This document shows positions 1-18,872 of a stretch of 18,872 bases of DNA, piece after piece. The stretch comes from a virus. Taxonomy: Duplodnaviria > Heunggongvirae > Uroviricota > Caudoviricetes. How positions within the stretch are numbered: position 1 is the stretch's first letter; each line of letters opens with the position of its first letter. The notes under the pieces are model-generated. The model saw only the letters and a list, made by a program, of their open reading frames with translations. It did not search any database and had not been told where the DNA came from. The translations under genes and the position numbers were made by a program. The stretch covers positions 1 to 18,872 of IMG/VR virus record IMGVR_UViG_2663763227_000001; one strand, written 5' to 3'.

Positions 1-104
1 GGGTTACCCCCAAACGAATCGGAAAATCGATACTGGAAAAACTCTAACTCGGTGGCCAGTTTTTGTTGACCACTTCAGTCAGACGAAGCGCGACTGGCTC
101 TCGA

Positions 105-662
105 ATGGAAAGCGCGATGGGGAGATCGGGCTGCATGACTATCAAATCAAATACGCCAGCACACGACAAGGACTGCTGGCAAACGCCGCTTTGGCTTTTT
201 GATGCACTGGATATTGAGTTTGGATTCTGGCTGGATTCGGCAGCGAGCGACAAAAATGCTCTGTGCGCTCACTGGCTAACTGAGGACGACGACGCGCTCA
301 ATTCTGAGTGGGTAAGCCACGGTGCAATCTGGAATAACCCACCGTACAGCAATATCAGGCCGTGGGTGGAAAAAGCCGCTGAGCAGTGTATACAACAGCG
401 ACAGACGGTAGTGATGCTTGTGCCAGAGGATATGTCTGTCGGATGGTTCAGCAAGGCTCTGGAGAGTATTGACGAAGTTCGCATCATCACTGATGGACGG
501 ATTAATTTTATCGAACCATCGACAGGGCTGGAGAAGAAGGGAAACAGCAAAGGTTTCATGCTGCTGATTTGGCGACCGTTCATCAGTCCTCGACGGATGT
601 TTACTACCGTATCCAAAGCAGCATTGATGGCGATCGGGCAGGGCGTCAGGAGGGCGGCATGA
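105..662 (+). CDS. Phage-type DNA N6-adenine methyltransferase (Dam family); start ambiguous (ATG at 105, 117 or 135)
   Basis: Translation contains the N6-adenine MTase motif IV NPPY (...[11 protein letters not shown]...) and the W-x-TP-x-W-LF N-terminal signature of small phage Dam proteins. Sits in the nin region. The ORF track extends to a TTG at 63; a GGAG lies about 12 nt upstream of ATG 135. Confidence 0.8.
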
Positions 663-841
663 GGCGACAGCGACGAAGTATCACCGACATAATCTGCGAA
701 AACTGCAAATACCTTCCAACGAAACGCTCCAGAAATAAACGCAAGCCAATCCCAAAAGAATCTGACGTAAAAACCTTCAACTACACGGCTCACCTGTGGG
801 ATATCCGGTGGCTTAGAGAACGTGCGAGGAAAACAAGGTGA
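659..841 (+). CDS. ninE: NinE-like small basic protein (60 aa)
   Basis: ATG at 659 overlaps the Dam stop (ATGA). Basic 60-aa product [18 protein letters not shown]... matches the size and character of lambda NinE from memory, and the position before ninF fits. Not verified by search. Confidence 0.5.
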
Positions 842-1017
842 TTGACCCAAATCGAAGTTACGAACAACAAAGCGTCGAGCGGGCTTTAACGTGCGCTAAC
901 TGCGGTCAGAAGCTGCATGTGCTGGAAGTTCACGTGTGTGAGCGTTGTATATATGAATGCTTAAATATGGTGGAACATAATGAGAAATATAAGCAACATA
1001 GACGAATTAAGAAATAA
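838..1017 (+). CDS. ninF: NinF-like zinc-ribbon protein, 5' portion with altered C-terminus (reading frame runs into the HNH insertion)
   Basis: GTG start at 838 overlaps the ninE stop (GTGA). Translation ...[26 protein letters not shown] carries a CxxC-x17-CxxC zinc ribbon. After codon 948 the sequence turns AT-rich and the frame continues as [22 protein letters not shown] to a stop at 1015-1017. Missed by the ORF track (59 aa). Confidence 0.5.
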
Positions 1018-1486
1018 ATTATCATATGATGATGTTTTAGGTGTACTTAGATGGAAAGTGTCTCCTTCTAATAATGTTAAGGTTGGCAGTGTTGCTGGTT
1101 ACATTAGGAGTGATGGTTATAGGATGTTAACTATCGATGGTGTAATTACTTATGCTCACCACGTTATATGGATGATAAATAATGGTGAGATTCCATTAGG
1201 GTATAAAATTGACCATATAAATGGAGTAAGGTCAGATAATAGGCTATCTAATCTTCGATTGGTTACACACCAACAGAATGCACAGAACCAAAAGAGAAAA
1301 ATAACCAATTCGTCAGGAGTGACTGGAGTATATTTCAATAAAGAGAGATGCAAGTGGATTGCGAATATATGCGTAGATGGGCGCACCAAATATCTTGGAA
1401 TATTTGCTAGCATCATTGACGCTATTGCAGAAAGGAAGAGGGCAGAAAAAGAACTGGGTTTTCATGAAAACCATGGCAGACCATAA
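980..1486 (+). CDS. HNH homing endonuclease (HNH_3 catalytic motif plus C-terminal AP2-like DNA-binding domain)
   Basis: Catalytic motif IDHINGVRSDNRLSNLRLVTHQQN; C-terminal SGVTGVYFNKERCKWIANICVDGRTKYLGIF resembles an AP2 domain. The gene is markedly AT-rich against about 50% GC flanks and lies inside the ninF reading frame. Confidence 0.85.
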   Translation: MRNISNIDELRNKLSYDDVLGVLRWKVSPSNNVKVGSVAGYIRSDGYRMLTIDGVITYAHHVIWMINNGEIPLGYKIDHINGVRSDNRLSNLRLVTHQQNAQNQKRKITNSSGVTGVYFNKERCKWIANICVDGRTKYLGIFASIIDAIAERKRAEKELGFHENHGRP

Positions 1487-1487
1487 C

Positions 1488-1547
1488 TGCGCAGAACTGA
1501 TGAGCGATCCGAATAGCTCAATGTACGAGGAAGAAGACGATGAGTGA
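1488..1547 (+). pseudogene. ninF: Displaced 3' remnant of ninF (encodes CAELMSDPNSSMYEEEDDE-stop)
   Basis: Directly after the HNH stop (1484-1486) a short frame reads CAELMSDPNSSMYEEEDDE then TGA. This is the expected continuation of the NinF C-terminus following the zinc ribbon, as recalled for lambda NinF. It has no start codon of its own. Confidence 0.4.
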
Positions 1548-1719
1548 TGTTAAAGAAAAAGATATCCCCGGCTTTGAGGGTATATATAAAGTAACTGAAA
1601 ATGGAGACATCATTTCATGCCGTAAATCAAAAAAATTATCTCATGGCATTAAACCAGGAGGATATGCATTTGTCGGTCTGTATCCAGGTGGCGGGAAAAG
1701 GGAGGGGATTGATGTTTAG
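1540..1719 (+). pseudogene. NUMOD4-like N-terminal domain only (59 aa); probable truncated remnant of a second homing endonuclease
   Basis: MSDVKEKDIPGFEGIYKVTENGDIISCRKSKKLSHGIKPGGYAFVGLYPGGGKREGIDV parallels the N-terminus of the 14449 HNH gene ([12 protein letters not shown]...GGYLFVGL) but stops before any catalytic motif. AT-rich. ATG overlaps the ninF-remnant stop. Confidence 0.35.
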
Positions 1720-1987
1720 AAGCAAAAAATGGCTTCAGGCAGTCAGGGATATTGAATTTTGCGTTCTTTGCGGAAGATACGGAGTTCAGGCCGCTCACAG
1801 AAATGAAGGGAAGGGGGTTGGGATTAAAGTAGATGATTGCCTTACTGCTGCGCTATGTGTTGATTGTCATTCAAGAATTGATAATGGAAGAGATATGAGC
1901 AGGGAAGAGCGAAGGGCTGAAATGGATCGGGCCATTGTGCTTACCCTTAAAAAATTGGTTAACAATGGGAGGGTGTTTGTCCAATGA
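1712..1987 (+). CDS. YbcO/DUF1364-like putative nuclease (His-Me finger type), 91 aa
   Basis: Motif FCVLCG...AAH...LCVDCHSRIDNG (CxxC...AH...CxxCH..ID) as in the E. coli DLP12 YbcO family. Strong SD GGGAGGGG 3-6 nt upstream of ATG 1712. Sits directly before rusA as in DLP12-type nin regions. The ORF-track start at 1601 is probably an upstream extension. Confidence 0.7.
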   Translation: MFRSKKWLQAVRDIEFCVLCGRYGVQAAHRNEGKGVGIKVDDCLTAALCVDCHSRIDNGRDMSREERRAEMDRAIVLTLKKLVNNGRVFVQ

Positions 1988-2346
1988 ACGAATATCAGTT
2001 TGTGCTTCCATACCCGCCGTCGCTGAATACCTACTGGCGAAGAAGGGGAAGCCAATACTACATCAGCGATAAAGGCCAGAAATACCGAAAAGATGTACAG
2101 CAAATAATCCGCCAACTCAAGTTAGACATTTTCACCAAATCACGACTCCGCATCAAAGTCATCGCAGACGTTCCAGACTCCCGCCGCCGCGACCTCGATA
2201 ACATCCTGAAAGGTTTACTCGACTCGCTTATCCACGCCGGATTTGCGGAAGACGACGAGCAATTCGATGACATTCGCGTAATTCGTGGTGTGAAAGTACC
2301 AGGCGGAAGGCTTGGAATAAAAATCACCGAACTGGAGAACGTATGA
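1984..2346 (+). CDS. rusA: Holliday junction resolvase RusA
   Basis: 120 aa; MNEYQFVLPYPPSLNTYWRR...DSRRRDLDNILKGLLDSLIHAGF...GGRLGIKITELE aligns along its length with E. coli RusA (same length, conserved RRRDLDN and GGRL). Start overlaps the previous stop (ATGA). Confidence 0.9.
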   Translation: MNEYQFVLPYPPSLNTYWRRRGSQYYISDKGQKYRKDVQQIIRQLKLDIFTKSRLRIKVIADVPDSRRRDLDNILKGLLDSLIHAGFAEDDEQFDDIRVIRGVKVPGGRLGIKITELENV

Positions 2347-2486
2347 ACAAAGCATTCGAACGATATATGCGCCAGCGTTATGGCAATCGCTATGACCTGA
2401 CGCGAGATGTTGAAGGATTCTACTGTCGTGAAATTGTGAAACGAATGTTTGAAGTTTGGTGTCATTGCAAAGGATGGGAGGTCTGA
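2343..2486 (+). CDS. Small YlcG-like protein (47 aa) between rusA and Q
   Basis: ATG 2343 overlaps the rusA stop (ATGA); its stop TGA 2484-2486 overlaps the next ATG (TGATG). A small ORF occupies this position in DLP12 (ylcG). Below the ORF-track length cutoff. Confidence 0.45.
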   Translation: MNKAFERYMRQRYGNRYDLTRDVEGFYCREIVKRMFEVWCHCKGWEV

Positions 2487-3100
2487 TGCGGTTAACTCCA
2501 GTATACAGCATGGTTAACTTCATTAATGACGCGCACTTTCGCCGCGTATGGAGACATCCGAAGAAAACCATCAACTCTAGCCAGAAAGCATGGGTTCATT
2601 ACATGTTACAGGTATGGGGCAAGGTTAACGCCGGAGATTGCTCTCCTGGTGGTGCAATTAACGTTATCGGTCGCCTGATGATTCGCAGTCAGTGGAGCGA
2701 TGACAAGGCTAAGCAGATAGAGTCTGTCGTCATGCGCCTGTACGAAGAAGATGGGCTGCGCGGAGATGAGCTATACAAGAAAGCTCGCGAACTGGTCATT
2801 CCTCAATCATCGTTTAGCCACATCATCACTCTCGCCAAAGAATCAGATGATGCGGCTTTCGTTGAACGTGTGATGGTCAAGACTTTTCACCGTGAAAGCC
2901 CCGTCCGCGATGTAGCTATTAAGCGATATTGCAATCGCAATTGCACGCAAGATATAGCCAGGATGATTTCTTATATAACAGGTGCTGATATTCAGTATTG
3001 TCGTAAGCGAGTGGTGTGGTGTGAGAAAGTGCTGGAGTCAGAAATGTTTTATGCAATGAAACGAGAATTGGAGAAAGAATTTCCATTAATAGCGGCCTGA
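2486..3100 (+). CDS. Putative late-gene antiterminator Q (not the lambda Q type)
   Basis: Positional call: last gene of the nin block, directly upstream of the late leader and lysis cassette. SD GGGAGG 4 nt upstream of ATG 2486. Cys cluster CNRNC...C-x6-C near the C-terminus; N-terminal region loosely resembles 82/933W-type Q proteins. No similarity to lambda Q as remembered. The ORF-track start at 2456 is a TTG extension. Confidence 0.55.
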   Translation: MRLTPVYSMVNFINDAHFRRVWRHPKKTINSSQKAWVHYMLQVWGKVNAGDCSPGGAINVIGRLMIRSQWSDDKAKQIESVVMRLYEEDGLRGDELYKKARELVIPQSSFSHIITLAKESDDAAFVERVMVKTFHRESPVRDVAIKRYCNRNCTQDIARMISYITGADIQYCRKRVVWCEKVLESEMFYAMKRELEKEFPLIAA

Positions 3101-3123
3101 ACTGAAATAATTTTGTAAATGCG

Positions 3124-3152
3124 TTGCTTCCGAGAAATGAAAGTGGTATTTT
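3124..3152 (+). promoter_or_regulatory. Candidate late promoter (PR'-like): TTGCTT -35, 17-nt spacer, TG-extended -10 TATTTT
   Basis: TTGCTT at 3124-3129, TGg at 3144-3146, TATTTT at 3147-3152. Lies between the Q stop and the terminator at 3259-3290, which would give a transcript of about 130 nt. Weak consensus match; placement is by analogy with lambda PR'/tR'. Confidence 0.3.
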
Positions 3153-3258
3153 TCGTATATGCTCGGAGCAAAAGCGAACTGAGCAGCGAAATTGAAATCC
3201 TGATTTCCCCGGTTGTCGATAATATTTAGGGTCGACATACTGGCTAGATTAGGTAAGA

Positions 3259-3290
3259 GCCTCGGCATAAACGTCGGGGCTTTTTTGTTT
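3259..3290 (+). terminator. Intrinsic terminator, tR'-like (end of short late leader RNA)
   Basis: Hairpin GCCTCGGC / ATAAAC loop / GTCGGGGC (8 bp including two G-U pairs) followed by TTTTTTGTTT. The sequence just downstream (GCACAACAGGTAAGAGCATTGA) resembles the lambda region downstream of tR', from memory. Confidence 0.6.
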
Positions 3291-3718
3291 GCACAACAGG
3301 TAAGAGCATTGAACCCGCAGACCTCGCGGAATTGGCGAAAGGTGCCGCGCAGTGCTCTTATCGTTGTGGTGAAGCTCAATGGCGAGCTAGCAGATAGGCG
3401 ATAGTGAAAATACTAGTCATGTAGCTGACCGCCGCGCGTACTGCAATCGGCAGCGCACCGATGGAAGCCGGTTCGATTCCGGCTGCCACAACCCAAACTG
3501 AGCCGTAGCCACTGGCTATCCTAGATTCATCAGTGATAGTTATGCTGCGGCCTTCTACACATGACCTTCGTGAAAGCGGTGGCAAGAGGTTGCGCTAACA
3601 ACCTCCTGCCATTTTGCCCGTGCATATCGGTCACGAACAAATCTGATTACTAAACACAGTAGCCTGGATTTGTTCTATCAGTAATCGACCTTATTCCTAA
3701 TTAAATAGAGCAAATCCC

Positions 3719-3744
3719 CTTACTGGGGGTAAGACATGAAGATG
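3719..3744 (+). promoter_or_regulatory. S-gene translational control element: sdi-like hairpin over the SD plus dual-start motif ATG-AAG-ATG
   Basis: CTTAC (3719-3723) / TGGGG loop / GTAAG (3729-3733) immediately upstream of ATG 3736 and ATG 3742. This is the lambda S107/S105 antiholin/holin dual-start arrangement. Confidence 0.6.
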
Positions 3745-4059
3745 CCAGAAAAACATGACCTGTTAGCCGCCATTCTCGCGGCAAAGGAACAAGGCATCGG
3801 GGCAATCCTTGCGTTTGCAATGGCGTACCTTCGCGGCAGATATAATGGCGGTGCGTTTACAAAAACAGTAATCGACGCAACGATGTGCGCCATTATCGCC
3901 TGGTTCATTCGTGACCTTCTCGACTTCGCCGGACTAAGTAGCAATCTCGCTTATATAACGAGCGTGTTTATCGGCTACATCGGTACTGACTCGATTGGTT
4001 CGCTTATCAAACGCTTCGCTGCTAAAAAATCCGGAGTAGAAGATGGTGGAAATCAATAA
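3736..4059 (+). CDS. S: Holin S (lambda class I holin; S107 from ATG 3736, S105 from ATG 3742)
   Basis: 107-aa translation [45 protein letters not shown]... is nearly identical to lambda S as remembered. Confidence 0.95.
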
Positions 4060-4519
4060 TCAACGTAAGGCGTTCCTCGATATGCTGGCGTGGTCAGAGG
4101 GAACAGATAACGGACGACAGAAAACCAGAAATCACGGTTATGACGTCATTGTTGGCGGAGAGCTATTCACTGATTACTCCGATCACCCTCGCAAACTTGT
4201 CACGCTAAACCCCAAACTCAAATCAACAGCAGCCGGACGTTACCAGCTTCTTTCCCGTTGGTGGGATGCTTACCGTAAGCAGCTTGGCCTGAAAGACTTC
4301 TCTCCCAAAAGCCAGGACGCTGTTGCGCTGCAGCAGATTAAGGAGCGTGGCGCTTTACCGATGATTGATCGCGGTGATATTCGTCAGGCAATCGACCGTT
4401 GCAGCAATATCTGGGCTTCACTGCCGGGTGCTGGTTATGGTCAGTTCGAGCATAAGGCTGACAGCCTGATTGCAAAATTCAAAGAAGCTGGCGGAACGGT
4501 CAGAGAGATTGAGGTATGA
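4043..4519 (+). CDS. R: Endolysin R (lambda-type lytic transglycosylase)
   Basis: 158 aa; [51 protein letters not shown]... is nearly identical to lambda R. Start overlaps the end of S. Confidence 0.95.
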
Positions 4520-4974
4520 GCAGAGTAACCGCGATTATCTCCGCTCTGGCTATCTGCATCATCGTTTGCCTGTCATGGGCTGTTAATCATTACCGTGATA
4601 ACGCCACCGCCTACAAAGAGCAGCGCGATAACAAGGCCAGTGAACTGGAGAAGGCGAACGCCACCATCGCTGACATGCGGAAGCGTCAACGTGATGTAGC
4701 AGAACTCGACGCAAGATACACAAAGGAGCTTGCTGATGCTAACGCGACTATCGAAAGTCTCCGTGCTGATGTTTCTGCTGGGCGTAAGCGCCTGCAAGTC
4801 GCCGCCACCTGTGCAAAGTCAACGACCGGAGCCAGCGGCATGGGCGATGGAGAAAGCCCAGGACTTACAGCAGATGCTGAACTCAATTATTACCGTCTCC
4901 GAAGTGGAATCGACAAGATAACCGCGCAGGTTAACTACCTGCAGGAATACATCAGGACGCAATGCCTGAAATGA
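4516..4974 (+). CDS. Rz: Spanin inner-membrane subunit Rz (i-spanin)
   Basis: N-terminal TM segment [30 protein letters not shown] matches lambda Rz, followed by a coiled-coil periplasmic domain; the C-terminal half diverges from lambda. Start overlaps the R stop (ATGA). Confidence 0.9.
4736..4921 (+). CDS. Rz1: Spanin outer-membrane lipoprotein Rz1 (o-spanin), embedded in the +1 frame of Rz
   Basis: ORF lies wholly inside Rz in another frame. Signal peptide [20 protein letters not shown] with lipobox-like VSAC, then a proline-rich mature part [22 protein letters not shown] 7 nt upstream of ATG 4736; the ORF-track start at 4730 is TTG. Confidence 0.75.
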
Positions 4975-5009
4975 TCGGGCGATGAAAACCAAAAAAACAG
5001 GAGCAATAC

Positions 5010-5285
5010 ATGACTAAGTTTTATCACCGCATCTCAACTTTTCTCTCTGGTTGCTGGGTGTTTATCACGTCTATTTCGTTCGCCATCTTTAGTTTCGGTA
5101 GCACAGCGTGCTCGCTTAGTCGGGGTCTGTGGCGTGCTATTTCAGCACTAGCGCCGAAATTTTTACCTGAAAAGGCTGTTTGGCGAATTGTAGAGCGAAT
5201 GTGTAGTGAGAGCGTTCGCGAGAAGATTAACGTATTTGGACGTTATCCTCGAAATACAGGCGCATTGTGCAGTCCGTTACTGTAG
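5010..5285 (+). CDS. Hypothetical small membrane protein (91 aa)
   Basis: AGGAG 8 nt upstream of ATG 5010. One predicted hydrophobic segment (FLSGCWVFITSISFAIFSF). No recognised homolog; sits between the lysis cassette and packaging genes, a typical cargo position. Confidence 0.35.
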   Translation: MTKFYHRISTFLSGCWVFITSISFAIFSFGSTACSLSRGLWRAISALAPKFLPEKAVWRIVERMCSESVREKINVFGRYPRNTGALCSPLL

Positions 5286-5579
5286 TCATCACAAAGCCTA
5301 TCTACGGGTGGGCTTGATAATGAAACCGGAATTTATTCTGGGCAACCAGTTACGGCAGTACAGCGAAACAACCCAAGCCAGTAAGTGGGGAAATAACACT
5401 GGCAGCCACTGAAAGATGAACCTCCAGCCTTATGGCAAAAAAGATTCTTTGTGGTGGCGGACTGATGGAAAGACATCGGTTATTGCAGAGACCATTCAAT
5501 GAGTGGTCTCGACAATGGCTTATACCCTACACGGGATAACTTAACTGATATCCCTTTTAACGGATAAACGGAGCCAACA

Positions 5580-5822
5580 ATGGCAGAGATTATTCCCATG
5601 ACTGAAGAACAGAAATTCCAGTTAGAGATTTACAAACTGGTCATGAACCAGAACGCAGCCGCAGAAGAAGCATTTCAATTCATTGGCACTGACGAGCTGA
5701 AGCTTGAGCTATTCAAAATTCACTTCCAGTCAGGCGGCGCTAATTCAGATATCACGATCCGCACACTTGAAGCGGTGCGTAAATCTAAGGAAGCGTTAGA
5801 CCTGTTCACTACCGGAACATGA
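5580..5822 (+). CDS. Hypothetical protein (80 aa)
   Basis: SD ACGGAG 8 nt upstream of ATG 5580, preceded by a hairpin plus T-tract at 5533-5558. Acidic, helical-looking product; no recognised family. Confidence 0.5.
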   Translation: MAEIIPMTEEQKFQLEIYKLVMNQNAAAEEAFQFIGTDELKLELFKIHFQSGGANSDITIRTLEAVRKSKEALDLFTTGT

Positions 5823-5823
5823 T

Positions 5824-6003
5824 GTGAGCCGCGTAATCAATTTGGGTAAGGAGAAGAAATTCCCAATTACTCAAGAGCTATACGAGCGGCTTGAAAGCGT
5901 CATCCATGATTACGATGGTGAAATAAGTTTATGCGAGGCGATTGGCACACTCGAATTGCTGAAGCAGTCACTGATTGAAGGCGCGAAAGAGTCCTCAACC
6001 TGA
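5824..6003 (+). CDS. Hypothetical small protein (59 aa; GTG start uncertain)
   Basis: Open frame from GTG 5824 (just after the previous stop) to TGA 6001-6003, ending 23 nt before terS. No strong SD for the GTG. Below the ORF-track cutoff. Confidence 0.25.
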   Translation: MSRVINLGKEKKFPITQELYERLESVIHDYDGEISLCEAIGTLELLKQSLIEGAKESST

Positions 6004-6026
6004 AATGACAATTAAGTGAGATAAAT

Positions 6027-6449
6027 ATGGCGACTGAACCAAAAGCTGGTCGCCCCTCTGATTATATGCCGGAGGTGGCTGACGATATCTGCTCGTTGCT
6101 TTCTTCTGGCGAAAGTTTGCTGAAAGTATGTAAGCGTCCTGGTATGCCGGATAAGTCCACTGTTTTCCGCTGGTTGGCAAAGCATGAGGATTTTCGCGAC
6201 AAGTACGCGAAGGCAACTGAGGCGCGAGCTGATTCTATTTTCGAAGAGATATTCGAAATTGCTGACACTGCGATTCCAGATGCTGCTGAGGTGGCAAAGG
6301 CAAGACTTCGCGTTGATACCCGCAAATGGGCGCTGGCCCGAATGAATCCCCGTAAGTATGGCGACAAGGTAACTAACGAGCTTGTCGGCAAAGACGGCGG
6401 CGCAATCCAGATTGAAACATCACCGATGAGCACTCTATTCGTAAAATGA
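6027..6449 (+). CDS. terS: Terminase small subunit (Sf6 gp1-like TerS, 140 aa)
   Basis: MATEPKAGRPSDYMPEVADDICSLLSSGESLLKVCKRPGMPDKSTVFRWL... matches the Sf6-type small terminase from memory (same length, N-terminal HTH-like DNA-binding region). Directly upstream of terL. Confidence 0.9.
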   Translation: MATEPKAGRPSDYMPEVADDICSLLSSGESLLKVCKRPGMPDKSTVFRWLAKHEDFRDKYAKATEARADSIFEEIFEIADTAIPDAAEVAKARLRVDTRKWALARMNPRKYGDKVTNELVGKDGGAIQIETSPMSTLFVK

Positions 6450-7861
6450 CCTCGATTAATCCTATCTTTGAACCGTTCATTGAGGCGCATCGCTACAAAG
6501 TTGCCAAAGGCGGTCGAGGTAGCGGTAAATCATGGGCAATTGCGAGGCTGCTTGTTGAAGCGGCGCGTCGGCAGCCAGTGCGTATTCTCTGCGCTCGTGA
6601 ACTGCAAAACAGTATCAGCGATTCGGTAATCCGGTTGCTTGAAGACACCATAGAGCGTGAAGGGTATACGGCTGAGTTTGAAATTCAGCGTTCTATGATT
6701 CGTCATCTCGGAACGAATGCTGAATTCATGTTCTACGGCATAAAAAACAACCCGACGAAGATTAAATCGCTCGAAGGCATTGATATCTGCTGGGTTGAAG
6801 AAGCGGAAGCGGTAACGAAGGAATCGTGGGATATCCTGATTCCAACCATCCGTAAGCCGTTCTCTGAAATATGGGTAAGTTTCAACCCGAAAAACATCCT
6901 CGACGATACCTATCAGCGATTCGTCGTAAATCCTCCCGATGATATTTGTCTGCTGACGGTGAACTACACCGACAATCCGCACTTTCCTGAAGTTCTCCGT
7001 CTGGAGATGGAAGAGTGTAAACGCAGAAATCCGACACTGTATCGTCACATCTGGCTTGGTGAGCCAGTAAGCGCAAGTGATATGGCAATCATCAAACGTG
7101 AATGGCTTGAAGCTGCTACCGATGCGCACAAGAAACTCGGATGGAAAGCGAAAGGCGCTGTTGTCTCTGCGCATGACCCGTCAGATACAGGGCCAGATGC
7201 TAAAGGTTACGCATCGCGTCACGGTTCGGTGGTTAAGCGCATTGCCGAAGGTCTGCTGATGGACATCAACGATGGTGCTGACTGGGCTACTTCGCTGGCG
7301 ATTGAAGACGGCGCTGACCATTACCTGTGGGATGGTGATGGTGTTGGTGCCGGGCTACGCAGACAGACAACGGAAGCGTTCTCCGGCAAGAAAATCACCG
7401 CTACGATGTTCAAGGGCAGCGAATCGCCATTTGATGAAGATGCACCATATCAGGCCGGAGCATGGGCTGATGAAGTCGTGCAGGGCGACAACGTTCGCAC
7501 TATTGGCGATGTATTCCGCAATAAGCGAGCGCAATTCTATTACGCGCTGGCTGACAGGCTGTATCTGACATATCGGGCGGTTGTCCACGGTGAGTATGCA
7601 GACCCCGACGACATGCTGAGTTTCGACAAAGAAGCGATAGGCGAGAAGATGCTGGAGAAGCTGTTTGCAGAACTGACGCAGATTCAGCGCAAATTCAATA
7701 ACAACGGGAAGCTGGAGCTAATGACTAAGGTCGAAATGAAGCAGAAGCTAGGTATTCCATCTCCTAACCTGGCTGATGCGTTGATGATGTGTATGCATTG
7801 CCCTGAGTCGGCTGCGCAACCCGACTATTCCAGTTACTCAATTCCTTGTGGTGTAGGTTGA
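6446..7861 (+). CDS. terL: Terminase large subunit (ATPase/nuclease; Sf6 gp2 / P22 gp2-like)
   Basis: 471 aa; Walker A KGGRGSGKS near the N-terminus and an acidic nuclease-like C-terminal domain. Start overlaps the terS stop (ATGA). Length and synteny match P22/Sf6 TerL. Confidence 0.95.
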   Translation: MTSINPIFEPFIEAHRYKVAKGGRGSGKSWAIARLLVEAARRQPVRILCARELQNSISDSVIRLLEDTIEREGYTAEFEIQRSMIRHLGTNAEFMFYGIKNNPTKIKSLEGIDICWVEEAEAVTKESWDILIPTIRKPFSEIWVSFNPKNILDDTYQRFVVNPPDDICLLTVNYTDNPHFPEVLRLEMEECKRRNPTLYRHIWLGEPVSASDMAIIKREWLEAATDAHKKLGWKAKGAVVSAHDPSDTGPDAKGYASRHGSVVKRIAEGLLMDINDGADWATSLAIEDGADHYLWDGDGVGAGLRRQTTEAFSGKKITATMFKGSESPFDEDAPYQAGAWADEVVQGDNVRTIGDVFRNKRAQFYYALADRLYLTYRAVVHGEYADPDDMLSFDKEAIGEKMLEKLFAELTQIQRKFNNNGKLELMTKVEMKQKLGIPSPNLADALMMCMHCPESAAQPDYSSYSIPCGVG

Positions 7862-7862
7862 T

Positions 7863-10061
7863 ATGGCAGAAAAAAAGATGACTGACTGGCATCGCAAGGT
7901 GCTGTGCAACTTTGATAATGCCTGGTCAGCAACGCAGGATATGCGTGAGCAGATTATTGAGGCTCAACGTTTCGTCCGGGTGTCCGGCGCACAGTGGGAA
8001 GGCAGCACAAACGCTGGTTACTCATTTGATGAAGGTAGGTTTGAGCATTACCCGCGCTTTGAACTAAATAAGATTGCCCGTGAATGTGATCGCATCATTG
8101 GCGAGTATCGACAGAATCGCATCAGCGTTAAATTCAGGCCGAAGGACGATAAGGCATCGGAAGCGTTAGCCGAAAAGATGAACGGCAAATTCCGCGCTGA
8201 CTATCAGGAAACATCCGGTGGCGAAGCGTGTGATAACGCATTTGATGATGCTGTAACGGGCGGATTCGGTTGTTTCCGCATGTGTGCCGATTACGAAGAT
8301 GAAATGGATCCGAGTAACGAGCAACGCCGTATAAGCCTTCTCCCTGTTTACGACCCAGCGACATGCGTCTTCTTTGATCAGGACAGCAAGCAATATGACC
8401 GCTCTGATGCTATGTGGGCTATGGAAATGTTCTCCATGACGCCTAAAGCGTTCGAGGCTGAATACCCTGATTCCATCGCGGCAAGCCTTTCTCGTGATGA
8501 CACTGGCACTCAATATGACTGGTCAACGCCCGATGCCATCTATGTTGGACGCTACTACGAAGTTCGCATAGAGAAGGTGAAGCTCACGGCGTGGCGCAAC
8601 CCTGTTAGCGGAGAAACGGCAATCTATGATGAAGAGCAAATCAAAGATGTTGTCGACGAGCTAACCGATGGCGCATTCGAACTGATTGGTGAGCGAACGG
8701 TGAAGAAACGCCGCGTTTATTGCGGCCTTCTGTCTGGCGCTGAATGGCTGGAAGAACCGAAGCGTATTCCGGGCGAACATATTCCTCTCATCCCGGTATA
8801 TGGGCGTCGTTCATTTGTTGATAATCAGGAGCGAATCGAAGGCCACGCAGCAAAAGCGATGGATGCACAGCGTCTTGAGAACCTGATGGTTTCCATGATT
8901 GCAGATAACGCCACTCAGGCTGGCGGTGATGGTATTCCTGTAGTTGATGTTGACATGATTCCTGGTCCTCTCGCCACTCATTGGGCGGAGCGCAACAAAA
9001 AGCGCCCGGCGTTCCTGCCGATGGTCAGTCTGAAAAACAAAAACGGAGATATTACTGCGCAGGCTCAGGTCAGCAGTTATACACCTCCAACACAAATGCC
9101 TCCTGCTCTTGCCGGGCTATTACAGTACACCGGAACGGCTATTCAGCAAATTACAGGTGCGTCGCAGCTTGAGAACATGCCGAGCAACGTCGCTACCGAT
9201 ACCGTTGATAGCATCTTTAACAGGATGGACACGCAGTCATATATCTACATGGACAACATGGCTAAATCCATGCGTCGCGCTGGCGTTGTGTGGCTTTCTA
9301 TGGCGCGTGAGGTCTATGGCAGCGATACGCCAATGCGCATCGTTAATGAGGACGGCAGCGATGACGTGGCGCTGATGACTGGTGAAGTGGTTGACCGTCA
9401 GACAGGGCAGGTTATCGCGCTTAACGACCTTTCGCAGGGTAACTATGAAGTGACTGTCGATGTTGGTCAGTCGTTCGCTACTCGCCGTGATGCAACGGTT
9501 AAGTCGTTACTTTCCATGCTGGCACTTATCCCGCCTGGAACGCCGAAACACGACCTTGTGTCGTCTCTTATTCTCGACAATATGGACGGCGAAGGGATGG
9601 ACGACCTTAAAGAATACAACCGCAATCAGTTGCTTCTGTCTGGCGTTATCAAGCCGAAAACGCCAGAAGAACAGCAAATGGTTGAGCAGGCGAAACAACA
9701 ACAGGCCAGTCAGCCAGATCCGGCTATGGTTGCTGCGCAAGGTCAGCTTCTTGCTGGTCAGGCTGAATTGCAGAAAGCGCAGAACGAACAGGCAGCCATT
9801 CAGGTTAAAGCATTCCAGGCACAGACTGATGCTCATGTTGCAGCGGCAAATGTTGTGAAAATCCTCGCATCTGCCGATAGCCAGCAGAAATCTGATATCC
9901 GCGAGGCTCTGAAACTGCTCGGACAGTTCCAGCAACAGCAAGGAGACAATGCCCGTGCTGATGCAGAGCTTGTCCTGAAAAGTCAGGCGCAGGGACATGC
10001 ACAACGCATGGACATCAGCAGCATCCTGCAAAAATCAACTCAGCAACAACCACAGCAGTAA
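7863..10061 (+). CDS. Portal protein (P22 gp1-like, with C-terminal Gln-rich helical barrel)
   Basis: 732 aa; segments GRYYEV, GEHIPLIPVYG, KTPEEQQMVEQAKQQQ...DPAMVAAQGQLLAGQAELQKAQN and NARADAELVLKS...QRMDISSILQ align with P22 portal gp1 as remembered, including the long C-terminal barrel helix. Confidence 0.95.
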   Translation: MAEKKMTDWHRKVLCNFDNAWSATQDMREQIIEAQRFVRVSGAQWEGSTNAGYSFDEGRFEHYPRFELNKIARECDRIIGEYRQNRISVKFRPKDDKASEALAEKMNGKFRADYQETSGGEACDNAFDDAVTGGFGCFRMCADYEDEMDPSNEQRRISLLPVYDPATCVFFDQDSKQYDRSDAMWAMEMFSMTPKAFEAEYPDSIAASLSRDDTGTQYDWSTPDAIYVGRYYEVRIEKVKLTAWRNPVSGETAIYDEEQIKDVVDELTDGAFELIGERTVKKRRVYCGLLSGAEWLEEPKRIPGEHIPLIPVYGRRSFVDNQERIEGHAAKAMDAQRLENLMVSMIADNATQAGGDGIPVVDVDMIPGPLATHWAERNKKRPAFLPMVSLKNKNGDITAQAQVSSYTPPTQMPPALAGLLQYTGTAIQQITGASQLENMPSNVATDTVDSIFNRMDTQSYIYMDNMAKSMRRAGVVWLSMAREVYGSDTPMRIVNEDGSDDVALMTGEVVDRQTGQVIALNDLSQGNYEVTVDVGQSFATRRDATVKSLLSMLALIPPGTPKHDLVSSLILDNMDGEGMDDLKEYNRNQLLLSGVIKPKTPEEQQMVEQAKQQQASQPDPAMVAAQGQLLAGQAELQKAQNEQAAIQVKAFQAQTDAHVAAANVVKILASADSQQKSDIREALKLLGQFQQQQGDNARADAELVLKSQAQGHAQRMDISSILQKSTQQQPQQ

Positions 10062-10151
10062 TTAACCCATAACGTGCAATGGCTGTCTTTATGAGGCCTG
10101 GCACCCTATTGCCTTCCGATGGGCTGAACATCGAGTAAACAGGGGTAACAA

Positions 10152-11048
10152 ATGGACCAGATGGCAGAAAACACACCAGAAGTTGAAATCGAAACCGACG
10201 CGTCAGAGCAGATTCCTGATGATGTCAAACTGGCTGAAGAAGTCGAAACAGAAGATGGCAGTGAGTACTCCGGCAATGATGCAGAGAAAGCTACTGAAAC
10301 TGATGACGACGAATCAGAACAGGAATTCTACTTTGGTGACGAAAAGCTGGATTCGCCAACCAGCGAAGATGGCGCAGAGCATGGACTGGTAAAACACCTG
10401 CGCAAGACGATTAAAGAGAAAGACCGTGAGCTGAAAGAGCTGATGCGTCAGTCTCAGAAACCCGTCGAGCAGCAGCCGGTAATCACTCAACCACCTCGAA
10501 TGCCAAAACTGGATGATGAGGACATTGGTTTCGATGAAGAAATCTACCAGCAACGCATGGCTAAGTGGGCAGAGGATAACGGCAAGTACCAGCAACAGGA
10601 GATGGCTCGCAAGCAGAAGGAGCAGGAGCTTCAGGCTGCCTATCAAGAGCGATTATCCAAATATCAGCAACGTGTTAAGGCTCTCAAAGTTCCTGGCTAT
10701 CAGGAAGCTGAGCAGGCCGTACTCGAGGAAATCCCCATCGAGACACAAAACGCGATCCTGTTTGAGTCAGAGAAGCCGGAAATCGTTGTTCTGGCGCTCG
10801 GTCGCAACGCTGAACTGCGCAAGAAACTGGCAGAAGCTACCAACCCCGTAGCAATTGGTCGTCTGCTGGAACGTATCGAATCGAAGGCCAGAATCATGCC
10901 AAAAGCAAAAACCACGGCAGCCACAACCCCGACAGTTAAGGGGAGCAACGGCGCAGTAATCAATAACCTCGACAAACTTCTCGAAAAAGCACGCGACACC
11001 GGTGATTACACCGAATACCGGGCGGCGAAGAACAAAGCTAAAAAATAA
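10152..11048 (+). CDS. Scaffolding protein (P22 gp8-like)
   Basis: 298 aa, highly acidic N-terminus, coiled-coil-rich, basic helix-turn-helix-like C-terminus (...DTGDYTEYRAAKNKAKK). Position between portal and coat as in P22/Sf6. Confidence 0.8.
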   Translation: MDQMAENTPEVEIETDASEQIPDDVKLAEEVETEDGSEYSGNDAEKATETDDDESEQEFYFGDEKLDSPTSEDGAEHGLVKHLRKTIKEKDRELKELMRQSQKPVEQQPVITQPPRMPKLDDEDIGFDEEIYQQRMAKWAEDNGKYQQQEMARKQKEQELQAAYQERLSKYQQRVKALKVPGYQEAEQAVLEEIPIETQNAILFESEKPEIVVLALGRNAELRKKLAEATNPVAIGRLLERIESKARIMPKAKTTAATTPTVKGSNGAVINNLDKLLEKARDTGDYTEYRAAKNKAKK

Positions 11049-11068
11049 TCCATCGGAGCTAAATACCT

Positions 11069-12328
11069 ATGTCTAACCAGTTAACCAAAGACCTCGAAAT
11101 CCTCTTTGAGAGCGTCATTGATAGTTTTGAGGCGTCCAATGTCGTTTCCCGCGAGTGCAGCAAGTTCCGACCGGGCGACATTGAAATGCAGCGCGCTGGC
11201 GACGTTGTTTATCGCCCTCAGGGCTACCACCTGAAAACCGTGAGCGGACTTGATCTGACTTCGGCCACTGCAAACTCACTCGTTCAGCGTCAGGTGCCTG
11301 CTCGCTTCCGCGAGCCAGAGAACGTCATCTACGAACTGGACGCAAAAGAAATGCGCGATCCGTGGCACAAAGAGCAGGCTGGCAAGGCGGCGGGTCGCCA
11401 GTTGGCGGCGTGGGTTGATAACATGATCGTCGATGAGGTGGTCGCTCGCTCCACCAACGTGGTCACCATTAAATCGGCGTCCACCGGTAGCACTCTCGGC
11501 GAAGAACTCTGGAACGCATCGGCTGACGTTGATGCAATGATGCTGTCCATTGGTGTGCCTCAGGGTGGTCAGCGCAAGGCGTTCTACAACCCGTTCAACT
11601 ACAAAGACCTGGCTAAGGAGCTTGGCTCTCGCGCATATGCGGTCGGTGCAACTCTGACAGCCTATGAGAAAGCTCAGATTCCACCTGTGGCATCCTTCGA
11701 CAGTTTCCGCGTTGATTATGCTGGCGCAATGAAGGCTGGTTCAGCTACCGCTGTAACTCTCGGCGGCGCAGTAAAACACAAAGTTACCGCGATGGATTCC
11801 AACGGCGCGCCTACCGATAACCGCCAGGGTGACATCACCGTATCCACTGCTGACGTACTGGCTGTCGGCGATGCATTCACTATCGCAGGCGTTAACAGTG
11901 TCCACATGATCAAGAAGGTGGATACAGGTAAGCCGCAGGTATTCCGCGTCCTGGCAGTAAATGGCACTACCGTTACCATCAGCCCGAAAATTCTGCCACC
12001 AGACAACGCGGATAAGGCGTCTATTCCTTACCAGAACGTTACCGCCAATCCGGTGGAAAACGCGGCGATCACCATCCTCAACAAGAAGGCTGCGGCTTCC
12101 AACATCTTCTTCGCTGAGGGTTCTGTTGAGCTGATGTATGGCAAGTTGGCATTCCCTACCGGCCAGGGTCCGCAGGTTATGACCGCAAGGACCGAGCAGG
12201 GTGCGACCATCATCATGGCTTACCAGTTCGACGCTAAATCTGGCAAAACGTGGACTCGCTTCACCACGCTGGCTGGCGCAAGCGTACTGGTCCCGGAATT
12301 CACCGGCCTGGTACTGGCTAACCAGTAA
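11069..12328 (+). CDS. Major capsid (coat) protein (P22 gp5 / Sf6 gp5-like)
   Basis: 419 aa in the expected position after the scaffold gene and followed by a strong intrinsic terminator; size matches P22-type coat proteins. Sequence similarity to P22 gp5 itself is not obvious by eye. Confidence 0.85.
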   Translation: MSNQLTKDLEILFESVIDSFEASNVVSRECSKFRPGDIEMQRAGDVVYRPQGYHLKTVSGLDLTSATANSLVQRQVPARFREPENVIYELDAKEMRDPWHKEQAGKAAGRQLAAWVDNMIVDEVVARSTNVVTIKSASTGSTLGEELWNASADVDAMMLSIGVPQGGQRKAFYNPFNYKDLAKELGSRAYAVGATLTAYEKAQIPPVASFDSFRVDYAGAMKAGSATAVTLGGAVKHKVTAMDSNGAPTDNRQGDITVSTADVLAVGDAFTIAGVNSVHMIKKVDTGKPQVFRVLAVNGTTVTISPKILPPDNADKASIPYQNVTANPVENAAITILNKKAAASNIFFAEGSVELMYGKLAFPTGQGPQVMTARTEQGATIIMAYQFDAKSGKTWTRFTTLAGASVLVPEFTGLVLANQ

Positions 12329-12333
12329 TCCAA

Positions 12334-12358
12334 GGGGCTTCGGCCCCTCTTTTTTTTT
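12334..12358 (+). terminator. Intrinsic terminator downstream of the coat gene
   Basis: GGGGC-TTCG-GCCCC hairpin (GC-rich 5-bp stem with a TTCG tetraloop) followed by TCTTTTTTTTT, 6 nt after the coat stop. Confidence 0.8.
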
Positions 12359-12368
12359 GGAGATCGAA

Positions 12369-12557
12369 ATGTCTCAAATCATGCTTTATAAGCCGGGATC
12401 GATGATCACCTGCGGCCCCCACTCGCTGGATTACATCATCGTTGATGACGAAGAAGTTAAATCTCACCTGAAAAAAGGCTGGGTAAAAACTCCTGAAGAA
12501 ACCGCAACGAAGCAAAAAGTGGCTAAGGCGGAAGAAGATGGCGAAAATGAAGGGTGA
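12369..12557 (+). CDS. Hypothetical small protein (62 aa) between coat and gp4-like genes
   Basis: ATG 12369 with GGAG about 7 nt upstream; C-terminal acidic tail; 3' end overlaps the next gene. The ORF track shows an upstream extension from 12201 that overlaps the coat gene and is unlikely. Confidence 0.45.
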   Translation: MSQIMLYKPGSMITCGPHSLDYIIVDDEEVKSHLKKGWVKTPEETATKQKVAKAEEDGENEG

Positions 12558-12999
12558 TCTCGTTCTAAAGGCTTTACGAAAAGCCGGGCTGTATTCCAAT
12601 GCCACGTTGACAGATGCTGACCCTCAGGCAATTGAAGATGCCATTAATGACCTCGAAGACATGATGGCAGCATGGCAGGCTAAAGGTATCGAGCTTGGAT
12701 ATCAGTTTGCTGATACAGAAAACGGCATCATGCCGTTACCTGACGATGATTCAGGTATCCCTGCATGGGCAAATGATGGCGTCGCTTTGAAACTCGCTGT
12801 GCAAGTGTGCATGGATAACGTCATTCAGCCGTCAGACGCTCTCCTTACCGCTGCTGACAGTGCATATCAGACAATCTGCATCGCTTTAACCAAAATACCA
12901 CCACTTGAGCGGCGAAATGACATGCCTCGCGGTAGTGGTAACAAAAGCGCGTTTACGTGGAATCGGTTTTACATCGAGAAAGATGATCCGAGTACGTGA
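12538..12999 (+). CDS. Head completion / tail accessory protein (P22 gp4-like)
   Basis: 153 aa; KGDLVLKALRKAG...TLTDADPQAIEDAINDLEDMMAAWQ...MPRGSGN parallels P22 gp4 (KGDLV, TLTD, DDLE-MMA-W, GSGN). Correct synteny. Confidence 0.85.
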   Translation: MAKMKGDLVLKALRKAGLYSNATLTDADPQAIEDAINDLEDMMAAWQAKGIELGYQFADTENGIMPLPDDDSGIPAWANDGVALKLAVQVCMDNVIQPSDALLTAADSAYQTICIALTKIPPLERRNDMPRGSGNKSAFTWNRFYIEKDDPST

Positions 13000-13008
13000 G
13001 GTGAATAA

Positions 13009-14427
13009 ATGCCGATTCAGCAACTTCCGCTTATGAAAGGTGTCGGCAAAGACTTTCGAAACGCCGACTATATCGACTATCTGCCAGTGAATATGCTGGC
13101 TACGCCCAAAGAAATACTCAACAGCAGCGGATATCTTCGCTCATTCCCGGGCATTGCCAAACGTTCTGATGTGAACGGCGTATCGCGGGGCGTCGAGTAC
13201 AACATGGCGCAGAATGCTGTTTATCGCGTGTGTGGTGGCAAGCTCTACAAAGGCGAAAGCGAAGTAGGTGACGTCGCCGGAAGTGGTCGCGTATCAATGG
13301 CGCATGGTCGAACATCTCAGGCTGTAGGAGTTAATGGTCAACTGGTCGAGTATCGCTATGATGGCACGGTTAAAACCGTCTCAAACTGGCCTACAGATCG
13401 CGGATTCACGCAGTATGAGTTAGGTTCGGTTCGCGACATTACACGCTTACGTGGCCGTTATGCGTGGTCAAAAGACGGAACTGATTCATGGTTCATCACT
13501 GACCTTGAAGACGAATCGCATCCTGACCGTTACAGCGCACAATATCGCGCAGAATCGCAGCCGGACGGCATCATCGGCATCGGAACATGGCGAGACTTCA
13601 TCGTCTGCTTTGGTTCATCGACGATTGAATATTTTTCCCTGACTGGGGCAACCACCGTTGGTGCCGCTTTGTATGTCGCACAGCCATCACTGATGGTGCA
13701 GAAAGGCATTGCCGGAACTTACTGCAAAACGCCGTTTGCTGATTCCTATGCTTTCATCAGCAATCCGGCAACAGGTGCGCCGTCTGTATACATCATCGGA
13801 TCCGGTCAGGTGTCACCAATCGCCAGCGCGAGCATTGAGAAAATCCTCCGCTCCTACACTGCTGATGAACTGGCTGATGGCGTGATGGAATCGTTGCGCT
13901 TTGATGCTCATGAGTTGCTGATTATCCACCTTCCGCGCCACGTCCTAGTATATGACGCATCTTCAAGCGCCAATGGTCCGCAATGGTGTGTGTTGAAAAC
14001 TGGCTTGTATGACGATGTGTACCGCGCTATCGACTTCATTTACGAAGGCAATCAGATAACGTGCGGCGATAAGCTGGAATCCGTGACCGGGAAATTGCAG
14101 TTCGACATCAGCAGCCAGTATGGGCTGCAGCAAGAACATATTTTATTTTCACCATTAATAAAGGCAGATAATGTCATTATTAATGACCTTGAATTAGAAA
14201 CATCAGGCGGCGTGTGTGATAGAATAGATAAAATATTTATATCAGCAACAACAGATGGAATAAATTACGGCAGGGAACAAATGGTCGTATTGCAATCTCC
14301 ATTTGTATATGACAATCGAGTCTTATGGCGCAGGATTGGAAGAGTTAGACGTCTCATCGGTTTTAAATTCAGAGTTATTGCAAAAGGCCCGGTTACATTA
14401 TCCGGACTGTCTATTCGTACAACATAA
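13009..14427 (+). CDS. Tail accessory / hub protein (P22 gp10-like); 3' ~300 nt compositionally AT-rich
   Basis: 472 aa, the same length as P22 gp10, in the correct position after the gp4-like gene. GC content drops sharply from about 14130 to the stop, continuous with the AT-rich HNH gene downstream. Confidence 0.9.
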   Translation: MPIQQLPLMKGVGKDFRNADYIDYLPVNMLATPKEILNSSGYLRSFPGIAKRSDVNGVSRGVEYNMAQNAVYRVCGGKLYKGESEVGDVAGSGRVSMAHGRTSQAVGVNGQLVEYRYDGTVKTVSNWPTDRGFTQYELGSVRDITRLRGRYAWSKDGTDSWFITDLEDESHPDRYSAQYRAESQPDGIIGIGTWRDFIVCFGSSTIEYFSLTGATTVGAALYVAQPSLMVQKGIAGTYCKTPFADSYAFISNPATGAPSVYIIGSGQVSPIASASIEKILRSYTADELADGVMESLRFDAHELLIIHLPRHVLVYDASSSANGPQWCVLKTGLYDDVYRAIDFIYEGNQITCGDKLESVTGKLQFDISSQYGLQQEHILFSPLIKADNVIINDLELETSGGVCDRIDKIFISATTDGINYGREQMVVLQSPFVYDNRVLWRRIGRVRRLIGFKFRVIAKGPVTLSGLSIRTT

Positions 14428-14448
14428 ATCGAAACTTAAGGAGTAGAT

Positions 14449-14994
14449 ATGTTAAGTGAAGATATTAGAGATGTAGTTGGTTATGAGGGGCTTTATGCGG
14501 TAACTCGTGATGGTAGAGTTTACTCTCACTCAAGGATAATAAATACATGCCATGGGGCTACTCGATTAATGAAGGGTAGATGGCTGAAGCCAGCAAAGGA
14601 TGGGGGCGGATATCTATTTGTTGGTCTCTGTAAGGATGGAGAGGTTAAACCAAAAAAAATACATCGAATTGTTGCTGAGGCATTTATTGAAAACAAAGAA
14701 TCTAAACCATTCATCAACCATATAGATAATAATAATCAAAATAATAATGTAGAAAATCTTGAATGGTGTACGCAACATGAAAACATGCAGCATTGCTCTA
14801 GAAGCGGTAGGGTGAAAATACCTCATTATGTGGGTTCTGAACATCCATCGTCCAAATTAAATGAAGATATAGTTCTGGTCATAAAAAATGATTTGATTAC
14901 GCCAATTAGCGAGTTAGCTGCAAGATATAATGTGACTGTTCAGGCCATACACGCCATTAAAAAAGGGAAGACATGGAGGCATGTGAATGGCTGA
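14449..14994 (+). CDS. HNH homing endonuclease (NUMOD4 N-terminal domain, HNH motif, C-terminal HTH)
   Basis: N-terminus [21 protein letters not shown]...GGYLFVGL (NUMOD4-like); [41 protein letters not shown] (HNH); C-terminal HTH-like segment. AT-rich. Excellent SD AAGGAG. Inserted between the gp10-like and gp26-like genes; its stop overlaps the gp26 start. Confidence 0.85.
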
Positions 14995-15688
14995 TCCCAA
15001 TCTCAACGTGCCAGTAACTATCCAGGCCACCCGGCTAGACACATCAATCCTGCCGCGAAATATCTTCTCGCAGTCGTACCTGCTGTACGTTATCGCTCAG
15101 GGTACCGATGCCAGTAACGTGGCTAACAAGGCAAATCAGGCTGGTCAGGGCGCTTACGATGCTCAGGTGAAAAACGATGAACAGGACGTCGAACTGGCAG
15201 ATCACGATTCAAGAATCACCGCAAACACAAAAGCGATAAATCTCCTTGAGGTCAGGTTAACAACCGCCGAAGGGAAGATAGTCGTACTGCGTAGCGATGT
15301 TGATTACTTGCTGGATGAGGTTATCGATATTCAGGCGCATCTGGTCACTGTTGACAAAAGACTGGATGGCGTAGAAAGCGATGTATCTGACATTAAGAGT
15401 GATTACGTATCGAAAACCGTAACAGAATCGCAGTCTCTTGCGTCACCGCTGGATGTAAAAACATCATATTCAGTTGATGGAATTCAGGTTGTTGGAGCAA
15501 GAAATACCGGATGGACTGCAGCCACAGGTACGCCACTTCTTGGCTCATTCAACGCTAACCAGTCATACACTGTCGGCACTACGTACACACAATCCGAAGT
15601 CGCAGCTCTCGCTACAGGTTTGCAGCAGGCGCGGCAGCGTATTCTGGCGCTTGAAACAGCACTTAGATTACATGGGCTGATTGACTGA
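14987..15688 (+). CDS. Tail needle / plug protein (P22 gp26-like)
   Basis: 233 aa, the same length as P22 gp26; [41 protein letters not shown]...[18 protein letters not shown]... matches P22 gp26 closely from memory, with coiled-coil heptads. Confidence 0.9.
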
Positions 15689-16143
15689 TGATTACATTCA
15701 AACCAACGCGAAACATCGACCTGATAGAAGCCGTGGGAAATCACCCCGACATTATCGCTGGTAGCAACAACGGTGATGGATACGACTACAAGCCTGAATG
15801 CCGTTACTTTGAGGTTAACGTGCACGGTCAGTTTGGCGGCATTGTTTACTATCAGGAGATTCAGCCGCTTACATTCGATTGCCACGCCATGTACCTGCCA
15901 GAGGTTCGCGGATTCAGCAAGGAAATCGGGCTGGCGTTCTGGCGATACATTCTGACTAACACCACCGTTCAGTGCGTCACATCGTTCGCTGCACGCAAAT
16001 TCCGCCACGGGCAGATGTACTGCGCAATGATTGGCCTTAAGCGTGTAGGAACCATCAAGAAATACTTCAAAGGCGTGGATGACGTGACGTTTTACAGCGC
16101 CACACGTGAAGAACTAATCGACTTCCTGAATCACGGGAGATAG
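15688..16143 (+). CDS. Virion protein in the P22 gene 14 position (gp14-like)
   Basis: 151-aa ORF whose start overlaps the gp26 stop (TGATG). Synteny with P22 (26-14-7-20-16); function assigned by position only. Confidence 0.7.
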   Translation: MITFKPTRNIDLIEAVGNHPDIIAGSNNGDGYDYKPECRYFEVNVHGQFGGIVYYQEIQPLTFDCHAMYLPEVRGFSKEIGLAFWRYILTNTTVQCVTSFAARKFRHGQMYCAMIGLKRVGTIKKYFKGVDDVTFYSATREELIDFLNHGR

Positions 16144-16145
16144 CC

Positions 16146-16838
16146 ATGTTATATGCATTTAAGCTGGGCAGAAAACTGCGCGGCGAGGAACCGTATTGCC
16201 CTGAAAAAGGCGGGAAAGGTGGCAGTTCTGATAAAAGTGCAAAGTATGCCGCAGAAGCTCAGAAGTATGCCGCAGACCTGCAAAATCAGCAGTTCAACAC
16301 CATCATGAACAACCTGAAGCCGTTTACTCCTCTGGCTGGGAAGTATGTCGGCAGCCTTGAGAACTTATCGTCTCTGGAAGGGCAAGGTCAGGCACTTAAC
16401 CAGTATTACAACTCTCAGCAGTATAAAGACCTTGCTGGTCAGGCTCGCTATCAGAGTCTGGCGGCAGCGGAAGCAACAGGTGGATTGGGTTCCACCGCAA
16501 CCAGTAATCAGTTAGCAACAATCGCACCAACGCTTGGTCAGCAATGGCTGTCTGGACAAATGAACAATTACAACAACCTGGCAAATATCGGTCTTGGCGC
16601 TCTTCAGGGACAGGCAAACGCCGGGCAAACATATGCCAACAACATGAGTCAGATTTCACAGCAAAGCGCGGCGCTGGCGGCGGCAAACGCCAACCGACCG
16701 TCAGCATTGCGGCAGGGTGTTAGTGGTGCTGCATCCGGTGCGCTTTTGGGTGGTGGTATAGCCAGTGCTCTCGAGCTATCAACTCCGTGGGGTGCTGGTA
16801 TCGGTGCTGGTCTTGGTCTGCTTGGTTCGCTGTTTTAA
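16146..16838 (+). CDS. Ejection (E) protein, P22 gp7-like
   Basis: 230 aa (P22 gp7 about 229 aa); N-terminus MLYAFKLGRKLRGEEPYCPEKGGKGG; Gln/Asn-rich middle and Gly/Ala-rich hydrophobic C-terminus; correct synteny. Confidence 0.85.
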   Translation: MLYAFKLGRKLRGEEPYCPEKGGKGGSSDKSAKYAAEAQKYAADLQNQQFNTIMNNLKPFTPLAGKYVGSLENLSSLEGQGQALNQYYNSQQYKDLAGQARYQSLAAAEATGGLGSTATSNQLATIAPTLGQQWLSGQMNNYNNLANIGLGALQGQANAGQTYANNMSQISQQSAALAAANANRPSALRQGVSGAASGALLGGGIASALELSTPWGAGIGAGLGLLGSLF

Positions 16839-16848
16839 GGGGTAATCA

Positions 16849-18192
16849 ATGGCTACTTGGCAACAGGGTATTAATTCTGGTGGTTTTCTGGCTGGCATCG
16901 GTACGCAAAATGAGAATGCGCCAAAGGCAAGCGACATTAACGCAACGCTTGGTCTGATTCGCGAAAACAATGAACTGGCTCGATCAGGTGCAAATAACGT
17001 TGGTCTGACCGCGTTACGTGGTCTGGCTGGAGTTGCTGATATTTATAAGCAGCAGCAACAGCAGGAACGTAAAGCGGCATTCCAGAAAGGTTATGCGGAT
17101 GCTTATGCGTCCGGCGACAGGGAGCAGATGCGTAATCTTATTACAGCATTCCCCGAAGAGTTTGAGGAAGTCCGTAAAGGCATGGGGTATGTCGATGACG
17201 CCCAGCGGAATGATTTTGGCAATCTGGCGCTCAAGGCTCAGGTAGCTTCGTCGCTTGGTCCGGGTGCATTTGGCAGGTTTATGATGGATAGCGAAAAGGA
17301 GATGCGTCGTTTAGGTATCCCTCCAGAAACTATTGCTGAAATGCAGGTTAATGACCCGCAGGGCTTCCAGCACTTTGCAGGTAATCTGGCACTATTTTCT
17401 CTCGGCCATGAGAAGTATTTCGATATCAAAGATCAAATGGAGGGGCGTCGACTTGAGCAAGGGCGATTGGATGAAAGCATCCGTCAGGCTGACATGGAGA
17501 ATGCGAGAGGATGGGCAAATATCCAGAACGCTCAACTAGACAGGGCTCAGCGGGCACAAATGCACTCAGATGAGATGGGATTGAAGCTAATGGAGCTGGG
17601 GCAAAAAGGTAAGCCGTCAGCAGACTTAATTAAGGGATTAAATTCTGACATTACCAATTTTGGCAAAAATTATAACTCTGTCAGAGCGGCGGCAAACTCT
17701 CTGCAAGCCCTTAGCAAGGTAAATACTGGCGCTGCCCAACTTGGGATTATCTTTAATTACATGAAGTCTCTCGACCCTCAGTCAGTTGTTCGCGAAGGTG
17801 AACAGGTTCAGGTCATGCGCTCTGATGGCATATGGGGGCAGATAAAAGGATATGTAGACCAGCTTAATGCAGGGAATGGCTTGTCACAGGAAGCGAGGGA
17901 TAACATTGTCAACGCAGCAAAAATTAACGCCAACGCTATGGGGCAGCAGTTTAACCAGCAGGTAGACGAATATCTGGATACGTATGGAGATACTATTCCT
18001 CAGGGGCTGAAAAAAAGTTTAGGGAGAAGGAAGGCCAAGCTATTTGACGATGTCCCAGCGCAGCCTACACCACAAGGTGGTAATGGGCAGACAAAAGCTG
18101 CGCCAAGTGGGATATCAGAAGGCGCGACGGCAACGAACCCTAAAACTGGTCAGAAACTCATTTATAGGAACGGACAATGGCAACCGATGTAG
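16849..18192 (+). CDS. Ejection (E) protein, P22 gp20-like
   Basis: 447-aa ORF in the expected position between the gp7-like and gp16-like genes; size comparable to P22 gp20. Confidence 0.8.
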   Translation: MATWQQGINSGGFLAGIGTQNENAPKASDINATLGLIRENNELARSGANNVGLTALRGLAGVADIYKQQQQQERKAAFQKGYADAYASGDREQMRNLITAFPEEFEEVRKGMGYVDDAQRNDFGNLALKAQVASSLGPGAFGRFMMDSEKEMRRLGIPPETIAEMQVNDPQGFQHFAGNLALFSLGHEKYFDIKDQMEGRRLEQGRLDESIRQADMENARGWANIQNAQLDRAQRAQMHSDEMGLKLMELGQKGKPSADLIKGLNSDITNFGKNYNSVRAAANSLQALSKVNTGAAQLGIIFNYMKSLDPQSVVREGEQVQVMRSDGIWGQIKGYVDQLNAGNGLSQEARDNIVNAAKINANAMGQQFNQQVDEYLDTYGDTIPQGLKKSLGRRKAKLFDDVPAQPTPQGGNGQTKAAPSGISEGATATNPKTGQKLIYRNGQWQPM

Positions 18193-18612
18193 GTTTACCC
18201 GAAGGCTTTGTTCTCGATAATCAGCCTGATAACTCACAGCTTCCTGATGGCTTTGTGCTTGATTCCCAACCAGAACAGCAGCAATCTCCTTTGGTTTCAC
18301 CAGAGGAAAATTCCAGACAGGAAAATGTTGTTAATAATGCTAACGGTTTCGACCGTTTTATGTATGGCGTTCTCAGTGGATTGATGGATGTTGGTAAAGG
18401 TGTTGGCCTGTTTCAGGACATGACACCAGAAGAGCAAGCCGCAATTCAGTCTCTACAGCAGAAGTTAGCGGCAAAACCATCAACCGCACAAGATGTTGGT
18501 GAGTTCGTTGGACAAGCAGCACCATTTGTTAGTGGTGGTGGGATTATTTCTCAGGTTCCGAAAGGGGCGGCAAGGCTGGCTGCCGCCGCAGGGCTTGGTG
18601 CTGGAGAAGGGG
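18177..18612 (+). pseudogene. Ejection protein gp16-like, 5' fragment only (about 145 codons) truncated by IS insertion
   Basis: ORF starts overlapping the gp20-like stop; N-terminal tandem motif LPEGFVLDNQP / LPDGFVLDSQP. Phage-like sequence ends at 18612, where the IS terminal repeat TGAACCGCCCCGG begins. The ORF-track extension to 18773 is read-through into the IS. P22 gp16 is about 600 aa. Confidence 0.8.
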
Positions 18613-18872
18613 TGAACCGCCCCGGGTTTCCTGGAGAGTGTTTTATCTGTGAACTCAGGCTGCCAGATCATCGTTTCCGATGGAAGCATAATAAGCTTTT
18701 TCTGCTTCTGCCGGAGGAGTATGGCCCAGCCTTTCCAGCAATCGTCGATTGTTATACCAGTCCACCCACGTGAGTGTGGCCAGTTCCACTTCTGCACGGT
18801 TTTTCCAGCTCTTACGGTGTATTACCTCCGCTTTGTAAAGGCCATTGATGCTCTCCGCCATCGCGTTGTCAT
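18613..18872 (-). mobile_element. IS3-family insertion sequence (IS629/IS1203-like), right end; continues beyond the window
   Basis: Terminal inverted repeat begins TGAACCGCCCCGGG at 18613. The minus strand encodes the C-terminal end of an IS3-family OrfB transposase ending at 18655. Resembles IS629-group ends as remembered. Confidence 0.85.
18655..18872 (-). CDS. IS3-family transposase OrfB, C-terminal part (partial, runs off the window edge)
   Basis: Minus-strand translation ...DNAMAESINGLYKAEVIHRKSWKNRAEVELATLTWVDWYNNRRLLERLGHTPPAEAEKAYY...-stop: DDE integrase-core C-terminus including the residues after the catalytic E. The real N-terminus lies outside the window. Confidence 0.85.
   Translation of the reverse strand, partial: DNAMAESINGLYKAEVIHRKSWKNRAEVELATLTWVDWYNNRRLLERLGHTPPAEAEKAYYASIGNDDLAA

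Follow-up and report, generated by a model that had tools for sequence, protein, structure and literature searches.

A probable free-standing HNH homing endonuclease gene interrupting ninF in lambdoid phage genomes

The lambdoid gene ninF is interrupted, in the window analysed here (the whole stretch of viral DNA under study, 18,872 nucleotides), by a piece of AT-rich DNA that carries an endonuclease gene, while both halves of ninF can still be read. The locus therefore raises the question of what kind of element has entered the gene, and whether the split gene is rescued at the level of RNA or translation. A preliminary description made from the sequence alone had favoured a free-standing homing endonuclease inserted directly into a gene, with no room for a classical group I ribozyme, and had taken the intact 3' remnant of ninF to imply either a very recent event or some form of rescue.

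The features of the locus are collected in Table 1. In its 5' part ninF matches the gene in HK75, HK97 and lambda at 97-99% identity, and the list of open reading frames, the sequence and a Pfam NinF match all bear out the earlier reading of this gene from the GTG at 838 to the codon at 946-948 (...HVCERC). The product encoded by 838-1017 was recognised as NinF by Pfam (PF05810, E 6e-12) and PHROG (672), and consists of 37 native residues followed by a 22-residue tail encoded by the insert; in RefSeq the same 59-aa product is named 'protein NinF' (WP_057695715.1). Of 36 copies, only L033 departs from this tail, by a single residue. On the other side of the insert, alignment with HK75, Dewey and lambda confirmed that 1488-1547 encodes the NinF C-terminus. 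The remnant lies in a third reading frame, has no convincing start codon of its own and is open in every copy examined of the main insert lineage (lineage 1); in RefSeq it is entered as a pseudogene fragment of NinF, 'missing N-terminus'.

Table 1. Coordinates of features at the interrupted ninF locus (positions in the window)
Feature	Position	Strand	Description
ninF 5' part	838..948	+	GTG start overlapping the ninE stop; codons 1-37; complete CxxC...CxxC zinc ribbon
NinF as now translated	838..1017	+	59 aa; overlaps the HNH start; stop 1015-1017
CGT TGT	943..948	+	CAC TGC in uninterrupted alleles; two or three substitutions restricted to insert-bearing alleles
AT-rich insert	949..1487 (equally 948-1486)	+	539 nt; gap relative to uninterrupted ninF; same orientation as ninF
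Shine-Dalgarno-like GGTGGA	969..974	+	5 nt upstream of the HNH ATG
HNH-AP2 endonuclease ORF	980..1486	+	Intact, ATG start, 168 aa
HNH catalytic module	1151..1285	+	Residues 58-102; D78-H79 ... N91 ... N100/N103
AP2-like DNA-binding domain	1313..1456	+	Residues 112-159; three-stranded sheet and helix
ninF 3' remnant	1488..1547	+	19 codons and stop: CAELMSDPNSSMYEEEDDE, stop
GAGGAA and ATG of next gene	1527..1542	+	Within ninF 3' end; ATG at 1540 overlaps the ninF stop at 1545-1547
NinF junction peptide expected if halves rejoined			...HVCERCCAELMSDPN...

Joining 838-948 to 1488-1547 gives a normal ninF of 171 nt, and alignment against ninF of HK75, Dewey and lambda leaves a single clean gap of 539 nt. 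The prediction that excision of 949-1487 rejoins the gene in frame thus held, with the qualification that the boundary is ambiguous by one base and 948-1486 is equally possible. Uninterrupted alleles read ...TGC/TGCGCAG across the insertion point (slash); taking out 948-1486 (T...TAA, which ends on the HNH stop codon) gives back the common TGC codon, while taking out 949-1487 leaves a TGT codon, which also occurs naturally (locus L005). At this site ninF of lambda and HK97 has GAG CAC TGC/TGC (EH type), and the SD type, to which L005 belongs, has TCC GAT TGT/TGC. The insertion point falls directly after the fourth zinc-ribbon Cys codon, with the whole zinc ribbon retained. When the empty site was rebuilt with CGTTGT at its 5' junction, no exact counterpart was found among 213 phage alleles, all of which were at most 94.1% identical to it (at least 3 mismatches in 51 nt), and the single match in E. 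coli was a different allele (TCC GAT TGT). CGT TGT was present in 42/42 insert copies located by a search for CGTTGT/ATATATG, and no insert copies with another 5' junction were found except lineage 2 (L007, discussed below). CGT TGT may already have been present in the allele that was first invaded. At the other end of ninF, the overlapping start (ATG; GTG in the E2348/69 type) occurs with five different downstream genes, a sixth downstream sequence follows ninF in L050, and the nearby GAGGAA is probably the ribosome-binding site of the next gene.

Across the insert the GC content drops from about 0.50 to 0.34-0.37, in agreement with the AT-rich stretch noted to begin at 949, and no promoter or terminator was found within the 539 nt. 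The complete HNH-AP2 gene described there was recovered as an ORF with a strong match to Pfam HNH_3 (E 1.2e-19, 70 bits against a cut-off of 24.8) and to PHROG 99, 'HNH endonuclease' (E 3e-70). Among 55 homologues, D78, N91 and N103 are invariant and H79 and N100 nearly so, and the HNH residues align with the I-HmuI motif DH...N...N. The AlphaFold model of the protein (pLDDT 89.5) gave the homing endonuclease I-HmuI (1U3E) as its top PDB match in Foldseek (E 3.7e-4, probability 1.0). By sequence the AP2 domain stays below the curated Pfam cut-off (E 0.024, 15.4 against 33.3 bits); PF00847 matches were found in several homologues, and the modelled domain, composed of strands 117-120, 125-132 and 135-142 and a helix at 145-159, was matched by Foldseek to the AP2 domains 7ET5, 7ET4 and 1GCC with probabilities of 0.99-1.0 and weak E-values. 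GGTGGA would serve as the Shine-Dalgarno sequence of the HNH gene, and lineage 2 has AGGAG at the same position. Relatives of the protein at <60% identity occur in 3,805 phage records and, among the matches listed, are annotated as HNH or homing endonucleases; the nearest relatives in isolated phages are ~50% identical and mostly from Klebsiella siphophages, and none was confirmed in bacterial and archaeal genomes sampled at one genome per species. A deleted NUMOD4-HNH remnant was also observed to adjoin, in the same window.

How widespread is the insertion? Uninterrupted ninF, for which the preliminary description had looked to lambdoid phages, proved abundant: all 218 phage records matching 838-1547 did so as two pieces spanning 166-171 nt, that is, as an uninterrupted gene, and uninterrupted ninF was found in ~1,650 E. 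coli genomes. The ninF genes of lambda, HK97 and P22 are all empty. The same insert was present at the same site in 44/5,426 complete E. coli genomes, 29 IMG/VR contigs and 5 metagenome contigs, and is carried by the reference EPEC strain E2348/69 and by thousands of further E. coli assemblies. Its junctions are identical in 42 lineage-1 copies, and among public assemblies 3,440 blocks list exactly this 168-aa HNH protein. The insert was absent from all 50,697 sequenced phage isolates, even at the 'distant' sensitivity of blastn, and every copy is therefore a prophage or a metagenome contig. Since ~2% of E. coli ninF copies are interrupted, only about 4 interrupted copies would be expected among the 218 highly redundant phage records, and absence from isolates is consequently weak evidence. 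A search of the literature on ninF with HNH or homing endonucleases found no description of this insertion.

Diversity is 0.45% within the insert and 0.3-0.5% within 30 nt on either side of it, rising in flanking ninF to as much as 1.7% upstream (last 70 nt) and 2.1% downstream (first 52 nt). Common flank variants occur at -67 and +33/+37, and the low-diversity block is limited to about -60 to +30 around the insert. The commonest insert haplotype, in 13 identical copies, is found with both ninF N-terminal types and with four downstream genes; the presence of one haplotype beside flanks that differ at -67 and +33/+37 indicates exchanges within tens of bases of the insert. The HNH ORF is intact in 35/36 copies. 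Its segregating sites fall at third (13), first (7) and second (1) codon positions, identity between lineages 1 and 2 is 89/93/60% by codon position, and on this pattern of substitution the ORF is under purifying selection. The low diversity of the insert and its shared haplotype fit a recent spread by homing, although ordinary lambdoid recombination near a vertically inherited insert could in principle produce the same pattern. Of the earlier suggestion of a very recent event or rescue, recent spread is thus upheld by the diversity of 0.45%; a one-off event is contradicted by the 3,440 assembly blocks, and rescue is unsupported, ninF being non-essential and the remnant partly deleted in lineage 2.

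This second insert lineage (L007) shares 85% amino acid identity with lineage 1 and occupies the same site in ninF. A 27-nt deletion across its 3' junction has taken away the stop of the HNH gene together with the CAELMS codons, leaving the remnant without its first six codons. Natural NinF variants read ...CAELMADPNGQMLEEDDE, against which L007 retains DPNGQMLEKDDG. These variants rule out the other reading of L007, as an exact 539-nt insert followed by a short native C-terminus, GQMLEKDDG. The insert-derived tail of the lineage-2 NinF is IYVLLNAGDDHEDNN and differs from the 22-residue tail of lineage 1. Searches of viral and genome contigs with back-translated patterns, which presumed the exact-insert junction in L007, found no lineage-2 ninF free of the insert, and no further lineage-2 copies were found in metagenomes, where only lineage-1 copies and distant relatives were returned.

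Established types of intervening element were also considered and rejected. Positions 600-2000, compared on both strands with Rfam 15 at E up to 10, showed no group I/II or other relevant match, the sole hit being a chance one (CnfY thermometer, minus strand, E 5.2), and the RNA of the insert folds no better than shuffled sequences (minimum free energy z-score -1.1). The covariance-model and folding checks agree with the earlier view that the insert leaves no room for a classical group I ribozyme. A group I intron is further opposed by the end of the insert, which is C (1487) or A (1486) and not the terminal G, though U is present at 948; a group II intron is opposed by a start of AUAUAUG, not GUGYG, and by an ORF that encodes HNH-AP2, not a reverse transcriptase. 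An intein is excluded because the 539 nt are not divisible by 3, because the frame of ninF meets a stop at 1015-1017 and because the HNH ORF and the two ninF parts each occupy a different frame. An insertion sequence or transposon would be at odds with the lack of terminal inverted repeats and of a target-site duplication, and with an HNH endonuclease as the only ORF; the empty site rejoins exactly on removal of the insert. In a bypass of the T4 gene 60 type the take-off codon would be UGU and the landing codon UGC, with AUA UAU GAA following take-off, no stop until 1015 and a gap of 539 nt against 50 nt in gene 60.

These observations bear directly on the proposal that the two parts of ninF are reunited in the RNA or during translation, through a self-splicing element that escaped recognition or a long-range ribosomal bypass. 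That both halves are open in all lineage-1 copies, that precise excision restores the frame and that U stands at the end of the 5' exon, as in group I splice sites, speak for it; given the RNA and codon evidence above, non-coding RNA of only 31-32 nt plus 0-1 nt, and a lineage 2 without the 3' junction, we find it scarcely credible. It is likewise highly improbable that the halves are rejoined without a recognisable ribozyme and that the remnant owes its integrity in all lineage-1 copies to selection, not youth. Since ninF is non-essential (PMC10695390) no such rescue is needed, and none is indicated; the papers found assign no function to ninF (PMC10695390, PMC3224144). Without any rejoining, NinF function might still outlive the split, either because the tailed zinc ribbon works or because N- and C-terminal fragments reassemble, a reading that is compatible with homing. 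In its favour, the zinc ribbon survives complete, the fragment reaches 45.7 bits with the Pfam NinF model, whose cut-off is 27.5 bits, the remnant has in-frame ATGs ahead of it or inside it (1464, 1473 and 1500), and there is a precedent in NrdA-a/NrdA-b around mobE of phage Aeh1 (PMC3045599). We nevertheless think it unlikely: nothing forces the retention of a non-essential gene, no Shine-Dalgarno sequence precedes the candidate starts of the C-terminal fragment, the tail of the N-terminal fragment is unlike between lineages, and in lineage 2 the first six codons of the remnant are deleted.

The remaining alternatives concern the endonuclease itself. It could be an immobile relic that entered ninF once and lost homing, its spread reflecting vertical descent and lambdoid mosaic recombination; lambdoid nin regions are indeed highly mosaic, with many combinations of neighbouring genes, and no isolated phage carried the insert. 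A neutral relic would be expected to decay, however, and an ORF intact in nearly all copies with variation skewed to third codon positions, purifying selection over the old split between the lineages, and an identical 539-nt haplotype beside differing flanks leave this reading little chance. A different question is posed by possible breakage in ninF. In four large prophage deletions of independent origin the left endpoint lies 1-4 nt from the place of insertion, as found by a protein search able to detect only breakpoints late in ninF; a fifth locus (L064) departs from ninF homology at the same point, and a 1-nt deletion lies exactly at +1. The clustering is an indirect sign of breakage at ninF, and cleavage by the HNH enzyme might, as a tentative possibility on the doubtful side, repeatedly set off large deletions by which rival prophages are disabled. 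The nuclease could be retained chiefly as a weapon that cuts ninF in competing or superinfecting lambdoid phages and in prophages of the same cell (marker exclusion), which is compatible with homing. Purifying selection on the ORF, the deletions that end at the ninF site in other prophages and the discussion of nuclease genes at boundaries of phage genetic exchange (PMC10448857) are in keeping with such a role; as the homing cycle alone also predicts selection on the endonuclease gene, we regard domestication as quite improbable.

We conclude that the insert is very probably a free-standing HNH_3/I-HmuI-like homing endonuclease gene with an AP2-like domain, inserted in ninF. It is a known kind of mobile element, in a clean and widespread example, and is neither a new intron nor a new rescue mechanism. 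The structure of the locus, its presence/absence polymorphism, the family and fold of the protein, purifying selection and the pattern of diversity are demonstrated here; we infer its cleavage specificity, its homing and the expression of the HNH gene as follows. Because the insert is promoter-less and in sense orientation, the HNH gene would presumably be transcribed as part of the delayed-early pR/nin message and translated from a Shine-Dalgarno sequence of its own. The predicted target is the strongly conserved uninterrupted ninF around ...GTGTGTGAGCACTGC/TGCGCAGAACTG...; where a co-resident or co-infecting lambdoid genome offers this empty site, the enzyme would cut or nick it. Repair from the insert-bearing allele would then copy the gene and a few tens of flanking bases into it. 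The short low-diversity block suggests cleavage near the insertion site, as with intron-encoded enzymes. The carrier would be immune, its site having been destroyed by the insertion and the adjacent CAC TGC to CGT TGT changes. Truncation of ninF to the zinc ribbon with a foreign 22-residue tail would be tolerated because ninF is dispensable. The 3' remnant would have stayed intact because each homing event enters a fresh, intact ninF, because the present sweep is young and because its terminal ~20 nt are also needed where the next gene begins.

Among proteins of solved structure, I-HmuI of Bacillus phage SPO1 is the nearest both in fold and in sequence, with the same HNH_3 catalytic module and a similar size (174 aa against 168 aa here); its gene, however, lies within a group I intron in the DNA polymerase gene, whereas the ninF insert has no intron. 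I-HmuI nicks DNA and has a helix-turn-helix domain at its C-terminus. In a structural alignment the two proteins are ~22% identical, the C-terminal domain of the ninF protein being AP2-like. The same two-domain architecture is found in the HNH-AP2 (HNN-AP2) endonucleases of Xanthomonas phages Xp10, OP1 and Xop411 (PMC2248197) and of many enterobacterial phages; these genes undergo cycles of gain and decay, to which the NUMOD4-HNH remnant in the window may be compared, but they differ from the ninF insert in being described as freestanding genes scattered over the genomes (PMC2248197).

As to arrangement, the closest likeness is to mobE in nrdA of Aeh1 (PMC3045599, PMC2988022), where a free-standing HNH gene splits a coding sequence of the same orientation without intron or intein and the upstream fragment acquires an insertion-derived tail. 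There, however, the gene is needed, both fragments are translated and the insertion-derived tails are essential for assembly of the active enzyme, whereas ninF is dispensable, its C-terminal remnant is 19 codons without an evident start and its tail is not conserved between lineages. The seg and mob genes of T4 ('intronless homing') are likewise promoter-less endonuclease cassettes within an existing polycistronic unit, and their spread proceeds through double-strand-break repair, in which flanking markers are co-converted (PMC2988022); they differ in being intergenic and in cleaving at a distance of hundreds to thousands of bp from where they are inserted, while the ninF insert interrupts an ORF. 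In FelixO1-like phages nrdD is also split by a homing-endonuclease ORF and annotated as two fragments, with another host gene and another endonuclease; the choice between intron and free-standing gene is not addressed in that work (PMC4837284).

The insertion explains a recurrent oddity of annotation, in which two 'NinF' CDSs surround an 'HNH endonuclease', and reveals no new splicing or recoding mechanism. By cutting at ninF the endonuclease may seed deletions that make prophages defective. For the lambdoid phages, a classic model of mosaic evolution, the insertion is a clean natural case, and an abundant one, of a free-standing homing endonuclease lodged inside a gene. With both empty and filled alleles available in laboratory phages, homing, the length of co-conversion tracts and competition between phages or between prophage and phage become directly measurable in a system that is well understood.

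Alignment of the window with HK75, Dewey and lambda placed a single 539-nt gap within ninF, and across this insert the GC content drops from ~0.50 outside to 0.34–0.37. The coordinates put forward in the preliminary description for the split gene and the ORF inside it proved exact when the sequence and its ORFs were read again. The uninterrupted ninF sought in relatives was readily recovered by a match search of 838–1547 against phage records, all of the hits (218/218) aligning as two pieces that cover 166–171 nt of the record. The insert boundary can be set at either of two positions one base apart, the uninterrupted alleles reading TGC/TGC at this point: excision of 948–1486, which ends exactly with the HNH stop codon, gives back the common ninF allele, while excision of 949–1487 leaves TGT, a codon that is natural too (locus L005). 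An exact 8-nt direct repeat, TAACTGCG, was observed at 897–904, in the first CxxC of ninF (GCT AAC TGC GGT), and at 1484–1491, across the HNH stop and the 3′ junction, and is probably a chance occurrence. A natural in-frame ninF deletion allele, P0185 (CANC/CAELMS...), appears to have arisen through TGC repeats within the gene.

Features of the window, in order, and of the loci compared with it
Feature	Sequence	Position	Strand	Remarks
Dam methyltransferase	window	63–662		
ninE	window			
ninF 5′ part	window	838–948	+	GTG start at 838 overlapping ninE stop; zinc ribbon; codon 37 at 946–948 (...HVCERC)
Present NinF product	window	838–1017	+	frame enters foreign sequence; stop at 1015–1017; 59 aa
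Endonuclease ORF	window	980–1486	+	ATG start; 168 aa
ninF 3′ remnant	window	1488–1547	+	third frame; encodes CAELMSDPNSSMYEEEDDE-stop
Dead second homing endonuclease gene	window	1540–1719		NUMOD4-HNH remnant, directly 3′ of ninF
DUF1364/YbcO	window	1712–1987		
RusA	window	1984–2346		
Genes after RusA	window			ORF sizes fit Q, lysis, terminase, portal, scaffold and coat genes
Further free-standing HNH genes	L014	3081–3683		
	L013/L014	5053–5577		
	L015	2768–3253		
	L068	1225–1836		
	L005	287–889		
Left end of deletion	L061	~2608		
Left end of deletion	L062	~2614		
Left end of deletion	L063	~2607		
Left end of deletion	L065	~2609		
Divergence from ninF	L064	~2648		

The label HNH-AP2 given to the inner gene was correct, as judged from Pfam and PHROGs searches, residue conservation, the structural model and PDB matches. 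The 168-aa product matched HNH_3 in Pfam (E 1.2e-19), with a sub-threshold AP2 match (E 0.024), and phrog_99 ‘HNH endonuclease’ in PHROGs (E 3e-70). In an alignment of 55 homologues D78, N91, R93 and N103 were invariant and H79 and N100 nearly so. The AlphaFold model built from this alignment was confident (pLDDT 89.5) and predicts an HNH module at the N-terminus and, after it, a three-stranded sheet plus a helix. Its best PDB match was the homing endonuclease I-HmuI (1U3E, E 3.7e-4), and its C-terminal domain matched AP2 domains from plants and apicomplexans, the probability being high but the E-values weak. Relatives at <60% identity were found in 3,805 phage records, the closest (~50%) belonging to Klebsiella phages and being annotated as HNH or homing endonucleases. 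No promoter or terminator was found inside the insert and GGTGGA lies 5 nt 5′ of the HNH ATG, which makes the gene a promoter-less cassette, presumably expressed from the nin transcript.

The insert had been described as a free-standing homing endonuclease gene within ninF and not as an intron, a reading that is borne out by the existence of empty and filled alleles, by the class of the protein and by the lack of a ribozyme. The covariance and RNA-fold checks suggested at the time were run and neither gave any sign of a ribozyme: a Rfam 15 scan of window 600–2000 (both strands, E up to 10) returned no group I or group II intron or other relevant family, and the RNA of 929–1507 (the insert with 20 nt of flank at either end) is no more stably folded than shuffled sequences (z = -1.1). 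The ends are also wrong for an intron, as the insert terminates in C or A where group I introns have a terminal G, and starts with AUAUAUG where a group II intron would have GUGYG; non-coding sequence amounts to only 31–32 nt 5′ and 0–1 nt 3′ of the ORF. An intein was rejected on the grounds that the insert length is not divisible by three and that the ninF frame runs into a stop codon, and an IS element or transposon on the grounds that terminal inverted repeats and a target duplication are both missing. The anatomy of the split gene is equally unsuitable for translational bypass.

An interrupted ninF was present in 44 of 5,426 complete E. coli genomes, among them that of the reference EPEC strain E2348/69, and ~1,650 of the genomes carried only uninterrupted ninF. 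The exact 168-aa protein occurs in 3,440 listed blocks in public assemblies, and the insert was also seen in 29 IMG/VR contigs and 5 metagenome contigs. No isolated phage with the insert was found, even by distant-sensitivity blastn, which is weak evidence because occupancy is ~2% and the 218-record set is redundant. The 42 copies retrieved by a CGTTGT/ATATATG junction search (lineage 1) have a common 3′ junction, from which only L012 and L023 deviate, by one or two substitutions in the codons that begin the remnant. Of 36 copies, 35 have an intact HNH ORF, and the remnant is open in every copy. Insert-bearing ninF comes in two N-terminal types, one adjoining ninE and the other (MLSPSQSLQYQ...) adjoining ninX, and is followed by at least six different sequences, including NinG, a KilAC antirepressor, a 70-aa protein, the E2348/69 type and a NUMOD4-HNH gene. 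Diversity of the insert was 0.45% (41 copies, 17 haplotypes), with segregating sites at third, first and second codon positions in a ratio of 13:7:1. It was similarly low (0.3–0.5%) up to 30 nt either side; common host polymorphisms begin at -67 and at +33/+37 from the insertion point (948/1488), and over longer stretches diversity rose to 1.7% in the 70 nt immediately upstream and to 2.1% in the 52 nt immediately downstream. The most frequent haplotype, with 13 identical copies, was found in both ninF types and beside four different downstream genes. Such a pattern is expected when an element has changed backgrounds recently and its co-conversion tracts are very short.

A related gene occupies the same place in ninF in L007, a 909-nt Logan contig (protein P0002, 85% aa identity), where it comes after ...HVCEKC TGT and starts ATATATG with a 31-nt leader. 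Its identity to lineage 1 by codon position (89/93/60%) indicates that the split between the two lineages is old and that the ORF is under purifying selection. An exact 539-nt insert was ruled out for L007 by natural NinF variants ending ...CAELMADPNGQMLEEDDE. A 27-nt deletion eliminated the HNH stop together with remnant codons 1–6, leaving a remnant of DPNGQMLEKDDG-stop only, and the HNH ORF now continues eight codons into it, out of frame. Judging from this contig, the 3′ part of ninF is not preserved in the one old lineage available.

The intact remnant in the window had been taken to imply either a very recent event or rescue at the RNA or translation level. Recent spread agrees with the low diversity of the insert; rescue did not stand, as ninF is dispensable for lambda plaque formation, the papers found giving it no function (PMC10695390, PMC3224144), and part of the remnant was deleted in L007. 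A rescue mechanism is neither needed nor indicated, and three ordinary factors explain the integrity of the remnant: the ninF entered in each homing event would be intact, the current sweep is a recent one, and the last ~20 nt hold GAGGAA and the overlapping start codon of whichever gene comes next. The truncated NinF, with its four cysteines all retained, is still recognised as NinF by Pfam, but its new tail is completely different between the two lineages; the remnant lacks a convincing independent start. Annotation of the split gene is inconsistent overall, as seen at L001 3287–3713 (E2348/69), L070 2103–2210 and window 1377–1547. RefSeq labels the remnant a NinF pseudogene fragment, and other records call it as a spurious second ‘NinF’ CDS overlapping the HNH 3′ end. 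In E2348/69 the intact 168-aa HNH ORF is given just as a partial pseudogene, with a ‘protein NinF’ CDS of 51 aa called in another frame in an ORF overlapping the HNH 3′ end; in STEC308 the HNH gene has a full annotation, the remnant being labelled a NinF pseudogene fragment; some records stretch the HNH gene to the ninF stop.

The following account of the insert as a gene that spreads by homing is likely as a whole. The endonuclease would be produced from the delayed-early transcript, in lytic growth or induction, and would recognise and cut or nick uninterrupted ninF at the highly conserved sequence surrounding the fourth Cys codon, in a lambdoid genome resident in the same cell. With the carrier allele as repair template, the 539 nt would then be copied into the empty site along with some tens of flanking bases. 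The present data show the anatomy, the existence of both empty and filled alleles, the class and fold of the protein, selection acting on the ORF and the pattern of diversity; from these we infer the specificity, the cut position, homing itself and the immunity of the carrier. All lineage-1 carriers read GAG CGT TGT directly 5′ of the insert, where uninterrupted alleles read GAG CAC TGC. The rebuilt empty site with CGTTGT had no exact counterpart among 213 phage alleles (best 48/51 nt), and its sole match in E. coli genomes was a different allele, TCC GAT TGT. The CGT TGT changes may have hitch-hiked from the first-invaded allele, or may help make the carrier uncuttable.

In several NinF homologues the similarity breaks off at the fourth Cys, give or take one or two codons, and lookup traced these to independent rearrangements in defective prophages. 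Four independent large deletions (L061, L062, L063 and L065) have left ends 1–4 nt before the insertion point (window equivalent 944–948), after GAT, GATT, GATT and GATTG, respectively, of ...TCC GAT TGT/TGC... Their right ends differ, three lying in lysis or late-gene regions of the same phage type and that of L063 abutting late genes without match in the window. L064, a GCC GAT allele, diverges from ninF at the same point. Small frameshift alleles of ninF gather here as well (L066, ~2611; proteins P0167, P0168, P0175, P0179, P0192): L066, a widespread allele with 34 member sequences, lacks 1 nt exactly at +1, and other variants, reading ...CE/LLRRTDERSE, have indels within ~10 nt of the site. 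A second cluster of junctions lies at +27/+28, after ...DPN (window equivalent ~1514–1516): a deletion to the scaffold gene in L067 (~2638; checked at the DNA level), a deletion to a tail-fibre gene in L068/L069 (protein level only), and the protein variant P0123, which breaks at the same residue. Natural NinF C-terminal variants (SSM..., GDM..., GQML...) likewise diverge at this point. The right end of the L007 deletion is nearby, at about +20 (L007 556–557). The four-deletion cluster may be a footprint of endonuclease cutting and illegitimate repair, and the junction clusters fit repeated breakage at the homing site; this reading is suggestive only, because the breakpoints came from a NinF protein-homology search, which detects just those late in ninF.

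The first 54 codons of the dead gene directly 3′ of ninF are 100% identical to the 169-aa NUMOD4-HNH protein of phage Dewey (L003 2164–2673), and a clean 330-bp internal deletion removes its catalytic part and fuses it to the DUF1364/YbcO start region (ATG 1712). An IMG/VR contig, L038, carries the ninF insert and the full-length NUMOD4-HNH gene together. Related prophages carry more free-standing HNH genes at other positions of their nin regions, of the types NUMOD4+HNH_3 (ninB-ninE), HNH_3 (ybcO-rusA) and HNH_3+AP2 (upstream of ninB). As a whole, the nin region serves these genes as a landing zone, the ninF insert being the only intragenic case seen there. The window itself has a mosaic lambdoid genome and is most likely a prophage; its late genes look P22-like from ORF sizes and matches to P22-like loci. 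No tRNA genes were found in it, and none of the complete E. coli genomes in the collection matches >74% of its first 6 kb.

Our search of the literature on ninF with HNH or homing endonucleases found no paper describing this insertion, parts of which carry RefSeq annotation. The closest known parallel is mobE, which lies within the nrdA gene of phage Aeh1 and differs in that both gene fragments are translated and needed (PMC3045599). By protein family the closest relatives are I-HmuI and, in Xanthomonas and enterobacterial phages, the HNH-AP2 endonucleases (PMC2248197). The T4 seg and mob genes have the promoter-less, free-standing life style in common with the ninF insert but are intergenic and cut far from their own position (PMC2988022). 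The ninF insert is not mechanistically surprising, but it is well suited to experiments, since the classical lambdoid phages carry the empty-site alleles.

Follow-up and report, generated by a model that had tools for sequence, protein, structure and literature searches.

A NUMOD4-only open reading frame in a phage nin region is very probably the dead relic of an I-HmuI-type HNH endonuclease gene left by one in-frame deletion

A described relative of the gene considered here is I-HmuI [PDB 1U3E], a nicking homing endonuclease of the HNH class that is encoded in an intron of Bacillus phage SPO1 and in which D74, H75 and N96 are the catalytic residues (PMC12724721). Truncated HNH remnants are common in the lactococcal Skunavirus phages, where they account for 56 of 268 genes, and partly deleted I-HmuI-like remnants are found there in early gene regions, at sites where insertions recur (PMC12724721). 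In phage T4, the group I intron gene I-TevIII is a dead and truncated HNH gene; its direct neighbour in the operon is mobE, a free-standing HNH gene that is intact and lacks a promoter, and co-conversion of the defunct I-TevIII by mobE has been demonstrated (PMC2790892).

A locus with similarities to each of these systems is present in the 18,872 nt of DNA analysed here (the window), which comes from a virus of the Caudoviricetes [IMG/VR record IMGVR_UViG_2663763227_000001]. All features described are on the plus strand. An open reading frame (ORF) at 1540-1719 and the intact gene from which it is derived both align to I-HmuI, but the gene is free-standing rather than intron-encoded and the short ORF has no catalytic domain. 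As in T4, a truncated HNH gene lies beside an intact one, though trans-mobilisation is experimentally established in T4 and is conjecture here. The likeness to the Skunavirus remnants extends across a different phage group and host, and in this case the exact parent gene and the exact deletion could be identified. Ordinary decay of endonuclease genes is already known, and the 59 aa protein itself is catalogued in RefSeq as a 'NUMOD4 domain-containing protein' [WP_057695716.1].

The product predicted from 1540-1719 is 59 aa long, MSDVKEKDIPGFEGIYKVTENGDIISCRKSKKLSHGIKPGGYAFVGLYPGGGKREGIDV, and the GC content of the ORF is 38.9% versus 48.9% for the whole window. The Pfam NUMOD4 profile (PF07463) matches it over profile positions 4-49 of 49 with 31.7 bits (E=1.8e-7), which places it in this family, membership being defined by a score above the curated gathering cut-off of 23.4 bits. 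PHROG 59, 'HNH endonuclease', also matches (E=1.4e-9), and residues 6-52 align with chain residues 3-49 of I-HmuI (1U3E; E=1.4e-7), an alignment that identifies an N-terminal β-sheet DNA-binding domain homologous to that of I-HmuI. A single-sequence AF2 model of the protein has three strands, with a pLDDT of 57 that marks it as low in confidence. The 59 aa contain no HNH motif and the Pfam search returned no HNH_3 match. A first-pass annotation of this DNA had described an AT-rich ORF of 59 codons that carries the N-terminal domain of NUMOD4-HNH endonucleases and ends before any HNH motif, and it is borne out on each of these points.

In a nucleotide search of phage genomes, positions 1487-1760 matched Escherichia phages Dewey and Louie, two P22-like Lederbergvirus phages (PMC12243541), at 100% identity but in two pieces, which span 604 bp in those phages and 274 bp in the window. 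Dewey and Louie carry a 510 bp gene annotated 'HNH endonuclease' between an intact ninF and the gene for a 91 aa protein that also follows the ORF in the window. The Dewey product (CDS0060) is a NUMOD4 motif-containing HNH endonuclease of 169 aa [GenPept XPK40831.1] at the same locus, with the same first 54 and last 5 residues as the window ORF, and a full-length 169 aa NUMOD4-HNH gene was also found at this site in 33 of 5426 complete Escherichia coli genomes. Hence the earlier suggestion that the ORF is the truncated remnant of a homing-endonuclease-type gene, together with its proposal that related phages be searched for a full-length endonuclease at this position, had a positive outcome. 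The NUMOD4 match is significant and the 59 aa form is a single identical allele rather than a diverged family of small proteins, either of which results, had it been otherwise, the annotation had named as counting against its reading.

Alignment and an exact comparison of prefix and suffix define the lesion, as the window ORF is the 510 bp Dewey gene minus nucleotides 162-491. The retained 5′ segment (1540-1700) corresponds to parent nucleotides 1-161, i.e. codons 1-53 and two bases of codon 54, and is 100% identical to the Dewey locus (L001:2554-2714). The retained 3′ segment (1701-1719) is the last 19 nt of the parent, and the whole 180 bp is nucleotide-identical to the corresponding parts of the Dewey gene. 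The junction (1700-1701) lacks 330 bp of the parent, equal to 110 codons, so that the frame is preserved and parent residues 1-54 are fused to the last five, EGIDV, with the loss of residues 55-164, which include the HNH motif and, except for EGIDV, the C-terminal helical DNA-binding part. The junction is blunt, since the common prefix (161) and common suffix (19) add up to exactly the length of the ORF (180). A deletion mediated by microhomology or repeats was considered and rejected on the same arithmetic, and in the parent gene neither endpoint is flanked by repeats.

The parent protein aligns with I-HmuI over residues 3-116, across the catalytic motif (1U3E; E=8.9e-19). The deleted stretch holds the His of the parent motif VNHKDGN, which aligns with I-HmuI H75, as well as a downstream Asn and the C-terminal part. 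The parent has counterparts of D74, H75 and N96 and the window ORF has none, as all three aligned positions are inside the deleted part. The remnant could not, for this reason, act as an HNH nuclease, and judging from its sequence it is very probably catalytically dead. The ORF can thus be derived from intact homologues at the same locus (the Dewey, Louie and E. coli alleles) by one defined lesion that removes essential parts. The description of the gene as 'decayed' is apt in that it is the relic of an endonuclease, but it arose by one in-frame deletion and not by gradual erosion.

The 19 nt retained at the 3′ end comprise precisely the GGAGG ribosome-binding site (1701-1705), spacer and ATG (1712-1714) of the 91 aa gene, and the relic's own TAG (1717-1719) overlaps that start. 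Since this ribosome-binding site and ATG were kept, expression of the next gene would be undisturbed by the deletion. At the other end, the relic ATG (1540-1542) overlaps the end of a ninF 3′ fragment, the TGA of which is at 1545-1547. The 91 aa gene (1712-1987) matches PHROG 131 'HNH endonuclease' (E=1.5e-30), is probably translationally coupled to the relic, and is followed by rusA (1984-2346). For its previous label, DUF1364, the match to YbcO/DUF1364 is below threshold (18.9 versus 29.9 bits), and a match to DUF968 is likewise below threshold. The placement of the ORF between a ninF remnant and this gene, with overlapping starts and stops, was correctly recognised.

The deletion allele is rare. 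The same deletion was found in one of the 5426 complete E. coli genomes, that of strain AH19B041, where it is annotated as WP_057695716.1, and otherwise comes from metagenome and draft contigs. In a large protein collection, the exact 59 aa protein is on 42 contigs, while at least 1000 carry the parent protein in identical form and a further 488 and 64 carry close variants of it, so that intact copies outnumber the relic by a factor of at least about 25. A single origin is indicated as well. The 180 bp are nucleotide-identical in 11 of the 11 deletion loci read, which sit in at least four gene contexts that include ninF split or intact and three different Q genes. Flanks differ by ∼1.4% between contexts and the 180 bp carry no substitutions, so the 11 loci offer no variation on which selection on the relic could be tested. 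Identity across mosaic contexts is the pattern of a single event later shuffled, and it points to one deletion, the product of which would have been spread among mosaic phages by recombination.

Other inactivated forms of the parent gene were also detected, and they stop at different places. In E. coli EA7 (L004 1554-2063), a single substitution, G285A, converts W95 to a stop and ends the reading frame after residue 94, an independent inactivation. Three members of the 90% protein cluster (P0003, P0005 and P0006), from Shigella dysenteriae and E. coli, run into unrelated sequence after residues ∼47 or ∼75, and one S. dysenteriae form of this kind is on 32 contigs. The sequence that these three run into resembles IS3-family ends and may reflect insertion of an IS. 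A gene-less allele was found in RM8082 and two other strains, in which a NinF-family gene runs straight into a homologue of the 91 aa gene. The NinF-family gene upstream in RM8082 differs from the usual one.

Several features suggest that the parent gene may be a mobile cassette. A 10 nt direct repeat, GAGTGATGTT / GATTGATGTT, bounds it at 2556-2565 and 3051-3060 of the Dewey locus (1542-1551 and 1707-1716 in the window), and owing to this repeat an identical 8 nt stop/start overlap is formed at the cassette's own start and at that of the following gene. Its low GC content, the terminal repeats and its presence or absence at the site, with a gene-less allele known though with a different gene upstream, point the same way. 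Its location also favours mobility, being mostly after ninF but after roi/KilAC in strain QML220601. Against mobility, the exact empty site predicted from the repeat (GATGAGTGATGTTTAGAAGCAA) had no match in viral contigs or genome contigs and no one-piece match in E. coli genomes, and of 37 complete E. coli genomes with the 91 aa gene, 34 have the NUMOD4-HNH gene, intact or deleted, in front of it. The two genes apparently travel as a pair, also where they are placed after roi and not ninF. Homology to I-HmuI is the basis on which the parent is regarded as a putative homing enzyme.

A further endonuclease gene interrupts ninF immediately upstream. The ninF 5′ part (838-948; Pfam NinF, E=6e-12) continues as an ORF into an AT-rich insert of 539 bp (949-1487; 35.4% GC, junctions placed by alignment) and stops at 1017. 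The boundaries of the insert lie between '...GAGCGTTGT' and 'TGCGCAGAACTG...'. The ninF 3′ fragment (1488-1547) is identical to the 3′ end of ninF in phage Dewey and can be read as a 24 aa ORF from an in-frame ATG at 1474 that the insert supplies. Split ninF and the supplied ATG together have a 'gene in pieces' layout. The insert carries an intact HNH_3 endonuclease gene of 168 aa (980-1486; Pfam HNH_3, E=1.2e-19), which ends 54 bp upstream of the relic; more than 1000 contigs encode exactly this protein. The first-pass annotation was right that an intact and a truncated endonuclease gene lie within 800 bp, and its proposal of repeated invasion and decay at the locus gains support from the different intact HNH gene that splits ninF and from the independent inactivated alleles described above. 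A literature search for HNH insertion in ninF found nothing specific. Between 800 and 2400, no sigma-70-like promoter was matched on either strand of this 1.6 kb, where 4.6 matches would be expected from shuffled sequence, and genes there would accordingly depend on transcription from upstream, in keeping with a compact series of overlapping genes that has no promoter within it. A scan of the window for tRNA genes found none.

Taken together, it is highly likely that the ORF is what is left, without catalytic activity, of a free-standing NUMOD4-HNH gene of the I-HmuI type and that it persists since its deletion is non-polar and harmless. In P22-like and lambdoid E. coli phages the intact gene is found in the nin region, directly upstream of the 91 aa HNH-like gene and usually right after ninF, and one blunt 330 bp in-frame deletion took the HNH motif and C-terminal part and left NUMOD4 with the last five residues. 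The deletion was probably harmless to the operon, since it spared the relic's own start and frame as well as the ribosome-binding site and overlapping ATG of the 91 aa gene. The relic would then be a neutral passenger, moved between phage mosaics by ordinary recombination, and it may also ride on gene conversion driven by the intact HNH gene upstream. None of the results contradicts an origin by deletion; loss of activity and neutrality are what we infer from them. Against pure neutrality it can be said that the frame was kept, for which the odds are 1 in 3, that the cut is at a domain boundary, that the deletion ends exactly where the downstream ribosome-binding site begins, and that the 180 bp carry no substitutions across contexts with differing flanks. 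Each of these points is weak, and survival of non-polar deletions alone, with an allele of recent origin, would account for every one of them too.

The same observations could be read as signs that the NUMOD4-only protein is maintained as a functional DNA-binding product, either a shield of target sites against full-length relatives in co-infecting phages or a small regulator. Besides the conserved frame, the complete NUMOD4 profile and the preserved start, ribosome-binding site and coupling to the next gene, the spread of a substitution-free allele over at least four mosaic contexts and 42 contigs would fit this, and the equivalent domain of I-HmuI-like enzymes fits the DNA major groove (PMC12724721). 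However, a single nucleotide-identical allele gives no sign of purifying selection over time, the allele is far less common than its intact counterpart, the other inactivated alleles terminate at other positions, the structure model is of low confidence, and the C-terminal part, thought to give target specificity, is lost. A maintained function is for these reasons quite improbable, and its more specific form, in which the protein is expressed and kept as useful by target masking or as a dominant-negative inhibitor, with its spread possibly aided by the HNH gene in ninF, is very improbable. It is barely credible that the short ORF stems from an error of assembly or sequencing, or that it belongs to a +1 frameshift product with the 91 aa gene. 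An assembly artefact is excluded, as a finished chromosome shares the junction with metagenome and draft contigs that were assembled independently. The frame of the 91 aa gene (frame 2, +1 relative to the relic) is open over 1601-1987, from 111 nt upstream of its own ATG, and at the deletion junction (1693-1701) a Lys codon is followed by a rare Arg codon (AAA-AGG), which might suit frameshifting. Yet the 91 aa gene has its own ribosome-binding site and ATG and is separate in every relative, including the gene-less allele, no fused homologue was seen, and the deletion explains the open frame more simply, so that the fusion was rejected. The open frame and the AAA-AGG junction are thus probably a coincidence.

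A different question is how the allele is maintained, and here it has been considered whether the relic spreads or persists by co-conversion with the intact HNH_3 gene in ninF, i.e. by trans-homing of a defunct neighbour. This concerns maintenance alone and is compatible with the preferred reading of a dead relic. Among the 10 places of the relic listed, six have the split ninF and HNH_3 gene beside it (L005, L007, L009, L010, L011 and L013) and four do not, and T4 mobE and I-TevIII provide a precedent (PMC2790892). In one near-isogenic, window-like locus (L014), the relic is present and ninF is intact without the insert; relic and insert are thus separable, and the insert was gained or lost where the relic was present. 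Conversely, the relic is also found with an intact ninF, and the association may be mere linkage in one lineage. About 45 complete E. coli genomes have a split ninF, followed by various genes (roi/KilAC, ninG and others), but in these the resemblance to the window does not reach beyond ninF, suggesting short conversion tracts or separate histories. A split ninF is absent from all 33 genomes that carry NUMOD4-HNH in full length, which is expected by chance at a split-ninF frequency of ∼3%. Co-conversion by the neighbouring HNH gene is a plausible route for which linkage is the support, and on balance it is unlikely.

Annotators should record the ORF as what a truncation has left of a NUMOD4-HNH endonuclease gene, without the HNH part, and not as a kind of protein in its own right, a change that matters little otherwise. 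The locus is also a natural example of the life cycle of a selfish endonuclease. At one site its gene is known in intact and deleted form, with a nonsense mutation and, as it seems, disrupted by an IS, and the neighbouring gene that splits ninF encodes another endonuclease, which is intact. Dewey and Louie are cultivable relatives and could provide a simple system in temperate E. coli phages for homing, co-conversion and competition between neighbouring endonucleases.

The window contains another gene with the architecture of the relic's parent. An intact paralogue with NUMOD4 and HNH_3 domains in Pfam (14449-14994; 181 aa, 37.7% GC) lies among virion genes, between genes for products of 472 aa (13009-14427) and 233 aa (14987-15688), overlapping the start of the latter. 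Its product is 38% identical to the Dewey parent protein over the full length (E=5e-21). The relic had been said to parallel its first 60 residues closely; the parallel is real (E=4e-8) but moderate, with 38% identity over residues 7-51 and 13 gap positions. In four of the loci that carry the relic (L005, L007, L010 and L014), a further NUMOD4 and HNH_3 gene of 200 aa is located between ninB and the Dam methylase gene, at locus coordinates of about 997-1599 or 1536-2138. The window begins too late to cover this position, which would make a fourth endonuclease site in the nin region.

Follow-up and report, generated by a model that had tools for sequence, protein, structure and literature searches.

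A Q-like gene with a candidate cognate PR' site joined to a common lambdoid late leader in a P22/Sf6-like E. coli prophage

The stretch of DNA analyzed here (the window, 18,872 nucleotides) carries an open reading frame of 204 aa at 2486..3100 that closes the nin region. Dam, NinE, NinF, HNH and RusA are found before it, and a candidate promoter, a terminator and a lysis cassette after it. Its ATG overlaps the TGA of the preceding ORF, and a ribosome-binding site (GGGAGG) is located at 2476-2481. E. coli CE10 is one carrier of this prophage (98% identity). As stated in a preliminary description of this DNA, the S gene follows the late leader (holin start at 3736, PF05106). The features of the region are as follows.

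2486..3100, + strand: candidate Q-like late antiterminator gene, 204 aa
3124-3129, + strand: candidate PR' -35, TTGCTT (TTGC 96-100% conserved in 56 distinct loci)
3131-3146, + strand: candidate Q-binding element between -35 and -10, 16 bp, CGAGAAATGAAAGTGG (family consensus CGCGAAATnGAAGTAG)
3147-3152, + strand: candidate PR' -10, TATTTT (TACATT in most relatives)
3158-3163, + strand: -10-like TATGCT, candidate sigma-dependent pause element (100% invariant in 56 loci)
3164-3187, + strand: invariant block of 24 nt in the predicted initially transcribed region (+6 to +29), CGGAGCAAAAGCGAACTGAGCAGC
3188-3254, + strand: variable part of the short leader RNA that includes a central hairpin (3199-3253) and is missing in many relatives
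3255-3290, + strand: predicted intrinsic terminator, tR' equivalent (stem 3255-3266/3273-3284)
3292-3368, + strand: long hairpin of the leader, base stem conserved and tip hypervariable (from folds; also in lambda, at 44790-44870)
3376-3490, + strand: leader segment common to HK75 and missing from lambda (from alignments)
3487-3735, + strand: lambda-like S leader, equivalent of the CUS-3 'boundary sequence' bsq3 (fold z-score -4.5)
3736-4059, + strand: holin S of lambda type with a Met-Lys-Met dual start, first gene of the late operon (PF05106)
4043-4519, + strand: endolysin (PHROG 90)
4516-4974, + strand: Rz (PF03245)

The 204-aa protein matched PHROG 753 ('anti-termination protein Q-like') over its full length (E 6.9e-68, with residues 12-200 aligned to positions 1-186 of the 189-position profile). 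The three Pfam Q families (PF03589, PF06530 and PF06323) and DUF1133 (PF06576) gave no match at E up to 10. Pfam and NCBIfam scans were empty, and a single-sequence query of PDB sequences returned spurious ERp29 matches only. The profile search proposed in the preliminary description thus placed the product in a Q-like PHROG and outside the Pfam Q families, and the candidate is indeed unlike lambda Q, as that description had remarked. A relative with 56% identity scored 12.4 bits on PF06530 (cut-off 26), relative P0126 (37% identity) scored 26.2 on DUF1133 (cut-off 23.1), and relatives P0144 and P0145 match both DUF1133 and PF06530; Q21 itself scored 22 bits on DUF1133. By sequence comparison the Q-like protein is tied to DUF1133/PF06530 via relatives only. 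Literature searches found no experimental study of any family member and no functional study of PHROG 753 or DUF1133; searches on STM2239 and on lambda late leader processing found nothing relevant.

When the family profile was compared with 177,635 PDB sequences, Q21 was the sole match, in two collinear stretches (E 0.72). Alignment to Q21 by hhalign gave E 9e-5 across the N-terminal 56 columns with a probability of 60%. These sequence-level statistics are weak. A Foldseek search of the PDB with the predicted structure returned Q21 chains as all of the best 11 matches (probability 0.94-1.0), while a fold search of BFVD gave proteins that were unnamed or sigma-like. According to the model, the protein has the Q21 fold, with a sigma-region-4-like body and an interrupted helix-turn-loop-helix, and is a very divergent, remodelled relative of Q21; its recognition helix and loop are predicted at residues of about 150-180. 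Compared to Q21 it carries about 20 additional N-terminal residues, in which the family shows a conserved R-R/K-x-W/Y missing from Q21, plus about 50 inserted residues that form two helices (about residues 66-115). The insertion aligns to Q21 residues 45-58, the region that forms the RNA-exit 'nozzle', and the mechanism may therefore differ from that of Q21. A second Q-type gene was not found in the window, which together with the modelled Q21 fold leaves 2486..3100 as its sole antiterminator candidate, as had been proposed. It is plausible that the product is a late antiterminator of a non-lambda type.

The candidate PR' lies between the Q-like gene and the terminator. The promoter match in the window is poor (TTGCTT/TATTTT, 7/12), and a promoter consensus scan found no site on the + strand, the TTGCTT element being too weak to pass. 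A TG at 3144-3145 makes an extended -10 in the present window only. In all distant relatives, TTGnnn stands 17 bp ahead of a -10-like hexamer. The spacer element at 3131-3146 is 86-100% conserved in 56 distinct loci, one free position excepted, is altered in relatives at 26-47% protein identity, and occupies the place of the annotated phage 21 QBE (ATTGAGCA-AATGAGCA). It contains an internal repeat, GAAAT/GAAGT (period about 6 bp), whereas the phage 21 QBE is a clean 8+8 direct repeat. By analogy to phage 21, it is a candidate site for binding by the Q-like protein. Five nt past the -10, the sequence (T/C)A(T/A/G)GCT is kept in relatives down to 26% identity. One relative has exactly TAAGCT, the sequence of the annotated phage 21 SDPE at +2. 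The same analogy makes TATGCT a candidate sigma-70-dependent pause element, with transcription predicted to start at about 3157-3160.

Three other assignments in this stretch were rejected or disfavored. TATGCT as the true -10 lacks a -35 at 16-18 bp upstream, and every relative carries TTGnnn-N17-hexamer upstream of it. A leaderless mini-ORF (ATG at 3159 to TGA at 3182, MLGAKAN) was dropped: the TAAGCT and TAGGCT variants are without the ATG. The GAGCA motifs at 3166-3170 and 3181-3185, which recall the phage 21 half-site TGAGCA, were judged unlikely as the Q-binding element because they are placed past the pause element, while Q21-type loading contacts upstream DNA, and because proteins that are about 86% identical among themselves carry either variant of the block in which the motifs lie.

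The block at 3124-3187 is nearly invariant and always adjacent to the Q gene in 56 distinct loci, whereas the third codon positions of the Q gene and the sequence past 3187 vary (a locus search with a narrower alignment returned relatives of at least 84% identity only). The preliminary description had argued that PR'/qut should fit the Q type. Sequence comparison agrees with this, since the 3124-3187 block is co-inherited with the Q type and unlike PR'/qut of lambda, as Q specificity predicts. Within 3164-3187, one position is 71% conserved and the others 91-100%, which exceeds the Q coding sequence, and conservation collapses past 3187; variant forms of the block exist among relatives. Together with 3160-3163, it is predicted by folding to form a hairpin of 7 bp at the 5' end of the RNA (3160-3185). 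The 3164-3187 block is peculiar to this Q family and is not foreseen by the Q21 model.

Past 3187, several unrelated forms were found among 55 distinct downstream sequences. In the 3188-3254 segment, compensatory changes at four base pairs separate the type found in the window from that of ENT47670, and the predicted short RNA is highly structured (z-score -5.5). The terminator described before at 3259-3290 was recovered as a terminator-like hairpin at 3255-3290 by both scan and fold. It is the sole + strand match of the scan in 2900-3900 and the last hairpin in the fold, with a T-run at 3281-3286 followed by GTTT (T-run zone to 3290). A hairpin with a T-run is located 62-195 nt past the TAnGCT element in 61/62 distinct family loci. 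The stem aligns only loosely with lambda tR', i.e., it is not lambda's, and is common to PhiR5_2, a carrier of the same Q type.

Megablast showed 96.6% identity of 3275-3735 to HK75, PDP110P1 and other phages. The sole lambda megablast match was 3487-3735 against lambda 44936-45185 (94.8% identity). In a multiple alignment lambda also has 3291-3312 and 3352-3375 in common with the window, but is unlike it over 3313-3351 and 3376-3486. The resemblance to lambda from the terminator to S, noted previously, therefore holds for those three stretches and fails for the two others and for the terminator stem; the continuous homology is with the HK75-type leader. The segment 3376-3490 occupies the site of tRNA-Asn and tRNA-Thr in phage 21 and Sf6, and retains the T-arm-like GCCGGTTCGATTCCGGC at 3467-3483. 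ARAGORN found no tRNA, and Rfam (E up to 1) matched only a 17-nt T-arm fragment in the leader and left the long leader hairpin unmatched. The second hairpin of the preliminary description (3581-3610, followed by ATTTTG) is present in sequence and fold, with a stem 3581-3592/3599-3610 and ATTTTG at 3611-3616. It fails the terminator criterion, with only four T in its tail, and is also found in lambda and HK75. A CCCC/GGGGG stem lies directly before S.

The long leader hairpin at 3292-3368 shows compensatory changes at 5/12 inner pairs. Its outer stem occurs as three different sequences, all pairing in per-sequence folds, which were used instead of one alignment because bulge registers differ in the three stem types. 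We found 81 copies with 42 distinct tips and at least three Q types upstream. As a tentative reading that we consider rather doubtful, the 3164-3187 block would add to the loading site something that Q21 can do without (e.g., a pause-positioning sequence or a nascent-RNA hairpin) and the 3292-3368 hairpin would be a processing site (e.g., for RNase III) or a recombination linker, both perhaps undescribed functional RNAs. Such an addition to the loading site might go with the protein's enlarged nozzle region.

Taken together, we read the region as a cassette for Q-dependent late regulation in a P22/Sf6-like E. coli prophage, the cassette being made up of three exchangeable modules (probability roughly 0.75).

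2486-3187: module 1, antiterminator gene (candidate) plus candidate cognate site
3188-3284: module 2, variable spacer and terminator stem
T-run to S: module 3, leader common to lambdoid phages of any Q type

The preliminary description expected the recombination junction between 3100 and about 3260. It lies further downstream: homology to the lambda/HK75-type leader starts at 3275, inside the 3' half of the terminator, and the sequence is common from the T-run on. A second mosaic boundary is found at about 3188, and 3188-3284 is a third, variable module; past 3187 all sequence is mosaic among family loci, yet it is nearly always closed by a terminator. The same leader from the T-run onward is present in HK75 and CUS-3 (Q21-type Q) and in lambda (lambda Q), so that it stands behind lambda-Q, Q21-type and the present Q type alike, as a widely distributed linker. 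Module 3 would have been acquired by recombination inside the conserved T-run/GCACAACAGGTAAGAGC linker. The recombination points marked by CUS-3 bsq3 and bsq4 are those met in the window. It was concluded that a lambda-like leader behind this Q gene amounts to the usual mosaicism of lambdoid phages, at linker sequences already known.

The mechanism that we propose is modelled on phage 21. RNA polymerase would initiate constitutively at the candidate PR' and pause a few nt downstream, where sigma region 2 would rebind TATGCT. The Q-like protein on the spacer element would load onto the paused complex and travel along with it, keeping hairpins from forming at the RNA exit channel. Polymerase modified in this way would then pass the 3255-3290 terminator and any terminator-like hairpins further on, and so reach S, R, Rz and the head genes. 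If the Q-like protein is absent, the product would be a structured RNA, about 130 nt long, that ends at 3286-3290.

Recognition could be partly or wholly at the RNA level, which we consider improbable, with the invariant 3160-3187 acting as a hairpin in the nascent RNA (GCUC...GAGC, conserved AAAG/CGAA loop). The protein would bind this hairpin, perhaps via its basic N-terminal extension in the manner of lambda N/boxB, or the hairpin would serve as a put-like element. The invariance of the block in 56 loci and the 7-bp hairpin predicted at the RNA 5' end are consistent with such recognition, as are the GCTC/GAGC arms with other loops in Tbat2_3 and PA-1 (GCTT/AAGC in ST64B and OS31) and the R-R/K-x-W/Y extension that Q21 is without. 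But the stem shrinks to only 4 bp in type-II variants (L021, L029 and others), and proteins that share about 86% identity with each other use either block variant, so that the block does not track protein specificity. In addition, Q21-type loading takes place at an RNA length of at most 11-14 nt, before the hairpin could emerge (10.1101/651190).

We see a similarly small chance that the protein works at the late promoter as a DNA-binding, sigma-region-4-like activator and not as a processive antiterminator; it would bind the spacer and offset the weak -35, the terminator merely trimming basal transcription. Very unlikely, in our view, is that the 2486..3100 gene is not the late regulator at all, the controlling gene lying outside the window and 3124-3187 being conserved for another reason, e.g., as the seed of a StxS-like prophage sRNA. 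PGAP labels the gene a hypothetical protein in E. coli genomes, the short RNA is predicted to be highly structured, and PR'-derived short RNAs can be regulatory sRNAs (PMC7547250). However, gene and block are always adjacent and co-inherited, the protein is modelled with the Q21 fold, and the gene takes the canonical Q position in an 18.9-kb window from which an alternative Q gene is absent. An sRNA role would also be compatible with Q control and is no alternative to it.

Three Q families are given in textbook accounts and recent structural papers (PMC9388147), and DUF1133 proteins of Stx phages have been named Q antiterminators on the basis of HHpred (PMC8136144). The 204-aa protein would represent a fourth Q sequence family, one that is missed by the Q models of Pfam. 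The insertion in the nozzle segment and the differing candidate binding element would make it a natural test of the generality of the Q21 mechanism. In practice, late regulators and PR' sites could be annotated better in the prophages of enterobacteria, P22-like ones included.

The phage 21 system (Q of PF06530; PDB 6P18, 6P19 and 6JNX) is alike in the place of its Q gene at the end of the nin region, in the order of -35, spacer element, -10, start, TAnGCT pause-like element and intrinsic terminator, and in the tRNA genes or remnants between the terminator and the lysis genes. It differs in that Q21 (162 aa, compared to 204 aa here) shows 11-16% identity to the present protein, which is under the Pfam threshold. 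The spacer element here has another sequence and is not an 8+8 repeat, and the gap from -10 to TAnGCT is 5 nt, compared to 7 in phage 21. The terminator is about 100-130 nt from the predicted start, while that of phage 21 begins at +3, and the invariant 24-nt block is additional. Lambda Q (PF03589, an HTH plus zinc ribbon protein; PMC9388147) is unrelated to the present protein. Lambda shares GCACAACAGGTAAGAGCATTGA next to the T-run as well as the long hairpin's base, and the S, R and Rz genes here are of lambda type; its PR'/qut, terminator stem, hairpin tip and 3376-3486 region all differ from the window. In the CUS-3 annotation, bsq3 covers the 241 nt before S, and bsq4 extends from Q to the terminator. 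HK75 and CUS-3 have a Q of Q21 type together with a PR', SDPE and terminator like those of phage 21, whereas the window carries another Q module in front of the same leader.

By homology of fold, layout and conservation, the region is predicted to be a late antitermination cassette of the Q type. Its regulator, a previously uncharacterised protein, would be a divergent one with the Q21 fold and would have a promoter-proximal site of its own. Known linker sequences connect the cassette to a promiscuous lambdoid leader. Judging from the surrounding ORFs, the right end of a lambdoid early operon gives way here to the late operon. The upstream gene order is Dam methylase, NinE, NinF, HNH endonuclease, a NUMOD4 ORF, a DUF968/YbcO-like HNH protein, RusA, a 47-aa ORF and the candidate; downstream are a lambda-type holin S, endolysin, Rz, a Sf6-type small terminase and the large terminase. 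Thirteen complete E. coli genomes carry prophages matching 2340-3300 at 97.5-98.4% identity (strain E10, 98.4%; O7:K1 strain CE10, 98.0%), in which the candidate is annotated as a hypothetical protein. The nin region (980-1987) contains an HNH_3 endonuclease ORF (980-1486), the NUMOD4 ORF (1540-1719) and the HNH/DUF968/YbcO-like ORF (1601-1987), which may be homing-endonuclease insertions.

Features of the candidate cassette and leader
2486-3100, plus strand: candidate Q-like gene, 204 aa
3124-3129: candidate -35, TTGCTT
3131-3146: candidate Q-binding spacer element, CGAGAAATGAAAGTGG, conserved, 16 bp
3147-3152: candidate -10, TATTTT
3158-3163: candidate pause-like element, TATGCT, five nt past the candidate -10
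3164-3187: invariant block, predicted initially transcribed region
3255-3266/3273-3284, plus strand: intrinsic terminator, stem AAGAGCCTCGGC/GTCGGGGCTTTT, 6-nt loop, T-run
3292-3368: long leader hairpin directly after the T-run, base conserved, tip hypervariable
3376-3490: leader segment at the position of tRNA-Asn and tRNA-Thr in phage 21 and Sf6
3581-3592/3599-3610: second hairpin, then ATTTTG
3736-4059: holin S

The candidate protein has no match in Pfam or NCBIfam. Three Q families are recognised, PF03589 (lambda), PF06530 (phage 21) and PF06323 (phage 82) (PMC9388147), and none was matched even at E = 10, in agreement with the preliminary description of an antiterminator unlike lambda Q. 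The HMM check proposed there failed with these Pfam families and succeeded with PHROG 753 (anti-termination protein Q-like), of which the candidate is a full-length member (E 7e-68). The family is small, with 30 clusters (50% identity) at E ≤ 1e-3 among 1.84 billion representatives, and its members are found in Enterobacterales phages and prophages. A 25-member family profile searched against all PDB sequences matched only Q21, in two collinear stretches, at an E value (0.72) that is not significant by itself. Hhalign of the family against Q21 gave E 9e-5 over the N-terminal 56 columns. In a Foldseek search of the AlphaFold model (pLDDT 79, pTM 0.63) against PDB, the top 11 hits were Q21 chains (probability 0.94-1.0, target-normalised TM 0.57-0.69). 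The Pfam links of relatives point in the same direction: a 37%-identical relative passes the DUF1133 threshold, two HNH-fused relatives match both DUF1133 and PF06530, and Q21 itself reaches a DUF1133 score of 22 bits. We conclude that the candidate is a highly divergent member of the Q21/DUF1133 superfamily. By sequence alignment it is longer than Q21 by about 20 residues at the N terminus, and about 50 more (model helices 72-88 and 93-104) are placed at Q21 residues 45-58. This insertion would map to the H2/H2-H3 region, which builds the Q21 torus (10.1101/651190). In the two HNH-fused relatives, P0144 and P0145 (366 and 379 aa), the Q-like/DUF1133 domain is preceded by a fused N-terminal domain of the HNH_3 endonuclease type. 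GenBank labels homologs in Pantoea phage PA-1 (L089, 617-1231) and Yersinia phage vB_YenM_29.18 (L090, 632-1234) as "class II holin", almost certainly in error.

A block directly 3' of the stop codon is common to four phages whose proteins are 86-88% identical, while the flanks diverge. A conservation profile was built from 56 distinct IMG/VR and GenBank sequences. Third positions at the 3' end of the Q coding sequence dip to about 48%, and the 25 nt past the stop codon are 50-98% conserved. Conservation is 96-100% at TTGC (3124-3127), 71-100% at 3132-3187 (free position 3139 excepted) and 100% at TATGCTCGGAGCA (3158-3170), and is about 30-70% from 3194 on. The order of -35, spacer element, -10 and TATGCT parallels phage 21 PR' (OL657228), in which -35 TTGACA is followed by QBEu ATTGAGCA and QBEd AATGAGCA in the spacer, the -10, the start, the SDPE TAAGCTG at +2, and then the terminator. 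Without exception, the relatives whose proteins are 26-64% identical (Tbat2_3, Meifeng, PA-1, a Yersinia phage, Chris1, ST64B and ZF40) keep the arrangement TTGnnn-N17-hexamer, five nt, (T/C)A(T/A/G)GCT, and the spacer element drifts together with the protein; the Yersinia phage relative has the exact TAAGCT of phage 21. A stable hairpin with a T-run is located 62-195 nt downstream (median 71 nt) in 61 of 62 distinct loci. A Q cassette is recognised by this combination of promoter, -10-like repeat and terminator next to a regulator gene. The window hexamers match the consensus poorly (7/12), and the promoter scan reported no plus-strand site.

The 24-nt block at 3164-3187 (71-100% per position, all except one 91-100%, in 56 loci) exceeds the adjacent Q coding sequence in conservation. 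Phage 21 lacks a counterpart, its terminator beginning at +3. The block might position the pause: a start at A3159 would put C3175/G3176 at +17/+18, with a G at -10 relative to the pause, as in the consensus elemental pause. Alternatively, it might form part of a predicted 5' hairpin (3160-3185). A second block variant, GCTCGGCAGTCAAAGACGAAAGAGCG, adjoins proteins still about 86% identical to the candidate, which argues against the block as a specificity determinant.

Three hairpins (z-score -5.5) make up the fold of the predicted 134-nt RNA (3157-3290). Its central hairpin, in 3188-3254, is common to the window and the ENT47670 type, with four compensatory base-pair changes. The loop, TAATATTTAG, is conserved and the stem covaries; in the loop region lies the sole promoter-like match of the scan in 2900-3900, leftward on the minus strand (3246-3219, TAGCCA-N16-TATTAT). 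The terminator noted earlier is real as a sequence feature, 3255-3284 plus T-run being the only plus-strand match of the terminator scan in 2900-3900. There are two copies of the motif GGTAAGAGC, in the 5' arms of the terminator stem (3251-3259) and of the leader hairpin (3299-3308), and lambda has GTTAGAGCC and GGTAAGAGC in the same pairing. The two hairpins may be of common origin.

In the base of the leader hairpin, GCACAAC-A-GG-T-AAGAGCATTG pairs with CAGTGCTCTT-w-yC-GTTGTGs. Three outer-stem sequences are found, each paired (CACAAC/GTTGTG, GCGAAA..CTGG/CCAG..TTTCG and GCAATC/GATTGC), and among the 12 inner pairs 5 have changed in a compensatory manner. An exact-pattern scan found the lambda-type stem in at least 120 IMG/VR contigs, and the 81 readable copies differ in their tips, with 42 versions of 31-56 nt, some of which contain tRNA T-arm-like sequence. 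Lambda has the hairpin at 44790-44870 (about 990-1070 of L003), and further copies are in L100-L179; contig L109 carries two about 470 nt apart. Upstream sequence of at least 900 nt was available for 67 copies. The Q type ahead of the hairpin was lambda Q in 21, Q21 in 20 and the candidate's type in four; two matched both the candidate's type and Q21, and 20 none of the three. The hairpin has no match in Rfam. As guesses, it could be a site for RNase III or act as a linker in recombination.

Position 3187 is the last of the Q-linked module; the 55 distinct sequences downstream of it fall into several unrelated continuations. Leader homology of the HK75/lambda type starts at 3275, within the descending arm of the terminator, and from the T-run on the window runs collinear with HK75, lambda and PhiR5_2. 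The reasoning that a cognate site stays with its Q, and that the junction follows, is therefore borne out. The junction to the lambda-like leader is at about 3275-3290, not before 3260 as expected, and there is an extra mosaic boundary at about 3188. Identity is 96.6% to HK75 and several other phages over 3275-3735, and 89.9% to PhiR5_2 over 3105-3594. The lambda likeness proposed from terminator to S holds in part: it covers 3487-3735 (94.8% by megablast) and, in a four-way alignment, GCACAACAGGTAAGAGCATTGA (3291-3312) and CAGTGCTCTT..CGTTGTG.TGAA (3352-3375), while lambda is unrelated at 3313-3351 and 3376-3486. The second hairpin (3581-3610) and its ATTTTG are present as described, in sequence common to lambda and HK75; the terminator scan did not report it, its T-tail falling short.

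Segment 3376-3490, shared with HK75 and absent from lambda, looks like a decayed tRNA gene from its sequence. It has a T-arm-like GCCGGTTCGATTCCGGC (3467-3483) and a CCA-like end in register with the tRNA-Thr 3' end; ARAGORN found no tRNA in it. Tbat2_3, Meifeng and Mulock have intact tRNAs at this position. In HK75 and CUS-3, a Q21-type Q with a phage 21-like PR', SDPE and terminator precedes the same leader, and in CUS-3 the 241 nt before S are annotated as the boundary sequence bsq3.

Follow-up and report, generated by a model that had tools for sequence, protein, structure and literature searches.

A conserved hairpin element at the ends of exchangeable accessory genes between the lysis and terminase genes of P22-like phages

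What kind of genes lie between the lysis cassette and the small terminase gene of a P22-like prophage, and is there anything in the DNA that marks them off from each other? We addressed this question for positions 5010–6003 of an 18,872 nt window (the whole stretch of DNA that was analysed), in the late operon of a P22-like prophage of the HK620/Sf6 type. A preliminary description had placed three short ORFs here, between Rz (4516–4974, PF03245) and the small terminase gene terS (6027–6449, Sf6-type, PF20901), and had regarded them as undescribed candidate cargo genes without a recognisable family. Three ORFs are indeed found at these positions and show the substitution patterns of coding sequences: orf91 (5010–5285, 91 aa, ATG start), a DUF2560 gene (5580–5822, 80 aa, ATG start) and orf59c (5824–6003, 59 aa, GTG start). 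However, they are not new. All three correspond to annotated genes in P22, HK620, Sf6 and HK140 and match PHROGs, each of unknown function; hence they are already catalogued, function-unknown genes of P22-like phages. Along the plus strand, orf91 is followed by a hairpin, H1 (5286–5323), then by a noncoding conserved spacer (5324–5479) that ends in a second, orphan copy of the same element, H2 (5480–5518), which has no ORF before it, then by the DUF2560 gene and orf59c, and finally by terS.

The first gene, orf91, starts 35 nt after Rz and has a strong ribosome-binding site (AGGAG, 8 nt before the start). It is a member of the HK140 gp68 family (PHROG 34701, E = 1.1e-54 over residues 1–91 of 91; 96.7% identity to HK140 gp68). 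The product is basic (pI 10.1), has a single hydrophobic stretch at residues 11–29 and carries a strongly conserved C-terminal motif, W.IVERMCSE.VRE.IN.FGR.PRNTGALCSPLL. PGAP leaves orf91 unannotated, which should be corrected: judged by its variation, which is dominated by third positions, orf91 is a real coding gene. The entropy at the three codon positions is 0.18, 0.06 and 0.74 (codons 56–91, 25 distinct DNA variants), and the length of 90–91 aa is kept in homologues down to 53% identity. The family comprises 51 clusters of 84–93 aa plus one fragment of 53 aa, from E. coli, Enterobacter and Citrobacter. When its profile was compared with 1.84 billion representatives, only 15 small relatives (53–93 aa) and no informative fusions were found, and a scan of genome contigs gave one dubious locus.

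The 80-aa ORF belongs to Pfam family DUF2560 (PF10834; score 143.8 bits, the gathering cutoff being 25; E = 1.8e-42; alignment to positions 1–72 of the 72-position profile). Its product had been called acidic, rightly so (pI 4.7), and that of orf59c is acidic as well (pI 4.8). Ribosome-binding sites had been assigned to all three ORFs; this holds for orf91 and for the DUF2560 gene (GGAG, 7 nt before the start), whereas orf59c has only a weak GGA. Its GTG is located 1 nt after the TGA of the DUF2560 gene and therefore suggests translational coupling between the two. The protein is identical in family to P22 Orf59c and HK620 HkbN (PHROG 3546, E = 4.4e-43 over residues 1–59 of 59), which occupy the same position after DUF2560; its homologues form 64 clusters, with 64–98% identity among the aligned members. 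In both genes the variable sites are distributed over the three codon positions as in coding sequence (32/16/55 for DUF2560, 9/7/17 for orf59c). P22 orf80/orf59c, HK620 hkbM/hkbN and Sf6 genes 67/68 are orthologues (93–98% identity); gene order, the 1-nt stop-start junction and the place directly upstream of terS are shared as well. Unlike in P22, which has a gp3-type terS, the terS of the window is of the Sf6 type.

Searches of Pfam, NCBIfam and PADLOC with the three proteins gave no anti-defence, lysis or packaging family, and comparison with the PDB, by sequence and by profile, yielded no significant match. The AF2 models are of low confidence: two helices (residues 2–51 and 53–72) and a disordered tail for Orf91 (mean pLDDT 64), and an all-helical protein with four helices for DUF2560 (pLDDT 56). 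In Foldseek comparisons of these two models with BFVD and PDB only matches with E > 5 appeared, and no inference is drawn from the fold. No published work on the function of DUF2560/orf80, orf59c or hkbM/N came up in our literature search. The absence of packaging or lysis homology, together with the conservation of the ORFs as coding sequence, leaves the idea of cargo genes standing.

It gains weight from the relatives of this prophage. A Tad2-like anti-Thoeris gene takes exactly the position of orf91 in some of them, and a Serratia prophage has a gene for an Acb2/Tad1-hairpin protein within the lysis-to-terS interval. At the same junctions, one finds Gp49/gene 66, DUF551, Rha, KilA-N/HkbL or a trypsin-like protease in others; Gp49/gene 66, DUF551, a protease and small ORFs are found at one insertion site at H2 (5477–5501). 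In P22, the moron pid is located within the lysis-to-orf80 interval (PMC3573128). These observations support the view, already put forward in the preliminary description, that the lysis-to-terS interval is a hotspot of cargo genes. An integrase was not present in this interval in any locus examined. Since Tad2-like, Rha, KilA-N/HkbL or nothing replaces orf91 in relatives, orf91 counts as sporadic cargo, placed directly behind the spanin genes. Orf59c follows DUF2560 in 37 out of 115 loci, terS or an unrelated ORF taking its place in the others, and is an optional partner of DUF2560, placed as a cassette ahead of terS. DUF2560 itself is present in most enterobacterial P22-like phages and is therefore not sporadic cargo. 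By their presence or absence at one site among close relatives, orf91 and orf59c agree with this part of the moron definition of Juhala and Hendrix, and DUF2560 does not. An anti-defence role had also been considered for the three ORFs; matches to anti-defence families (Tad2-like, Acb2_Tad1) were restricted to neighbouring or allelic cassettes of relatives.

The 294-bp spacer between orf91 and the DUF2560 gene (5286–5579, including H1 and H2) is noncoding and 90–98% identical in more than 200 phages, HK97 and P22 among them; HK620 and Sf6 have an insert of 57–61 bp at about 5336. Mini-ORFs of 30 aa (5320–5412) and 35 aa (5432–5539) as well as minus-strand ones of 47, 49 and 39 aa were rejected as genes: they show no excess of third-position changes, nonsynonymous changes by far outnumber synonymous ones, and relatives have lost starts or premature stops. 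As a further correction of annotation, P22 orf25, which the 35-aa mini-ORF overlaps, and the other mini-ORFs of the spacer are probably not genes. An interpretation of 5352–5538 as a coding remnant of rha was likewise rejected, as the match in P22 begins exactly at the rha stop codon. A hairpin with a T-tract had been pointed out at 5533–5558. It exists (5533–5560; GGGAUA, 10 nt, UAUCCC, followed by UUUUAA), but is weak: the 6-bp stem with its 10-nt loop (5533–5554) folds with −8.3 kcal/mol (z −3.0), contains only three G-C pairs and is followed by four U, was not called by the terminator scan and does not qualify as an intrinsic terminator. It is conserved among relatives, but no compensatory changes were seen. 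A 9-codon mini-ORF (5515–5544) starts at the AUG of the H2 3' flank and ends in the loop of this hairpin. H1 and H2, which had been overlooked, are much stronger structures.

H1 has the sequence cAUCACA-AAGCCUA-ucuacggg-UGGGCUU-GAUAAUG, starts 1–2 nt after the orf91 stop codon and folds with −15.3 kcal/mol (z −4.35). For H2, uUAUUGCA-GAGACCA-uucaaugag-UGGUCUC-GACAAUGg, the values are −19.5 kcal/mol and z −6.9. A covariance model matches both copies (5282–5327, 54.4 bits, E = 1.6e-12, and 5476–5522, 63.1 bits, E = 7e-15, respectively). From the related phages an element of about 40 nt was derived, CAUUACA-stem-loop-stem-GAUAAUG. Its lower stem has 5 bp (CAUUA/UAAUG) and is followed by a small internal loop, a variable 7-bp stem with a UUC/GAG extension, and a short loop; the flanks are conserved, while the stems differ between copies, and one base is bulged.

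The stem comes in at least 29 versions among related phages, with compensatory changes. RNAalifold predicts an upper stem of 10 bp, in which the seven pairs of the core never break and compensatory changes are seen in 8 of the 10; over the whole prediction of 14 pairs, 9 show them. The paired cells amount to 97.9% and the covariation score to 0.47, compared with 0.23 for shuffled and 0.06–0.14 for slid controls; these values and the RNAalifold result come from an alignment selected on pairing of the 7-bp core. The strongest independent support for the hairpin is thus given by the pairs outside the core and by a scan of IMG/VR with the flanks only, which is free from this bias: all seven pairs formed in 44 of 123 matches, against a random expectation of 0.09%. 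Among single non-Watson-Crick pairs in the 29 distinct stems, G·U was found 13 times and A·C twice; stems of common descent do not count as independent cases here. Covarying stems in which G·U is favoured over A·C therefore point to selection of the element as a single-stranded structure of the plus strand, most simply in the late mRNA.

The location of the element is in line with its being part of a transcript. In 102 of 146 cases the element starts 1 nt after a stop codon. Its occurrence is restricted to the stretch from the lysis genes to the terminase genes of enterobacterial temperate phages, and 37 of 44 independent loci have a lysis gene upstream and/or terL downstream. It is borne by many prophages of E. 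coli, Salmonella, Shigella, Klebsiella, Enterobacter, Citrobacter and Serratia. There are two copies in the whole HK620 genome and two in the window, and none in phage lambda from Q to cos. Rfam gave no match in the window at gathering thresholds, and a permissive search of 4950–6050 returned hits at chance level only (E > 3). The annotations of HK620, Sf6 and P22 hold no feature at the hairpin positions, and we found no description of the hairpin in the literature. Apparently, a conserved RNA hairpin at the ends of accessory cassettes has thus not been described so far.

As H1 and H2 are followed by GAUAAUG and not by a U-tract, they are not intrinsic terminators. RNase III sites and stabiliser hairpins lie between cistrons and keep their structure on the strand that is transcribed. 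The element shows both features, by its covariation, its G·U bias and its place just after stop codons, and it resembles the intercistronic RNase III sites of phage T7 and other 3' stabiliser stem-loops in being repeated, in having an internal loop, in its position just past stop codons of a long polycistronic mRNA and in selection on the mRNA strand. In contrast to these, it shows no similarity to them in sequence, its copies are confined to one accessory region instead of being spread along the whole transcript, and its helix of about 15–16 bp is shorter than classical RNase III substrates; cleavage is a candidate activity. REP/BIME elements share several features with it: imperfect palindromes of about 35–40 nt at operon 3' ends or between cistrons, orientation-specific and mRNA-stabilising. 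However, the element here has another sequence, is phage-borne and restricted to one region, lacks a RAYT transposase and does not generally show the 5' GTAG. A REP-like GTAG signature was in fact rejected; all three stop codons occur, at 0–4 nt, before the hairpin.

The same observations can be read at the level of DNA, with the hairpins as folded single-stranded recombination sites or boundary sequences of an attC- or REP-like kind instead of RNA elements. Cassette junctions coincide with the element, and in one relative a deletion has fused H1 with the 3' flank of H2, the joint falling exactly on GATAATG. The highly conserved flanks CATTACA and GATAATG would also suit a DNA-level recognition site. 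Moreover, the arrangement recalls integron cassettes, i.e. small, promoterless, co-oriented ORFs each with an imperfect 3' hairpin, many alternative cassettes per site, and, as in attC, conserved inverted outer boxes, a variable stem and one bulged base. Yet there is no dedicated recombinase in or near the interval, neither an IntI-type integrase nor attI, the element is with about 40 nt shorter than attC (57–141 nt), its flanks do not contain the R''-L''/L'-R' boxes, and most copies lack the GTAG of REP. The idea of short conserved sequences at module joints that allow mosaic exchange is a published one for lambdoid phages (the linker idea of Susskind and Botstein; the 'bsq' of HK620 and Sf6; PMC3029335), but the annotated bsq7 is located inside Rz, and boundary sequences are defined by sequence identity, the element here by structure-preserving covariation. 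Homologous recombination in the conserved spacer on either side can explain the exchanges, and both the preference for G·U over A·C and the position 1 nt past stop codons fit an mRNA element better. We therefore consider sites acting purely in DNA rather unlikely.

Turning to the proteins, a place next to the terminase might reflect function, DUF2560, with or without orf59c, being a packaging-associated helper of terS and not cargo. DUF2560 adjoins terS upstream, or is one ORF away, in 115 loci, and its place between lysis and terminase genes is kept also in siphophages of Klebsiella and E. coli, where identity is only 37%; its presence in most enterobacterial P22-like phages agrees with such a role, too. 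On the other hand, near-identical DUF2560 proteins (over 95%) stand beside three unrelated terS types (P22 gp3, Sf6 gp1 and a 146-aa type). In Klebsiella-type phages other genes separate DUF2560 from terS, and two hairpins flank it in a cassette-like manner; in HK97-type phages it is reduced to a fragment of 28 codons. A P22 Δ(orf25-orf80) mutant is viable (PMC11016777), and Orf80 is dispensable in P22, which grows and lysogenises normally without it. The near-fixed place by terS could mean a packaging-linked role that is hidden under laboratory conditions, but on balance we regard a terS helper as unlikely.

Orf91, in turn, might be an accessory lysis protein that regulates holin or spanin function. 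It always follows directly behind the spanin genes, in the window with a strong ribosome-binding site of its own, and its product, a small basic protein, has one or two hydrophobic segments. However, it does so whichever lysis cassette is present: at least four unrelated types precede it (holin_2, holin_3, holin_8; lysozyme, GH19, GH108; Rz or DUF2570), and this speaks against a dedicated partner. Orf91 is missing from most phages that have these lysis genes, and among isolated phages it is known from three distinct ones only (four records). The place of orf91 can be taken by Tad2-like, Rha or KilA-N genes, and its product matches no lysis family. A lysis function is accordingly not a likely one.

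Very unlikely, finally, is a role of the three ORFs as morons for lysogenic conversion or superinfection exclusion with expression from a repressed prophage, as the preliminary description had favoured: the same slot carries pid, expressed in the prophage or carrier state, in P22 and BTP1, and orf91 is sporadic and has a hydrophobic segment as many exclusion proteins do, but no sigma-70 promoter and no plus-strand terminator-like site is predicted in 4800–6200, so that the own promoter and own terminator of a moron in the sense of Juhala and Hendrix are absent from all three, and the ORFs are co-oriented with the late operon and packed tightly after Rz. In BTP1 lysogens, the TPM values of Orf80 (5–40) and Orf59c (3.7–44) are similar to those of Rz and rha and thus at the level of lytic genes, those of pid being 41–1110 (PMC7067206). 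From these transcript levels we conclude that Orf80 and Orf59c belong to the late accessory genes rather than to those of lysogenic conversion. The P22 pid locus shares the lysis-to-orf80 interval and the conserved spacer, pid being inserted at spacer position ~253; but pid is divergent, with its own promoter and Rho-independent terminator and with expression in the carrier or lysogenic state, whereas pid is absent from the window, and the three ORFs there all point the same way and have no promoter of their own.

With moderate confidence, we propose that the interval is an accessory zone of the late operon, composed of hairpin-marked, swappable cassettes whose products are dispensable factors of the lytic cycle. 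Transcription of the small promoterless cistrons of 5010–6003 would start at the Q-dependent late promoter and take place in lytic growth. The hairpin may be an intercistronic element for processing or stability, either a barrier to 3'-exonucleases or an RNase III-type site as in T7, and would then set the fate of the mRNA for each accessory cistron and insulate the cistrons from each other. Because it is conserved at cassette ends, it may also serve as the joint for cassette swapping by recombination. Orf91 could be a membrane-associated protein that offers its conserved C-terminal peptide motif to a partner, and DUF2560 and Orf59c might form a coupled pair of small acidic helical proteins. 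Since counter-defence and other cargo genes are found at the same junctions in relatives, the three proteins are most likely dispensable accessory factors which act on the host during the lytic cycle, with counter-defence as one candidate; the label 'host-directed' is taken from their neighbourhood only.

The three ORFs as such are ordinary: known, function-unknown and dispensable genes of model phages. What is useful is the surrounding architecture, in which a covariation-supported hairpin stands at the 3' ends of interchangeable accessory cistrons, with Tad2-like cargo directly at the hairpins and with a gene of Acb2/Tad1 type within the interval. More speculatively, and in our view rather improbable, CAUUACA...GAUAAUG could be the signature of a dedicated cassette system, a structured site in single-stranded DNA or RNA that is recognised by a phage or host factor for the capture, exchange or post-transcriptional licensing of small accessory genes located from the lysis to the packaging module, counter-defence genes such as the Tad2-like one included. 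If this were true, the element would flag undiscovered anti-defence genes, with orf91, DUF2560 and orf59c as prime candidates. If the element is functional, it would provide a sequence-and-structure handle for mining counter-defence and other accessory genes, a testable case of intercistronic RNA control in lambdoid late operons, and a concrete mechanism for mosaic exchange at the joint between lysis and terminase genes.

The window represents the late region of a P22-like prophage (Lederbergvirus, HK620/Sf6-type). Its gene order is a lambda-type holin (3736-4059), an endolysin (4043-4519), Rz with embedded Rz1 (4516-4974), the interval under study, an Sf6-type small terminase gene (terS, 6027-6449, PF20901), the large terminase gene (terL, 6446-7861) and the portal gene (7863-10061). 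ORF calling confirmed three ORFs on the plus strand of this interval, orf91 (91 aa, 5010-5285), an 80-aa ORF (5580-5822) and orf59c (59 aa, 5824-6003). A ribosome-binding site had been proposed for each. Good Shine-Dalgarno sequences precede the first two; the GTG start of orf59c comes one base past the 80-aa ORF's TGA, a hint of translational coupling. Judged by their substitution patterns, all three are coding. Over codons 56-91 of orf91 the entropy is 0.18, 0.06 and 0.74 at codon positions 1, 2 and 3 (25 distinct DNA variants), and homologues keep a length of 90-91 aa even at 53% identity. Variable sites are distributed 32/16/55 over the codon positions of the 80-aa ORF and 9/7/17 over those of orf59c. 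The preliminary description had found no recognisable family here, which is incorrect. The 80-aa protein matches Pfam DUF2560 (PF10834, E=1.8e-42) and is the counterpart of P22 Orf80, HK620 HkbM and Sf6 gp67; the 59-aa protein corresponds to P22 Orf59c, HK620 HkbN and Sf6 gp68 (PHROG 3546), and the 91-aa protein to HK140 gp68 (PHROG 34701), whose gene is left unannotated by NCBI's pipeline in E. coli genomes. The three ORFs are thus already known, as genes of unknown function.

The 1,056 bases around the interval are matched in part by 208 phage records and by 2,568 of 5,426 complete E. coli genomes, but the complete arrangement is present in only 33 genomes. Therefore, the interval is mosaic. 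Its G+C content (5000-6050) is 0.44-0.47, lower than that of the Rz and terminase genes on either side (0.49-0.55). Two names in the databases are misleading: the terS orthologue in NZ_CP137737 (4054-4476 of the extracted locus) is called 'ubiquitin carboxyl-hydrolase', and an ORF of phage Dewey (2338-2826 of its locus), taken by us as a putative terS from its position and its length of 489 nt, the same as P22 gene 3, is called 'peptidase HslV family protein'.

Orf91 is basic (pI 10.1) and has a hydrophobic N-terminal helix, joined in distant relatives by a second hydrophobic segment. Its C-terminal motif, strongly conserved and disordered in the AlphaFold model, is a probable docking peptide. 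The gene is always located 3' of the spanin genes, irrespective of the type of lysis cassette; only three distinct isolated phages (four records) have it. The 80-aa protein is acidic, as had been noticed before (pI 4.7), and so is the small Orf59c (pI 4.8). Both are confined to Enterobacterales, and DUF2560 is predicted, at low confidence, to be all-helical. Profile searches against the PDB with the three proteins and fold searches with the orf91 and DUF2560 models gave no match.

The position of DUF2560 between lysis genes and terminase is kept even at 37% identity (Klebsiella and E. coli siphophages). Near-identical copies precede three unrelated terS types, and the next ORF varies: it is orf59c at 37 of 115 loci, terS itself at about 41, and unrelated ORFs of 46-157 aa follow at the rest. 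This argues against a specific partnership of DUF2560 and terS. The gap between them is a second variable slot, with orf59c one occupant among several; others (loci L154, L169 and L168) are a 129-aa protein with an HExxH motif, proteins of 134 and 157 aa whose repeats are Ig-like or fibre-like, proteins of 95/96 aa and a 46-aa lysine-rich peptide. In ST64T/SE1-type phages a 118-aa protein (1646-2002 of the SE1 locus; ST64T orf-118) is 43% identical to DUF2560 over its C-terminal 80 residues. The annotation starts this protein at the homologue of the ATG at window position 5432; these DUF2560 proteins may therefore be N-terminally extended, or the start may be miscalled.

Expression in the lysogen, as previously suggested, is not borne out. 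In a BTP1 lysogen Orf80 (TPM 5-40) and Orf59c (TPM 3.7-44) have transcript levels like those of Rz and rha, compared to TPM 41-1110 for the adjoining moron pid (PMC7067206 supplement), and no sigma-70 promoter was predicted over 4800-6200. Thus, the genes behave as members of the late operon and not as conversion genes expressed from the prophage. A P22 delta(orf25-orf80)::kan prophage gives viable phage (PMC11016777).

More than 200 phages, HK97 and P22 among them, share the 294-base spacer between orf91 and DUF2560 (5286-5579) at 90-98% identity. The spacer contains two copies of one stem-loop element, H1 (5286-5323, dG -15.3, z -4.4) and H2 (5480-5518, dG -19.5, z -6.9). In the consensus, cAUUACA precedes a 7-bp stem whose loop is closed by UUC...GAG, and GAUAAUG follows the second strand of the stem; the flanks pair as a lower stem of 5 bp, set off by a small internal loop. 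For an alignment of 32 variants RNAalifold predicted a 10-bp upper stem with seven core pairs unbroken throughout and compensatory changes in 9 of all 14 predicted pairs. In our own 16-pair structure 97.9% of the cells pair, and the covariation score is 0.47 versus 0.23 for shuffles and 0.06-0.14 for slid controls, a statistic that is partly circular since the finder which gathered the copies demanded a paired 7-bp core. Three checks do not depend on this requirement. Pairs outside this core covary too (10-41, either AU or GC, and 21-30). When IMG/VR was scanned for the flanks only (CATTACA N22-30 GATAATG), 44 of 123 matches showed 7/7 pairing, where 0.09% is expected; the others centre on the random level of 2-3 pairs. 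A covariance model found only two copies across the complete genome of HK620 and another two in the window, all within the lysis-terminase interval.

Of the single non-Watson-Crick pairs counted over 29 distinct stems, 13 are G·U and two are A·C (binomial p ~0.007 by our own arithmetic, relatedness among stems being ignored), and the plus strand folds better than the minus strand. Therefore, the structure appears to be selected on the plus strand, that is, in the late mRNA. In 102 of 146 cases a distance of 1 nt separates CATTACA from the stop codon of the ORF upstream, and a lysis gene upstream and/or terL downstream is found at 37 of 44 independent loci. We found no Rfam entry for the element and no annotated feature for it in the HK620, Sf6 and P22 records; phage lambda lacks it from Q to cos.

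The mini-ORFs of the spacer were rejected as genes, as no coding signature was seen in any of them and relatives have lost the start codon of several or interrupt them by stops. P22 orf25 (1830-1907 of the P22 locus) overlaps the spacer, with its AUG in the loop of an H2-type hairpin. The overlapping 35-aa ORF at 5432-5539 decays in relatives in this way, also lacking a coding signature, and therefore orf25 is probably not a gene. A hairpin with T-tract had been reported at 5533-5558. It exists (5533-5554) but is weak (dG -8.3 kcal/mol, z -3.0), is not called by a terminator scan and shows no compensatory changes among relatives. A 9-codon mini-ORF, MAYTLHGIT (5515-5544), uses an AUG of the H2 3' flank (GACAAUGG) as its start and ends in the loop of this terminator-like hairpin. 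This arrangement resembles a leader peptide and its attenuator, and is so nearly invariant among relatives that covariation is uninformative.

Compared with the window, relatives have insertions at sharply defined points of the spacer. HK620 and Sf6 are longer by 57-61 bp at about 5336, and the pid insertion of P22 lies at about 5538. The inserts at 5477-5501, just 5' of H2, are Sf6 gene 66 (Gp49 family) or, in other relatives, DUF551-type ORFs, various small ORFs or a trypsin-like protease of 246 aa; some inserts include a terminator of their own, and every insert is followed by its own variant of the hairpin. The protease, carried by one relative (L164, region 1105-2421 of its locus), is a serine protease with a GGNSGGP motif and its own terminator, which is unusual cargo for a late operon. 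One relative lacks the stretch from H1 to the 3' flank of H2, joined exactly at GATAATG, and Klebsiella-type phages have a hairpin on both sides of DUF2560. HK97-type cos phages (HK140, 3107-3244 of its locus; HK97, 38957-39040) retain the spacer and both hairpins, with only the first 28 DUF2560 codons left, fused to the region upstream of an HNH endonuclease gene, which places a recombination joint within DUF2560. In other phages orf91 is replaced before H1-type hairpins by a Tad2-like anti-Thoeris gene, Rha or KilA-N/HkbL. The Tad2-like protein (PF11195, E=7e-22; 1719-2198 of locus L103) occupies exactly the orf91 position at 4 of 80 DUF2560-anchored IMG/VR loci, and a Serratia prophage encodes an Acb2_Tad1_hairpin protein (PF24729; 3371-3652 of locus L167) in the same interval.

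The interval is thus an accessory-cistron zone of the late operon with interchangeable ORF-plus-hairpin units. That the hairpin works at the DNA level, like attC, we consider unlikely, as there is no recombinase nearby and the flanking homology is enough to account for the exchanges. The most economical reading is an intercistronic RNA element, which would serve as a processing site or exonuclease barrier, comparable to REP elements or the RNase III sites of T7, and the same hairpin may double as a conserved joint for recombination. The preliminary description was therefore right in looking for cargo at this location, as the zone is accessory and holds anti-defence genes in relatives, and wrong on novelty and lysogenic expression, the genes being known and late. 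Our results support a view of the three proteins as accessory factors, dispensable and expressed late, whose slot is also used by counter-defence genes. The hairpin repeat, together with the cassette architecture marked by it, appears to be undescribed and merits an experimental test.

Follow-up and report, generated by a model that had tools for sequence, protein, structure and literature searches.

An AT-rich 3′ end of gp10 moves together with a free-standing HNH endonuclease gene in P22-like phages of Escherichia coli

The sequence studied here (the window) is the whole 18,872-nt IMG/VR record IMGVR_UViG_2663763227_000001, from a P22-like E. coli phage. Between its gp10 and gp26 genes lies an endonuclease gene, which together with the foreign end of gp10 forms the block referred to below as the cassette (14140-14986). 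The features of the locus are the following.

13009-14427, plus strand: gp10 (tail hub) gene; Pfam Phage_stabilise, E 5e-281
13009-14139, plus strand: gp10 body, of the resident E. coli P22-like type; 98.9% amino acid identity to HK620, dN 0.006, GC 0.515
13890-14085, plus strand: gene-conversion patch of 196 nt near the left end of the cassette, seen from substitutions relative to the KE40 prophage
14139-14140, plus strand: left junction of the cassette, GAACAT/ATTTTA, the same in all 38 carrier loci examined
14140-14427, plus strand: AT-rich foreign 3′ end of gp10 (the tail), last 95 codons plus stop; GC 0.358, GC3 0.25
14428-14448, plus strand: 21-nt spacer with the endonuclease ribosome-binding site, AAGGAG at 14438-14443
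14449-14994, plus strand: free-standing NUMOD4-HNH-HTH endonuclease gene, 181 aa; Pfam NUMOD4 and HNH_3
14975-14979, plus strand: gp26 ribosome-binding site GGAGG, read from the sequence, 7 nt upstream of the gp26 ATG
14987-14994, plus strand: 8-nt overlap of endonuclease stop and gp26 start, right junction of the cassette, ATGGCTGA
14987-15688, plus strand: gp26 tail needle gene; GC 0.49 overall, 0.54 in the first 180 nt

This confirms the layout given in an earlier sequence-only reading, which had placed a NUMOD4-HNH-HTH gene between gp10 and gp26 with an 8-nt stop/start overlap. The gp10 frame ends with TAA at 14425-14427, and the spacer that follows, kept across all carriers (TAAATCGAAAC..AGGAGTAGAT), leads into an endonuclease gene with its own ribosome-binding site and ATG. 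The GGAGG of gp26 sits inside the final codons of the endonuclease gene, and HK620-like sequence picks up again at AATGGCTGA, the right junction. On the plus strand we found no promoter or terminator belonging to the endonuclease gene. Some T4 endonuclease genes have a ribosome-binding site that is hidden by RNA structure; the signal for such a structure at this locus was not significant (z = +0.5).

Several other kinds of element were considered and rejected. For a group I or group II intron, no Rfam family matches 13500-15700 at E ≤ 1, and gp10 has its stop codon and the endonuclease its own start signals; an intein or intron-embedded reading frame is excluded by the free-standing position of the gene after the gp10 TAA. 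A terminase-associated HNH protein of the HK97 gp74 type does not fit a gene that lies ∼6.6 kb downstream of the terminase genes (6027-7861) and is absent from ∼94% of related loci. Neither does the block resemble an insertion sequence or transposon, as it has no flanking direct repeats and replaces 288 nt rather than being plainly inserted. A search for long-range inverted repeats at the cassette gave a single 12-nt pair with a 92% match, consistent with chance.

The 181-residue protein is identical to RefSeq WP_042048397.1 of KE40. It matches NUMOD4 (E 2.6e-8) and HNH_3 (E 9.4e-9) in Pfam, both above cut-off, and I-HmuI (PDB 1U3E) by sequence (E 5e-12, ∼26% identity). In the AlphaFold2 model (pLDDT 90.9) β strands extend across residues 6-70, the NUMOD4 module (pLDDT 89-97), and the C terminus forms helices at 139-147, 153-160, and 164-171. 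Foldseek returned 1U3E (174 aa) as the top match, aligned at full length (182 columns, E 2e-8, TM 0.53-0.55). The predicted fold is I-HmuI-like, with an HNH core, an N-terminal NUMOD4 sheet, and a C-terminal helix-turn-helix in an extended multi-domain fold. Pfam gives no helix-turn-helix match in the window's own endonuclease at E ≤ 0.01, and the class B and C relatives described below have weak HTH_3 and HTH_23 matches. Residues Asn-90-His-91-Ile-92-Asp-93, Asn-103, Asn-112, and His-115 match their counterparts in an alignment with I-HmuI and vary little or not at all across seven cassette endonucleases and 55 homologues, the catalytic His and Asn residues being invariant in the 55 homologues, and a C-terminal W-x-H-x-x-G motif is invariant among all cassette endonucleases. 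With a dN/dS of 0.04-0.055 for the gene, the enzyme is intact and under purifying selection.

The composition and ancestry of gp10 both change at 14139/14140. GC3 falls from 0.54 in the body to 0.25 in the tail, and the endonuclease gene has a GC of 0.377 and a GC3 of 0.30. That the last ∼300 nt of gp10 are low in GC had been noticed from the letters alone, and the difference between tail (0.358) and body (0.515) is significant. The 847-nt block 14140-14986 has a GC of 0.368 (z = -3.9 against all other 847-nt windows, none of which is as low), and the first HNH gene (980-1486, GC 0.359) is the sole other low-GC island within the 18.9-kb window. Identity to HK620, taken per 60 nt, is 93-100% to ∼14130 and then ∼54-60% over the last 288 nt of gp10. 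The two gp10 proteins are both 472 aa long with no indel between them, and at one codon boundary dN rises 60-fold, from a body with a dS of 0.23 to a tail with 62% amino acid identity, a dN of 0.36, and a saturated dS. At the DNA level the two tails are 54% identical, the longest identical run being 9 nt. The carrier tail is wholly heterologous to resident tails, and the gp10/gp26 junction is disrupted in carriers. A breakpoint relative to endonuclease-free gp10 had been predicted near 14130 and lies within 10 nt of that position, and the supposition of a chimeric C terminus is borne out by the sharp drop from 98.9 to 62% identity to HK620; neither an absent breakpoint nor a GC difference short of significance, either of which had been named as grounds for giving up this proposal, was found.

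The AT-rich tail occurs in 56 of 5426 E. coli genomes, all 56 among the 914 that match the region, and in each of them (56/56) it is accompanied by an endonuclease gene, invariably 21 nt past the gp10 stop (four of class A, 16 of class B, and 36 of class C). In IMG/VR, 23 of 23 tails are likewise followed by the endonuclease gene or its remnant. In HK620, CUS-3, and most relatives gp10 directly abuts gp26 with no insert, and ∼94% of E. coli P22-like gp10-gp26 loci are without the cassette; relatives that are otherwise collinear thus differ in whether they have it at this single fixed site. Because so many loci do without it, the endonuclease gene is not needed for growth. The gp10 C terminus is thus a chimera tied to the endonuclease gene.

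The 38 carrier loci examined share the junction GAACAT/ATTTT, the lone exception being one locus (L130) with TTGTT after the junction, and the same junction is present in backbones with a gp10 body only 70-80% identical in protein, where the tails are 86-89% identical to that of the window. Over all carriers compared, tails are 86-95% identical to the window's and bodies 70-99%; a subset has donor-type sequence from ∼14109. Classes B and C have 96% DNA identity in the tail but only ∼50% protein identity in the endonuclease, and elsewhere too the phylogeny of the tail conflicts with that of the endonuclease (HZ41, tail 87% DNA identity and gene 57%; L065, tail 82% and gene 77%). Because of this disagreement the unit of tail and endonuclease is not strictly clonal, and its two parts do not have a single history. 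Many carriers are prophages, some of them defective, and vertical inheritance also contributes to the distribution.

Comparison of close pairs of carriers revealed how the block is exchanged. Across 9123-16192 the window and the KE40 prophage differ by 16 substitutions, all within 13890-14085, a patch that stops 54 nt short of the junction. The class A cassette recurs, identical or with one mismatch, in four other E. coli prophages whose gp10 bodies are 93-95% identical to that of the window, with tracts of identity to the window of 14059-15036, 14128-15198, and 14086 onward; on the right these tracts end inside gp26, at 15036 in NRZ105822 and at 15198 in PEC011. Sixteen pairs of loci have cassettes with at most 2 nt of difference over 835-847 nt, although the left 1-kb flank is 4.7-8.9% diverged and flank divergence would predict ∼45 differences where 0-2 are observed. 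In these pairs the identical run continues past the left end of the cassette for only 9-146 nt (median 18) and past its right end for 22-77 nt (median 50). Breakpoints therefore lie close to either end of the cassette, even on the right, where there is good homology in gp26. The 847-nt block moves between backbones as a unit, and a near-identical block in diverged flanks with breakpoints at its edges is what homing with co-conversion would be expected to leave behind.

The sequence-only reading had further ascribed the chimera to endonuclease-driven co-conversion of flanking sequence from an AT-rich donor phage. Of this proposal, the link of the block to the endonuclease (56/56 and 23/23) and its movement as a unit (0-2 nt against 5-9% in the flanks) stand. 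The event was not a recent one in the window phage, the junction being common to the 38 carrier loci. Because these include the backbones with 70-80% identical bodies, the chimera is old and inherited with the cassette. The donor itself was sought by tblastn with a 97-aa tail query in 50,697 phage records, GTDB (one genome per species), and IMG/VR, and no lineage with a natively AT-rich, close gp10 was found in them; a search of a 5.8-billion-protein set returned short fragments only and was of little use. Against each of the sampled gp10 tails from endonuclease-free loci, those of AT-rich Arsenophonus included, the tail shows 57-68% identity, and it is an outgroup to all of them, its identities being bimodal (87-95% or at most 68%, with none between). 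The gp10 body has normal GC (0.48-0.56) in every carrier for which GC was measured. Co-conversion from an AT-rich donor would also be expected to mark the right flank, but only the left flank of the endonuclease gene is foreign; right-hand co-conversion from the same donor was rejected, as the 5′ end of gp26 is normal in GC (0.54 over its first 180 nt) and its haplotypes are mosaic and not tied to endonuclease class. We infer that the tail derives from an unsampled AT-rich lineage. Selection for maximal codon difference was also considered and rejected; third bases match those of the HK620 tail at 15 of 57 conserved residues (26%), and because this equals the saturation expectation, there is no evidence for selection to differ.

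Together these data suggest that 14140-14986 is a mobile cassette consisting of a free-standing, I-HmuI-like HNH homing endonuclease gene and the heterologous last 95 codons of gp10, a reading to which we assign a probability of about 0.75. That the block moves is given by the population pattern; the part played by the enzyme is proposed by analogy with T4 MobE, SegF, and SegG and with I-HmuI and I-HmuII of Bacillus phages. A carrier phage or prophage would meet a cassette-free P22-like genome in one cell, and the enzyme, made from the late operon, would nick or cut the cassette-free allele in or beside the 3′ end of gp10, whereupon repair would copy the carrier allele into the cassette-free genome. 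Because carrier and resident tails share no run longer than 9-11 nt, no crossover would occur between tail and endonuclease gene, and the tail would always be co-converted with the gene; it probably also makes the carrier immune to the enzyme. Crossovers would be resolved where homology first resumes to the left and right of the cassette, and hence mosaic breakpoints would fall close to 14139 and to the gp26 start, within tens of nucleotides. The phage suffers little from the insertion: gp10 keeps its full length, the late-operon transcript is used, and a ribosome-binding site and overlapping start are supplied for gp26.

P22-like genomes are highly mosaic, and an ordinary history could be imagined in which tail and HNH gene were acquired once, by illegitimate or homologous recombination, and then shuffled by general recombination (Erf/Red-like or RecA) with the HNH gene as a passive or homing-dead passenger. 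The window matches no deposited phage across >63% of its length and has a further boundary at the gp4/gp10 border, and heterology of the tail would by itself account for breakpoints piling up at the tail edge. A passive gene is, however, at odds with a dN/dS of 0.04-0.055 and the retention of all catalytic residues, and general shuffling with a cassette that differs by 0-2 nt where its flanks predict ∼45 and with breakpoints at both cassette ends, the right one despite good homology in gp26. Moreover, invasion of the same junction by an HNH-AP2 gene and the presence of a NUMOD4-HNH gene at the other end of gp10 are typical of active homing genes, and we consider such passive shuffling unlikely.

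Still less probable, in our view, is that the HNH protein mainly serves the phage, as a marker-exclusion weapon, a packaging-associated HNH, or a defence or anti-defence nuclease, and has spread by this benefit. Late-operon expression, the preserved translational signals of the needle gene, and purifying selection on the endonuclease gene would all fit such a role, as would the competitive edge that I-HmuI, I-HmuII, and T4 endonucleases give to flanking markers (PMC2988022, PMC2790892), but the gene is missing from ∼94% of the P22-like gp10-gp26 loci in E. coli, and it is not beside the terminase genes. P22-like phages package by the headful and require no cos-site HNH partner. Marker exclusion follows from homing and is no alternative to it. 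Finally, the low GC and divergence of the tail might have arisen in place, by local mutational bias or by selection for downstream regulatory signals and without any import, as the similar composition of tail and endonuclease gene and the failure to find a donor would allow. This we regard as very improbable in view of the 60-fold jump in dN at a single codon boundary, the bimodal tail identities (87-95% or ≤68%), the recurrence of the same tail (86-95% identical) in backbones with bodies only 70-99% identical, and the lack of a promoter-like site on the plus strand.

Compared with known systems, the proposed homing cassette has its closest solved relative, by sequence and fold, in I-HmuI and I-HmuII of the Bacillus phages SPO1 and SP82 (1U3E). 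Both I-HmuI and the cassette enzyme combine an N-terminal β-sheet DNA-binding domain, an HNH domain, and a C-terminal helix-turn-helix, and I-HmuI and I-HmuII are diverged alleles at one genomic site, as are classes A, B, and C at gp10/gp26. They are single-strand nicking enzymes and cause flanking markers to be co-converted and excluded (PMC2790892, PMC2988022). I-HmuI, however, lies inside a group I intron of a DNA polymerase gene, whereas the cassette gene is intronless and between two tail genes, and its host is a temperate podophage of a Gram-negative bacterium. In gene arrangement there is a likeness to T4 MobE, encoded by an HNH gene that also has no promoter and stands free within an operon, between nrdA and nrdB. 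The target of MobE lies in the neighbouring essential gene of endonuclease-free relatives; flanking sequence is co-converted, and polymorphisms in the carrier's own copy have been proposed as the basis of immunity (PMC2790892). MobE differs in having its HNH motif at the N terminus and another DNA-binding region, and carrier and recipient nrdB differ by scattered polymorphisms, whereas the cassette has a 288-nt fully heterologous block. The activity of MobE was mapped in vivo, whereas the cassette enzyme is described here from its sequence and predicted structure.

The T4 enzymes SegF and SegG, which act in intronless homing and marker exclusion, are a likely parallel to the cassette. They cleave inside the neighbouring gene, off the insertion site, such that the intervening stretch is obligatorily co-converted and part of the recipient gene replaced (PMC2988022), but they are GIY-YIG enzymes that make double-strand breaks and belong to virulent T-even phages. 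On a wider scale, Barth, Dunham, and Seed (2023) described nuclease genes at boundaries of genetic exchange, and "HEG islands" (PMC10448857). As at gp10, these homing genes adjoin essential or structural genes and lie where recombination boundaries fall, endonucleases have exchanged domains, and an essential gene may be bracketed by two of them, although that work concerns ICP1, T4-like, and other lytic phages and mostly the T5orf172 and IPA-HNH families. No description of a P22-like gp10/gp26 cassette was found in the searchable literature; subscription papers on P22-like mosaicism may mention one.

Seen beside T4 MobE/SegF and I-HmuI, the cassette would be a new member and a clear but ordinary case of intronless homing that creates mosaic boundaries. 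It reveals no new mechanism, the general one being documented for MobE, SegF/SegG, and I-HmuI/II (PMC2790892, PMC2988022). What it adds is a well-replicated natural example in temperate enterobacterial phages (38 independent carrier loci, 56 E. coli genomes) of a homing gene locked to part of the essential gene beside it, by which mosaic breakpoints are held to within tens of nucleotides. The gp10 protein is reported to be ∼90% conserved over P22-like phages of Salmonella, Escherichia, and Shigella (PMC9728967), and the cassette accounts for an odd segment of 62% identity in this otherwise conserved protein and will confound gp10 trees. P22, HK620, and Sf6 are genetically tractable and without the cassette, and are suited to studies of nick-initiated homing, co-conversion tracts, and allele competition beyond T4 and SPO1.

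The junction of gp10 and gp26 is not the only part of this gene to be occupied. It is itself also invaded by an unrelated HNH-AP2 gene, and at least four endonuclease classes (A, B, C, and that of locus L134; ∼45-56% protein identity) are found there on two closely related tails. An independent parallel is seen at the 5′ end of gp10, where a related NUMOD4-HNH gene brings with it a recoded version of the first ∼120 nt, the 93-nt fragment of resident gp10 persisting as a remnant. Tentatively, and with rather more doubt than belief, the gp10/gp26 site may be seen as a multi-allelic competition system like that of I-HmuI and I-HmuII, in which the enzymes would preferentially cut rival alleles as well as empty sites and the tails would act as determinants of specificity or immunity; selfish elements at the 5′ and 3′ ends could then be replacing one structural domain of gp10 piecewise and forcing this essential protein to co-evolve. 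The N- and C-terminal extensions of gp10 jointly build the apical domain through which gp10 docks onto the gp4 adaptor (PMC9728967), and the cassette at the 5′ end carries recoded versions of the N-terminal ∼40 codons. Endonuclease genes of both sites have the N-terminal NUMOD4 module in common, and one locus (L007) has an endonuclease gene on each side of gp10.

The window covers the late region of a P22/HK620-like phage of E. coli (Lederbergvirus). Matches to deposited phages extend over at most 63% of it, and the prophage of E. coli KE40 is nearly identical to it across 7874-17441. The gp10/gp26 site is laid out as follows.

13009-14427: gp10, tail hub (Pfam Phage_stabilise, E 5e-281)
21 nt: spacer between gp10 and the endonuclease gene, containing the ribosome-binding site AAGGAG
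14449-14994: endonuclease ORF, 181 aa (NUMOD4, E 2.6e-8; HNH_3, E 9.4e-9)
14975-14979: gp26 ribosome-binding site GGAGG, within the last codons of the endonuclease gene
14987-15688: gp26, tail needle, with its ATG within the final 8 nt of the HNH ORF (ATGGCTGA)

These ORF coordinates and Pfam matches agree with the sequence-only reading, which had placed a NUMOD4-HNH gene between gp10 and gp26 with an 8-nt stop/start overlap; in phage HK620, gp26 directly adjoins gp10. The gp4/gp10 border (12538-13008) is a further mosaic boundary: HK620 and phage vB_EcoP-683R2 (683R2) align at 93% from 12999 on and at only 70-77%, in short pieces, over gp4 and upstream.

The composition of gp10 changes abruptly within the gene. 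Its body (13009-14139) has a GC content of 0.515 and a GC3 of 0.54, compared with 0.358 and 0.25 in its tail (14140-14427) and 0.377 and 0.30 in the HNH gene, so the low GC content said to be shared by the gp10 3' end and the endonuclease gene is real. The 847-nt block 14140-14986 (the cassette) gives a z of -3.9 for GC, the lowest of all 847-nt windows in the sequence, and the only comparable low-GC island elsewhere in the window is the first HNH gene (980-1486). Identity to HK620 per 60 nt is 93-100% up to ~14130 and ~54-60% thereafter, and the alignment puts the switch at 14139/14140 (GAACA(C/T) followed by CTGCTG in HK620, GAACAT followed by ATTTTA in the window), confirming a breakpoint that had been predicted near 14130. 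Compared with HK620, the gp10 body has 98.9% protein identity (dN 0.006, dS 0.23), whereas the last 95 codons, unchanged in length, have 62% (dN 0.36, dS saturated).

Across genomes, identities to this tail are bimodal, at 92.8% in phage HZ41 and 87-95% in 23 IMG/VR contigs, with no other tail above 68%. The endonuclease gene begins 21 nt past the gp10 stop in all 23 IMG/VR loci, one of which (L053) has only its first six codons left. Among 5426 complete E. coli genomes, the region was matched in 914 and the AT-rich tail in 56, a number equal to the total of the three endonuclease classes at the gp10/gp26 site (4 of class A, the window's type, 16 of class B and 36 of class C). The linkage in 56 genomes and 23 loci, together with the drop in protein identity, upholds the earlier proposal that the gp10 C-terminus is chimeric and tied to the endonuclease. 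In two prophages an insertion sequence separates the endonuclease gene from the gp10 stop: IS1 in E. coli M160133 (L125 2841-3538) and IS3 in E. coli ETEC6334 (L126 2877-4105). GC content is 0.48-0.56 in the gp10 body and 0.34-0.41 in the tail of the 30 carriers measured. The junction is identical in 38 of 38 carrier loci read (in L130, TTGTT follows it), and donor-type sequence begins ~30 nt earlier in about a third of them. Distant P22-like backbones (L064, L065, L130, L131 and L133) have the same junction, with gp10 bodies only 70-80% identical to the window and tails 86-89% identical. As in-register identical runs shared with resident tails reach no more than 9-11 nt, crossover cannot separate the tail from the endonuclease gene, and this heterology suffices to explain why the linkage is absolute and why breakpoints accumulate at the tail edge. 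Judged from these comparisons, the chimera is an ancient, widely shared cassette that is always linked to an endonuclease.

The class C cassette also persists beside torI at a KplE1-type locus in a heavily deleted prophage remnant (L010, E. coli K_EC180, and L126) that retains intact gp10 and endonuclease genes but only truncated terminase, gp4 and needle genes.

Four further E. coli prophages, with gp10 bodies 93-95% identical to that of the window, carry the class A cassette with 0-1 mismatch; unbroken identity extends over 14059-15036 in NRZ105822, over 14128-15198 in PEC011 and from 14086 rightwards in KE40 and AF46. In 16 pairs of loci, cassettes at most 2 nt apart adjoin left flanks at least 4.7% diverged, a divergence at which ~45 differences would be expected in the cassette, and identity continues beyond it for a median of only 18 nt on the left (range 9-146) and 50 nt on the right (range 22-77). 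By sequence comparison, then, block 14140-14986 is mobile. Over 9123-16192 the window and KE40 are identical save for 16 substitutions, all within a 196-nt patch (13890-14085) whose right edge is 54 nt short of the cassette junction; window 13969-14088 matches HK620 and HZ41 at every position. The position of this patch suggests a local recombination hot spot.

The sequence-only reading had attributed the chimera to co-conversion from an AT-rich donor phage. The chimera tied to an endonuclease stands, but its junction is old and shared rather than fresh, the cassette is not flanked by AT-rich sequence on its gp26 side, and the search turned up no donor. Across Enterobacterales, gp10 tails of 18 lineages that lack the endonuclease have a mean mutual identity of 77%; since the cassette tail is only 57-68% identical to all of them (mean 62%), it is an outgroup. 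The tails of AT-rich Arsenophonus, whose gp10 is natively AT-rich throughout, are likewise only 57-68% identical to it. An AT-rich donor phage is thus hypothetical, and the event, if a donor existed, would long predate this phage.

Intronless homing, documented for T4 MobE, SegF and SegG and for I-HmuI/II (PMC2790892, PMC2988022), is the best reading. We infer that the enzyme would nick or cut relatives lacking the cassette, within the gp10 3' end or next to it, and that repair from a carrier would copy the endonuclease gene, the heterologous tail being necessarily co-copied; the tail probably shields the carrier from its own enzyme. The pattern is consistent with the wider rule that nuclease genes lie at boundaries of genetic exchange (PMC10448857).

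The enzyme, already annotated in RefSeq (WP_042048397.1), looks functional from its conservation and predicted fold. Within class A dN/dS is 0.04-0.055, and HNH residues N90, H91, D93, N103, N112 and H115 do not vary among the cassette endonucleases and are also conserved in a set of 55 homologues. The sole match in a PDB sequence search was I-HmuI (1U3E, E 5e-12), which the AlphaFold2 model (pLDDT 90.9) matches over its full length, including the C-terminal helix-turn-helix. We found no intron at the endonuclease locus, no transposon-like ends on the cassette, no promoter or terminator of the gene's own and no significant RNA structure at its start. A 12-nt inverted repeat (92% complementary; 14098-14109 and 15185-15196, 1075 nt apart) flanks the cassette, probably by chance.

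Other endonuclease genes at or near gp10 support the homing view. In 683R2 (ON470594), an ORF between gp10 and gp26 annotated as 'endolysin' (L004 2922-3416) encodes an HNH_3 plus AP2 endonuclease, by its domains a second, unrelated homing-type gene at this junction; the gp10 tail there is of the normal resident type and has not been replaced. A related NUMOD4-HNH gene occupies the gp10 5' end in Salmonella phage UPF_BP1 (L003 1500-2400) and E. coli 30602_1#64 (L007 536-1330), where the start of the resident gp10 survives as a 93-nt remnant (96% identical to the window), followed by the endonuclease gene and a gp10 start recoded over its first ~120 nt (47-73% DNA identity); in the 30602_1#64 prophage, 5' and 3' endonuclease genes bracket gp10. 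Further support comes from discord between tail and enzyme: class B and C cassettes (regions compared in L001, L007 and L134) have tails with 96% DNA identity and endonucleases with only ~50% protein identity, and in L134 a B/C-type tail is accompanied by a fourth type of endonuclease, with 48% identity to that of the window. Enzymes of the two sites also have an N-terminal module in common, ~47 residues being nearly identical between class B and the UPF_BP1 5'-site enzyme. Such discord and the common module indicate, at the sequence level, swapping of endonuclease genes and domain shuffling.

Compared with the KE40 prophage (L129), the nin region of the window has a clean presence/absence insertion of 543 nt (944-1486) formed by the first HNH gene (ORF 980-1486; HNH_3, E 1.2e-19; GC 0.359); window positions 943/1487 correspond to L129 2928/2933.

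Follow-up and report, generated by a model that had tools for sequence, protein, structure and literature searches.

In an E. coli prophage of the P22-like (Lederbergvirus) type, the gp16-like ejection-protein gene is split by an IS629 element, and we consider it very probable that this reflects a simple, recent transposition that most likely leaves the prophage non-infectious. The window, by which we mean the whole stretch of DNA analysed here, is the complete contig LIUZ01000050.1 (18,872 bp) of the E. coli draft assembly GCA_001419865.1, and it spans the prophage's genes for lysis and virion assembly together with the nin region. The late genes run in the order Sf6-type small terminase, large terminase, portal, scaffold, coat, gp4, gp10, HNH endonuclease, gp26, gp14, gp7 and gp20, and these, like all 20-odd late genes in the window, are full length when compared with relatives. 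The nearest sequenced phages (Kapi1, CUS-3, E212 and HK620) share 94–96% identity with the window and cover 40–63% of it; no identical mosaic was found among complete E. coli genomes, a tRNA and Rfam scan of the window gave no matches, and a search for literature mentioning the accession GCA_001419865.1 found none. The right-hand end of the window carries the following features.

16146–16838, plus strand: intact gp7-like ejection protein gene (PF25688 P22_gp7, E = 4e-131, full-length match)
16849–18192, plus strand: intact gp20-like ejection protein gene (PF16928 Inj_translocase, E = 1.3e-73)
18177–18612, plus strand: 5′ fragment of the gp16-like ejection (DNA transfer) protein gene, codons 1–145 plus 1 nt (identity to intact genes)
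18177–18773, plus strand: chimeric 198-codon ORF, 145 gp16-like residues plus 53 from IS629 antisense (translation; stop at 18771–18773)
18610–18612, unstranded: left GGG copy of the 3-bp target-site duplication (junction comparison)
18613–18872, minus strand: IS629 right end (IRR side), 260 nt, up to the contig end (identity to E. coli copies)
18613–18637, unstranded: IS629 terminal inverted repeat (IRR), starting 5′-TG (23 of the first 25 nt equal the other end of the reference element, the first 14 being identical)
18655–18870, minus strand: C terminus of IS629 transposase OrfB, last 71 codons plus stop (translation identical to annotated IS629 OrfB)

A first-pass annotation, made from the letters of the window, had described a gp16-like ORF cut after about 145 codons by an IS3-family element with a terminal repeat from 18613 and a transposase C terminus on the opposite strand, and each of these points is borne out. 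Similarity of the plus-strand ORF from 18177 to its intact homologues stops at 18612, after 145 codons and 1 nt, placing the break exactly at 18612/18613. The preserved part, which shares its first 16 nt with the gp20-like gene, has the same nucleotide sequence as the opening 436 nt of the intact genes at two other loci (L002 and L003) and matches positions 1–145 of the protein family phrog_6704; intact alleles encode 704–722 aa, and the allele reconstituted below encodes 707 aa. Beyond the break the reading frame runs on into the antisense strand of the element, and the resulting 198-aa chimera is the expected truncated product of the split gene. A look-up of this chimeric ORF by sequence returned no record. 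The deposited annotation calls a single 65-aa ORF in the chimera frame (KQI87504.1), and a search across about 15 billion proteins placed this junction ORF on no other contig.

The element that begins at 18613 is IS629, of the IS3 family, lying in inverted orientation relative to the phage late operon. Its 260 nt in the window are identical at 259 positions to the 1310-bp element annotated as 'insertion sequence: IS3 family IS629' in LC567824.1 (the sole difference is at 18841), and the annotated terminus of that reference maps exactly onto 18613. The tip TGAACCGCCCCGGG occurs once in the window (18613–18626), with 0 occurrences expected from 200 shuffles. The OrfB fragment matches Pfam rve_3 (E = 1.2e-10) and rve_2 (E = 1.3e-7), and the reference proteins match rve (full OrfB, E = 4.9e-28) and HTH_Tnp_1 (OrfA, E = 6e-13). 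IS629 (isoforms IS1203 and IS3411) is known from E. coli O157:H7 and Shigella, with the same inverted-repeat tips, OrfA (HTH_Tnp_1) and OrfB (rve). Over the parts that the contigs cover, the element itself is no different from known copies, and its insertion site alone is new. The same 260 nt match 'IS3 family transposase' loci in E. coli at 100% identity (3126 records at at least 99%). This breadth bears on the suggestion, drawn from the IS type in the first pass, that the host might be Shigella or E. coli O157: E. coli is supported by the deposited record (KQI87502.1, locus tags AM261_), but the hint is a weak one and gives no particular pointer to O157 or Shigella, the IS end being present in 76% of complete E. 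coli genomes (4140 of 5426).

The window ends within IS629 because the assembly broke there, and the other half of the gene was sought by predicting which ORFs a gene caller would report on the right side of the insertion and looking these up by exact sequence. The model was a Logan contig (locus L003, run ERR1609613) that is 99.93% identical to window positions 11290–18612 and carries an intact 707-aa gene with an empty site. The 543-aa fragment modelled from this allele is NCBI entry WP_252321729.1, encoded on a single 4109-bp contig, LIUZ01000079.1, which belongs to the same assembly as the window, GCA_001419865.1. The 718-aa Ec15103 allele was also tried as a model and rejected: only a 554-aa fragment of that type exists, on the unrelated Logan contig SRR23239794, which starts with adapter and has the site intact. 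LIUZ01000079.1, reversed (locus L011), reads as follows.

L011 1–721: left part of IS629 including orfA, ending ...CCCGGGGCGGTTCA (IRL tip at 708–721)
L011 722–724: right GGG copy of the target-site duplication
L011 725–2412: remainder of the gp16-like gene, CTATTGTAGCC..., 1688 nt (stop at 2412)

The 721-nt IRL arm is identical to the annotated 1310-bp IS629 at 714 positions, and its OrfA is 108 aa long with an HTH_Tnp_1 domain; the overlap of orfA with orfB is also on this contig. The left junction reads ...GAAGGGG/TGAACC in the window and the right junction ...GGTTCA/GGG/CTATTG on the second contig (L011 722–724), whereas the empty site of L003 reads ...GAAG[GGG]CTATTG, with GGG in a single copy; insertion thus duplicated 3 bp (the annotated IS629 of LC567824.1 has AGG as its target duplication). 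When window 18177–18612 is joined to L011 725–2412, the resulting 2124 nt agree with the intact 707-aa gene of L003 at every position. This perfect reconstitution once the IS and one GGG are removed indicates simple transposition, and since neither half of the gene shows any further change, the insertion is recent. The check proposed with the first-pass annotation, extension beyond the window, therefore recovered the other IS end, the duplication and the remainder of the gene, all on LIUZ01000079.1, in place of an uninterrupted gene. The two contigs together cover 981 of the 1310 nt of IS629 (260 in the window and 721 on L011), of which 8 differ from the reference; the 329 nt in the middle lie on neither, presumably having collapsed with other IS629 copies during assembly, and we infer that a single IS of full length lies between the contigs. 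An exact search of IMG/VR for the left junction did not find it, nor is the junction present among the 5426 complete E. coli genomes; as far as databases show, the insertion is private to this assembly and strain.

Position and sequence comparison indicate that the split gene and P22 gp16 are distantly homologous and occupy the same place, in keeping with its initial description as gp16-like. It directly follows the gp7 (PF25688) and gp20 (PF16928) homologues, an order identical in P22 and Sf6. The intact protein belongs to phrog_6704, which carries no annotated function, and also matches phrog_770, the family containing P22 gp16, with E = 2e-27 (P22 gp16 itself scores E = 2e-266). An hhalign comparison of a 15-sequence profile of relatives with P22 gp16 gave a probability of 97.5% (E = 7.7e-12) across residues 40–502, and BLASTP of the intact protein against P22 gp16 gave 24% identity (E = 0.008); Sf6 gp13 is no nearer to the intact protein than P22 gp16 is. 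An identity of 24% is normal for this family, because the gp16 proteins of P22-like phages are mutually 22–26% identical, and whole E-protein sets are interchangeable between phages (PMC10461980, Casjens laboratory). Pfam has no model for the intact protein or for P22 gp16, and a PDB sequence search with the intact protein found no relative. The isolated phages S.Kent 1-2-1, E212, EC.P3 and Kapi1 retain the intact 704–722-aa form, whose core (residues ~225–705) is common to the 'DNA transfer proteins' of many phages at 25–33% identity.

What the insertion is likely to do follows from the biology of the P22 ejection proteins. These E-proteins (gp7, gp20 and gp16) are absolutely necessary for DNA delivery (PMC4992974), as the first-pass annotation stated for gp16; DNA injection requires each of the three, and in gp16 and gp20 the C-terminal regions are critical to function (PMC10461980). 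They are dispensable for assembly, and particles without gp16 package DNA and fail to deliver it (PMC4992974, PMC10461980). The role of the sets from Sf6, L, HK620 and CUS-3 is known from hybrid phages (PMC4992974, PMC10461980), and we carry essentiality over to the phrog_6704 type from P22 and from these hybrids. The pairing of gp16 with gp20 is obligatory and must be matched, Sf6 gp16 alone failing in P22 (PMC10461980).

In the mechanism we favour, IS629 (1310 bp) would have transposed into the gp16-type gene of an E. coli strain's P22-like (Lederbergvirus) prophage, inserting after codon 145 of 707, oriented against the late operon and duplicating GGG. IS3-family elements move by copy-out-paste-in, in which replicative excision to a circle is followed by conservative integration with a 3–4-bp duplication (PMC2909936). 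In O157 genomes, IS629 duplications are likewise 3–4 bp long and 62% of copies lie inside prophages, as does the copy described here (PMC3271280). The cut removes residues 146–707, which is 80% of the protein and includes the entire conserved core (~225–705), so that the split gene would yield a product of only 198 aa with the whole core gone. Induction would at best give DNA-filled, normal-looking particles unable to deliver their genome, unless a gp16-type protein were supplied in trans, and we think it likely that a prophage of this kind would make no infectious particles without a matching protein. P22 packages its DNA by the headful, and a genome lengthened by more than about 2 kb over wild type loses its terminal redundancy; should the IS load add that much here, it would be a second, independent defect. 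The suggestion in the first pass that the prophage is probably defective is thus a sound one, in view of the residues that the cut removes. The closest parallel is the P22 16- mutants (amber or deletion), which likewise lack the third ejection protein, the product of the gene directly behind 7 and 20, and their classical phenotype is the one to be expected; here the protein is of the phrog_6704 type (707 aa, 24% identity) and the lesion is an IS rather than a point mutation.

The outer ends of the two contigs carry a second IS3-family element, IS911.

1–77, plus strand: last 77 nt of IS911 (IRR end), with the OrfB stop at 67–69 (100% identical to annotated IS911 of phage Sf6)
78–138, plus strand: 3′ remnant of ninB, last 19 codons plus stop (alignment to intact ninB of E. 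coli MS 21-1)

The first of these ends cuts ninB after about codon 127 of 146. The IRL end (77 nt, L011 4033–4109), also 100% identical to Sf6 IS911, cuts an ant-like gene for an antirepressor-like protein (Bro-N/P22_AR_C) after codon 38. Both ends share one orientation, and two separate IS911 insertions in direct orientation are the simple reading; stubs of 77 nt would fit a de Bruijn assembly with k = 77. It is very unlikely that a single IS911 joins ant′ to ′ninB and holds the late-gene block of ~23 kb as a closed circle or tandem amplification. If that were true, the IS911-closed block would be an IS-mobilised cassette of phage structural genes, unlike a prophage with two IS911 insertions. 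Contigs with the other sides of both IS911 junctions, sought through modelled ORFs, were absent or came from other samples. Matches to a 128-aa 'partial NinB' were considered as a shared insertion and set aside: they are contigs of other assemblies that end near this point, a selection effect of the exact-length query. In lambda, ninB is non-essential. Phage Sf6 carries IS911 within its ninG-like gene 54, a non-essential nin gene, and is viable. Because of this dispensability of ninB and the viability of Sf6 with an IS911 in its nin region, it is the IS629 in the gp16-like gene that is the clearly inactivating lesion. The present prophage resembles Sf6 in having an IS3-family element inside a P22-like phage gene, although here IS629 sits in the gene for a virion protein that is probably needed for infection.

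Seen from the window alone, which stops inside IS629, the junction would also be compatible with the breakpoint of an IS629-mediated deletion or rearrangement, which would have removed or displaced the gene's 3′ portion and the prophage DNA beyond it; such deletions by IS629 are documented in O157 genomes (PMC3271280). The remainder of the gene is nevertheless in the same assembly, adjoining the other IS629 end, with a 3-bp duplication and perfect reconstitution, which makes a breakpoint extremely unlikely. An assembly artefact, in which a chimeric contig end at a repeat mimics a phage/IS junction, draws some plausibility from the IS sequence at both contig ends and from the tendency of draft assemblies to break at repeats. 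Yet the join falls precisely at the IS629 terminal nucleotide, the reciprocal junction falls at the other terminal nucleotide on an independent contig, and a 3-bp direct target repeat is not something that misassembly yields, so that an artefact is barely conceivable. With the reciprocal junction and the target duplication in hand, we regard both the breakpoint and the chimera as excluded.

The insertion could also be real and the prophage still productive, either because the phage does without this protein or its fragment still functions, because a helper P22-like prophage supplies it, or because cells with an empty site persist in the culture. The high divergence of gp16 types (22–26% identity; PMC10461980) and the frequency of several lambdoid prophages per E. 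coli genome (a median of 3 matching places per genome) speak for a productive prophage. Against productivity stand the loss of 80% of the protein and with it every conserved column past residue 145, and the failure of P22 particles without gp16 to inject DNA (PMC10461980, PMC4992974). A helper in particular is unlikely, because gp16 and gp20 have to match each other (PMC10461980) and this prophage has an almost unique gp20 allele, its exact protein sequence occurring on only 2 contigs in the collection searched. Overall we judge a productive prophage to be quite unlikely. Somewhat more room exists for IS629 being one of several lesions in a remnant that was already dead, in which the ninB′–ant′ block may be without early region, integrase and tailspike: the IS911 ends truncate ninB (window 1–77) and the ant-like gene (L011 4033–4109), and the missing sides of both IS911 junctions did not come to light. 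This too appears rather unlikely, in that the 20-odd late genes of the window are all full length against relatives, a gene split without other mutation indicates recent events rather than long decay, and Sf6 is viable despite IS911 in its nin region. An earlier death of the prophage is compatible with the main explanation and changes only the order of the lesions.

The simple transposition of IS629 into the gp16-type gene is an ordinary event: a known element at a new insertion site, with a predictable effect. It raises no new biological question, and its value lies mainly in annotation. The insertion explains the fragmented gene calls in this draft genome and links two of its contigs, LIUZ01000050.1 and LIUZ01000079.1. 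It adds one more documented case of IS629 in a prophage, with both junctions, the target duplication and an empty-site reference. The prophage can be flagged as probably non-infectious, which is relevant to any use of the strain in induction, host-range or prophage-census work.

Both borders of the contig are insertion sequence: in addition to the IS629 end, an IS911 end occupies positions 1-77. IS911 recurs at the end of L011, the companion contig LIUZ01000079.1 of the same assembly, which is shown reversed and bears the other half of the IS629-split gp16-like gene.

Window 1-77: terminal 77 nt of IS911, matching the phage Sf6 copy at 100% identity.
L011, within 3919-4109: first 77 nt of IS911 (IRL end), in the same orientation as the copy at window 1-77.

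Across window 1-138 the IS911 end adjoins the last 19 codons of ninB, the gene being broken after about codon 127 of 146. On L011 the broken gene is antirepressor-like (Bro-N/P22_AR_C), with the cut after codon 38; its product in L003, a near-identical prophage locus, is 236 aa long. These two ends may belong either to two copies of IS911 or to a single one. Comparing window 54-90 with positions 1990-2010 of L007, a locus with uninterrupted ninB, gives the native target as GTTAAGTGGTCAGACG. Within it lies AAGTGGTCA, which recurs exactly at positions 3-11 of the IS911 terminus (TGAAGTGGTCAAC...); the insertion point falls inside this motif. Because the target thus matches the IS911 end, and an IR-targeted mode of insertion is described for this element in a passage of PMC9333248 citing Loot et al. 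2002, the choice of site in ninB may have been non-random.

The IS629 end at the opposite border has given rise to a deposited protein, which is a junction artefact.

Window 18576-18773, + strand: KQI87504.1, 65-aa 'hypothetical protein', an ORF read from the IS629 end.

Its 90% cluster consists of similar chimeric ORFs from other E. coli strains, in which the same IS629 end neighbours fimD, shufflon, integrase and phage tail genes.

The phage segment itself carries two HNH genes.

Window 980-1486, + strand: HNH_3 endonuclease ORF, 168 aa, nin region (E 1e-19).
Window 14449-14994, + strand: HNH_3/NUMOD4 homing-endonuclease-like ORF, 181 aa, between the gp10-like and gp26-like genes.

Nothing lies at the latter position in P22, in Sf6 or in the E. 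coli MS 21-1 prophage, which is similar in other respects; the identical 181-aa protein is present on 497 contigs.

P0020, a 589-aa E. coli protein found on 13 contigs, joins DnaB helicase domains to a part that matches 43% of the gp16-like protein at 93% identity, and is probably a fusion out of a rearranged prophage elsewhere. At the amino terminus of the gp16-like protein itself, residues 7-32 (window 18195-18272) hold a tandem motif, LPEGFVLDNQP ... LPDGFVLDSQP, and residues 1-34 share 83% identity with the start of a Salmonella phage SEN22 protein named 'DNA transfer protein'. Since the two proteins are otherwise unrelated, their alignment suggests a mosaic joint directly behind a conserved N-terminal tag.
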